Origin: Octopus vulgaris
Lineage: Eukaryota
Direction of reading: 5' to 3'
Length of the DNA stretch: 64,000 nucleotides
Assembly: GCA_951406725.2 (NCBI GenBank)
Contig: OX597814.1
Span: 189,596,001 to 189,660,000, forward strand
Shown here: in pieces, positions 1-64,000 of the stretch
Numbering within the stretch: the first letter of the stretch is position 1
Layout: the number at the start of each line of letters is the position of its first letter
Program-made: the position numbers and the translations under genes
Notes under the pieces: model-generated
Databases searched by the model: none
What the model was told of the DNA's origin: nothing
What the model saw: only the letters and a program-made list of their open reading frames with translations

Positions 1-281
1 CGGTTAAGAATGGACGTTACCAAAAACAAATGTAATTAATTAATCTTCGCAGAGGTCGGAGTACTCCTAGTGAGAAATGGCTTTGTTGATTGAGTATCAT
101 ATACACCAACTTGGGGTTGTATTACAACAAGCGTCGTAATTGAAACTGGGTAGACGAAAACTAAATGAAGAAGCTCGTAAAGTTAATCTGAAACCTTCTT
201 CGACACTAGCACCTTGGATGCTTTCACTGAGGTCTGCTCTGTTGCAAGCACTTATATCTGGTATTCCGTTTCAGGAGAACT

Positions 282-710
282 CTCTTTTACTCTTTTACTT
301 GTTTCAGTCATTTGACTGTGGCCATGCTGGAGCACCGCCTTTAGTCGAGCAAATCGACCTCAGGACTTATTTTTTGTAAGCCTTAGTACTTATTCTATCG
401 GTCTCTTTTTACCGAACCGCTAAGTTACGGGGACGTAAACACACCAGCATCAGTTGTCAAGCGATGTTGGAGGGGGGACAAACACAGACACACAAACATA
501 CACACACACACATGCATACATATACATATATATATATGAATATATACGACGGGCTTCTTTCAGTTTCCATCTACCAAATCCACTCACAAGGCTTTGGTCG
601 GCCCGAGGCTATAGTAGAAGACACTTGCCCAAGGTGACACGCAGTGGGACTAAACCCGGAACCATGTGATTCGTAAGCAAGCTACTTACCACACAGCCAC
701 TCCTACACCT
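282..710 (-). mobile_element. tRNA-derived SINE, family A (about 420 bp, internal TA/TG microsatellite), full length
   Basis: Minus strand: head AGGAGTGGCTGTGTGGTAAG with A/B-box-like motifs, CCTTGGGCAAGTGTC body, internal microsatellite, tail GACTGAAACAAGTAAAAGAGTAAAAGAG. More than 15 related copies in the window. Confidence 0.9.
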
Positions 711-913
711 AGCTACTTTTTATGAACTTCTTCATACTACAGACACTGGACGTGGTTTCTAAGCGTTTTTCATCACCAGTCTCGGAGGTTCTGCAAAGAG
801 GTCAACGATACTGTGTTTCTTTCTCTCGCTACACCTAAAAAAATAGCTTCTAAGCCTAAACAAAACGGTTCCCTTCACTGTTATTCCTGCCACTCTACTA
901 ACTTGTTTAAAAA

Positions 914-1060
914 TCCGCTGAGGTCGACTTTGCCTTTCATCTTTTCGGGGGGGGGGGGGGTCGAGAAATTAAGTACCAGTTGCGTACTGGGGTCGATCTA
1001 ATCGACTGCCTCCACCACCACAAAAGTTTTGGGCCACGTGCCCTGAATAGAAAAGACTAT
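914..1060 (+). mobile_element. SINE family B, 5'-truncated, tail variant B2
   Basis: GAGGTCGACTTTGCCTTTCATC..GTCGAGAAATTAAGTACCAGTTGCGTACTGGGGTCGATCTAATCGACT matches other B copies. Confidence 0.8.
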
Positions 1061-1544
1061 CTATTCCATTAGTGTTAACAATGCACGCGATGTTATCACC
1101 AATTGATAAATAATGATCCAACAATGGTCTATCCCCTCAAATATTCACTGAATTAACTAATTGCAAACGACAACCTATAAGAACATTTCGCATCACATCC
1201 GCTCCAGTTATGGTTAATACATGTGACAGTTTAAATCAGACTGTCATCTACTCCCTCGTGCACTTCATTGACAAATCAGTTTGGTCAATCATAATTAAAT
1301 CACTCCTCGTTATATACTTCTTGGTGTTGTTTCGATACGTTTATTTATGTGTATTGAGCGTACATTAATTGAGTCTTTCAACTCCAATTTTCTCCCAAAT
1401 TCTTTTTCCTCAGACGTATTTATCCTTCTACACCAGTGCGAATCTTGCAACTACAAAACGTTTAACATTTTTCGTTAGGTACCGGGATTTGAGGGTATAG
1501 GGACAGCTTGGTGTAAAGGGGCAAAAGCGAAAATTAAAATAATA

Positions 1545-1948
1545 ATGTCAGCATATTAAGAGCTTTAGTCTAGTCTACTAACTGATCTGATGCCCATAGA
1601 TGATAGAGAATTGGTAAAACTCTTTAGGGGTGAAATTTGAAACGGTTTCAAAAATCCTTGTCGTTGGCCTAAGCGAGGCAAAATATTTATTGCCGGCTAG
1701 GCGAATTTGGTATGTCTGAATAGTTTGTCTCTGCTGTGGCTTGCACTTATGATCACAGCAACATAAATTTTGATCTGAAATGCTCACAGATGAATCTGCA
1801 TCGAAAATTTATTTGAAAAGCTTTACCCCAATTGCAAAGATTTTTTTTAAAATTCTTTCAAATTTCACCCCAAAAGAATTTATCAATTCTTTGTCATCCA
1901 GAGGTATTAGATCAGTCAGTAGGCCAGAGCTCTTACTATGCTTACATC
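1545..1948. mobile_element. Foldback/MITE-like element with about 110-bp imperfect terminal inverted repeats
   Basis: 1545-1660 (TAAGAGC..CTACTAACTGATCTGATG..GGGGTGAAATTTGAAA) is the reverse complement of 1836-1948 (TTTCAAATTTCACCCC..AGATCAGTCAGTAG..GCTCTTA). Confidence 0.6.
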
Positions 1949-2317
1949 AGCATTTCAATTTTGTTTTTTGTTTGGGTTTTTTTTTTGTCCCTATTCACCA
2001 AGCTAGCCCTATTCCTCACAAATTAAATAACCTCTTGTTCTTTGACACCAATGTTCTATCTTATTTGAATTTTCATTATGCAGGTAATGGTTTCTAATCT
2101 AAGCACAAAACTAGCAATTTTTGTGGAGAAAGTGTTAATGTAAACTATTGATCATTATACTCATGTGGTACTTTAATTTATTGACCTTGAAAGAATAAAA
2201 GGTAAAGTCGACTGCGATAGGATTTGAACTCAAAATGCAAAGAGTCGAAAAAATACCGAAAAAGAATTTTTCCAACACTGTAACGACTCAGCCAGGTGGC
2301 TACCCTACTATACCTAT

Positions 2318-2550
2318 TTCTTTACTACCCACAAGGGGCTAAAAACAGAGGGGATAAACAAGGACAGACAAACGGATTAAGTCGATTGCATCGACCCCAG
2401 TGCATAACTGGTACTTAATTTATTGACCCCGAAAGGATGAAAGGCAAAGTCGACCTCGGCGGAATTTGAACTCAGAACGTAACGGAAGACGAATTACGAC
2501 TACGCATTTCGCCCGGCGTGCTAACGTTTCTGCCAGCTCACCGCCTTTTT
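2318..2550 (-). mobile_element. SINE family B (tail B1), full length with 17-bp TSD
   Basis: Head AAGGCGGTGAGCTGGCAGAAACGTTAG, B box GAGTTCAAATTCC; TSD TACCCTACTATACCTAT at 2301-2317 and 2551-2567. An older degenerate B copy lies at about 2095-2295. Confidence 0.9.
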
Positions 2551-3277
2551 TACCCTACTATACCTATCATATCTAAAATGATTTCTAACAAACTTACACG
2601 GTCTATGCTCACACCGTGGAATTGAGGAGTGATTATGACAACGCAGTAAAAATCTTAAAACATTAATTACCATCATGAAAAAACATATATAATACCCCAA
2701 ACGTCTTGCATTAGAAGTGATTTGCACGTACACGCGTGCATGGTTTCAAACATAGCCAAATTGTTAAAAAAATTCCGGATTTTTTACCTTTGAAAAACAG
2801 ATCGAGAAATTAATTAGCTAGCGGGGCGCTGAGTATTTAAGGAACACATTTCAATTAACGTAACTACAAATCAGCTCAGCTTTAATGACTACCAAACAGG
2901 GGCTGTTGCAGCCCTTTCTTGCCCTCCAGCTGTCGCATACAAGGTGTTCGGCTGTTCTACAGCATTATGGCTGACAGGGCCGAGAGGGAGCTCTTATTTT
3001 ATTTTCCATACATAGGACCCCATGACAACTAATGAAAATGTGACACATGTTACCAAGCTATTGCCATTCACGCGCGTCGACTGGCTGTATTGTATACACG
3101 TATACAGAAATATATGTATGTGTGCGTGTGCCTATGCGTGTGAGTGTCCGCGTGTGTGCAGAACATTTACTGATGAGACAATCCAAACGGAAAGCAGAGT
3201 GAAATTTATAAAATTGATATCGATAGATAGATAGATCTCGGTTGGCTGTTTAGATATGTATGATGTATGTATGTATG

Positions 3278-3308
<31 letters not shown>

Positions 3309-3321
3309 GCGTGAGTGACAC

Positions 3322-3352
<31 letters not shown>

Positions 3353-3353
3353 C

Positions 3354-3409
<56 letters not shown>

Positions 3410-3478
3410 TGTGTGGCTGTGCGTGCCTTCGTGTGTTGCTGTCATGATTGTAAGCCGTTATAGTTACATGCATACATG

Positions 3479-3509
<31 letters not shown>

Positions 3510-3653
3510 GCGTGAGTGACACGTGTCTGTGTGTATACATACATATATATATATATATAGAGAGAGAGAGAGTGACAGACAGATATATATATATATATAT
3601 ATATAGATAGATAGATCGATAGATAGATAGTCCCATACATACATGCATACATG

Positions 3654-3697
<44 letters not shown>

Positions 3698-3699
<2 letters not shown>

Positions 3700-4132
3700 T
3701 ATGGGTAGATAAAAAGCATAAGTAGAGATAGATTTGGCTGGTATTTCTCACTGATGAATCCTTTGATAGTTCGTTATGTGTCAATAGTGTGGGAGTGAAA
3801 GAAACGTAGTGGGGGGGGTCCGGTCTACCAAATCCACTCACAAGGCTTTGGTCGGACCAAGGCTATAGTAGGAGACACTTGCCCAAGGTGCCACACAGTG
3901 GGACTGGCACCCTGAATCATGTGGTTGGTAAGGAAGCTACTTACCACACAGCCAATCCTGCGCCTACATATATGTATGTGTGTAGGTGTGTGTGTGTGGG
4001 GGGAGGTGTTTATGTGTGTATATGTGTGTATGTGTGTATACATATACCTCTATGTACACACACAGACGAATACACAGATACACATAAACACCCCCCCACA
4101 CCACACACATACACGCACATAACCCCCCCAAT

Positions 4133-4170
<38 letters not shown>

Positions 4171-4333
4171 ATGATCCGGTTCCCGACTGAAGATTAGAGA
4201 CTTCGAGTGACCAGTCTGTTTTTTTTTTGTGTCGTCTCTTTGTGTGTTTTTGCGTTCTTGTCCCACTTTGTAATTTATATTTTATATTTAATTTCTATAC
4301 ATATATTATTGCGGGTAACGTACCTCTATCTCC

Positions 4334-4395
<62 letters not shown>

Positions 4396-4837
4396 TATGG
4401 GTAGATAAAAAGCATAAGTAGAGATAGATTTGGCTGGTATTTCTCACTGATGAATCCTTTGATAGTTCGTTATGTGTCAATAGTGTGGGAGTGAAAGAAA
4501 CGTAGTGGGGGGGGGGGTCCGGTCTACCAAATCCACTCACAAGGCTTTGGTCGGACCAAGGCTATAGTAGGAGACACTTGCCCAAGGTGCCACACAGTGG
4601 GACTGAACCCGGAATCATGTGGTTGGTAAGGAAGCTACTTACCACACAGCCACTCCTGCGCCTACATATATGTATGTGTGTAGGTGTGTGTGTGTGGGGG
4701 GGAGGTGTTTATGTGTGTATATGTGTGTATGTGTGTATACATATACCTCTATGTACACACACAGACGAATACACAGATACACATAAACACCCACACACAC
4801 ACACACATATACGCACATAACCCCCCCCCCCCAATAT

Positions 4838-4840
<3 letters not shown>
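3698..4840. repeat. Local direct duplication of about 440 bp (3698-~4135 and 4394-~4840), each containing a 5' fragment of SINE A on the minus strand
   Basis: GGTATGGGTAGATAAAAAGC starts at 3698 and 4394; near identity through GCACATAACCCCCC; both copies bounded by (TA)n. Confidence 0.9.
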
Positions 4841-4881
<41 letters not shown>

Positions 4882-4945
4882 ATTTTTTGCGTAATAAGAT
4901 AAAAAATCAAGACTGTATAGATATTAGAGCATTTACAGAGAGAAG

Positions 4946-4997
4946 GTCTTTCAGCTGTTTCTAGGATATTTATCAATAATATCCCTTCATCGGCGAC
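4946..4997 (-). ncRNA. Degenerate hammerhead ribozyme motif in a TA-embedded element (4875-5020), paralog of 40439-40490
   Basis: Minus strand CCGATGA-A-GGGATATT..AATATCCT-A-GAAA-CAGCTG-AA-AGAC; cleavage triplet mutated relative to the paralog. Confidence 0.5.
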
Positions 4998-5019
4998 AGT
5001 GTGAGAGGATAGTTAAGTC

Positions 5020-5037
5020 AGATATATATATATATAT

Positions 5038-5111
<74 letters not shown>

Positions 5112-5624
5112 TATAGATAGATATGTTTCTTTATTAGCCACACAGGGCTGCACACAGACAGGACAAAATTACAAGGTAGAGCTTTTCTTTTGGGGGTAAA
5201 AGAAGGGGTTTGGTTTTCGATCGAAAGGGATCGTAAATGGAAAGAAAGAGGACAAAAAAAGGGGGATAAAATAAAATTTAAAAAAAAGGGGGGAGGTGAG
5301 GAAAAAAAGGGGAGGTGAGGAAAAAAAGGGAAAGGAAAAAAAAAAAAAGGATAGATATAAGTTCATGGTAGTGAATGAAGATTAGTGAACAAATGGTAGG
5401 GAGCAAAAGAATGAGAGCGGATAGAAGAAAATGACTATCAGAATGAATAAGAAAAATGAATGATAGAGAACGGCTGAGAGGTGATTGCGTGAGAGAGAGC
5501 GTACATGGTTAAGAGAAGAGTATGTGCGCAGGTGACTATGTATAAGTGCGTGTGTTTCTCAGTTCCTGTACATATGTGTGTGGCATATCAGTTGATGTGT
5601 GTGTGTGTGAGAGAGAAAGAGAGA

Positions 5625-5656
<32 letters not shown>

Positions 5657-5779
5657 ATGTGTGTGTGTGTGTGTGTACGTGATTGTGTGTGTGTGTTTCG
5701 GTTCACGTATACGTGTCATTTCTTTGTGAGTGGATGCATGCGTTTATGTATACGTGAATATGTGTGTAAATATAATATG

Positions 5780-5811
<32 letters not shown>

Positions 5812-5813
5812 TG

Positions 5814-5868
<55 letters not shown>

Positions 5869-6578
5869 TTTATTTTGTCTAGTTTCAGCTCACGAGCTGT
5901 GGCCATGCTGGGGCATCGCCATTATATATATATACACACACACACCTCACACACAAACACATAGAGATATATGTATGTATGTATATTACGTGTGTGCGTG
6001 TGTATGTGTGTGTGTGCATGGGTGTGTGTTTGGGCGTGTGCGTGTATGTGTTTGGGCGTCTGTATGTGTCAGTGTGAGCGTGTGTGTGTGTGTGTGTTTG
6101 TGTGTCCGTAAGTATGTATGTATGTATGTATTTGTGTGTCTAAGCGTATGATTTCGTGCCAACTTGTGCATGTGTGATTGTGTGCGTGTATGTGTGTGAA
6201 CGAGAGGGAGTGTGTGTGCGTATGTCTATGTGTGTGTGTGTGTGTGTGTGTGTTAAGTAGAACATATCTATAAAACTGATAACGCTGAAGAGATGCAAAA
6301 TACAATAGAAAATAAAAAGAGAGATAGAGACGATTGAACGTAGTGTTGAGAGAGGTGGGGGATGAGAGAGAATCATAAGGGAGAAGGTGGAGGTTACTCC
6401 TAATACTAGCGAGCAGACGAGCATGTATTGGGAGATAGAGTAGAAGGAATTGAGAAAGGAGAGATAGTGAGAGGAGAGAAAGAGTGAGAGGAGAGAAAGA
6501 ATGCAATACAAGAGGAGATGGTAAACATATAGAGAATCATATGCAGAGACTGAAAGAGATATAGTACACGTAGTCCGC

Positions 6579-6635
<57 letters not shown>

Positions 6636-6909
6636 TAAAAAGAGTAAGAAAGAAGAGATAGAGAAAGAATGAAATGCTGAGAGACTATAAGTGTAAGACT
6701 ACTGACAGTCGTATTGAAAGAAGACAGTACATAAGAAAGAGAGAGAGATAAAAAGAGACAGAGGTACAGAGACTGTCAGAGAGATAAAGAGGGAGAGACT
6801 GAGAGATATAGAAGGGAACGTAGAGAGATGAGAAGTGAGAGAAAGAAATAAACAGATAGGGAGAGACAGATAGAAAGAGAGACAGAGAGAGAAATACAAA
6901 AATTGAGAG

Positions 6910-6954
<45 letters not shown>

Positions 6955-7313
6955 AAAGAGAGATATGGAGAGATAACGAGAGGGATAGACAGACAGCCAG
7001 AATGATAAAAAGAGAGAGATAAGAGAGAGACACAGAGAGATAAAGAGAGAGAGACACATGCAGACAGATAAGCAGTTAGGCAAAGACAAAGAGACACGGA
7101 GAGTTAAAGAGAGAAAGCGACAAAGTGATAAAGAGCGAGAGAGAGAGAGAGGGAGATAATAAGAAACAGAGAGAGAAATAAAGACCGAGAGGCAGAGGAA
7201 TAATGAGAGAGAGAGAGAGAAAGAGGGAGAAAGAGTGAGCCTAAGAGATAAGGACAGAGAGATAAAGAGTGACAGAGAGAAAAACTGGAAAAGAAAATAG
7301 AAACGTTATATAC

Positions 7314-7350
<37 letters not shown>

Positions 7351-8262
7351 GATACATAGCGAGAGAGAGAAATATAATAGAGAGAGAGAGAGAAATACAA
7401 TAAAGAGAGAGAGAAATACATAGAGAGAGATAGAGAGAAATACAATAATAGAGAGAGAGAGAGAGAGAAATACATACATAGAGAGAGAGAGAGAAATTCA
7501 TACATAGAGAGAGAGAGAAATGCAAGAGAGAGAGAGAGAAATACATAGAGAGAGAGAGAGAGAGAGAAATACAAGAGAGAAAGGCATGTATGCAGACACA
7601 CAGATACAGACAAAACAAAAGGGAGATGGGTAAGAAAAAGAGACTAAGAGGGAACATAGGGGGAGTATAAGGGAGAGAGAGAAAGAGAAAGAGAGAGAGG
7701 AAAAAAGAAGAGAGACGCTTTGGGACTAGCAAAAAAAACAAAAAGATAGAAAATAATGAAATAAAAAACAGCAAGTGAAAAAGAAAAAGTAGAAAATGAG
7801 AAAAGAATGAAACGAATTGAAAGTGAGCATTAATTTGTATCGATTTCTTGAAAACTAATCGATCTGGCGAAGCGAAGCATATCAAGTACCCACAGCTGTA
7901 GTTGGTAAATATTTAAATATTTATTGTGGATTTGTAGTGGAGTGCGAAAAGATAGCGAAGGGGCGTATTGAGTGGTTTAGTATGCTAGTAATCACCCAGA
8001 CCTAGAGCAGACACGCACGCACACACACACACAAGCATACAGACACAAGCGCTCAGACACACACACACATAGAGACATGTACAGACACACACACACGTGA
8101 ACAGACGCATACATACATATACAGCTAGACAAACATACATTAACCCTGACGAACTCAGCGGTTTCGTTTTCGCGAGTCTACGATACGTTGAGCTGTGGAG
8201 AACAGATCAAATTGTTATTAAATGACGTTCTAATGTGTGAGCGTGTGTGAGCGTGTGTGAGC

Positions 8263-8293
<31 letters not shown>

Positions 8294-8525
8294 TGTGTGT
8301 GTGTGTGTGTTCGTGTGTGTGTGCGTATGTGTATATACATGTATGCATGTACATACATGCATACATTCATATACTTACATATACCTATATATATATATAT
8401 ACAGGCAAATACATATACATGTATTACATTTTATAGAAAGCTAGGTAGATAGACAGACAGACAGATAGGTAGGTACGTAGGTAGGTAGATAGGTAGGTAG
8501 GTAGGTAGGTAGGTAGGTAGGTAGG

Positions 8526-8624
<99 letters not shown>

Positions 8625-9242
8625 GGAAGGAGACATTGATAGAGAGAGAGAGACAGACAGACAGAGACAGCCAGGCAGACAGACAGATAGATAGACAGAT
8701 AGATAGATACATACATACATACATACATACATACATACATACATACATACATAAACAGTTAGATATATTCATAATATATGGATGTAGATATATTTATACA
8801 TGCATACACATACATCTGCTTACGTACATCTATACATATATACATACACATATACAGATGAATATTTATATATGACTGTGTGGGTGTATGTATATATTCT
8901 AAATTATTGGGTTTTAATTGATTTTGCCATATACCGTATTTAATATATCATAATATTAATTTATCCTTATATCTTATTCTATGTATATATATGCATATAT
9001 ATATTTTTTTTTTTTTTTATTTTTTATTATTTTTTTTTTTTACTTGTTTCAGTCATCTGACTGCGGCCATGCTGGAGCACCGCCTTTTAATCGAGCAACT
9101 CGACCCCAGGACTTATTCTTTTTGTAAGCCCAGTACTTATTCTATCGGTCTCTTTTGCCGAACCGCTAAGTATGTATATATATATATGTATGTATGTATA
9201 TGTATGTATATATGTATGTATATACATATATATATATATATG

Positions 9243-9320
<78 letters not shown>

Positions 9321-9350
9321 GCATGTGTGTGTGTGTGTGTGTGTGTACAG
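5020..9350. repeat. Compound microsatellite/low-complexity block: (GATA)n, (TG)n, (TA)n, (TATG)n, (TAGG)n and a purine-rich GA tract at about 6290-7800; includes a SINE A 3' fragment at 9040-9170
   Basis: Directly visible. Confidence 0.9.
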
Positions 9351-9625
9351 GTTTGGTGATGCAGTTGGGTAAAGCAGAACTTAAATTATGAGAATATGTA
9401 TATTTTCTTTATTAATATTTATCAGAAGCAACTTAATGACGAGACGGCCAAACACTGACATATTTGCGTGACAATCCTTATATAAACACACACAAATACG
9501 TACATTTCTACTAGTTTATGAATACTTTAACGAGCCACTTATGGTGAGGTGTACCTTCCCTGAGAAAAATAATCTTTAATATTTGCATTTTCCCTCGGTA
9601 TGCAGCATATATTAAATTATAGATT

Positions 9626-10272
9626 AAGGCAGCAAGTAAGCAGAGCTGTTAGCACGCCGAATAAAATATTTAACGGCATTTCGTCCGTTTTCACGTTCTG
9701 AGTTCAAATTCCGCCAAGGTCGACATGGGCTTTCATCCTTTCAGGGTCGATAAATTAAGTACTAGTTACGCACTGGGGTCGATATAATCGACTTAATATC
9801 TTTGTCTGTCCTTGTTTGTCCCCTCTATGTTTAACCCCTTGTGGGCAATAAAGAATTAAGAAACGTTAACACGCCGGGCGAAATAATTAGCGGTAATTCA
9901 TCTGCCGTTACGTTCTGAGTTCAAATTCCACCAAGGTTGACTTTGCCTTTCATCCTTTCAGGGTCGATAAATTAAGTACCAGTTACGCACTGGGGTCGAT
10001 GTAATCGACAAAACCCTTGCTCCAAAATATCAGGTCTTGTGCCTATAGTAGACAAGATTATTATTAAGTCAGCGAGCTTTCAGCATCGTTGACACACCGG
10101 ACAAAATGCTTCGCGACCGTTTTTCCGGCTTTATATTATAAGTTCAAACTTTGCTGGGATCGACTTAGCCTTCGATCTTATCGAGGTCGAGAAAATAAGC
10201 TCCAATTGATCACCAGGATCTAACTAATCGACTTCCACAATATTTCGGGCCCTCAGCCAACAGTAAACAGAA
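9626..10272 (+). mobile_element. Cluster of three head-to-tail SINE B copies (B1 tail, B2 tail, degenerate)
   Basis: Three recurrences of AGTTCAAA..G(T/A)(C/T)GAC..GGTCGA(T/G)AAA..AAG. Confidence 0.85.
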
Positions 10273-10295
10273 TATCAAATAACATATTTTTGTTT

Positions 10296-10541
10296 TCGAT
10301 TCCCAGGCCGGGCGTTGTGTGTGTGTGTTTATAAAGCTCCGCGAGGCTCCAGTAGTGGGTGGTGGCGGCCCCTGTTGTACTCTTTCGCCCTAACTTTCTC
10401 TCACTCTTTCTTCCTGTTTCTTGAGTAACGCTGCGATTGACTGGCGTCCCATCCAGCTAGGGGGTACACATACGCCACAGAAACCGGGAAATCGGGCCCA
10501 TGAGCCTGGCTAGGCTTGAAAAGGGCGCATAAATAAATAAA
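10296..10541 (+). mobile_element. Chimeric SINE: family-D head/body plus family-E tail
   Basis: TTCGATTCCCAGGCCGGGCGTTGTG..CTTTCTCTCACTCTTTCTTCC (as 54867-55000), then GAGTAACGCTGCGATTGACTGGCGTCCC..GAGCCTGGCTAGGCTT (as 45625-45730 minus), (TAAA)n tail. Confidence 0.8.
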
Positions 10542-10698
10542 ATTTTTGTTTTATTTATTTATATGGAAAAATGGACGTTGAATTACGATAAGAACTTTTA
10601 GAGACTTCGACAGCGGGCTTCAAATTTGATTGTGGTTGAGTATTTAACCATCTTCGCTATGTGTAGCCAGTTTCGTTCTGTAAGTAACGTAGATAAAC

Positions 10699-11125
10699 GC
10701 TGGCGTGACCGTGTGGTATGAAGCTTACTTCCAAACCACATAGTTCCGGGTTCAGTTCCACCGCATGGCTTTTTCGGCGAGTGTCATCTACTTTGGCCCC
10801 GGGCCGATCAAAATGTGGTAAGTGGATTTGATAGACGGATACTGAAAGAAGCCCGTCGCATGAATGTATGTGTGTGTGAGTGTGTGTGTGTGTCTTTGTG
10901 CCTGTGTTTGTGCCCCACCACGACCACGACCACAACCGCTTGGTAACAGGTGGTGGTGTGTTTATATGTCCCCTTAACTTAGTTGTTCAGCCAAAAAGGG
11001 GACGATGGAATAACTACCGGGCTTCAAAAGAAACAAAGTACCGGGATGGATAGATTCGACTCAAAATTCTTCAAACTAGGTGACCCAGCATGGGCCGCAA
11101 TCTAATGAGTGAAACGAGTAAAACA
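10699..11125 (+). mobile_element. SINE family A, diverged copy
   Basis: Collinear with the A consensus from head to GAAACGAGTAAAA. Confidence 0.75.
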
Positions 11126-11135
11126 CAAATAAAAC

Positions 11136-11355
11136 TCTTTTACTCTTTTACTCGTTTCAGTCATTTGACTGCGGCCATGCTGGAGCACCACCTTTAGTCG
11201 AGCAAATCGACCCCGGGACTTATTCTTTGTAAGCCCAGTACTTATTCTATCGGTCACTTTTGCCGAACCGCTAAGTTACGGGGACGTAAACACACCAGCA
11301 TCGGTTGTCAAGCGATGCTAGTGGGACAAACACAGACACACAAACACACACACAT

Positions 11356-11388
<33 letters not shown>

Positions 11389-11552
11389 CGACAGGCTTCT
11401 TTCAGTTTCCGTCTACCAAATCCACTCACAAGGCATTGGTCGGCCCGAGGCTATAGCAGAAGACACTTGCCCAAGATGCCACGCAGTGGGACTGAACCCG
11501 GAACCATGTGACTGGTTAGTAAGCTACTTACCACACAGCCACTCGTGCGCCT
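11136..11552 (-). mobile_element. SINE family A, full length
   Basis: Near-consensus copy, tail-to-tail with the previous one. Confidence 0.9.
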
Positions 11553-12465
11553 CAAAACGTGTGGTTCTAATGTATTTCGAACGTTGGTCGGCAATTTCAA
11601 AGCTAACCTTCGTTAAAAGTCACTAACAAGAACAACGACCAAACACACACACGCGCTTGCGCACTCGTACTCTGTGTGTGTGTGTATGTGTGTGTGTGTG
11701 TGTGCTTGTGTGTGTGTGTGTATGTGTATGCGTGCGTGTAGTGTATGTGTGTTTGTGTATAATCAATGTGCGTGTGTGTGTATGTGTGTTTTCCGATCGT
11801 AAATATTAAAATGTTCCATACGGGTTTGTTGATAAAACTCTGCGACACACACACACACACCACACACGAGTTTATTGATAACTTGATAATTAAATGCAAT
11901 GCCTTTTTTTTTCCCTTTTATTTTATGCTTTTATTTATCTATACATTTATTTATTTATTCATTTATTTGACGCAAGTCGAAAAGAATCAATGTACAGATT
12001 TAAATAAATCATTATTCTTAACTCGGCAGTGACGTACATGGAAACAATGCATGCATACACATACGCGTGTGCGCACACATACACACACACACACACACAC
12101 AAATACACACAGACACACACAAACACGCTCACACACATGCACACAGTTTCTTTATTTGTTTTACTTCATGTGTGTGTGTGTGTATGCGCATAGAGAGAGA
12201 GAGAGAGTGAAAGAGAGAGAGAGTGAAAGAGAGAGACAGACAGACAGACCGTTGTATGCATATATCCCAACATATAATATATATATATATAATACAAAAT
12301 CGGACAAGAACACAAAACATCCGGGCAACTAGGTGATACAAAAAGGGACAACAGAACATCCAGATAGACGATACAAAAAGAACACGGACGGGGTCATTCG
12401 AAGCTGTCTATCCTCAGTCAAGCACATATATATGTATATATGTGTGTGTGTGTAGATAGATTGCT

Positions 12466-12803
12466 AAGACCCCCTTCGGTCATGACTGACCATGGGATTG
12501 CCCCTAGAAAGTTACCCTCCCAGGCACAAGTCCAGGCAAGGCTGTTGATGGAAAACTAGCAGTCGCCCATGCATAACGGCCTCCCCTCTCCATGCCACCA
12601 GTGTTATCCAAGGGAAAGACAAAGGTCGATACAGCTTGGCACCTGTGCTGTCGCAACTCATTTCTACAGCTGAGTGAACTGGAGCAACGTGAAATAAAGT
12701 GTCTTGCTCCAGATCACAACCCGCAGCCCGGTCCGGGATTCGAACTCACAACCTCACGATCGTAAAATCGATGCTATAACCACTGAGCCATGCGCCTTCA
12801 CAC
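12466..12803 (-). mobile_element. tRNA-derived SINE family C (about 335 bp)
   Basis: Head GGCGCATGGCTCAGTGGTTA (A box), GAGTTCGAATCCC (B box), tail CATGACCGAAGGGGGTCTT; second copy at 32203-32539. Confidence 0.9.
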
Positions 12804-13277
12804 CAGATAGATAGATATAAAATTCCAAAAGTTTATTTAGAAAAGCATAGAAGGCATGGAAGTGCTCGAGTCAAAAGACGCTACACAAGTAGAAGAGATA
12901 CAGAGAAGAGGTTCAACTCAGGCAGACTACGATTGGTGTATGCATATACGGATCTAATATGATAGAGTTGTCTGAAACATATGTTAATATATTCGGATTA
13001 TAAATATAGAGAGATGTTATAAGATGAATATAAAGATATGATGTTAAAAATATCCAAGGACAAATAAATATATAGATATGTAAACATAATAGAGTATAGA
13101 TAAAAATATAGATAAGAATAATGAAATATAGAAAGGCATTTTTTTTTTAAATTCAAAATAAATTACGAGGGAATTCATGATAATGATATGGGACTCATAA
13201 TAATTTCCATAATTTATATGAGTCCTATATAAAATATAAATAAATTAATACTTGCAAAACCATTTAATGCATTTCTA

Positions 13278-13709
13278 CTTTTACTTGTACTTGTGACGGC
13301 GTTCACCCAGGGCGGGTTGAACCGGCTTCTTCTCTGTTCTTAACGGCATGACGAACCATGGCGGCCCACGCTCGACGGTCCTGTTCGAGGTCACTGGAGA
13401 TAGCAAGCCATTCGCGGTTCCATCTTCGCAGACCGACAACTTGCGGACATGAGAGTTCGGAGAGGTCCTCCTTTATCGTCGTTGCCCAGGTCTTCAGCTG
13501 CCCACCTGTGTGTTTGAGCCAGCTGGGAAGTGGAGGTGGGAGGAGGACATCGCGAATCAGCTCACCCTCTGGACGCCGGGCCGCATGACCGAACCACCTT
13601 AAGCGCCGTTTTAAAAGCACCGGAGGGAGGGGCCGGAGATTCAAGCGGCGACGAAGACCGGTTATAGGAACCCGATCAATGCGTCGTCAGCGAAGAATGC
13701 GGCAGAGAC
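13278..13709 (-). mobile_element. 5'-truncated RTE-clade LINE fragment (ORF C-terminus plus short 3' tail) with 12-bp TSD
   Basis: Peptide CLCRILR*RRIDRV..RRLRWFGHAARR..GGQLKTW..IKEDL..QDRRAW is typical of the region C-terminal to RTE reverse transcriptase; stop followed by CAAGTACAAGTA tail; TSD AATGCATTTCTA at 13266-13277 and 13710-13721. Confidence 0.85.
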
Positions 13710-14680
13710 AATGCATTTCTAGCGCAAACACTATTCTTTTCTTTTTCCTTGATGAGGGGGCATTCCTTTGAATGTACTCTTTGAATGAAATCTAGAAATG
13801 ATCGTCGGAATACTTCATTTCTTTAAATGTGGTACCAAAAACTCTTTTTCAACATCTATTACTCCCTCCATTCCGTAATTTATTTTGAATTTTTAAAAGA
13901 AATATCTTTCTATATTTCATTATTCTTATCTATATTTTTATCTATATTCTATTATATTTATATATCTATATATTTATTTGTCCTTGCATATCTTTTAACA
14001 TTCATATATTTTTATGTATTTGAAACAAATGTATTACTTTGCACTGGAGATCAACAGATGATATGGAACTTCTCTGTGAAACCTGTGTGATACGAGTTGT
14101 GATCCATTATAAAATTCCTGTACCTCATAAAATACTGTTCTGCATATGGGTGCAGATCCTTCTCTGTCTCATGATTTGCAATGTACTTTGAAAGTGGTGC
14201 GGTGTTTTTCTGTTATTAATAATTGAAGATGTTATGTTGATGCATGCTAGTTTTAAAAGAACGTTCTGTAATGCCTATTTGTCATGTTGGTGTGGTGCTA
14301 AAAAGGCCCATATCACTCACCAGCGTAATGAAATATGCCCAAATGCTACCTCAAGAACTTCAAAATACACGTATCCACCCCCATCTAGTGACGGATCGTA
14401 AACAACAATTGATTATCTACATTGCTCAGATCGTCTACTATTAGCATATTACTTCCAAACTCGTCGGCCTGTTCAGTTATCCAACTAAATAAAGTCGTAG
14501 TTAGGTTATCAGCTTTCTTAATGTCACAAAGATTAATCGCTCCATTCCCACACACACAGGCGAAAATACGCATTCATGCATACATCATACGTAAACATAT
14601 ACGCTTACGCGCGCGCATATGCGTGAATATAATCGCAGATGAAAGAAAAGCAGAGGGGTGAGGAGGGAGGGAGAGAGAGA

Positions 14681-14831
14681 GGCATGGCTGTGTGATTAAG
14701 AAGTTCTCTTCACAACTACTTAGATTCAGGTTCATTTCCACTGAGCGCTACCTTCCCTTGTAGCCCTGGGCTCGGGACGGCCAGTGCCCCGGGAGTAAAT
14801 TTGGTGACCGGGAAATGTGTGGAACACCGTT

Positions 14832-14876
<45 letters not shown>

Positions 14877-14887
14877 TATTTGTATGT

Positions 14888-14944
<57 letters not shown>

Positions 14945-15110
14945 CGTGTCTTAGTTTTTGTGACCCCTCCACGCATTCATAACCGGAGCTGGTTTGTTTA
15001 CATCCCCGTAACAAAGTGGTTCGCTGAAAAGAGCCCGAGGGAATATGCACTAGACTTTAAAATATAATTATAGCGTTTTATGGACGTAGTCCAATATCTC
15101 AAACAAGTAA
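14681..15110 (+). mobile_element. SINE family A, old degenerate copy
   Basis: GGCATGGCTGTGTGATTAAGAAG head, internal microsatellite, CATCCCCGTAAC, AAACAAGTAAAA tail. Confidence 0.6.
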
Positions 15111-15536
15111 AACAGTAACAATACATAGTAGAACATCATCATATACAGGTGCGTGCGTTCGTGTGTGTATGTGTGTATGTGTGTGAATGTTTATGTGTGT
15201 ATGCGAGTGACAGAGAGGGTGGGAAGAGAAGATTTTCACGGAGGGGATACTGTTTCAGTTAATATTACCAAAACATCGTCAGATTTGTTACAAGATATTT
15301 CGTGCGTATAGCGAGCATAAACTTGTCTTTTGAACGCGTTTTATCGCTCATATATCATTGTATCAGCGAACCTGTTGCAATTTCCCCGAAATATAGTTTT
15401 CCTTCAAACAAAATTACCATTACCATTTCATTTTATAGATGTAATTTATATATTTTCGATTCTATCATTTCCACTACTGTCACAGAAAAGAAAATTGACT
15501 GTCTATGAATAAATTACTTTCAATATTTCAATATTA

Positions 15537-16908
15537 AGGTGAAGCGGGGAGCTGGGAGAATCGTTGGCACGCTGACCTAAATTCTTAGCAGCATTTCGTC
15601 GGTCTTTATGTTCTGAGTTCAAATTCTGCCAAGGTCGACTTTGCCTTTGATTTTTTCCGGGTCGATAAATTAAGTACCAGTTGCGTATTGGGGTTGATCT
15701 AATCGACTGGCCTCCTCCCCCAAAATTTCGGGCCTTGTGCCTAGAGTAGATAAGAATGTGTTTAAGGCGGCGCGCTGGCAGAAATGTTAACACGCCGGGC
15801 GAAATGCGTAGCCGTATTTCGTCTGCCGTTACGTTCCGAGTTCAAATTCCGCCGAGGTCGACTTTGCCTTTCATCCTTTCGGGGTCGATTAAATATGTAC
15901 CAGTTACGCACTGGGGTTGAAATAATCCACTTAATCCGTTTGCCTGTCCTTGTTTGTCCTCTTTGTATTTAGCCCCTTGTGGGTAGTAAAGAAATAGGTA
16001 TTTCGCCAGTCTTTACGTTCTGAGTTCAAATTCCACCGAGGTCGACTTTGCCTTTTATTTTTTCGGGGTCGATAAATTAAGCACCAGTTACGTATTGGGT
16101 TCGATCTAATTGACTGGCCTCCTCCCCCAAAAATTTCGGGCCTTGTGCCTAGAGTTTGTCTGTCCTTGTTTGTCCTCTCTATGTTTAGCCCCTTGTGGGT
16201 AGTAAAGAAATAGGTATTTCGTCTGTCTTAACGTTCTGAGTTCAAATTCCGCCGAGGTCGACTTTGCTTTTCATCCTTTCAGGGTCGATTAAGTAAGTAC
16301 CAGTTACGCACTGGGGTTGAAATAATCCACTTAATCCGTTTGTCTGTCCTTGTTTGTCCTCTCTGTGTTTAGCCCCTTGTGGGTAGTAAAGAAAAAGGTA
16401 TTTCGTCTGCCGCTACATTCTGAGTTCAAATTCCGCCAAGGTCGACTTTGCCTTTCTTCTTTTCGGGGTCGATAAATTAAGCACCAGTTACATATTGGGT
16501 TCGATCTAATTGACTGGCCTCCTCCCCCAAAATTTCGGGCCTTGTGCCTAGAGTAGAAAATAATATTTTTAAGGCGTCGAGCAGGCAGAAACGCTTGCAC
16601 GCCGGCCGAAATGCACACCGGTATTTCGTCCGTCTTTATGTTCTGAGTTCAAATTCTGCCGAGGTCGATCTTGCCTTTTATCTTCTCGGTGTCGATAAAT
16701 TAAGTACCAGTTGCGTATTTGGTCGTTCTATTCGACTGGCCCCCTACCCGAAAATTGCGGGCCTTGTGCCTAGAGTAGAAAATAATCTGTTACTATTAAG
16801 GTAAAGCGGCGAGGTGGCAGAATCGTTAGCATACTGAGCTAAATGCTTAGCAGCATTTCGTCTGTCTTTAAGTTTCGGGGTCGAATTTGCTTTTCATCCT
16901 TCCGGGGT

Positions 16909-16910
<2 letters not shown>
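15537..16910 (+). mobile_element. Tandem cluster of about seven SINE B units with mixed B1/B2 tails
   Basis: Repeated GTTCTGAGTTCAAATTC..GGTCGACTTTGCC units; internal junctions AAAGAAA(T/A)AGGTATTTCG at about 15990, 16205, 16390. Confidence 0.9.
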
Positions 16911-16958
<48 letters not shown>

Positions 16959-17004
16959 TGTCACCATGCTTGACCGCTAAATCCACAAGTTTTTTTCTCT
17001 TATT

Positions 17005-17043
17005 CCTTTCTTTTGAAGAGCCCAGGCTCGAAACGTAAAATAC
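17005..17043 (+). ncRNA. Degenerate minimal hammerhead motif (element 16955-17075, paralog of 40790-41012)
   Basis: CTTTTGA-A-GAGC-CCAG-GCTC-GAAA-CGTA-AAAT. Confidence 0.4.
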
Positions 17044-17077
17044 TTTTTCACTTTCCCGAGCGACAAACTAATAAACA

Positions 17078-17845
17078 TACAGCTGATCTCTGTGAGTAGA
17101 TAAACAGTGAGGTTAAATCACTGATTTCTATTTGCGGAAGGGAGCTGAATAATACAAAAGCAAATGATATATTATTTGCACTGCCAAGCTAAATGGATAT
17201 TCAGTAAACGTAAACATATAAATTATTTACACAGGAGTGCTGTGTGGTAAGTAGCGTGCTTACCAACCACATGGTTCCGAGTTCAGTTCCGGGCAAGTGT
17301 CTTCTACTATAGCCTCGGGTCGACCAAATCCTTGTAAGTGGATTTGGTAGACGGAAACGGAAAGAAGTCCTTCGTATATGTATATGTATATATGAATATT
17401 TAAGTAGGTGAATGAATTATCCTAGTATGGACAATTCGGTTAATCGATACCTGGGTAGCAAATTCACGATGAGAAGACGGCATATAGCACCCTTTATTCC
17501 TTCGTAATTAAGAGTATGCAGTCTTCGAAACATGTGTTGAGAGTAAAGGAATTTTGTTAAAATCTTCGTTCGACTCCTTTCATTTATTCATATATATATA
17601 TACGTATATATACATATATTCCGGGCTCAGTGGAACTGAACTCGGAACCATATGGTTGGTAAGCACGCTACTTACCACACAGCCACTCCTGTGTAAATAA
17701 TTTATATGTTTACCTTTACTGAATATCCATTTAGCTTCGCAGTGCAACTAATATATCATTTGCTTTTGTATTATTCAACTCCCTTCCGCAAATAAAATTC
17801 AGTGATTTAACCTCACTGTTTATTTACTCAGAGAGATCAGCTGTA
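17078..17845. repeat. Inverted duplication of about 213 bp (17078-17290 vs 17632-17845) including unique flank and a SINE A head
   Basis: TACAGCTGATCTCT..GTTCAGTTCC vs GGAACTGAAC..AGAGATCAGCTGTA; both share the diagnostic GTAGCGTGCTT variant. Confidence 0.9.
17461..17544 (+). ncRNA. Degenerate hammerhead motif with long stem II in a TA-embedded element (17400-17592; ends shared with 60585-60728)
   Basis: ACGATGA-GAAGACGGCATA..TATGCAGTCTTC-GAAA-CATGTG-TT-GAG; resembles 62790-62888. Confidence 0.45.
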
Positions 17846-17847
17846 CA

Positions 17848-18252
17848 CTCTTCTACTCTTCTCTTCTATTTGTTTCAGTCATTTGACTGCGGCCATGCTG
17901 GAGCACCGCCTTTAGTCGAGCAACTCGACCCCGGGACTTATTCTTTTTGTAAGCCCAGTACTTATTCTATCGGTCACTTTTTGCCGAACCGCTAAGTGAC
18001 GGGGACGTAAACACACCAGCATCGGTTGTCAAGCAATGCTAGGGGAACAAACACAGACACACAAACACACACATACATATATATACATATATACGACAGG
18101 TTTCTTTCAGTTTCCATCTACCAAATCCACTCACAAGGCATTGGTCGGCCCGGGGCTATAGCAGAAGACACTTGCCCAAGATGCCACGCAGTGGGACTGA
18201 ACCCGGAACCATGTGGTTGGTTAGCAAGCTATTTACCACACAGCCACTCCTG
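17848..18252 (-). mobile_element. SINE family A, full length
   Basis: Near-consensus copy. Confidence 0.9.
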
Positions 18253-18854
18253 TATGTTTATTAAACGTTAACATGTAGATTCAATTGCAATTTATCCTCC
18301 ACACAAACACACACACGCGCGCGTTGTCTCAGTGTTAATATTATTAATTAACTAGCGCCGCCAATGTCTGTACGGAGATGCAAGTGAGCTCAATCAATGA
18401 TTGTTTCCCATAGCATTTGCTATGGATAAGCAGCTATCTTTATCAATAGATCGAACGAGAGCGAAGACATGATGAGCAGACAACAACCAGACGAAAGCAG
18501 TTGATTTATTATTATTTATTATTATTTTTTTTTTCTAAACATGAGAACTAGTTGACTTCTAGTCAACGTTTCTTTAGAAACGCAGTGCACGAAATAAAAT
18601 AAAATTTGAATTAGTATTCGTAAAAGTAGGTGAACCATCAAATTTTTACATAGTAAGTCAAATCTATTTTAGAAAATAACCTGAACCGATGAAAATGACA
18701 GACGTTTGAAATAAAACGCACAAGTTTACTGTAAAACTAAGGCAGTGTTATACCACATGAAGGGTGATATAGGGAGGCCACTGAAACCTACATATACAAA
18801 ATATACAAGCGATTTCGAGGGGCCACAATGAAAAGAGAAACTTTTCTATCTTTT

Positions 18855-19256
18855 TCTTTTATTCTTTTATTTGTTTCATTTATTTGACAGCAGCCATGCT
18901 GGAGCACCGTCTTTAGTCGAACTAATCGACCCCAGAACTTATTCTTTGTAAGCCTAATACTTATTCTATCGGTCTCTTTTGCCGAACCGCTAAGTTACGG
19001 AGGCGTAAGCACACCAGCATCGGTTGTCAAGCGATGTTGGGGGGACAAACACAGACACACAAGCACATACATACACACGTATATATATATATATATAAAT
19101 AAGTTTCCGTCTACCAAATCCACTCAGAAGGCTTTGGTCGTTTGGTCGGCTCGAGGCTATAGTAGAAGACACTTGCCCAATGTGCCACACAGTGGGACTG
19201 AACCCGGGACCATATGATTCGTAAGCAAGCTACTTACCGCACAGCCACTCCTACGT
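18855..19256 (-). mobile_element. SINE family A, small internal deletion and TTTGGTCG duplication
   Basis: Collinear with A consensus. Confidence 0.9.
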
Positions 19257-20687
19257 CTTTATTTTCTCAACAATTTTAGTCTAAAGGTCGTTGAAAAAAT
19301 GCAGGCGTATTCAAAGGGTCGCAGTTGTATGTTGAAAGACTAACTAGTTAATGAAGTTGATGAATTAAGTAAATAAAAATCAATAGGAAACGAAAATACA
19401 ATTGATGTGTATGTATGTATGTATGAAAGTATGCCGTGTGAATTTATTCACGTTATGACCCTCCCAAAATTCAACAATATCTGTTTCAACTCACGGTTCA
19501 CACAAAGAAACTCCGGAACAAATGCAATATAAGAATAGATAGATAGATATACATGTAAGTGCAAACACATACACACACACACACACATATATACTCATAA
19601 GTATGCATACATCCACACATACACACACACACTACATACACACTCACTCACTTATATATACACGCATATATGAATAATTCTTCGATGAGAAAGAAGACAA
19701 GTAAATTGAATTGAGCGAATGAGTAAACAACGTTTCGCTAACCGCAATATTGTTGGTAATACGCAAATATGATTGGTTAACATATAGGTAAATAGGTGGT
19801 TAAATTTGAAATTAGGTGGGGTTCGTATGTACGCAATCACTTTATTAAGTAGGTAATTCATTATCAATGAAAGAAAGTATATATAGGTAAGTAGGTAATT
19901 AAAAAGAAAATTGTATATAGATTTTAAGGTTAAGTATTACATAAAATTGATTTACTCATACGAAACGAATAGATTTTGTAATGGTTTCATGTTATTCTAT
20001 GCTTTCTTATCCCTCTTCATCTAGCTATGAAGATATTTCACGGTGAAGAGAATTTCTAAGTAATCACTGGTCCTGCAGGGAAAGTAATAGAAGAAATAAA
20101 AAAGAAAAACACCTGCCGATTTTTCTTAAACTGACACCTTTCCGTTTTCTTTTTGTTTTTCTGTTATTTATTATTTTTTTTTTAGGCGAAGACTGGAAAA
20201 CTATCACCCGCCAGATATCCTTCAAATTACACCCTACGATTACAAAAAAAAAATGAAAACATCAAGAACAATTATGATAATGTAGTCCTAGATGCTACTA
20301 ATAGTAGGATCAGTAACTTTGGAAAAAGTTTTATCATAAGTAAGCTGGGATAATGATTAACAAGATTAGTCTCCACTAATCAATGGGGAGACGTTTATGT
20401 AATTTCATGAGTATGACCTACGAGAAATAGTTGTCAAAGTATTCTTCAAATAACGTCCTATATTGATATAAAAGTGAGAGAATACTAAGGATAATGGGAT
20501 CTTTACCTTTCGACCGACAGATTTTAAAAATAACTTTTTGTAACTAAACACTTTCAAACTTCGGACACTGGTAGAATGTGTCATATAAAACATCTTTTAC
20601 TCTTAGCGTTTTTGAGGAAAACGTATATTTACGAAGTTATTTCACGTTAAAGTTGTAGTATTTCGATAATTTCAACCAATCAATGAC

Positions 20688-20974
20688 GTGTATTCAACTG
20701 AATTATATTACAGCTGTTGTTTGTCAACAAGAACTTCCGGCGGTGTATATTTCGTTTGTCACTGTTATTTATGACAACCCTAACCCTAAAACCTTAAACC
20801 TAACCCTAACCCTAAAACCTTTGCCCTAAAATCCTAACCCTAACCCTAAAACATTAAAGCTACACCAGTACAAACGCACGAACGATGTCATAAATAACAG
20901 TGACAAACAAAAAATACACCACGGATAGTTGTTGCTGACAAACAACGGTAGTAATTTTATTCAGCTGAATACAC
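20688..20974. repeat. About 89-bp inverted repeats enclosing degenerate telomere-like (TAACCC)n
   Basis: 20688-20776 GTGTATTCA..GTCACTGTTATTTATGACA vs 20886-20974 TGTCATAAATAACAGTGAC..TGAATACAC; spacer ACCCTAACCCTAAAACC repeats. Confidence 0.8.
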
Positions 20975-22058
20975 TTGCCCAGACACAGGAAATAGAAATA
21001 CAATGGTCACAAGAGGTATCTGCCGTGGTATAGACCTTTGGTTTGTCATACTGAGTTGATTGCACATGGAGGTGATCGGCATGATGTGGTTGAAAAGAGA
21101 TCTGAATGATCCCCCATGTCTCGATGACCCTTTCCAGAGCTGTACCCCGCTGAGAGAGGAGAGAAATAAACAGCTTGGTGGCTCAGGATAGAAATCCTAG
21201 TTCTATACGTGCTCAGTTAAGACTAACTGAGGGACATCTGTCTAGAGGAAAAGAAAAAGATAGAAAAGAATGAGATGAAATAATAGAAGCAGCAGAATCA
21301 AAACGAATAGACCCCTTTAGCTAACACTGCTTCCAGAGCACTACTGGCCGCGGCTACCGAAATAGCCTGATCGAAAGCTAAGATATCGCTTCTGCCCCAG
21401 TGCTATCGCCACTACGGACCAACGATGAGATATGGCACTAAGTCAAAGGGTTTTCTTTCTCAGAGCAGGACTGCTCAGATGCTACGTGTTCCGATACCCT
21501 GTCTTACGGTAATAGAAAACGGTAAAAAACTAAACACGTGTGAAGAACTTTTGAGGACATTAAAAAAGTATGTGTGCGTGCGTGTTTGTTGGGGTGCGTG
21601 TATCATATTAAGATTCAGGTGAATAAGGCTCTTAAATGGTAAGGCATCGGGTTGGATCAGAATTAAAATGCATACACAGCAACTATAGACGAATACAAAC
21701 ACTGATACCGAATTTCAGGCAGAAATATATTCAGGTTATGTATACAATTAATTGAAACCAACTGAGTATACCATCAGCCCTTGGGCCAATTCATAGCATA
21801 TAAACAGCGGATGAAAGAAAAAGAGAGGTCTCAGATAATAGGTAAGCCAAAAATAAATGAATAAAATAAAATGAAAATGTTTGTAGACCATCACAAATTA
21901 TTTACTGTGTACAATCTGTCAGAATATGCTTCATGCAAGCCAGGAAAGAGGGGAAAAAAATCTATTACATTCGTTCAGTCAGCAAAACTGCCAGCAGCCA
22001 TCATCTCGCCGGCGAGAGAACTTGAGTATCGGCACGTTCTTACTGACCCTAAATAAAT

Positions 22059-22149
<91 letters not shown>

Positions 22150-23204
22150 GTGTGTACGTACGTGTGTCCCCATGTTCTGTAGCCCACCTTTTTATTTGAC
22201 ACGTTTCGCAGAGAACCATGAGTCCAATAAGATATTGTTAATTATCGCTCTTGTTGACAACATCATCATCATCGTCATCATAAAAATCATCATCATCATC
22301 AAAATCATCATCATCATTGCTTCTCTACAAAAAAAAATTACAATTACCACTTTTGATATTGTTGCATTTCTTTTATTTTATTTTCCTTTTTTTTTTTTAC
22401 TCAATGTAATTTCATAGTTTTTCCTTCTTTTCATTTTTCGTTTTGTTCATGATTTTATTTCTAATTCCTTTGTTGTCGTTGTTATTGTTCTTCTTCTTCT
22501 CGTTCTTGCTGCTGCCGCTGTTGCTGTTGTTACTGTTGCATGCTATAGTATTATAAATTTTTTTTTTTTTTTTTTTTCTTTTCTGCTGATAAGGATTTTA
22601 TGTTTGTGTGTTTGTAGCTATTATTATTATTATTATCCTTACTATTATTGCCTCTTTTAGAGTTGTTGTTATTTCTATTGTTGGCCTGTTTCAGAAGCCA
22701 TTGTTGATTATTACAATGGCTTTCGCTATTTCTTTACCAGCCTTCGATTTTACTTTGTTATTTTGTTGATTATGTTCTTAATGGGCCCCCACCTCCATTG
22801 CTATTGTTCTTATTGCTGCAGTTGTTGTCGGTGTTGTTGTCTCTGTTGCTGTTGTCGGTGGTGTTGTCTTTTAGTTTTTTTTCATCCTTTGCATTTACTG
22901 TCACCAGCGTCATAACCTGTGCTACCGGAACTTCAAAAGAGGAAGTAAAACCATCGATTTTGTCATTCGTTTGGAACCAATGAAAATCTATCAAGAAGGA
23001 TTTTTACGCAATCGGAAAAGAAACGCGGGCTTTAGATTTTAGAAATTGTTCAAAATCTAAAGTTAGGGAAATGAAAAAGATTATGTTCCTACATAAAAAT
23101 AAAAAAAAATTTTTTTTGGCTTTCTGCCACAATTGCAGCCAATATGCATATTGCATTTGTTGTTGCATCTGTTATTAGATTGCTGCTATTGTTGTTGTCT
23201 TCTT

Positions 23205-23721
23205 CTTCTTCTTCTTCTTCTTCTTCTTCTTCTTCTTCTTCTTCTTCTTCTTCCAATCAGGACTCACGCCATTTGTCACAAAGAATAATCTCTAATTCGA
23301 GCCTACTCTAAGCTACTAAGAATGCATGTCGCAACTTGAAGAGCCACCCACCACACGCGATAGACTGGTGGTTGCACGGGCGCGAAAGCTACGTTGTTAT
23401 ACTCAACCCATAAACGGTGACTTTTAACGGGTGGAGAGCTGAACCATCCTGGGATACAGAGGATTCGCAATCTAGATTAGGGCCTGAAAGTTTACCACAG
23501 CATAGTAGGTTACACCATAGTTCCCCTGCTTTGTGGCAGAAGTCGGAAGAAAGAGTGAGAGAAAGTTGTGGTGAAAGTGTACAGCAGGGTTCACCATCCC
23601 TCACAGCCGGAGCCTCATGGAGCTTAGGTGGTTTTTTTTTCAATAAACACTCACAATGCCGAAATCGTGTTCTTACGACCGCGAGACCGCTACTCTAACC
23701 ACTGGGCCATTGCGTCTCCAC
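23205..23721 (-). mobile_element. Chimeric SINE: family-D head/body plus a distinct tail of about 300 bp ending in (GAA)n
   Basis: GTGGAGACGCAATGGCCCAGTGGTTAG head and D body to about 23545, then unrelated sequence ending GAGTCCTGATTG(GAA)n. Confidence 0.7.
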
Positions 23722-23936
23722 TGTTGTTGTTATCGTGGCGGCGGCGGCGGTGGCGGTGGTGGCGGTGGTGGCGGTGGTAGCGTTGGTGGTGATGTAGCTG
23801 TTGGTCCTATTGTAGTTGTTACCGTAGTGGCGGTTAGTCATTGTTTAACTCCAGGGCAGCTGTGACTACGAAGACTTAAAAAGCCGACATGCGGATATGA
23901 TCCCACGAATGTAAATGAAGGAGGCAGATCATTACT

Positions 23937-24168
23937 TATTTCTTTACTGCCCTCAAGGGGCTAACCATAGAGGGGACAAACAAGGAGAGACAAACGGATT
24001 AAGTCGATTATATCGACCCCAGTACGTAACTGGTACTTATTTAATCGACCCCGAAAGGATGAAAAGCAAAGTCGACCTCGGCGGAATTTGAACTCAGAAC
24101 GTAGCGGCAGATGAAAGACCACTATGCATTTCGCCTGGCGTGCTAACGTTTCTGCCAGTTCGCCGTCT
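23937..24168 (-). mobile_element. SINE family B (B1) with 16-bp TSD
   Basis: TSD GAG(G/A)CAGATCATTACT at 23921-23936 and 24170-24185. Confidence 0.9.
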
Positions 24169-24957
24169 TGAGACAGATCATTACTGTCATGGATATTGTT
24201 AAGGTGATTTTGAGCTTATTTGAATCTGAGATTTGATCGTAAAAGGAGACAATAAGACACTGCAACGAACTAAGCCGGGTATGCCACAAGCTGAAGCCAT
24301 TCTGCTACAAAACAACGATAACCAGAATCATCTCCAACAACAACAATAGAAACTACAGCAGCAGAGATAACACCAACAAAATAATGGTTACAAATTTTGA
24401 CAAAGAGCCAGTAGTTTTTATTTTTAGGAGAAGGAGAAGTCAATAACATCGATCCAATTTATTCAAGGATACTCATTTCATCGACTCCCCAAAGTAGGAA
24501 AAGCAAAGCAGACCTCGGTGGAAAGCAACACAAAAAATGATATTGAACATTTAATCAATGGTCTATTTTTTTATGTCGTCGCAAGGCGTATCACAAATAG
24601 CAGCCAAACCTCCCTCAAAGTACACCATATCTTTAACAGGGTTAGGACACTTAAAATAAGGTATCTCTGGATACTTTATGTAGGTATTCACATATGAATA
24701 TCTAAAAAACAAAAAAACGAAACAAAAGAAGACGCAAAATATTTTTGCCTGAAACCTCTTAATAAAGCAGGTCCGTTCAGGGGATAAGGGGCGTCAACAA
24801 TAACAACGTTATCTAAAATGCATGATTTTCATGTCCACATAAAGATGTTTATATATATATATATATATACTTGGAAATGGATGCGTGGCGTTCAATGAAA
24901 TAATAATATAAATAATAAATATATTTATATTTGTGTGTATATGTGTATGTATATATC

Positions 24958-25054
<97 letters not shown>

Positions 25055-25055
<1 letters not shown>

Positions 25056-25730
25056 CATATTTGGGTACAGGGCATCACCAACAGTAAACAACATGAAATA
25101 CGAAAACAAATGAGTTAAATACGCAAATAAGGAGAGAGAAAAAGGACAAATAATACAAAGAATGACCCTTCATCAGTTGTCGGCTGTCTATCCGCTCCCC
25201 GTTTCGAGCAATCAACGACAATATGAGTCTTCGAAGACAGTTGCTCCTATAAATACCAAAATAAAATTTTGGATGTATGGACAGTCAAAGTTAGGAACAA
25301 CAACAGGACAGTGGAGACATTCAGGGAAACTGAACGAAAACAAATATAGAGGATCGTTAGATTTCAATGAGGGGGAAATAGTGAATGCTGAGAGAAATAT
25401 TTTCTTTGAAAAGAGAAAAGATAGAAAAGAGAGACATAGATGTCCAGTCCTTAGAACGTCCGTGCGAGAAAGAAAGATGGTCACGCGAAGAAAAGAAAGA
25501 TGAACGATGATCACGTGTGAGCAACGAGAGAGAGAGAGAGAGAAAGAGAAAGAGGGTGAGAGAGAGAGAGAGAAAAAGAGAAAGAGGGTGAGAGAGAGAG
25601 AAAAAGAGAAAGAGGGTGAGAGAGAGAGAGAGACAGATGATGAATTACTTGTACTTTTTTCTATCGTTATTTGCATATTTGCTTTCGTATTTCATGTTGT
25701 TTACTGTTGATGTCTTGTACCCAGATATGC
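25055..25730 (-). mobile_element. Microsatellite-embedded non-coding element with inverted terminal copy; relatives at 30745-31127 and 60805-61255
   Basis: GCATATTTGGGTACA..CAACAGTAAACAACATGAAATACGAAA (25056-25140) is inverted at 25655-25730; shared motif GAC(A/G)GCCGAC(A/G)AC(T/C)GATGAAGGG in all three copies. Confidence 0.7.
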
Positions 25731-25788
25731 ACATATATATATATATTATTTATGTTATATATATATATACATATATACATATATACAT

Positions 25789-25817
<29 letters not shown>

Positions 25818-25825
<8 letters not shown>

Positions 25826-26685
25826 CAACAATTGAGGGTAAAATTAATTAATTATTAATCAATTTTACCAAGTATTCAGTATGTAAAGGGACCATTTAAG
25901 GCGAATTCAAATTATTACATTATATAAAAGGGCTTAGTAAAATAAATTACTTTGCCACATACTGAACTCATTAGAAATAGCAGCTAAAAAAAAAAAAAAG
26001 TTGACTTGAGCAAACACTATATGAGAGAGATTTTCTTTAAGTATTAGAAATAGTTTTAAAAAATTTTTTAGCTGCTATTTCTAATGAGTTCAGTATGTGG
26101 CAAAGTAATTTATTTTACTAAGCCCTTTTATATAATGTAATAATTTGAATTCGCCTTAAATGGTCCCTTTACATACTGAATACTTGGTAAAATTGATTAA
26201 TAATTAATTAATTTTACCCTCAATTGTTGAAATTATAATTCATTTCTCTCTATTTAATGCTTCGGTTTTTACCGATAAAACATAGTGTTTATCAATTTTA
26301 ACCCACGCTGGTGGAAAGGGGAGAGCAGAAATTCTTCGGTTGCATATTTTGAATTTGATAGCACTGGTGGTTCGAGCAAATCTTCAGAAGTGATAAGAAG
26401 CCAAAAGGGTTTGCTCCCACTTTCAGTGTTCCCAAATCCAAATCAAGGAGTTCTGAGCTGACGAAAGAAATGTCGATTTGACTAATCTAGAAACGTACGT
26501 TCTCAAATAACCTTTGCATTTGTGATTTTTTTTAATGTTTTCACCCCCATACCTTCGTGAGTTGACTTGAGCAAACACTATATGAGAGAGATTTTCTTTA
26601 AGTATTAGAAATAGTTTTAAAAAATTTTTTAGCTGCTATTTCTAATGAGTTCAGTATGTGGCAAAGTAATTTATTTTACTAAGCC

Positions 26686-26695
<10 letters not shown>
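25818..26695 (+). mobile_element. Penelope/retrozyme-like element: 174-bp inverted segment followed by about 1.24 copies of a 561-bp monomer with a hammerhead ribozyme, in (TA)n
   Basis: IR 25818-25991 vs 26064-26237; direct repeat 25999-26134 vs 26560-26695; HHR at 26454-26505. Confidence 0.75.
26454..26505 (+). ncRNA. Type I minimal hammerhead ribozyme candidate
   Basis: TGAG-CTGACGA-A-AGA..GTC..GAC..TCT-A-GAAA-CGTACG-TT-CTCA: stem I TGAG/CTCA, palindromic stem III ACGTACGT, GUU triplet. Confidence 0.65.
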
Positions 26696-26771
<76 letters not shown>

Positions 26772-27127
26772 TATATATATATACATATATGTATATATAT
26801 AAGCTAGTACTTAAAATCAAAGTTTAGGTAAGAGATTTTAAGTTGTAGTATCGGAACATTATTGTGGGTATCTCCCTTGTAGCGTGCCTGTAGAACACGT
26901 TCTCCGCTTGCGGCTACCATACGCCATCTAGGGTAGTGTACTTTCGTTGCTGGGTGTACGTAAGAAATTATTCAGTGCACGTTGAGTGTATTTTAAATGA
27001 TTAATGCGGAAGTCAGAGTTTACTGGAAGATTTATTTAGGACAACGGTTGTTGTAAGCCGAAATGATTGTTGTCCTAGATAAAGGTTCCAGTACAATTTC
27101 TTTAGAACATATATATATATATATGGT

Positions 27128-27327
27128 AAAATAAATGCTCCCTTTTAAAGCCTAGCCAGGCTCATGGGCCCGGTTTCGTGGTTTCAATGGCGTATGTGTT
27201 CCCCGCACTGGAGCAACATGAAATGAAGTGTTTTGCTCAAGAACACAACGCGTCGCCCGGTCCAGGAATCGAAACCACAATCTTACGAGCATGATGCTGA
27301 CACCCTAACCACTAAGCCACGCGCCTC
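27128..27327 (-). mobile_element. tRNA-derived SINE family E, internally deleted
   Basis: GAGGCGCGTGGCTTAGTGGTTAGGG head, GAGCCTGGCTAGGCTTTAAAAGGG tail; matches 45617-45864. Confidence 0.85.
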
Positions 27328-27331
27328 AACT

Positions 27332-27545
<214 letters not shown>

Positions 27546-28320
27546 ATGCATGAATGTATTGACTCCAGTTTATAATTGATGTTTATTTTACTGATCCTTA
27601 ATAGCATTTGTTGCATAATACATCTCTACAATATTCTTGAACGTGATCAATCAAATATTTGAAACTATGGAATGAGCAGAAAGCAATGCATATATTTCAT
27701 TTTGTTTGCGTTCAATGTGTAATTTTAGGATGTTATTTTCAATATATGTTTGTTCAGGTCTTCTCTTTTTTCTTATAGTAGCAATGCAGATTGCATTATT
27801 TGAGCTTATTATAGCGATATAAGTTGTAGTGTGACCATTGTTGGTACCTGTGACGATGCTCCTAGTTACACTGTATATTGTTTTACAGTTAGATTTGTGG
27901 CTTATATGAGAATTATTATATTTACCATTTCTTCTGTTTTTCTATGATTTCTTTCCTTGTTTAGTTGTTTGATTCTAAGATTTATTTCAGTTTTGAGTGT
28001 TTTCAGTATATTGTGTTAGAGATTGACTTCGGCATTTATGATGTTGACTCTATCTGGCGAGTAAATACGTTTGTGTTTTCATGTTGCCATGTTTTGATGC
28101 TTCCATAATTGTTGCATTGAATACGTGAATGTATGCGCTGCAGTGTCTACACTGATGACAAAGATGTTGAATGCTGAAAAGTCTTATTTCTATTTCATGA
28201 AGAAACTAGTCCCACTGTGCTTTTTTTCTTTCTTTTCGTGTATAAAAGTGTTTTTGCCTTCTTTATTTGATGTGTAAGTGTATTATGATAATTCATAGGT
28301 GATCTGAAGAAATCTTTGCC

Positions 28321-28711
28321 ATAGGAGTGGCTGTCTTGTAAGTAGCTTGCTTACCAGCCACATGGTTCCAGGTTCATTCTCACCGCGTGGCACCTTAGGC
28401 AAGTGTCTTCTACTATAGCCTCGGGCCGACCACAGCCTTGTGAGTGGATTTGGTAAGCGTAAAATGAAAGAAGCCCGTCGTGTATATGAATATATATATA
28501 TATATATGTGTGTATGTGTTTGTGCGTCTGTGTTTGTCCCGATGCTGGTGTGTTTACGTCCCTGTAACTTAGGAGTTCGGCAGAAGAGATCGATAGGAAA
28601 AGTACTAGTCTTATAAAGAATAAAACCTGGGATCGATTTGCTCGATTAAAGGCGTTGCTCCAGCATGGCCACAGTCACATGACTGAAACAAGTAAAAGAG
28701 TAAAAGAGTAA
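28321..28711 (+). mobile_element. SINE family A
   Basis: Collinear with A consensus, (AGTAAAAG)n tail. Confidence 0.9.
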
Positions 28712-28914
28712 ATGTTTGTGATAACAACTAGGTGTGAAGCGTAGATTGTGACATTTTGGAAAATGTTGACAATGGGTTGCTGAGGTACATGTTTTGAAAT
28801 GGATTCTTTAGGATGAAGTCAGTTACGATGTTATTGTATTACATTTTTTGTCTTTTTGTACCATTTGAAAAACACAATATTTTTGGGTGCAATCAATTCG
28901 ATTCCAATGATGTG

Positions 28915-29168
28915 TATGTGCGGATTTGAACTCAGAGCGTAAAGCGAAGGAACAACTACTGCTACAAATTTTTTCTGACGCTCTTAACGGTTTCTGATTT
29001 AGACACAAGGGCAGCACTTTTGACTGATATTTTATTTTATCGAAGCCAAAAACAAATACGATCTGCAAAGTTGATCTCAGCAGGGTTTCGTCTCAGAACG
29101 TAAAGAGGTGGAACAAAAATTGCAAAGCGTTTTTCCGACGCTCTAATGATTCTATTAGCCGACCACCT
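28915..29168 (-). mobile_element. Two degenerate SINE B fragments
   Basis: GATTTGAACTCAGAGCGTAAAG and GCAAAGTTGATCTCAGCAGG..TCAGAACGTAAAG. Confidence 0.55.
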
Positions 29169-29856
29169 AAGAATTAAACTTCAAGCGTTTCAGCCCTTGT
29201 GATTTAAGGATTATTTCGATACCATTTTTTTTGTTGGTCGAGCGATTTAAATTAGAGAGTCTCTCATTGGTATGTTGATGCAAAGTGTGGTTGATGTTAT
29301 TGCAGTTCTAACGACCAGCGTTGTTGTCCTTGACATTGTTATTGCTGTGTTGGTGGCGGTTGTCGTTATCGTATCGCGAGGTGCTTTATAAATTATCCGA
29401 AACACAAACATATTCCCCTGAAAAATTCATGAACACAACGGCATACAAACATATATACATATACACATATATACAAACGCCCAGGTACATATACACACAT
29501 AAAGATTTTTTATAGGAATTCCAGATACAAGCACTTAATATTTAGATGTATCTCATCCCTTTATCTTTCGCTCTCTCTCACTTTATCTCTCTCTTTCTCT
29601 TTCTTTTTCTCAATTTCTCTCCCTTTCTTTTTCTTTCTCTTTCTACATTTATATATATATATACATACATATATACATATGTGTGTGCCTGTGTATGCAT
29701 CTGCCTGTCTGTGTGTCTGAGTGTACGTATTCCTATGTAACACTAAATGTGTATCTGCGTCGTTTGTGTTTTCAAATATTACCATAAGCCTATGTACACG
29801 CACATACTCACATCCACATATGCATACATACCACACACACTCATATATATCTAAAT

Positions 29857-29951
<95 letters not shown>

Positions 29952-30395
29952 CATGGATGCATACAGACATATATAGTTCAACAGGTCTGCATAAAATATC
30001 TACTAATTTTTATCTTCAACATTCGCAAGACCACTGCTGACACTAACAATAACTATAAGAAATATAAGCGAAATCTCTCTTCTACATACATACTGAAATA
30101 CACTTTTATTTGTCATAGCTACCCATGGAATAATAATATGATATGGAAACCATCCACCGATTTGGGTTTGAAAGAGAAGAGACACGGCTCTGCTAAGGTT
30201 GAGTTGGTAGGTGGTAGTTTGTAGACGGGCAATTAAAGGTTTTGCTAATCTCGTTGATGTTGGCCATGTTGATGTTAGATAAATTCAATTGATCCCTGTT
30301 CTAAGTTCAAATGCTACGTAAATTACTTTGGCAGTGAATCGCATCATCAATGATACATACGAGAGGAATTAATATACCAGTAATCCACAGGCAGT

Positions 30396-30429
<34 letters not shown>

Positions 30430-30557
30430 GTGCTACGGGCTTGAGGTGACACACACACACACACACATATATATATATTGCATTTCAAAATGTAACCACA
30501 TGTGAATCGTTGGCGATTTTGTTTTCTCCGTCTTCCTTTTCTATTGGAATTTCCCCT

Positions 30558-30592
30558 GTTTCTGAAGAAGAGCTTTGCTCGAAACGTTAAAC
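30558..30592 (+). ncRNA. Minimal hammerhead ribozyme candidate (element about 30498-30612; family with 50370-50580 and 61522-61725)
   Basis: GTTT-CTGAAGA-A-GAGC-TTT-GCTC-GAAA-CG-TT-AAAC: stem I GTTT/AAAC, stem II GAGC/GCTC, ACGT palindrome. Confidence 0.65.
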
Positions 30593-32202
30593 CATTTTTC
30601 TTTCCCTTCCAAATTTTGACTGACTCCTTTTTATCAATATACTATATCTGTACACCACTTCAAACATTTTATACATACATACATACATACATAGATACAT
30701 ACACACAAGCACACACACACATATTTATATATATATATATATAAAACACTTTCTACTCTATACCGTTTTTGCCTGTCTCTCTCTCTCTCTCTCGTTACTC
30801 ACACGTGACCATCGTCCATCTTTCTTTTCCTACACGGACATTAAAAAAAGCGTACGTTTTTTCTCCCCCTTCTATCTTTTCCCGTTTAAAAAGATATTTC
30901 TCTCAGCGTTCCCTATTTTACCCTCGTTCTGGTCTAGCGTCCCTCCATGTTTCTTTTCTTTCGGTTTCCTTGTAGGTTTACACTGTCATGATTTTGTTCC
31001 CAACTTTGACCCTCCATAGATCCTACATTTTGTTTTGAAATTTTCGGAGCGACTGTCTTTGAAGACTCATATTGTCGTTGAATGCTGGAGATGAGTAGAC
31101 GGACGGCCGACAACCGATGAAGGGTTTACTAAACCGAGGCTTTAGTAGAAGAGACTTGCCTAAAGTATCACGCAATGGAACTGAAACTGGAACCATAGTG
31201 TTGGGAAGCAAATTTCTTAGCATAGAACCAGGAAAGTTAGTGCCTATGATCCTTCGCGAGATGTCTTAGACTAAGGGAAGGGGAATCAGTATCCCGAGAC
31301 TAAAGACCTAGCTCGGATTCTTGCAACGGTGTGGAATGAAGGCGGCCAAGAGTGAAGGTCTAACAGATGGTTGGATACCATTTGGTGGCATCAGGATAAA
31401 CAAGAGAATGAACGATTGTAAAATGCATGAATTGAACGATTGTAAACACCTGTAGTGAAATTCAGCTCACCCGTGTTATTGCTTATATTTCACCACACTC
31501 GGAATCTTCCCTGCGTTGGATCATGAGCCTAGAGTGAACCGTGGAGTTCGTCCCGGGATGTACTCCTGTGTGACTTTTTGGATACGTTGTGTATCTGGTC
31601 AGTACTTGTGAATGTATTTATAACAGGAATTTTTTTTACCTACGTAATTGCCTCCATGTCTGTTCCACCTGATTTTTCATATATCCATTCTTTACTCTGA
31701 TGAATTGATCCTCTGTAATGACATCGGAATCTAGGTTTGAATTATTTGAGCACTATTAAGTGTTTTCTATACTGAGAATATCTAGATCCCGATTGTTGAC
31801 TATATATGTGTTTGTGTGTGTGTGTGTGTATGTATCTAAGCGTGTAAATAGGCAGTTAATATTGGCATGTAATGACTCATGTAGTCGTTACTCTGAGTTT
31901 CATAGATAAAGTATATTGTCTAGTCGATAACATATACACCCTGACTCATGACTAGACACTGATTGATTAGTCAAGTGCTTTCGTACCAACTGATTATTGA
32001 CATACGTACATGTATACACACACACACACACACAGACACATGCACATACACACACACAGACACACAGACACACATACACATGAACACTCTTCATAACGTT
32101 TTTATTTTGGAGCTATTTTATTCACTTTCCACTCGTACTCGCATCCACCCACATTCGAGCATAAACATCATGAATATATGTATATATATATATATATATA
32201 TA

Positions 32203-32539
32203 AAGACCCCCTTCGGTCATGAATGACCATGGGATTGCACCTAGAAAGTTACCCTCCTAGACACAAGTCTGGGCAAGGTTGTTTATGGAAGACCAGCAGT
32301 CGCCCATGCATACCAGTCTCCCCTCTCCACACCACCAGTGTTATCCAAGGGAAAGACAAAGGTCGATACAGCTTGGCACCAGTGACGTCGCAACTCATTT
32401 CTACAGCTGAGTGAACTGGAGCAACGTGAAATAAAGTGCCTTGCTCAAGAACACAACACGCAGCCCGGTCCGGGATTCGAGCTCACAACCTCACGATCGT
32501 AAGCTCGACGCTCTAACCACTGAGCCATGCGCCTTCACA
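32203..32539 (-). mobile_element. SINE family C, full length, in (TA)n
   Basis: Highly similar to 12466-12803. Confidence 0.9.
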
Positions 32540-32731
32540 TATATATATGTGGTTCGAAACAGATTTTGTACTTTAAGAGGTTTATTTTCCAAATAACATT
32601 ACTAACGAAGTTTAATTAATTTATTAATTAACTAATCAATTAGCTAGTTATACTTCAAACGGTGAATGTTTGTTTTACTATTTAATTATCTTCCCCGAGT
32701 ACACATATGCGTGTGCGAGTATGCACACACA

Positions 32732-32793
<62 letters not shown>

Positions 32794-33061
32794 AAGGGGT
32801 TTGTATGATTGTGTATAGAGGGATATATATTATTCAAAGGAATTTCAGCTCTGTCTGTTTTTTATGTTTTATTTATATTCTTTATAATATTAATGTAGAA
32901 TATAGAATATATAGTGTAAAAATTATATATAGTATAATGAAATGAAGTATTGATTGTCTTATTGAATAGATAAAATATTGAATATCAAATATTAAGGGAC
33001 TAGTATACTTTCTTGCATTTAAGCAGGAATGTTTCAACTGGAGATGGAAATAGCAGAGAAG

Positions 33062-33340
33062 TAAATCTAAGACATTTCAATTTAATTGGGGATTTAATAA
33101 AGATTATTCTTTAAAAAATTATTTAAAGAAAATATTACAGGTTTTGATGAATCTCATCTTATGAAATATCAGTAAAATAATTAATAAAAGATTTGAAGGA
33201 AAAACGGTTTATCTGTGGGTATGTTCTTGACCCCTAGACAGAAGATAAAGAGATTCATCAAAACCGGTAATATTTTCATTATATAATTTTTAAAATCATT
33301 TTTATTAAATTCTCTCTTAAATTGAAATGTCTTGGACTTA
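33062..33340. repeat. About 98-bp imperfect inverted repeat
   Basis: AAGACATTTCAATTTAA..GGTTTTGATGAATCTC (33062-33160) vs GAGATTCATCAAAACC..TTAAATTGAAATGTCTT (33243-33340). Confidence 0.8.
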
Positions 33341-33478
33341 AAAAAATTTGATTACTATAGATCACTTATCTGTTTTCAACCTATATATAAATACTTATAT
33401 ATATATATATATATATACATAGATACACACACACAGACACACACACACTCACATATATATATATATATATAGATAGAT

Positions 33479-33688
<210 letters not shown>

Positions 33689-33694
33689 AGATAG

Positions 33695-33767
<73 letters not shown>

Positions 33768-34198
33768 TGCATATATAAATATATACATATGTAGAGAACC
33801 ACTCTACATAAAGAGCAAATCCGTTTCTCGCAATACAGGCCAATTCCTCTCAGTAAACATATAGAAAAATGTGCAGATAACATCAAACCAAATTTCACAG
33901 TCTTCCCTTTCTACCAGTGCAAAGACGCAATCTCTCAACTAGAACATTTAAATAAAGAAACTTTTCTCATTGAAAAATACAGAACACGTCTTAATATGCA
34001 CGCATAACCAACTTTTATCTTTTTACATATTTCAATTCACGATTACATCACTGTACATAAATCCCCTCACTAAACAAGGGGTTCGAAACTTGTCTTTGTC
34101 TGTACATATATATTCCCCTCCCGTTACCGAAAGCTGAACAGTTATCTCCCTTACCCACAACAATAACAATAATAACGATAACCAATAAAGAGGGTAGA

Positions 34199-34257
34199 TA
34201 AGAACATTAAGGTGTTAGAATTTATCTCAGATAAATTCTAACACCTTAATGTTCTTA
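34199..34257. repeat. Perfect palindrome, 29-bp arms, 1-nt spacer
   Basis: TAAGAACATTAAGGTGTTAGAATTTATCT-C-AGATAAATTCTAACACCTTAATGTTCTTA. Confidence 0.9.
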
Positions 34258-34478
34258 GCATTCAGATCAACATCTCTGTCCTGTCTGTATATCTACCTTC
34301 TTTATAATGTTACCAATTAACGTGGCAATAAGTATATGTATTGATGGAAAACCTCTATGAATGGCTGATAATTGTTCAACATTTTAAAACTGATGCAATA
34401 CTTACAATGTTTAATAAAATGATGCAGCGTGAAACGATCGTACCAAATTACCGAAGATATTCTTGTTGCTTATTTTGA

Positions 34479-34519
<41 letters not shown>

Positions 34520-34606
34520 AAAGACTTCTCAGCTAAGAAAGGGCTGATGGTTTTTGTACGGATATTGTCTAAAAAAACGTTTTATATATTTGCTTGTAAT
34601 AAACAT

Positions 34607-35027
34607 AGGCGCAGGAGTGGCTGCATGATAAGTAGCTTCTTTACCGACCACATGGTTGTGGGTTCAGTCCAACTGCGTGACACCTTGGGCAAGTGTCTTC
34701 TACTATAGCCTCGGGCCGACCAAAGCCTTGTGAGTGGATTTGGTAGACGGAAACTGAAAGAAGCCTGTCGTATATATATATATATATATATATATGCGTG
34801 TGTGTTTGTGTGTCTGTGTTTGTCCTCCTAGCATTGCTTGACAACCGATGCTGGTGTGTTTATGTCCCCGTTACTTAACGGTTCGGCAAAAGAGACCGAT
34901 AGAATAAGTACTGGGCTTACAAAAGAATAAGTCCCGGGGTCGAGTTGCTCGATTAAAGGCGGTGCTCCAGTCCAGCATGGCCGCAGTCAAATGACTGAAA
35001 CAAGTAAAAGAGTAAAGAGTAAGAGTA
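34607..35027 (+). mobile_element. SINE family A flanked by an 88-bp direct repeat
   Basis: AGGCGCAGGAGTGGCTG head to AAGAGTAAAGAGTAAGAG tail; flanks 34517-34604 and 35040-35127. Confidence 0.9.
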
Positions 35028-35688
35028 ATATATATATATACAAAAGACTTCTCAGCTAAGAAAGTGCTGATGGTTTTTGTACGGATATTGTCCAAAAAAC
35101 CGTTTTATATATTTGCTTGTAATAAACTCTGTATTCATATATCGAGCATTCTACAATATATATCAATTTTACTTCTCCACAAGCACACATACAAATGTAG
35201 AGACGTTCACATACACAGACGTTCTTCACCACCTCATATACACATACGTGTATGTGTGAGGGAGAGAAAAAGAGACTGGAGTTGTGTGCGTATTTGTGTG
35301 TGAATGCCGACAAGTATAAATAAATGTATACACTCATACATACATATCTATAATAATACTAGCGTCTGGAAAAAAAGTTTTCCCGGCTAAACCAATTCAA
35401 TGGATCAAATCCTACTTTAGCTACACCTTAATCCTTTGGAGGTCAACAAATGTAGTATTAATGATAATGAGATTGCGACGATCGATTACAGGGCTTTATT
35501 AATCAGTGGAGCTATGCACTAGTCTTACAGGGTGACTTTGGCACTGTTCACAGCTATTTCAGGCAACAGTTAAAACTAAATACTACGTTGCAGAACGTTC
35601 TAAAAGCATCTTGCAATAAGAGACTTGCTAAATAGGAATATACAACAAAGAAACTCACATACATAAATACGCGCATACTCGAAACTGC

Positions 35689-35845
35689 AGTGTGGTAAGT
35701 AGCTTGCTTACCAACCGCATGGTTCCGGGTTCAGTCCCACTGCGTGGCATCATGGGCAAGTGTCTTCTACCATAGTTTCGGGTCGACCAAAGCCTTGTGA
35801 GTGGATTAGGTAGACGGAAACTCAAAGAAGCCCGTCGTATATATG

Positions 35846-35886
<41 letters not shown>

Positions 35887-36098
35887 CTGTCTGTCTGTCT
35901 GTGTCTGTGTTTGTCCCCCTAGCATTGCTTGACAACCGATGCTGGTGTGTTTACGTCCCCGTCAGCTAGCAGTTCGGCAAAAAGACCGATAGAATAAGTA
36001 CTGAGCTTACAAAGAATAAGTCCCGGGGTCGACTTGCTCGACTAAAGGCGGTGTTCCAGCATGGCCGCAGTCAAAGGACTGAAACAAGTAAAAGAGAG
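35689..36098 (+). mobile_element. SINE family A
   Basis: Near-consensus, a few 5' bases missing. Confidence 0.9.
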
Positions 36099-36493
36099 AT
36101 AAGAATATACACTAATACTTTGGGGGATGTGTGTGTAAGTGTTTATATTTTATATACCCTGTTTGTAGATGTTTGCACACCTCTATTTTCGAAGATTAGT
36201 CTACGTGTGTTCTTACAAGCAATAAACGAACTTCCAAATAAGGATGCACATATGTATGCATGTACTTATACGTATATGAATGTATGTATGTATGTATGTA
36301 TGTATGTATGTATGTATGTATGTATGTATGTATGTATGTATGTATGCATGAATGAATGTATGTATGTATACACACACATACAAACACACACATATATACG
36401 TATATATATATGTGTGTATTTGTATATATATATACTTACATACGTACGTACGTACATATACGTATATGTAATATGCTTAAACACACACACATA

Positions 36494-36563
<70 letters not shown>

Positions 36564-37047
36564 TGTATTTATATAAGCATCATAGATAAACCAAGCATAT
36601 ATATATATATATGTGTGTGTGCCTGTGTGTGAGTGTGTGTTTTATCTATGATGCTTATATATATGCGTATATATGTGTGTGTGTGTTTGTCAGTGTGTAT
36701 GTGTGTATACACACTTTCACTCACACAAATGTACATGCGCCACATATAATGCAATAATTACTTATGACAAGGACCAACTTCAGTGCGAGAGTGGAGAAGT
36801 TGAGTGGAGCAAGACCATCGTATGTGACAGGTGCTTATTTTATCAATTTCTCTCTAATGGATGATCGCCAAAGGTTGCTCCAGCAGCATTTGAACGAAGA
36901 GTACAGGGTAATGAAGCTAAAAACTAGTGATTAACCAGCCTCTACGACGATGATAATACTAAGGCTGCCTAAACTTAGACTGAAGGTCACACATATAAGG
37001 CTAAGAACAATGTGTTATAGCTTTTATTGGTAGTATTGGTTACTAGT

Positions 37048-37271
37048 CTTTTATTCTTTTACATGTTTCAGTCATTTGACTGAGGCCATGCTGGAGCACC
37101 GCCTTTAGTCGAGCAAATCGACCCCAGGACTTATTCTTTGTAAGCCTAGTACTTATTCTATTTGTCTCTTTTGCCGAACCGCTAAGTTACAGGGACGTGA
37201 ACACACCAGCATCGGTTGTCAAACGATGTTGGAGGGACAAACACAGACATACAAACATATACACACACATA

Positions 37272-37304
<33 letters not shown>

Positions 37305-37467
37305 CGACGGGCTTCTTTCAGTTTCTGTCCATCAAATCCACTCACAAGGCTTTGGTCGGCCCGAGGCTATAGTAGAAGACACTTGCCCAAGGTGCCACTC
37401 AGTGGGACTGAACTCGGAACCATGTGGCTGGTAAGCAAGCTACTTACCACACAGCCACTCCTACGCC
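37048..37467 (-). mobile_element. SINE family A, full length
   Basis: Near-consensus copy. Confidence 0.9.
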
Positions 37468-38289
37468 TGTTGTTTTTCTGCTTTGCTTTGTTGTTTTTTT
37501 AAGCGATCTCGAACGTATAAAAGGCAGCATCGAAATCTGCGGAATTTGTACATCGTGTTAAGGATTTACTTTACCATTAATGTTTTGCTCAGCGATGTTA
37601 CTGGGTTGGTTCTTTATGATTTTTTTCACTTATAACCCCACTCAGTCCTTATTTAGCACAAAAAAACATACCACTAAGTCATTCTAAGAACTAGCAGTAC
37701 CGGTTAGGTTATAGTTCGCTGATGAAGTCTAGTATACTACATACATCGTTCTGATAAAGATCGACACTTTCTCCTACTACATTTCATATATAATGAATTT
37801 TAATTAAGTTAAATTGTTAAGACTTTCTCCCCATTCTTAATTAACCAAGATTAGTCAAGAGTACAATGATATTGTTTCATCTCTTCGATTATAAATTCAA
37901 TGAGTAAAAGTTTTATTTGGATAATTACATTAATTATGATAGTGTCGATTCTATTATGATATATAGTATATCTGGGTATAGAATAGTATAGGCATATATA
38001 GTATTTACTCTGGCTCGTTACTTTCTGAGTTCAAGTCCAACGAAAATCAACTTTCTGTTTCATCTTAGTTCACATCTGTACACATGATAGACTTTCTAAC
38101 ATTGGACCAAAGTATTTTTCGAATTTGTATATTATTAACTTTAGCAACTTTATTCTTACTAGCGAGAATTGTAATGTCGAAAATAATCTGACAAGATAAA
38201 TTCATCAAAAAATATAAATTTATAATTACATCAGAAGAATGCTGTAGGGAACATAGTTTTTGACAAACAAGGTAAAAATCTGTATAATG

Positions 38290-39447
38290 GTTTTTAATTT
38301 ACACACAAGGTCAGAAATTTTTAGAGAAAGCGGTTTGTCGATACTATCAGCTCCTGTGGAAAACTAGGAATATATCTTATCGACCCAAAAGAGATGGAAA
38401 GCAGATGCCGCTAAGCATTTTGTCCGATATTTTAACGATTCTATCAGCTTGCCGCCTTAGAACAATCCAAGTAATCCCTTCTAGTATAGACATAAGGCTT
38501 GAAATTTTGGAGGTAGGGGTGAGTCGATTTCATCGATCCCAGTATTCAATTAGTACTTACTTTTTCCAACTCCGAAAGGATGAAAATCAAAGTTGACATC
38601 GATGGAATTTGAAGTCAGAATGTAAAGACGACGAAATACCGCTAAGCATTCTGTCTGTCCTTTTAATGATTCTGTCAGCTCACTGCCTTAGAGCAATCCA
38701 AATACTTTCTTATTTTGGCACAGGGCCAGCAATTTTGCAGGATGGGGAAATGGATTACGTCAATCCACGTGCTTGACTGGAACACATTTTATCGTCCCTG
38801 AAACAATGAACGTCAAAGTCGACCTCGGCGGAACTTGAGGTTAGAACCTAAAGATGGACGAATGCCGCTAGCATTTTGTCCAGAGTAATAACGACTCTGC
38901 CAGCTCGTCGTTCTGAGCAATGCAAACAATAATAATTGTCCACTCAACCATTTACAAATGTTAGAATCATTTGAAAAAGATTGGTAATGCCGATTTCAAA
39001 TCCCTGGGAAAAAAAGGCCAGCAACATCGGGGTAGGAATAAGACGATTACATCGCCCCCACAACTCAATTTGCAGCTAATTTATCGACCCTGAAAGGATG
39101 AAAAGCAAAATCGACCTCGGCGGAATTTGAACTCAGAATGTAAAGGCAGACAAAATGCTGTTAAAGGGAAATCTGACAAGACAGTCAGTCTCCCGCTGAC
39201 ACTCGTTGACGCTACATCGAAGAGGCCAGGGAACAGAAGAAAGAAGAAGAAATAAGACATGCACCCAACACCAGAGCTGAAGACACCTCCGAAGAGGAGG
39301 TGTAGGGGCCGAAACCGGACGTGGTTCCTCCTGATGATGTCTTCAGCTAACTGGATTCCACAAAGAAGCTGTTGTGGCAGCAGACCACGAAACACGGTTG
39401 GAATTCCTCACCCGGCTTAGGTAACGATTCTGCCAGCTTGCCGCCTT
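38290..39447 (-). mobile_element. Cluster of four old SINE B copies, the last interrupted by an insert of about 245 bp (39165-39408)
   Basis: Recurring ACGATTCTGCCAGCT(T/C)GCCGCCTT-like heads at about 38455, 38690, 38910, 39447. Confidence 0.75.
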
Positions 39448-39894
39448 TCTAACAATTCTTAATATTAAAAGCTACAGAATTCAGAAATACCGATCACAAC
39501 TTTCCGGAGAAGTATAATTCCAAATGGCGTGACATCAAAGATTGGCAGTAAATGTTCCGCCAATCTAATACGACTAAAAAATTATATAAGAAACAACCAT
39601 TCATTACAAATGTCAAATTGATAATTCGGTTATCAACAATAATTGGGAAGTCAAATGAGATCTAGTAAATGTGATAAATATTGAAGGAGTGAAAATAACA
39701 GATGATTTCGATAGCGATAATCAAACAGAACTTGTTATACCGTTTACTGAATCCAAGGCAAAATTAGTAAATTGTAAAAGCAAGACAGGAAAGATTACAG
39801 TTCCTTTATTAAAGATTATCAATTCATTCTAACATACTGCGGCACACATACAACCGTCCTTAAGCATAAATTCAACCACATATAGATATAATGT

Positions 39895-39940
<46 letters not shown>

Positions 39941-39947
39941 CACAAAC

Positions 39948-40158
<211 letters not shown>

Positions 40159-40207
40159 TATATATACATATATATACATACATATATGTATACATACATA
40201 TATATAT

Positions 40208-40280
<73 letters not shown>

Positions 40281-40336
40281 GATATATATGTTTTGTACAC
40301 CACCTGTCTTTGTCTTTTGTTTTTTTCGAAAACTAT

Positions 40337-40373
<37 letters not shown>

Positions 40374-40438
40374 AATTTTTTGCGTAATGAGATAAAAAAA
40401 CAAGGCTGTGTAGATATTTGAACATTTATAGACATAAG

Positions 40439-40490
40439 GTCTTACAGCTGTTTCCAGGATATTTATTAATTATATCCTTTCATCGGACAC
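40439..40490 (-). ncRNA. Hammerhead ribozyme candidate (element 40371-40550)
   Basis: Minus strand CCGATGA-A-AGGATAT..ATATCCT-G-GAAA-CAGCTG-TA-AGAC: 7-bp stem II, palindromic stem III ACAGCTGT, GUA triplet; U4C core variant. Confidence 0.6.
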
Positions 40491-40548
40491 GGTGTAAGAG
40501 GATGGTTAATTTAGATAGGATACAAAATAGATAGTGAGGTGGAAGAAA

Positions 40549-40633
<85 letters not shown>

Positions 40634-40876
40634 TATTAAACATATTCATGAAAGCTGGTACGAAAATATTAATGATTTGTGGGGACACCCCTCATACACA
40701 CACGCACCCTTATGTTGGGGCGAAGTCATTTGACCCTATTATCTCCCCTATTTTCGCTCTTGCGTCTCATGTTTGATCTCTGACTTCTGGCCAGAATCAG
40801 TTCGCCATGTTGAATCGCTAGCTTCTGCACGCATTTTTTTCTCTCCTTGTTTCTCTCCGTGTTTCTTTTCTGTGTA

Positions 40877-40914
40877 TCTTTCTGTTGAAGAGCGTAAGCT
40901 CGAAACGTAAAAGA
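40877..40914 (+). ncRNA. Minimal hammerhead motif (element about 40790-41012)
   Basis: TCTTT-CTGTTGA-A-GAGC-GTAA-GCTC-GAAA-CG-TA-AAAGA: 5-bp stem I; A6 replaced by U. Confidence 0.55.
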
Positions 40915-41018
40915 CTTGTTTTATTTATATTCCTGAGCGCCATACTAATACAATTGTTTGTTTGTACTCCACCAGCCTTCGTCTTTTGTTTATTTTTATA
41001 AAGCTTCCCGTTATATAC

Positions 41019-41071
<53 letters not shown>

Positions 41072-42738
41072 TTTAAATTTAATTGTAATTAAATACGTGG
41101 TCTGAAAAACCTTGTAAGCGTTAATACTTTGTATTTTTTCTGTAAAAATGTTTGTATCTAGCTTTAAACGTAACAAGGTTATGTAATAATAGTTAATTAC
41201 AAGTATACTTTTATTAGTTCTTATTTAATAAATTTAATGTTTCTATTAGTTACTGGTAAGTTTACATTAAAGCGTGTAAGGGTAATATATATTAATGAGT
41301 ATATAGTGCTTTTATTATTTACTTTCGAATTATGAAGTAATGTATTTCACTCATAATTATTATATTTTTCATTAAATTAAATTCAATCGTGTTTTGTTTT
41401 GGAAAGAATTAAATATAAGACTTTTACTTTTTTATTATAGTAGTACCTATAGAAGACTTGAGATTATTATTTGTATGAACTTAAAGATTGGTCACTATTT
41501 AGTATATAATTTAGTTATTTATTTATTTAGTTTATTTATTTAGTTTATTATTAATGCTAATACAGATGTACTTAGATTTATGTCTTTCTTTGTTGTAGTT
41601 TAATTTTAAAATTTAGTGTTTGATCCTGCCTATATTATACTATGAAGGCTGTAGGGAATAAAATGTATGACTTAGGGGTTAATCGCTGTTTAATTACATA
41701 TTTAGGAGTTGGTTACAGATTTAATTATTGAATTTATTTACCGATACTGTTGCACATAGAGTAAATGTGTTTGAAAGTTGTGGTTTCTTTGGTATGTTTT
41801 GTTCCTAAACAACACTTATTTTAGTGCTGTTGAATGGTACCGCCCAGGTGTCTTTATGCGGTATAAAGCTACTCTTGAAGGGGCTAGTGATTCTTAAAAT
41901 GCACAGGAATTGGTTGGTAAGCATGCGTGTGCTTACAAACCTTGCATATGTGCATATATGTATGTATATATGTATGTATCTATCTATCTATCTCTCTTTC
42001 TCTCTCTCTCTCTCTCTCTTTATATATATATATATATATATATAGATAGATAGATAGATAGATAGATACATACATACATACATACATACATACATACATA
42101 CATACATACATACATACATACACCCCCCCCTCGTCGTCGTAACCGACGGAGTGCCAGTATATTTAATGAATAGAAGAATAGTTGAATGAGTCAACTGTAG
42201 TTTAAGATCGTCCTACATTTTATTGCTCCCTTTGGGAAAAAGACAATGTATGCAAACTTCAGCCAAACTAAACACTTTTCGGTATTGTAGTCCGCTGCAC
42301 TGTACTGATTTCGTCTACATCTCCCCTCTCTCCACGCGCGCAACCTAATATTGGTTACATGAAAAGGACAATTGCATATCAGGAACAGCTGAGAGCTGTG
42401 TGGTTTTTAGTTTCATCAGTTTCATCACTTCTGCAATTAAATCCCATAGGTGTCGAATTTGTTGGGGTTTTTTCTCTCTGCTAGGGATTTCAATAAAATG
42501 AGTACTAAATACGTACTAGGATCGATTTGAGTTGGTCTTTCTCATGAATTATACGGGATATTCTTACTAATGATATAATGCTATTTTATATTTCACATGT
42601 TTCTGATACGACTGTGTGGATTGGAAACATTCATGGAATTTTAAATACTTGCTTTTAATTAGGATGTTTATTTAAAAATACATGAGGTAGGGATGACATT
42701 TTTGTCTTTGTCTAGGAAGTCAGAAAATGTTGATGAAA

Positions 42739-43872
42739 AAGGCGGCGAGCTGGCAGAAACGTTAGCACGCCGAGCGAAATGCTAAGCGGTATTTCGTCTG
42801 CCGCTACGTTCTGAGTTCGAATTCCACCGAGGTCGACTTTGCCTTTCATCCTTTCGGGGTCGATTAAATAAGTACCAGTTACGCACTGGGATCGATGTAA
42901 TCGACTTAATCCGTTTGCCTGTCCTTGTTTGTCCCCTCTGTGTTTATCCCCTTGTGGGTAGTAAAGGAATAGGTATTTCGTCTGCCACTACGTTCTGAGT
43001 TCAAATTCCACCGAGGTCGACTTTGCCTTTCATCCTTCCTTTCGGGGTCGATTAAATAAGTACCAGTTACGCACTGGGGTCGATGTAATCGACTTAATAC
43101 TAATGTCTGTCCTTGTTTGTTCCCTCTGTGTTTAGCCCCTTGTGTGTAGTAAAGGAATAGGTATTTCGTCTGCCGCTACGTTCTGAGTTCAAATTTCGCC
43201 GAGGTCGACTTTGCCTTTCATCCTTTCGGGGTCGATTAAATAAGTACCAGTTACGCACTGGGGTCGATGTAATCGACTTAATCCGTTTGTCTGTCCTTGT
43301 TTGTCCCCTCTGTGTTTAGCCCCTTGTGGGTAGTAAAGGAATAGGTATTTCGTCTGCCACTACGTTCTGAGTTCAAATTCCACCGAGGTCGACTTTGCCT
43401 TTCATCCTTCCTTTCGGGGTCGATTAAATAAGTACCAGTTACGCACTGGGGTCGATGTAATCGACTTAATACTAATGTCTGTCCTTGTTTGTTCCCTCTG
43501 TGTTTAGCCCCTTGTGTGTAGTAAAGGAATAGGTATTTCGTCTGCCGCTACGTTCTGAGTTCAAATTTCGCCGAGGTCGACTTTGCCTTTCATCCTTTCG
43601 GGGTCGATTAAATAAGTACCAGTTACGCACTGGGGTCGATGTAATCGACTTAATCCGTTTGTCTGTCCTTGTTTGTCCCCTCTGTGTTTAGCCCCTTGTG
43701 GGTAGTAAAGGAATATGTATTTCGTCTGCCGCTACGTTCTGAGTTCAAATTTCGCCGAGGTCGATTAAATAAGTACCAGTTCTGTACTGAAGTCGATGTA
43801 ATCGACTTTATCCGTTTGTCTGTCCTTGTTTGTCCCCTTTGTGTGTAGCCCCTTGTGGGTAATAAAGAAATA
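42739..43872 (+). mobile_element. Six-unit tandem array of SINE B1 inside a single 17-bp TSD
   Basis: GTATTTCGTCTGCC at 42789, 42973, 43161, 43345, 43533, 43717; TSD AGAAAATGTTGATGAAA at 42722-42738 and 43873-43889. Confidence 0.92.
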
Positions 43873-44084
43873 AGAAAATGTTGATGAAATTGCTATAATT
43901 TGTGATAAATAATGCTATGTCATAATAACAAGAGAAACAGTTCCAGAAACCCCATGAAACAGCGATTACAACCGCTTCAACTGCTATTATTACTCCTTTA
44001 GACTCCTTTATACACTTATCGCTGAAGCTACGTGATTTCATCTTGTAGTAGCTTGGAGTTTCATTGAAATTACCTTTTACATTG

Positions 44085-44353
44085 AAGACGCGTATTTCAA
44101 TGGTTAGGGAAATCGGCTCACGTTCGTGAGGTCGCGAGTTCGATTTCCGGCGGCGCGTATTGTCCTTGAACAAGACACTTTATTTTCACGTTGCTCTAGT
44201 CCACTCGGCTGACAAAAACGAGTTGTACTTGCATTTCAAAGGGTCAGACTTATCATATTCTGTGTCACACTGAACCTCCCTGAGGTACCTTTAGGGTATG
44301 CGTGTGTATGGAACGCTCAGCTACTTGCACATTAATTTCACGAGCCGGCTGTT
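44085..44353 (+). mobile_element. Chimeric SINE: C/E-type head plus D tail, diverged
   Basis: GAGTTCGATTTCC..CTTGAACAAGACACTTTATTTTCACGTTGCTC, then CATTTCAAAGGG..CTTGCACATTAATTTCACGAGC. Confidence 0.75.
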
Positions 44354-45381
44354 CTTTTATATTTTGTTACTCCCACTACTTTACATTACTAAAAAAAGTC
44401 ACAATCACCGGGATGGAGCGCGGAATGCAACCTCAACAATCCAATGTAAGCTTTATAAGTCATGGACTTTTGTCTTTATGTAGCATAAAGCTACTCTCGA
44501 AGGGCCTAGCGACTCTTAAAATGCACATGTAATCTCCATTTCTTCCCACCTAAAAATAATAAAAATAAAAATTATACTCTTTCAACCGTCATGAAATCGT
44601 ACGACACAAGCTCACCACTCGCAAGCAGTTGACCACGGAGACTGTTGTTAAATATGATATCTCAATTTAACTATTAATCTACAAATGTGCCGTACCCAAA
44701 CTATAGAGGGGCCAATTTATTCACGATTAATTTATAACAGGCGTCTTTTTCAGCTATTGACAAAAACAAAATTTTTGTGTTGACTTCAGCCATTAATCAG
44801 GCTTTTTGTAAGAAGTATCGAGGAAAGGCTAACGGGCTTCTCACAACACTCGTCATTTAGAAACTAGTGCAGTAGCTGCCTTTGAAATCACTAAAGAAGG
44901 ATTTTTGAATTCTGTAATTAATCCAACTTCTGAAATGGAATCCTCTAGCGCTGGTGCGTTTCGCTGTAATTGAAGAATTTGCAGCTGAAATTTTGCGCGA
45001 CATGATCGCACCCTATGGGCAGCCATTTTTATATTACTTGTTTTGAGTATAAGAGAAAGAGATATTTTCAAATGTCTGTGGATACTCAAGAGAATCAGTG
45101 GCTATTCTATGCTCTCTATACCAATGACCTTATAAGTCTAACTGAAAGTATGAGTATTCTTGAATATTCTCCTACTTCTCCACTCTGATCATTGATGAAG
45201 CAGTTACACAAAAACCCGATAAATCACTACCAACTCATGAACTGCTTACAGATTTGTGCACCGTCGTTCTATGTACAGTAAAAGATACATTGAAAGATAT
45301 AGTTAACATTGGTTCCTATTCTACAGATGAACAGAAAATGTATGTAGTTTTATAGTTTAGTGCAAGTTGTTACATAATATC

Positions 45382-45864
45382 TATTTCTTTACTACCCACA
45401 AGGGGCTAAACACAGAGGGGACAAACAAGGACAGACAAACGGATTAAGTCGATTACATCGACCCCAGTGCGTAACTGGTACTTTATTTATCGACCCCGAA
45501 AGGATGAAAGGCAAAGTCAACCTCGGCGGAATTTGAACTCAGAACGTAACGGCAGACGAAATACGGCTACGCATTTCGCCCGGCGTGCTAACGTTTCTGC
45601 CAGCTCGCCGCCTTATCTAATAAATGCACCCTTTTAAAGCCTAGCCAGGCTCATGGGCCCGGTTTCCCGGTTTCTATGGCGTATGTGTTCCCCAACCGGA
45701 CGGGACGCCAGTCCATCGCAGCGTTACTAATTTTTGCCAGATGAGTGGACTGGAGCAACGTGAAATAAAGTGTTTTGCTCAACGCGTCGCCCGGTCCAGG
45801 AATCGAAATCACAATCTTACGATCATGATGCTGACGCCCTAACCACTAAGCCACGCGCCTCCAC
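45382..45864 (-). mobile_element. Composite SINE E (45617-45864) plus SINE B1 (45382-45614) within one TSD
   Basis: TSD GTTACATAATATC at 45369-45381 and 45868-45880. Confidence 0.88.
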
Positions 45865-46770
45865 GTAGTTACATAATATCATCATCCACTAGGTGCACTC
45901 CCTGTGTCCGGTCCCTTTCGTTTTCAGCAGCATGCATACAAGCAGCCAGACTCCAGCTTCCACTCAATTCTTTGATGTCATTAGTCCACAAACGTCTTTG
46001 CTCTCATTGCTTCGTGATCTCTTCCCCCAGGGTAACAAATGCTGCAACACTAGAAAAGCTGAAAGTCCAAATACACCAATTATCGAGAACCAAATCCATA
46101 AAGTTATCACAATTTACAAAATGCCCCATGAGTCACTGCCCAAAAGTATTCTGGGAGGAAATGTAATAAATAATAAATGTTTCTGGTTTATGCAATAAAT
46201 CAATCATTCTGAGGTGAGGGATTTCTTCGATACCGCCAACATTAGTATTTGACTGGCATTTTATTTTATCAGCTCTGATGAAGACGAAGGGTAAAAGGCA
46301 AAAGTGATTTCGGCATAATTTTAACTTAGAAAGTAAATATACGTAACTAAATACTGCAAGACATATTGTCCGACGATCTAACGATTCTGCTAATCCATCG
46401 TCATCATCATCATATTATATGGAAATATTTATTTAATTTCCTCGAGATTCTACAGTTGCTACTTTGGTGCCGCTACAGTAAATAAATAATTTTCTAAACA
46501 ACTATCTTTATATTTCTGCCAGATGTCTGTGTAGCATTAAATAAATGAAAGACTGGTTTGAATTCACTTTCATCTTTCGTTATTCACACTTCAGAAGTGA
46601 AATGCTTTCATCCAGGAGTGCACTGCTTGATCATCAATATCTAATGCACGTCAACAGTATTCAACATATACGTCAGCATTTTCAACATAAACGTCAGCAT
46701 TTTCAACGTATACATCAACAGTATTCACTCTATGTTAGCAGCGTTCAATGAATATTAGTAGCCATATTAT

Positions 46771-47375
46771 TAAGGCGATGGGCTGGCAGAATCATTAGCA
46801 CGCCGGGCAAAATACCTAGCAGCATTTCGTCCGTAGCTACGTTCTGAGTTCAAATTCCGCGTATTTACCTTTCATCCTTACGGAATCGATAAAATTAAGT
46901 ACCACTGAAACACTGGGGTCGATGTAGTCGACTAGTCCCCTCCAAATTTCAAGTCTTGTACCTTTAGTAGAAAGGATTATTATTATTTTGGTTTGGCTCA
47001 GCTTCGGTCTTATTCCTGGTAGGAATTATGTGAATAGCTGGCTACTATCAAATGCCGCTAAGGTCGACTTGCCTGCCATTCTTCCGCGGCCGATAAAATA
47101 AGTATCGGGGGTCTATATAATGGACTTATTCCCTCCCACGAAATAGCTGGCTTTGTGCTAAAAGGCAGCGGGCTGGCAGAATTGTTAGCACGTTGGTCGA
47201 AATGCTTAGCAGTATTTCACAGGCCGCTACTTTGTGAATTCAAATTCCACGAGGATCGACTTTGCCTTTCATCCTTCCGGGGTCGATAAATTAAGTCCTA
47301 GTGAAACACTGGGATCGATGTAATAAACGAGTCTCCTCCTCACAAATTTCGGGCCTTGTGCCGATAGTAGAAAAG

Positions 47376-47380
<5 letters not shown>
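46771..47380 (+). mobile_element. Cluster of SINE B2 copies ending in (ATT)n; further fragments at 46200-46400 (-), 47645-47810 and 51184-51265
   Basis: AAGGC..GGGCTGGCAGAAT heads at 46772 and 47162; AGTAGAAA(A/G)GATTATTATT tails. Confidence 0.8.
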
Positions 47381-47419
<39 letters not shown>

Positions 47420-47537
47420 CATCATCATTAGTTTTATTTTTATAGCGTGCTTTCACTTCACTACCGAGCGCAGCTCTGTGTGCCTTGGCTATGTGCTGTG
47501 ATTTGTTGTGATGCTCTGATTATTATTATTATTATTA

Positions 47538-47590
<53 letters not shown>

Positions 47591-48263
47591 TGAATGTAGT
47601 ATGGCTATGACATTGAACATTGGGCCTTGGAATGATGCTGCTATCACCCTTCACGTTCTGAGTTCAAAATCTGCAGAGATAGTGTTTGACTTTTATATTT
47701 CTGAGTATGAAAAGATAAGAATTGCCAGTCAAGTAATCAAGATAGATTTAATCGACCGTTTTCTACGCCCCCACTCTGAAATATTTGACCTAGTGCCAAC
47801 GTCAGAAATCGATATTGTAAGGTATTGTATAGTCTATGTTTTAAAGTGTATGAATGTTTGTGTGTGTAAATAATGTATGCACACATGTGTATTTGTATAT
47901 TTGTATACGATTCAAGTAAAATGAAGATTTGTAAGGTGATGGTTCTCCATCTTGGCAATGGTCAGCAGGTTTGCCTGATCAATTCTATGAGGAAAAAAAT
48001 GTAACAAAATTTTCAAAAATTATTAGGTTATGTTAGAAAGTAACCCGGAATGAAAATTTTTATATATGAATCAAAAATACCAGTTTGCAACAAACAATAC
48101 TGGTTCATAATTCATCCAAGGTTCGGACCTCGAACCATATCCCATCTTCTTGTGAAAATGCATTTCGTGTTAATAACATTAAAAACACAGATTTCTTGCC
48201 TCGACTGGTCCTTCTATATGCAACATTAACCCGAACGAAATCAAAGAAGAAAAAGGATTCCAT

Positions 48264-48672
48264 AGCAGGAGTGGCTGTGTGGTAAGTAGCTTGCTTACCA
48301 ACCACATGGTTCCGGGTTCAGTCCCACTGCGTGGCACCTTGGGCAAGTGTCTTCTACTATAGCCTCGGGCCGACCAAGGTCTTGTGAGTGGATTTGGTAG
48401 ACGGAAACTGAAAGAAGCCCGTCGTATATATATATTTATGTGTGTGTATATGTTTGTGTGTCTGTGTTTGTCCCCCCCCACCATCGCTTGACAACCGATG
48501 CTAGTGTGTTTACGTCCCCGTAATTTTGGGGTTCGGCAAAAGAAACAGATAGAATATGTACTAGGCTTACAAAGATTAAGTCCTGGAGTCAATTTGCTCA
48601 ACTAAAGGCGGTGCTCCAGCATGGCCACAGTCAAATGACTGAAACAAGTAAAAGAGAAAAGAGAAAAAAGAG
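48264..48672 (+). mobile_element. SINE family A, full length
   Basis: Near-consensus copy. Confidence 0.9.
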
Positions 48673-48832
48673 AACTTTCAAGCGATACCTAAAGAAATTC
48701 ATCCAAGAAATACTAGGGAAACCACCCACATTCCGGATGCATCTCGACAAAAAATATAGCTCCCTACTCGAGTTGGGTACGATGCCCTAAATCATAGCCT
48801 AAAATCTTACACCAAGTAGTAGTTGTTACACC

Positions 48833-48883
<51 letters not shown>

Positions 48884-48912
48884 CAGCAGTGGTGGTGGTG
48901 GTGGTGGTGGTG

Positions 48913-48964
<52 letters not shown>

Positions 48965-49035
48965 AGTAGTAGTAGTAGTAATTAAGTTACACATTACCTG
49001 GCCTGATAATGACCTGAGATGATCTAAATTATATA

Positions 49036-49546
49036 CCGTAAATCATCGAGTATAATCCGCACTTTTTTCCAAAAATTTAAAGGTCAAACTCCCTAGTGCG
49101 TACTATATACGAGGTTAAAAATGAAAAATATTTCTAAGCAATTTCCGAGTTTCTATTTGCTGTCTGGCAATGTTTATTCAGACGCATTTTGTGATGTCGG
49201 GGGCGAAAATACCATAAGCTAAGCCTGAAATCAATGAAGTCATAAAAGAATCATCCATAACTTGCAATAAGCAACATTTATTAAACGTTATTACTGTTAT
49301 TTCTTTATTTTCTGCAAACAAAACGCACAAAAATGCTATACCTTTGCATTATGTTATATATACAATAATAATAAAAGACGTTACCGTATACATTTTTACA
49401 AACCAAGGACGTTATATAGACCTCCTTGACTCAAGTTAGAGAAGGGGTGCGTATTATAGACAAGGTTTAGGTTTTTCAGAGGTACCACCCCCTAAATATT
49501 CCCTGCCTATTATACAGAAGGGCGGACTATACTCGAGGATTTACGG
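49036..49546. mobile_element. Non-autonomous Tc1/mariner-superfamily (pogo/Tc2-like) MITE, 511 bp
   Basis: TIRs CCGTAAATCATCGAGTATAATCCGC / GCGGACTATACTCGAGGATTTACGG, TA on both sides, no ORF. Confidence 0.85.
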
Positions 49547-49930
49547 TACATTGGCTTGCCTGTTGGTGTCTTCTAATTTACTAAGCTGATAAAATACTAT
49601 AGCATTCAATCGCAGCCGAGTATGATTTTATAGCCTAAGCCATGTTTTCGTTAATTGTTAAGCGTCCATGCAGGCGGGAGCCAATACAGACACCTTCACT
49701 GCCTTCCACACTCTTGACCTATCTATCGTTAAACAAATGGCAAGCGGTCTCTTCATCAACCATAAAAGGAGAAAAGGAACAGTAGAATTTCGGTTGGATT
49801 TCAACTCCGACCGCAGGAACAAATATTGCAACGTACCCTATCCTCTGAATTACTGACTCTCGCACAAAAAGGTTACATAACTCTTAAAACTAAAATTCTG
49901 AAGTGATAATCCTAATTTACACACACACAC

Positions 49931-49991
<61 letters not shown>

Positions 49992-50468
49992 TATATATAT
50001 ATATTTCCCTTGTCAGCGTATGTATATACATTTGCACTCTTCCTGCAGCACAAGGCATATTTTGCCACTATTACTAGCAATGTAGGTGTCTCAACACCCT
50101 AATCATATTTCCTTTATGGTATTATTTTGCACCTAGCTGTTCATATTAATTTTTTGTATACGCATTAGCATTCCACTAAATCATCCATAAATATTTATGG
50201 TAATTACATATATGCCGACTGGCAGATTTAGCCGACAACAGCCGTTCGGGCGGCTCTCACTGGCGAAACGTACGGAAACGTGCAAAACTAGATGTCAAGT
50301 TTGAAAGATTCCCCATTCGGTCATGGGGTGGTTTCTTCTCCTGTTAGCGTATATGTATATATATATATAGTTGATCCAAACATGAAAACACAAAGAGAAA
50401 ACACGACGCGAGGACGTGGAACAAGTATAGTGTTATTGGACGTTCAGGAAAGAAAAGAAAGAAGGCGG

Positions 50469-50503
50469 ATTTAATGTTTCGAGCGGGGCTCTTCGTCAGA
50501 AAC
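50469..50503 (-). ncRNA. Minimal hammerhead motif (element 50370-50580)
   Basis: Minus strand GTTT-CTGACGA-A-GAGC-CCC-GCTC-GAAA-CA-TT-AAAT. Confidence 0.55.
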
Positions 50504-50613
50504 ATAAACAAAGGAAAGGTCCAACAAAGGGAAGACGGAGAAAGAAAATCGCCAACGATACACACACGGTCACATATTGAATGACCGGAAGGGAATGTAT
50601 ATATATATATGAT

Positions 50614-50890
50614 AGGAAAATATAAGGATAAACACAAGTTTATATTAAAGGTACTACGCGTGTTTCACCATTATAGTTGTTTGGGGTCATGTAATAGAAG
50701 TTCCAAAAGCATATATTTACTCAACTCAACGGAAAACTTTATCATATCTATAACTTGATATATTAAAGTGTTCTGTTTCGTAGACCATCTATATGCATTT
50801 GGAACTTCTGTTACAGGACTCAAAACAAACGTAATGCTAAAACGTGCGTAGGAATTTTAATATAAACTTGTGTTTATCCTTATTTTTCCT
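50614..50890. repeat. About 100-bp imperfect inverted repeat adjoining (TA)n
   Basis: AGGAAAATATAAGGATAAACACAAGTTTATATTAAA..AGAAGTTCCAAA vs TTTGGAACTTCT..TTTAATATAAACTTGTGTTTATCCTTATTTTTCCT. Confidence 0.8.
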
Positions 50891-51354
50891 ACATTTACTA
50901 GGTAGCCTATAATTGGTGACGCTATTCAGTATAGTAGTTGATTAGCAACTAAAGCAGACTAGATTATGAAAACCTAAGCAGAGCTCGAAACATAGCAGTA
51001 ACAGTCGTATGCCTACTTGTACACATAATTTCTACTATATGCATATATTATTCTTACACAAGAATGTTGCTAACAGTGACTTCGAAGTTTCGGATTGCAG
51101 TCCGATGATGGCTTAGACATCTACAAAAGTGCAGAGGAACCCATCAAAGTAATATAAAATTGTTTTTATTATAACTGAAGATAAAGCGGCGAGCTGGCAG
51201 GATTGGTAGCACGCCGGGGGAAATGGTTAACGGCATTTCGTCCGTCTTTATGTTCTGAGCTCAAATAAAAATTTTCTTCTTTCTCTCCTTCTTCTTCCTT
51301 CCCTTCTCTTTTTCTTTAACACTCTTTTCAGATACAAACTCACATACACACACA

Positions 51355-51395
<41 letters not shown>

Positions 51396-51885
51396 ACTTT
51401 CTCCCCATTCCTCACCCTCTTGTACTATCTTATATCTCACCCCACTCCTACACACTCAATAATACTATAAAAAGAGACAAAATTCCAGCAAAAGTTCTAT
51501 TTGACAACTCCACTAGAGAGGACGAGAGCGTTAATATATGATATATGAGTTATAAAAACATGTAACATACTAATAAATATCTAAATATTATAATCATCCA
51601 GATTTCTGAGTACCTCAGTTCTTCTAATATATAATACCTGTACATCATCTCCAAACCTTCTAATATATATATATATACTACTAATATAGGATAAAAAAAT
51701 CTTCAGAAAAAAATTTCATCAAAAGTGGCAGCATATTAAAATACCTTTAAATGTTAAAATTTTATAAACAACTTATAAACAAGAGCAAAAAAACATTTCT
51801 ATGCCAATATGCTGATAACAGTATATTGGTTTAAAGTCTGTTATCAGCATATTGGCATAGAAATAATTTTTCTTTTACCCTTGTT

Positions 51886-51922
<37 letters not shown>

Positions 51923-51960
51923 TTGTGTGTGTATGTATGTATGGATGTATGTATGCACAT

Positions 51961-52005
<45 letters not shown>

Positions 52006-52083
52006 TATGTGCATACATACATCTATACATACATACACACACATATATATATATACATACATATATATATATACATACATATG

Positions 52084-52176
<93 letters not shown>

Positions 52177-52469
52177 GCATAGACACACATATACATCTAT
52201 CATACTGCAATAATCCACGACTTATATCCAAATCTGGAGACAACAACTCTTAGGCTCAGAACGTTTGTTCAAATCTTGTAAGTAACAATATGAAAAAGAA
52301 AGGAAACGGTAAAATTTGACAACTGAGTCACGTTACTATGTCAGCGATCGCTGACATATTTAGGCTACAAATAGCAAACAGCAGTACGTTAAAAACGCTA
52401 CTAAATTTACTTTTTGAATATTTTAATTTAAAGAAAAGATTTTACGAATATCATTGAATTTGTTGTGAT

Positions 52470-52927
52470 CCCCTTCAGTCATGAATGACCATGGGATTGC
52501 ACCTAGAAAATTACCCTCCGAGGCACAAATCTGGGTAAGGTTGTTTATGGAAGAGCAGCAGTCGCCTATGCATATCAGCCTCCCCTCCCCACGAAGGAAA
52601 GGCAACGGCCGATGCAGCTTGGCACCACTAACGTCGCAGGTCATTTATTAACGTGCAAGTGGCTGAACACTCCACAGACACGTGTACTCTCGGGGATATT
52701 CAGCGTGACACAGACTGTGACAAGGCTGGCCCTTTGAAATACAGGTACAACAGAAACAGGAAGATAGAGTGAGAGAATGTTGTGGTGAAAGAGTACAGCA
52801 GGGTCACCACCACCTGCTGGAGCCTCGTGGAGCTTTAGGTGTTTTCGCTCAATAAGCATCGAAACCGCAATCCTACGACCGCGAGTCCGCTGCCCTAACA
52901 ACTGGCAACTGGGCCATTGCACCTCCA
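52470..52927 (-). mobile_element. Chimeric SINE: family D (52645-52927) joined to a family-C tail (52470-52640)
   Basis: D sequence to CACTTGCACGTTAAT, then GCGACGTTAGTGGTGCCAAGCTG..CATGACTGAAGGGG. Confidence 0.8.
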
Positions 52928-53084
52928 TGTCATTGAATTAATAATTAAGTAAATAAGTACCAACTTAATAAGCTCTCCCGCAATCCAGCTGTTACTGAGT
53001 AGCACTACCATAAATAGCAACCAAACCTTCACAATATATCGTCATCAAAACTGGCCCTTTTTCAGTTACATCGATTAGTGTTCT

Positions 53085-53789
53085 AGATGATCCGATCAAC
53101 GGAACAGACTGCTCATGAGATTAATGTGTAAGTGGTTGCGCAGTTCACAATCGCACATACCTTTAACGTAGCTCCCAGGAAGATTCAGCGTGACACAGAA
53201 TGTGATCAGGCTGGCCCTTTGAAATACTTGAAATACAGGCACTCTTTTACTCGTTTCAGTCATTTGACTGCGGCCATGCTGGAGCACTGCCTTTAGTCGA
53301 GCAAAGCGACCCCAGGGCTTATTCTTTGTAAGCCTAGTACTTATTCTATCGGTTTATTTTGTCGAACCGCTAAGTTACGGGGACGTAAACACACCAGCAT
53401 CGGTTGTGAAGCGATGTTGGGGGACAAAGACAGACACACAAACACACACGCGCACATATATATATATATATATATACGTATATACGACGGGCTTCTTTCA
53501 GTTTCCGTCTACTAAATCCACTCACAAGGCTTTGGTCTGCCCGAGGCTATAGTAGAAGACACTTGCCCAAGTGCCACGCAGTGGGACTGAGCCTGGAACT
53601 ATGTGGTTGGTAAGCAAGCTACTTACCACACAGCCACTCCAACGCCTATTGTGTACTACTCATTTCTGTTAGGAGAGTAGACTGGAACAGCGTAAAACTA
53701 AGTGTTTTATTCGAGAACACAACTCGCTGCCAGGAATCGAACTCACGACCATACGATCATGAACTGAATATACTAACCACTAAGCCATG
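53085..53789 (-). mobile_element. C/E-head plus D-tail SINE interrupted by a nested SINE A (53243-53648)
   Basis: Head 53655-53789, A copy, then CCTGTATTTCAA..GTTCCGTTGATCGGATCA tail 53085-53240. Confidence 0.85.
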
Positions 53790-54156
53790 TCATAAATCTG
53801 CAAAGAGCGAAGACATACTTGATAATATAGTCCCTGTCTTTTATCTCTTTTTATATACTTGTTTCACTCATTGAACTTCGCCCATCCAGTGACGCTGCAT
53901 CGAAGGCTTTAGTAAAAAAATATCGACCAAGTATTCATGTTTTTTTAAGTCTCGTTCTTTTGTCAAACGACTAAGGTACGAGGACGTAAACAAATCAACA
54001 CCGGTTTTCTATGCGTATGTATCAAATTTATATTATTTAATCTCAACCAAAGCAAGGCTCCATAACCTCACTACCTCCAACTTTGTCGGAATGAGTTTGC
54101 TTAATAATAATAATGTTTGTGACTGTGTATGTGTATACATATATAAATATATGACG

Positions 54157-54547
54157 TGGCACTCAGTCGGTTACGACGACGAGGGTTCCAGTTGATCTGA
54201 TCAACGGAACAGCCTGCTCGTGAAATTAACGTGCAAGCGGCTGAGCACTCCACAGACACATACTTTTCACGTAGTTCTCGAGGAGATTCAGCGTGTCACA
54301 GAGTGTGACAAGGCTGGACCCTTTGAAATACAGGTACAACAGAAAAAGGAAGAAAGAGTGAGAGAAAGTTGTGGTGAAAGAGTACAGCAGGATTCGCAAC
54401 CATCCCCTGCCGGTGCCTCGTGGAACTTTAAGGTGTTTTCGCTCAATAAACACTCACAACGCCCGTAGGATCAAAACCGCGATTCTACGACCGCGATCCT
54501 ACGACCGCAAGTCCGCTGCCCTAACCACTGGGCCATTGCGCCTCCAC
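54157..54547 (-). mobile_element. tRNA-derived SINE family D (about 390 bp)
   Basis: GTGGAGGCGCAATGGCCCAGTGGTTAGGG head; tail CCCTCGTCGTCGTAACCGAC(T/G)GAGTGCCA (isolated tail fragment also at 42127-42157). Confidence 0.9.
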
Positions 54548-54807
54548 GATATAAAATATTTACTTGTAAAGTAAACAGTACTAGTACGGAATAAGGAAGA
54601 ATATATACCGACACAACTCTGTTAGAGGAGTCGAAACACATTTATCTCTTGCCAAGTGATCGTGTAACCGATAACATTTTGTTCTTTAAGTCTCGTTCTT
54701 TTCTCGAACGACTAAGCTACGGGGGATGTAAGCAAGCCAACACCGGTTATGAAATGGTGTTAAAGACATGCATCACACACACACATACATACATATATAC
54801 ACATGAG

Positions 54808-55189
54808 TGTGGAGGCGCAATGGCCCAGTGGTTAGGGCAGTGGACTCGCGGTCGTAGGATCGCAGTTTCGATTCCCAAACCGGGCGTTGTGAGTGTTTAT
54901 TGAGCGAAAACACCTAAAGCCCCACGAGGCTCTGACAGGGATGGTGGTGGTCCCTGCTGTACTCTTTCACCACAACTTTCTCTCACTCTTACTCCCTGTT
55001 TCTGTTGTACCTGTATTTCAAAGGGCCGGCCTTGTCACTCTCTGTGTCACGCTGAATATCCCCGAGAACTACGTTAAGGGTACACGTGTCTGTGGAGTGC
55101 TCAGCCACATACACGTTAATTTCACGAGCAGGCTGTTCCATTGATCGGATCAACCGGAACCCTCGTCGTCGGAACTGACGGAGTGCTTC
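54808..55189 (+). mobile_element. SINE family D, head-to-head with the previous copy
   Basis: Same head, body and tail. Confidence 0.9.
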
Positions 55190-55200
55190 CATTATACACA

Positions 55201-55414
55201 TGAGTGGGTGCTGAAACGTTCCTGGTTTTAAGGGTGTCGCGAAAGGCCTGGCTGGCGGCCCAATCTTCCGAGTTCTTTTACAAATAGGAAAACAGATGGA
55301 CCGCTGCAATAAGTGTGCGGATCCGAGAGGGAAATAAGTTGAATAAAACCATAAGTAACCGATCCTCCTGTATTTTCTTTTACCCAAAGCCAGGAATTTT
55401 CCAGGAACCCTTCG
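55201..55414 (+). mobile_element. Mariner-derived MITE retaining a transposase C-terminal remnant
   Basis: Imperfect TIRs TGAGTGGGTGCTGAAACGTTCCTGGTTTT / AAAGCCAGGAATTTTCCAGGAACCCTTCG followed by TA; about 55299-55346 translates DRCNKCADPRGK*VE*, like the mariner RWxKCxxxxGxYVE end. Confidence 0.7.
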
Positions 55415-55879
55415 TATATGTAAATACATACATAAATGTACCATCGGGTCCAGTCTTAGACAAAAGAAAATTCAAGGACAGATGTATATGTACTACGTGT
55501 GAATATGTGTGTTTCTGTGTCTGTAGATGTTCCTGTGTGTGTGTGTGTGTGTGTGTGTGAGGGAGAGGGAGAGAGAGAGACTAGGTGCGTGCGCGCGTGT
55601 TTGTGTACAAATATTTTAAGTAAGTTGTTGCTTGTGTTTTTATCAAGCCACAGATCGGCCTTCATAGAGGAGACCTAATAATGAAAAGAATTCCAGCCAT
55701 GACCTTCCCCACACATTTTTCGGCTAAGTGGCATCTTACACTTACAAAACAGCAACGATGATTCAATGTTTCCTTCCTTATTTCAAAATGAAAACGCCTT
55801 CCATTCGTCTTGACTGCTGTTTCTAGAAATGCGAGCGAACCTGTGGTTCCTCTTTGGCTCAAACGAACATAAGGATTTT

Positions 55880-56662
55880 GCGTGAGTGTGTGTGTGTGTG
55901 TGCGCATGTTGTAGATGTGTCTGAGTGTGTCTGAGTGTGTGCGTGCATAGTTAAATGTGTTTATGTATCTGTCTGTACGCGTGTGTGTGTATTTGCATGT
56001 GTGTGTGAGTATGTACATGTGTGTAAGTAAGGGTGCATATTTGCATGTGTGTGTGTGTCTGCTCGTGTGTCTGTGTGTATATGTATGTGTGAGAGTATGT
56101 ACGTGTAAGTGTGAGTGTATATTTGCATGTGTGTGTATGTGTGTGTGTATTTGCATGTATGTGTGAATGTGCGTGTATTTGCATGTGTATGTGTGTGTGT
56201 GTATTCTGTGCGTGTGTCTATGTATATATGTATGTGTGAGAGTATGTACGAGTGAGTGTGAGTGTATATTTGCATGTGTGTATATGCAAGTGTGTATTTG
56301 CGTGTATGTGTGAGTGTGTGTGTATCTGCATGTGTGTGTCTGTATTTGCATGTGTGTGCGTATTTGCATCTGTGTGTATGTGTGTGTGTCTAGGTGTATA
56401 TGTATGTGTGAGAGTATGTACGTGTGAGTGTGAGTGTATATTTGCATGTGTGTATATGCATGTGTGTATTTGCGTGTATGTGTGAGTGTGTGTGTATCTG
56501 CATGTGTGTGTCTGTATTTGCATGTGTATGTGTGTGTGTATTTACATATGTGTGTGTGTGTGTGTGTATTTGCCTGTGTGTGTATGTCAGTGTGTGTGTC
56601 TAGGTGTATATGTGTGTGTATCTGCATGTGAGTGTCTGTATTTGCATGTGTGTGTGTGTGTG
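55880..56662. repeat. Complex TG-derived minisatellite (TATTTGCATGTGTG variants) with higher-order duplication
   Basis: TATATGTATGTGTGAGAGTATGTACG recurs at about 56078, 56225, 56397. Confidence 0.85.
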
Positions 56663-57087
56663 TCCTTGATAATATACCAAGTATAAGAACACAGAAATGC
56701 AACAACACAGACCGAACAGTCAGCCTTGTTTCATGTACAGAATACTACACTAGTTTTAAAAGTAGGTTTGTATATGGTGATGCACTTTTATATTACTCTC
56801 TTTCTGCATCCAGCCCCTCCTACTCTTTCATCCTCTCTCTCTTACTCTCTCTCTCTCTCAACGTTCTCATCTTTTCTTTTTCCTTCCTCCCTCTTCTTTC
56901 TTTCTCTCTCCGTCTCAGCAGACGTATACACGCAAACGCAGATTGCATGTGTGTATATGTATGTGTATATGCATAAAAACCTTCGGTTCAATCCAGTAGA
57001 ATTTGAAACTATAAACAATGGAATTGGAGTAGACATACACACAAACAAACAAACAAACACACACACACATATATGAATGTATGTATT

Positions 57088-57145
<58 letters not shown>

Positions 57146-57355
57146 GTATGTATATATATATATATATATATATATTTATGCATATATATATATGTATTTC
57201 TTTGTATACGTCTATGTATAGTATACATGTATGAATATATATATATATATATATATATATTTGCGCATGTGTATGTATATATGTGTGTGTGTATGTATCT
57301 ATATGTATACGAGTATATATATATATATATACACAAACACACATATATATATTTT

Positions 57356-57417
<62 letters not shown>

Positions 57418-57429
57418 GTAATAATAATA

Positions 57430-57486
<57 letters not shown>

Positions 57487-57553
57487 TATGACAACAAAGG
57501 ACGAATGAGACCTCGATATTATGTAAACAGAGGAATTTATCTATAAATATATA

Positions 57554-57710
57554 ATATAGGACAATCAGTTAGTTGTCATAATAATACTCAGAGTTTCAGA
57601 TGCCGTGGCTGAAAGGACATCCTCATCAATGAGACTGATGTGGATGTCCTTTCAACCCCGACATCTGAAAATCTGAGTATTATTATGGCAACTAATTGAT
57701 TGTCCTATAT
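57554..57710. ncRNA. Palindromic element made of two divergent hammerhead-containing arms
   Basis: Minus arm TTGATGA-GGATGTC..GGCATCT-GAAA-CTCTGAG-TA (57585-57629); plus arm CTGATGT-GGATGTC..GACATCT-GAAA-ATCTGAG-TA (57635-57679). Confidence 0.6.
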
Positions 57711-57721
57711 ATATAAATATA

Positions 57722-58157
57722 TTCTTTTACTTGTTTCAGTCATTTGACTGCGGCCATGCTGGAGCACCGCCTTTAGTCGAGCAAATCGACCCTGGGACTT
57801 ATTCTTTGTAAGCCCAGTACTTATTCTATCGATCACTTTTGCCGAACCGCTAAGTGACGGGGACGTAAACACACCAGCATCGGTTGTCAAGCAATGCTAG
57901 AGGGACAAACACAGACACACAAACATATACACACATATACATATATATACATATATACGACAGGCTTCTTTCAGTTTCCGTCTACCAAATCCACTCACAA
58001 GGCTTTGGTCGGCCCGAGGCTATAGCAGAAGACACCTGCCCAAGATGCCACGCAGTGGAACTAAACCCGGAACCATGTGGTTGGTTAGCAGTGGGACTGA
58101 ACCCGGAACCATGTGGTTGGTTAGCAAGCTACTTACCACACAGCCTACTCCTGCGCC

Positions 58158-58158
<1 letters not shown>
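57722..58158 (-). mobile_element. SINE family A with a tandem duplication of about 36 bp in the head
   Basis: GCAGTGG(A/G)ACT(A/G)AACCCGGAACCATGTGGTTGGTTA twice. Confidence 0.9.
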
Positions 58159-58190
<32 letters not shown>

Positions 58191-58423
58191 ATATATATAT
58201 ATATATACACGTTCATGAGTGAGTGTGTCTTAGCGTCGTATGCACGTTTGCTTATGAGTATCATGGTTACATTTGCGTGTATGTTAGTGTGTTTGTATTA
58301 TATTTCCTGTATGTGTATCAAAAGCAGTTTGTTTGACGCTCACTTACAGACAGTGAGACAAGCAGGGGCATAGACGGATAGACACAATAGATAAAGTGCA
58401 TGCCTGCTAGTTCGAATACGTAT

Positions 58424-58912
<489 letters not shown>

Positions 58913-58929
58913 CATACATATATATATAC

Positions 58930-58964
<35 letters not shown>

Positions 58965-59280
58965 GCGAGTTGTGTACATTAGCATCTGTCCTGTTATTTG
59001 CGCACGCGCTTAAGTGTGTTTGTATGTGAATGTACTTATGCAAGCACGCCGTTTGATAGAATTTCCTCTTCGTAATCCTGAGTTCCAGGTCCAACCTTAC
59101 TGCGTGACAACTTGGGCAAGTATAGTGTTTATTACGATAGTCTGGGGCCCCACCTAAGTGCTACGTAGGAAAACTGGGTCGATCTCCAGTAATTCAAAGG
59201 CCAGCCTTGCTTCATACACACACACACACAGACACACATATGCACATATAACACAAACACTCACACTGAAACCTTTCAGT

Positions 59281-59366
<86 letters not shown>

Positions 59367-59927
59367 TACATACACAAACACTTAGGTTGTGTGCGTCATA
59401 TTTATTCTGCGGTATAGTATACGTTTACGGTGCAAATGACAGCGGAGTGCAAATGACAGCCATACTACAATATATTTCAATGGGCTTGTTGTCTTCTTGA
59501 TCGAATATTGACATGCTCCTCCTCGAAAACGACTGAGATCCACTCGTGTACGAGGACGTAGTGTATATTATTGCATATAAAACAAGGCACCAATATTATG
59601 TACAAACTAACACATAAATCAAACTCTCGCACAAATATATACATATGTATGTGAGTACGTGTATATGTATTTATGTATATTTCTATATATATATGTGTGT
59701 GTGTGTGTAAATGTGTTTATATATGTATGCGTGCATGTATATGTGTATATGTGTATATATGTATATATATCAATGTTTACAGATAGATAGATTCCCTATA
59801 TATAGCATAAAGCTAATCTAAACCCGAAAGGGACAGGTTTCTGTCAGTGACTCGCGAAACTTTACCACTCTTAGAGCCGAAACCAAATTGTTGTAAATAA
59901 TACATACATACATACATACATGCATAC

Positions 59928-60000
<73 letters not shown>

Positions 60001-60008
60001 CATATATA

Positions 60009-60054
<46 letters not shown>

Positions 60055-60114
60055 GATCTATATGTATATATATATATGTATATTTATATATATGTATGTA
60101 TGCATGTGTGTATG

Positions 60115-60150
<36 letters not shown>

Positions 60151-60397
60151 TGTATGTATGTATGTATGTATGTATGTATGTATGTATGTATGTATATACA
60201 TACCTCTATACACATGATGTAATACTTTATCGTTAAGTAAACAGCACAAGAGGAGAATAAGGCAGACAATATACAAGAAAATTCCGTCAGCAGAGTTGAA
60301 ACACACACCTAACACTTGCTTTGCGATCGAGCTACCGATTGCATTCAGAGCCCTCTGAAAGAATTTCACTGTGAAACTCATATACGTGTGTGCGTGT

Positions 60398-60512
<115 letters not shown>

Positions 60513-60723
60513 GTATGAGTGCGTGTCTCCCTTCTTGCTCCATAAAAAAAACATCTGCGATTTAGCTATATATATTTATATATATGAAAAAATGAAAGAA
60601 TGGAGTCGATCGAAGATGTTGACAGGTCGCTTCAACCGTGTTTCTGACGTGAATTTGCTACCCAGGTTTCGGTTAAACGAATTTTCCATGCTGACGATAA
60701 ACATAGGATAATTCATTCACCTA

Positions 60724-60789
<66 letters not shown>

Positions 60790-61275
60790 TATATATATAT
60801 ATGACCATCAACCAGCTTTCCTTTCCTCATGTGACCACCCTTCTTTTCCTTTAAACCTTTGCAGAGTTCAGATGCATTCGTACCTGTCTCCTCTCTTTTC
60901 TCTTATATAAGAATTCTCTTCCACCGTTCGCCATCTTAACTCGTCTGAGCATAACGGCCTTCCCTGTTGTATTCGTTTATTTGATTTGGTGTATATCTTG
61001 TTTTTGCTACCAACTTTAACCCTCCGCAAATCCCTAATTTTATAATTTCGGTTCGCGGGACCAACTGCCTTCAAAGTCTTATCTTGTCGATTTATTGGTC
61101 AAAATAAGGAGTAGAAGGACAGCCGACGACTGATGAAGGGTTGTTTTTATGTTACTTGTCTTGTTTTCCATTTGTTTTTCTTGTTTGTTTACGTACCCAA
61201 AGTTACTTTCGTATTTCATGTTGTTTATGACTTGTATATATGACTTGTGCATACCTATATACATAAATATGTATG

Positions 61276-61325
<50 letters not shown>

Positions 61326-61617
61326 TATGTATAATCACTATAAGCAACAAGAATATCCATAGGTAATGCAGTACCTGCATTACCCCTGTATATCCTTGTT
61401 GCTTATTTTGATTATAACCACCCCATTTTGAATTATATGGATAATACCAGGCTAAATTCTGGTGCCTTTAACTTATGTACCGTATACAACTGAATCTAAA
61501 TATATATATATATATATATATAGTTAATCCAAACATGAAAGCACAAAAAAACACAACGCGAGGACGTGGAACAAATATAGTGTTATTGGACGCTCAGGAA
61601 AGAAGGAAAGAAGGAGG

Positions 61618-61652
61618 GATTAACGTTTCGAGCGGAGCTCTTCGTCGGAAAC
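61618..61652 (-). ncRNA. Minimal hammerhead motif (element 61522-61725 in (TA)n)
   Basis: Minus strand GTTT-CCGACGA-A-GAGC-TCC-GCTC-GAAA-CG-TT-AATC. Confidence 0.55.
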
Positions 61653-61923
61653 ATAGAAGAAGGAAAGATCCAGAGAAGGGAAGACAGAGGAAAAAAAATC
61701 GCCAACGGTACACACGCGGTCACATATATATATTTATATATAAATATATGATTTGACTTATTAAACACATTATACTGACTATTTCTATATATATTTTCAT
61801 ACCTATACAAAGTTTCATAAGTAAATTCAAAAGTAAAGTATGCAGAAACAACGTTAGAAATCTTTGGAAATTACTCCAGGTAAAGCACGAGCTCACATGC
61901 ATCCCCAAAATATATGATATATA

Positions 61924-61979
<56 letters not shown>

Positions 61980-62393
61980 TGTGTGTGTGAATACATACTC
62001 ATTCCTTATTTTATTTTACTTGCTTGTATCTTCCCTTAAACTTGCACTCCTTTAGGTGCGTGTGAGTGTATACACGCGTGTGTGTATGTATATATGTATG
62101 ACTATATCCTTATGTGTTTAGTGCATACGTGTTTTTATCACTTGTAAATTTATAATTTTCTCCTTCATATATTCGTTTTTTGCCCCTCTTTTTTTTTATT
62201 GTCTCCGGTACCCTGAACTAGTTTTTGAGTAAGGTAACTCTCTTGAATACACCGACCGGTTCTGTCTGTGATCGCTGTTTTTTCTTTGTGAAGTTCTTTT
62301 TGGATTTTTCTGTGCTTGTATGTACATTTTTTACTTAAATATTTTATCTTTATTCAAACATAGTATTGCCTACCATCTTTAAGCCTCTTGTAA

Positions 62394-62432
<39 letters not shown>

Positions 62433-62789
62433 TTTTCAAATATTAATATGTATACGTAGAACTCTCTATGGATTTTTTTCTACTTGCGAACCTGTTGCGT
62501 TATACTCTACTATACACACGTGGCCTTGTTTACTTTATAATTCTTCTCAACCTGTTACTATTTCTTTAAACATATCCGTAATAATTTAATTTTTATGTTA
62601 TAGTTTTCTGCACATATAAACTTACATACACATTGATATGTCTTTCTTTTTCATCTCTCTCATTTCTCCCTTTTACGACTTGTTTGTAAATATCGATTTT
62701 TCCCTATTACCCCATCTGTATTCTCCCTTATTATATCTTATTTTATTTTATTTCATTAAACCTTTCTTGATGTTCTTTCAAAAATTCCT

Positions 62790-62888
62790 CACACTGATGA
62801 GAATTACAATGCATAAATTTAATTATAATTACTATGATTATAACTTTTTCTTACATATTTGCATTGTCTTTCGAAACGTGCGTATGTA
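62790..62888 (+). ncRNA. Type I hammerhead ribozyme candidate with canonical core and long stem II
   Basis: ACA-CTGATGA-GAATTACAATGCA..TGCATTGTCTTTC-GAAA-CGTGCG-TA-TGT: intact core, near-palindromic stem III, GUA triplet, 3-bp stem I. Confidence 0.65.
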
Positions 62889-62984
62889 TTGAATCCAATT
62901 TTTTGTATTAAATCTAATTTTGATTCAACATCTTTTTTCCTCCATTTTTATACTCGTTAATGGTATATTTATACCTATAATGAA

Positions 62985-63042
<58 letters not shown>

Positions 63043-63061
63043 CTGTGGTAACTCCGACACT

Positions 63062-63500
63062 CAGGCTGTTCATGCTTAGCCCGAGTATAAATTTAGTAAA
63101 TGAACATGTATTTGTAAGCTGATTTAATTTCTGCCAACATTGACTTCAAGTATATAACTGCAGCCAATAACTCGAACTACTTTTATTGAGCCTGGTCATT
63201 CATTTTCGTTCAGCGTCTGGTAGTTGTCATAGAGGTGCCTTAGTAAAAATAGTACCATTTTTAGCAGACGTTCTCTCGACATCGTTCACACGCGCCTGAC
63301 TCGTGCACAGAAGTTACAACCCGAGTTTGTTATCTATAATCGTAAAAAGTAAATGCAATTCAAATTCAATGTTTTCTTGAAACAATAAATTTCTATAGAG
63401 ATTAGGATTTAAATTCCAATCTATGAAAAGTTTCCGGTCTACAATATTCTTAAAGGGACGAAAAATCATCCAGCAACTCGGGCTAATACGAATGAGCCTG
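63062..63500. mobile_element. Possible MITE with 25-bp imperfect TIRs
   Basis: CAGGCTGTTCATGCTTAGCCCGAGT vs reverse complement of ACTCGGGCTAATACGAATGAGCCTG; no TSD found. Confidence 0.45.
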
Positions 63501-64000
63501 GTAGGTGTAAAAGACTAACTGATATATCTTCTCAAGGGTAGAGGCAACAGTCAGATCACTGATGTTTGCTGTATACTCCACTGTCGTTATTTGATTGCTG
63601 TTACTCTGTGTGTCTGTGTGTAAAGATCAGTTGTGTTTTGGAGGGTTGCTTTATTTTTACCCTTAACATAGGAATGGAGAAAGACATAGTGGTAGATATA
63701 AAATATATATATATATTTAAACCAAATTTTCTCAAAACAACTTGTCCGATCTCCTCTTTGAGAAACATTGATTTAACCTAAATTTGAGGCACCAGCAAAA
63801 GAAGAAATAACGATAAACTATTTCTCGCGTACGCGTAGTATCGATGGCAACAGTTGATGTACTTGCGCGTACAAATGCATGTTCCCGCAGATTTATCGAT
63901 CGCATTCTCACATGGAATCGATTTTTGTAATTTTTTCAAGACTTCTACACGCCCTGATATCGTCGGTATCTACATATCAAATTTGAGCGCAATCGGATGG

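Follow-up and report, generated by a model that had tools for sequence, protein, structure and literature searches.

The window analysed here, a stretch of 64,000 nucleotides, contains a compact insertion between two (TA)n arrays (Table 1). Self-comparison of the sequence revealed that 25818–25991 is a 100% reverse complement of 26064–26237 (174 nt) and that 25999–26134 recurs unchanged at 26560–26695 (136 nt), giving a period of 561 bp and 1.24 units in direct orientation. The 561-bp unit is GC-poor (32%) and has no further copy within the 64-kb window. The inverted arm and the forward unit meet head-to-head in an A-run (25986–25999) in which six A are templated, seven are extra and the last is base 1 of the forward unit; assembly error may affect the length of this run. 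The extra A and the position of the arm's inner end at the tip of a hairpin had been overlooked in the original prediction. What it did describe at this level (an indel-free 174-bp inverted copy, a 561-bp unit whose first 136 bp are repeated for about 1.24 units, and flanking (TA)n arrays on both sides) proved exact, with 0 differences between the repeated parts.

Table 1. Features of the insertion and its target site (window coordinates).
Feature	Position	Strand	Evidence and remarks
Left (TA)n-rich array	25733–25821		Repeat search; putative one side of the insertion target
Inverted 5'-truncated arm (unit positions 66–239)	25818–25991	−	100% complementarity; 4-nt outer merge with the TA array
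Seven extra A at the head-to-head joint	25992–25998		Extend the templated A6 at the hairpin tip
Full 561-bp ORF-less unit	25999–26559	+	
AT-rich hairpin 1, 13+6 bp	26042–26085	+	−13.8 kcal/mol; its tip marks where the inverted arm stops
Stem enclosing the first TA stop site (26129–26134)	26088–26180	+	−22.4 kcal/mol
AT-rich hairpin 2, 15 bp	26186–26218	+	−12.9 kcal/mol; the second TA stop site (26234–26237) follows closely downstream
Type I hammerhead motif (candidate)	26454–26505	+	Core CUGACGA 26458–26464, GAAA 26490–26493; predicted cut after 26501 (GUU)
Partial second unit (first 136 bp)	26560–26695	+	100% identity; 6-nt outer merge with the TA array
Right (TA)n array	26690–26801		Repeat search; putative other half of the target site

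Both outer ends of the insertion enter the arrays through the unit's own TA runs (6 nt at 26129–26134 and 4 nt at 26234–26237). The unit has four such runs covering 23 of its 561 positions, and the chance of both ends falling within them is approximately 0.002. This bears out the prediction that both ends stop at internal TATA motifs merging with the array, and TA microhomology at the target gains support from it. Arrays of (TA)8 or longer make up 3.6% of the window. Counted downstream from the predicted cut of the plus-strand ribozyme, the two ends lie at 194 and 297 nt, an offset of 103 nt between them. No target duplication is readable within the flanking microsatellite, and a tRNA search found no tRNA.

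The unit had been described as lacking an open reading frame, and the searches for coding content agree. The longest stop-to-stop frame has 70 amino acids, and the seven peptides of the unit gave a single weak match to Pfam (E 0.053), which is under the cut-off. A 60-amino-acid frame had no longer homologue among 33 candidates. The reverse transcriptase (RT) and GIY-YIG frame expected of an autonomous Penelope-like element (PLE) is absent from the insertion. We rejected as a gene a 39-amino-acid frame that enters the ribozyme; it finds no match in Pfam, and the family allele at 26369 interrupts it with a stop. Stem II of the ribozyme (26470–26481) contains an ATG followed three codons on by a stop; the ORF of the anole PLE also starts in stem II.

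The candidate hammerhead has all of the core positions C3–A9, G12–A15.1, U16.1 and H17 (26458–26464, 26490–26493 and 26500–26501), with a U at H17 as the NUH rule permits. Stem I has four Watson-Crick pairs beside the core and may extend to 26444–26516. When the whole unit is folded, pair probabilities reach 0.66–0.69 in stem I and 0.82–0.91 in stem II; that of the intramolecular stem III is 0.01, so the motif could act only as a dimer. Stem III is an 8-nt palindrome with a predicted duplex energy of −9.8 kcal/mol for such a dimer. A descriptor specific to this motif and requiring the palindrome matched twice in 20,000 dinucleotide shuffles (both strands). The same descriptor freed of the palindrome matched 66 times in 20,000 shuffles and at two places in the window, this motif and 1413. 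The 10.1–11.1 pair closing stem II is an A·A mismatch (A26465 vs. A26489), helix II is broken by a 3x3 internal loop, and GUU is a poorer cleavage site than GUC. An Rfam search returned no hammerhead at the motif, even at E ≤ 10; the Rfam gathering threshold is likewise not reached by two minimal motifs of textbook appearance that lie elsewhere in the window. The ribozyme proposed at this position thus keeps its intact core, its palindromic stem III and its rarity among shuffles, and loses the closing pair of stem II and any match in Rfam.

Substitutions across the family add to this picture. None of the best-supported 40 of 112 substitution rows falls within 26444–26541, hinting that the motif may be kept in the family. 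The A·A mismatch is likewise absent from those 40 rows and is, therefore, probably common among copies. The 10.1–11.1 pair is the most conserved after 15.1–16.1, and a published filter rejected hits with such a mismatch (PMC3088659, available text). PLE hammerheads, which have low activity, are also described as showing high conservation of G10.1–C11.1 (PMC4209133, available text). Our literature search on 10.1–11.1 mismatches returned none. Self-cleavage of the candidate appears doubtful from its sequence, because stem II opens with the A·A mismatch, the cut would follow GUU and stem III depends on a second copy. Furthermore, this copy holds one hammerhead and cannot, by itself, release a monomer.

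Folding of the unit is concentrated in its AT-rich half (25999–26300; z −5.96 vs. shuffles), where the hairpins of Table 1 lie. The GC-richer half does not fold significantly better than shuffles (z −1.61), and the long hairpin previously placed at about 26313–26425 did no better than shuffles either (z −0.57). The loop of hairpin 1 spans 26062–26065, and the inner end of the inverted arm coincides with its tip. As a sole clue, this coincidence is weak, given the eight loops in the fold. At 22 positions picked from the best 40 substitution rows, variation kept the pairing in 10 cases, broke it in six and was unpaired in six, a count in which two of the six breaking positions form one pair and in which transitions keep approximately half of the pairs by chance.

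Sequencing data indicate that the unit belongs to a large family. Part of the unit occurs in 20 of the 24 listed sequencing runs (10 studies and four organism labels), with a maximum of 0.74 of its words in any one run. None of the listed runs containing it is of assured RNA type, X11 and X15 being classed as RNA by guess. Contigs of four runs (X1, X3, X11 and X15) were aligned to one unit length (26090–26650). They numbered 3,608 in X1 and 2,334 in X3, two DNA-type runs that differ in organism label and study, and 189 and 60 in the other two; all 30 bins of the unit were covered in all four runs. X1 possibly represents the source of the window, and X3 gives the same picture. The original prediction had named single-copy status as a check on itself, and these counts establish a multi-copy sequence. 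In X1, 1,243 of the 3,608 contigs are at least 99% alike and the remainder more diverged; the summed depth per bin, which is not a copy number, ranges from 2x10^4 to 1.6x10^6. Contigs of X11 and X15 cross the predicted cut site, an observation on contigs that has no bearing on transcription, strand or circularity. Whole-copy exact-pattern scans of metagenome, viral and prokaryote genome contigs returned nothing.

The family also closes on itself. The 32 contigs listed from 6,302 records overlap round the whole 561-bp circle, and three of them bridge the joint 26559/26560 with 31 nt or more to either side. Further rows continue in register beyond the limits of the aligned stretch. Each bridging record differs from our sequence at 4–12 letters and hence represents another copy rather than this locus. 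In both X1 and X3, the proportion of contigs that continue into unlike sequence is 0. Closure at 561 bp, with no obligatory sequence in between, identifies a non-autonomous unit, as had been proposed, rather than the terminus of a larger element that was linked up by chance on one occasion. The contigs are short, none of those listed spanning the unit, and they show the single adjacencies but no array containing two complete ribozymes. Two contigs of X11 and one of X15 (two studies) represent copies that run into (TA)n at 26230, no more than 7 nt from the outer end of the arm, and one further copy ends at 26217, all among the best 24 of 245 loose-end rows. The inversion joint of our locus is not among these 24. 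On these very few cases, copy ends look clustered at 26217–26237 rather than freely permuted. Variable permutation had been expected to support a circular template; preferred internal starts and 5' truncation are to be expected on a circle or an uncut tandem RNA alike, and the few visible ends do not discriminate between the two.

One contig of X3 carries another strand-switch joint (26161–26445). A similar joint in X1 (26090–26601) was rejected as an inversion, since hairpin 1, lying at the margin of the aligned stretch, accounts for it. RNA editing was also rejected, the excess of A>G over T>C changes in X1 (17 vs. 11) being too small. In X11 and X15, contigs that show 7–9 gaps in the ribozyme region and altered but still pairing hairpin-1 letters (26457–26551, 26181 and 26610) point to diverged subfamilies.

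Two alleles connect the duplicated parts of the insertion. The family allele at 26189 is G, with 97.7% (X1), 98.5% (X3), 99.4% (X11) and 73.9% (X15) of the depth, whereas both arms of our copy have A. At 26566, the family A makes up 81% (X1) and 96% (X3) of the depth, whereas both repeats have C. Two random RNAs would rarely share such alleles, which argues for one template; a single molecule, or a single source locus, is the likely origin of the insertion. The 310 duplicated bp show 0 differences, which sets a 95% upper bound of approximately 1% on divergence since insertion unless conversion or assembly smoothed the differences, and agrees with the young age originally assigned to the insertion.

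Other repeats in the window were recorded alongside. Textbook-looking minimal PLE hammerheads below the Rfam threshold lie at 30558–30593 (plus strand) and about 50470–50505 (minus strand); each has CUGAAGA or CUGACGA, an extra A, a 4-bp stem II starting from G-C, GAAA and a short stem I, and they are probably the ends of another Penelope-like family. A further CUGAAGA...GAAA with a GC-rich stem (39271–39350) is followed by its own reverse complement (39346, minus strand) and is possibly a degenerate or self-blocking hammerhead. An older repeat family is located just left of the insertion (25052–25525), with relatives at 30816–31125 and 60996–61227 and an inverted piece at 25641–25730 (71–78% alike). 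It has a CUGAUGA half-core at 25176 (minus strand) and 61130 (plus strand), no GAAA nearby and no Pfam match, and it may be a decayed PLE end. A 287-bp element at 20688–20974 encloses a degenerate telomere-like (AACCCT)n core between inverted ends of 89 bp that are 84% alike. The local duplication of approximately 700 bp at 3647–4876 (97–98% alike, the differences being partly in homopolymer length) is either recent or an assembly or haplotype artefact. A 184-bp unit with a higher period of 372/400 bp is arrayed in tandem at 42788–43764, where copies are 93–98% alike, and at 15593–16712; we take this unit to resemble an octopus SINE-type repeat. A 127-amino-acid frame at 13303–13686 (minus strand) without a Pfam match is presumably the end of an RTE-type LINE.

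We consider the best explanation of the locus, with somewhat more confidence than doubt, to be a young insertion of a high-copy, ORF-less, 561-bp tandem-type hammerhead repeat that a PLE enzyme probably reverse-transcribed from one RNA longer than the unit into (TA)n. Transcription of a tandem source locus would yield an RNA that the weak ribozyme leaves mostly uncut. The endonuclease of a partner PLE would then break a TA array, and the freed end would pair with the TATA run located 194 nt past the cut site. From there, the cDNA would run 697 nt back through the ribozyme and stop, leaving the 5' truncation at 25999. The inverted arm could arise from the same molecule in two ways. The cDNA might fold back on its own A6 tract at the hairpin tip, with a short added tail and then self-copying to the next TATA. 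Alternatively, a second priming might occur on the other side of the break. Repair would close the joints, and the resulting copy with its single ribozyme is predicted to be a dead-end offspring.

Crossing the cut site requires a circle, an uncut multimer or a template jump, and the locus fits all three. The original prediction of a circular or multimeric RNA template is supported as to a template longer than one unit, of which the circle is one possible form. An uncut tandem RNA fits the locus as well as a circle does. We lean slightly toward the uncut multimer as the template, regard the circle as possible and think a jump improbable; the multimer is put ahead of the circle on account of the weak-looking ribozyme and of the failure of eight of nine predicted frog retrozyme dimers to cleave, as stated in the available preprint text (Li, Clavereau and Pollet, 2026; bioRxiv 10.64898/2026.07.22.740005). 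Several points weigh against the best explanation as a whole. Priming proceeds without homology in the anole PLE, and the 103-nt offset exceeds the 30–40-bp PLE tail. The perfect internal identity is equally expected from a circle, from local DNA copying or from assembly smoothing. Last, there is no protein trace of the autonomous partner.

The same element and enzyme acting on a 561-nt circular RNA, produced by double hammerhead cleavage and ligation and copied 1.24 times round, is a possible but less probable account. It is consistent with the closure of the family on itself, and it requires the identity that the 136-bp overlap displays. The intact core letters, the formation of stems I and II, the palindrome duplex available to a dimeric ribozyme and the lack of substitutions in 26444–26541 among the best 40 of 112 rows suit it as well. 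Such circles are proven for the retrozymes of coral, mussel and axolotl (Cervera and de la Pena, 2020; PMC7229834) and have been proposed as PLE templates (PMC4209133), as far as the available texts go. However, the A·A at 10.1–11.1 and the GUU site speak against the required cleavage, and contigs look the same for a ligated and an uncut junction. The 561 nt also exceed the 170–400 nt of invertebrate retrozyme circles, though they fall within the 51–972 bp given in the available text of the preprint. In its most far-reaching form, this account makes one of the most abundant young repeats of a probably cephalopod host a 561-nt circular-RNA retrozyme whose hammerhead works with dimer or protein help despite A·A and GUU, and in which a single circle supplies each insertion together with its mirror arm. 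We find that form doubtful.

It is unlikely that the unit is a DNA-level repeat, either a satellite or of Helitron/Helentron type, with the tandem and the inversion formed by replication or repair at AT hairpins and the hammerhead a relic or a chance match. Rolling-circle elements do give partial tandems and favour T/A sites. The long, near-perfect AT hairpins (z −5.96 for 25999–26300) and the arm ending at a hairpin tip are also in keeping with such an origin. However, the hammerhead motif would arise by chance at approximately 1e-4 per unit, fixed Helitron-type ends were not seen, and 5' ends that meet head-to-head while both 3' ends lie in (TA)n conform to the pattern of PLEs.

Less likely still is that the unit is an end piece or deletion product of an autonomous PLE, with the head-to-tail joint a one-off template jump. 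According to the text available to us, most metazoan minimal hammerheads are the ends of truncated PLEs (PMC4209133), and frog retrozymes match the pseudo-LTRs (pLTRs) of PLEs (bioRxiv 10.64898/2026.07.22.740005); the loose ends considered here come from the best 24 of 245 rows. Against this, the joint is present in other, diverged copies, neither DNA-type run has any share of contigs continuing into unlike sequence, and a coding trace is absent. Descent of the unit from a pLTR is likely and compatible with the best explanation. Equally improbable is a real unit whose inverted arm and/or 136-bp repeat at this locus are assembly artefacts: the 100% internal identity, the absence of the joint from the loose-end rows listed (24 of 245) and the partly homopolymer-length differences in the local duplication of approximately 700 bp would agree with it, but the left flank mirrors nothing, the arm's outer end lies no more than 7 nt from a point at which other copies run into (TA)n, and the repeat continues the family circle in register.

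The assembly of partial-tandem and inverted insertions by PLEs and the role of their ribozyme are still open (PMC8557442, PMC11167929; available texts). A short, abundant and polymorphic family is good material for both questions. Allele sharing between arms separates one template from two, and overlap identity in copies longer than the unit bears on circle versus multimer. If the circular account is true, private alleles in thousands of copies could settle circle versus multimer and fold-back versus second priming from genome data. If the host is a cephalopod, the family would extend retrozyme-type elements to this group, for which the literature searched yielded none. A working ribozyme with A·A at 10.1–11.1, if true, would widen the hammerhead consensus. 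None of these prospects changes the class of element.

The novelty of the locus had been over-rated, for its layout, its ribozyme type and the link between retrozymes and Penelope are already in print (PMC8557442, PMC4209133, PMC7229834, bioRxiv 10.64898/2026.07.22.740005). What is new is that the duplicated arms share family-rare alleles and that the inverted arm stops at a hairpin tip. In the literature searched on octopus or cephalopod hammerhead or ribozyme retroelements, the family is undescribed; Repbase/Dfam, the library of PMC13282606 and the preprint supplements may already list it. Repeats flanking the insertion resemble those of octopus. According to the available text of PMC13282606, PLEs account for 6.83% of the genome in Octopus vulgaris, and 31 of their families have been active recently; candidate partners thus exist if the host is octopus. 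The supplement of that study contains no repeat sequences and no mention of 'hammerhead'.

In layout, the insertion matches published PLE insertions, as originally proposed. Partial tandems, inverted 5'-truncated copies, unequal outer ends and a (TA)n bias are standard for these elements (PMC8557442). The (TA)n target is noted for Naiad and Hydra and a microsatellite bias for Neptune (PMC8557442, PMC3846280), and self-priming has been proposed for PLE inversions (Arkhipova et al., 2013; PMC3846280). Our locus shares with the insertions described in the available parts of these two papers the partial tandem, the inverted 5' arm, the unequal ends, the (TA)n target and the lack of a readable target duplication. 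Unlike them, it has no RT/GIY-YIG frame, its ends are offset by 103 nt rather than 30–40, and its joint contains an A-run and a 72-nt spacer.

Animal non-LTR retrozymes provide the second comparison. ORF-less hammerhead tandems yield circles in coral, mussel and axolotl (Cervera and de la Pena, 2020; PMC7229834), in a text that has no match for octopus or cephalopod. The preprint argues that retrozymes are non-autonomous PLE derivatives of 51–972 bp with dispersed monomers (bioRxiv 10.64898/2026.07.22.740005). Insofar as these sources describe them, our unit resembles such retrozymes in being ORF-less and low in GC, in having no LTR and one type I hammerhead, and in its head-to-tail continuity, high copy number, dispersed monomer offspring and proposed mobilisation by PLEs. 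It is unlike them in length (561 bp vs. invertebrate circles of 170–400 nt) and in the A·A and GUU of its ribozyme. By the two-ribozyme rule of the preprint, it also differs from 'active' retrozymes, since the copy has one ribozyme.

The ribozyme itself is most similar to the PLE hammerheads with a small palindromic helix III described for Drosophila, rotifer, shrimp and mosquito (PMC4209133, available text), with which it shares a type I core, a short stem I, a long helix II region and a palindromic stem III dependent on dimerisation. It differs from them in having no G10.1–C11.1 pair and in the 3x3 internal loop of helix II. The anole Poseidon element PAc offers a biochemical counterpart (Frangieh et al., 2024; PMC11167929). 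In the experiments covered by the available text, both target strands were cut and extended in vitro, initiation was internal and downstream of the ribozyme, uncut RNA was the main substrate, and priming occurred without target homology. The likely internal start downstream of the ribozyme, the AT-rich target, the use of both strands and the read-through of an uncut ribozyme at our locus are all PAc-like. Unlike those of PAc, an autonomous element with no target homology, however, the ends of the insertion overlap their target by 4–6 nt.
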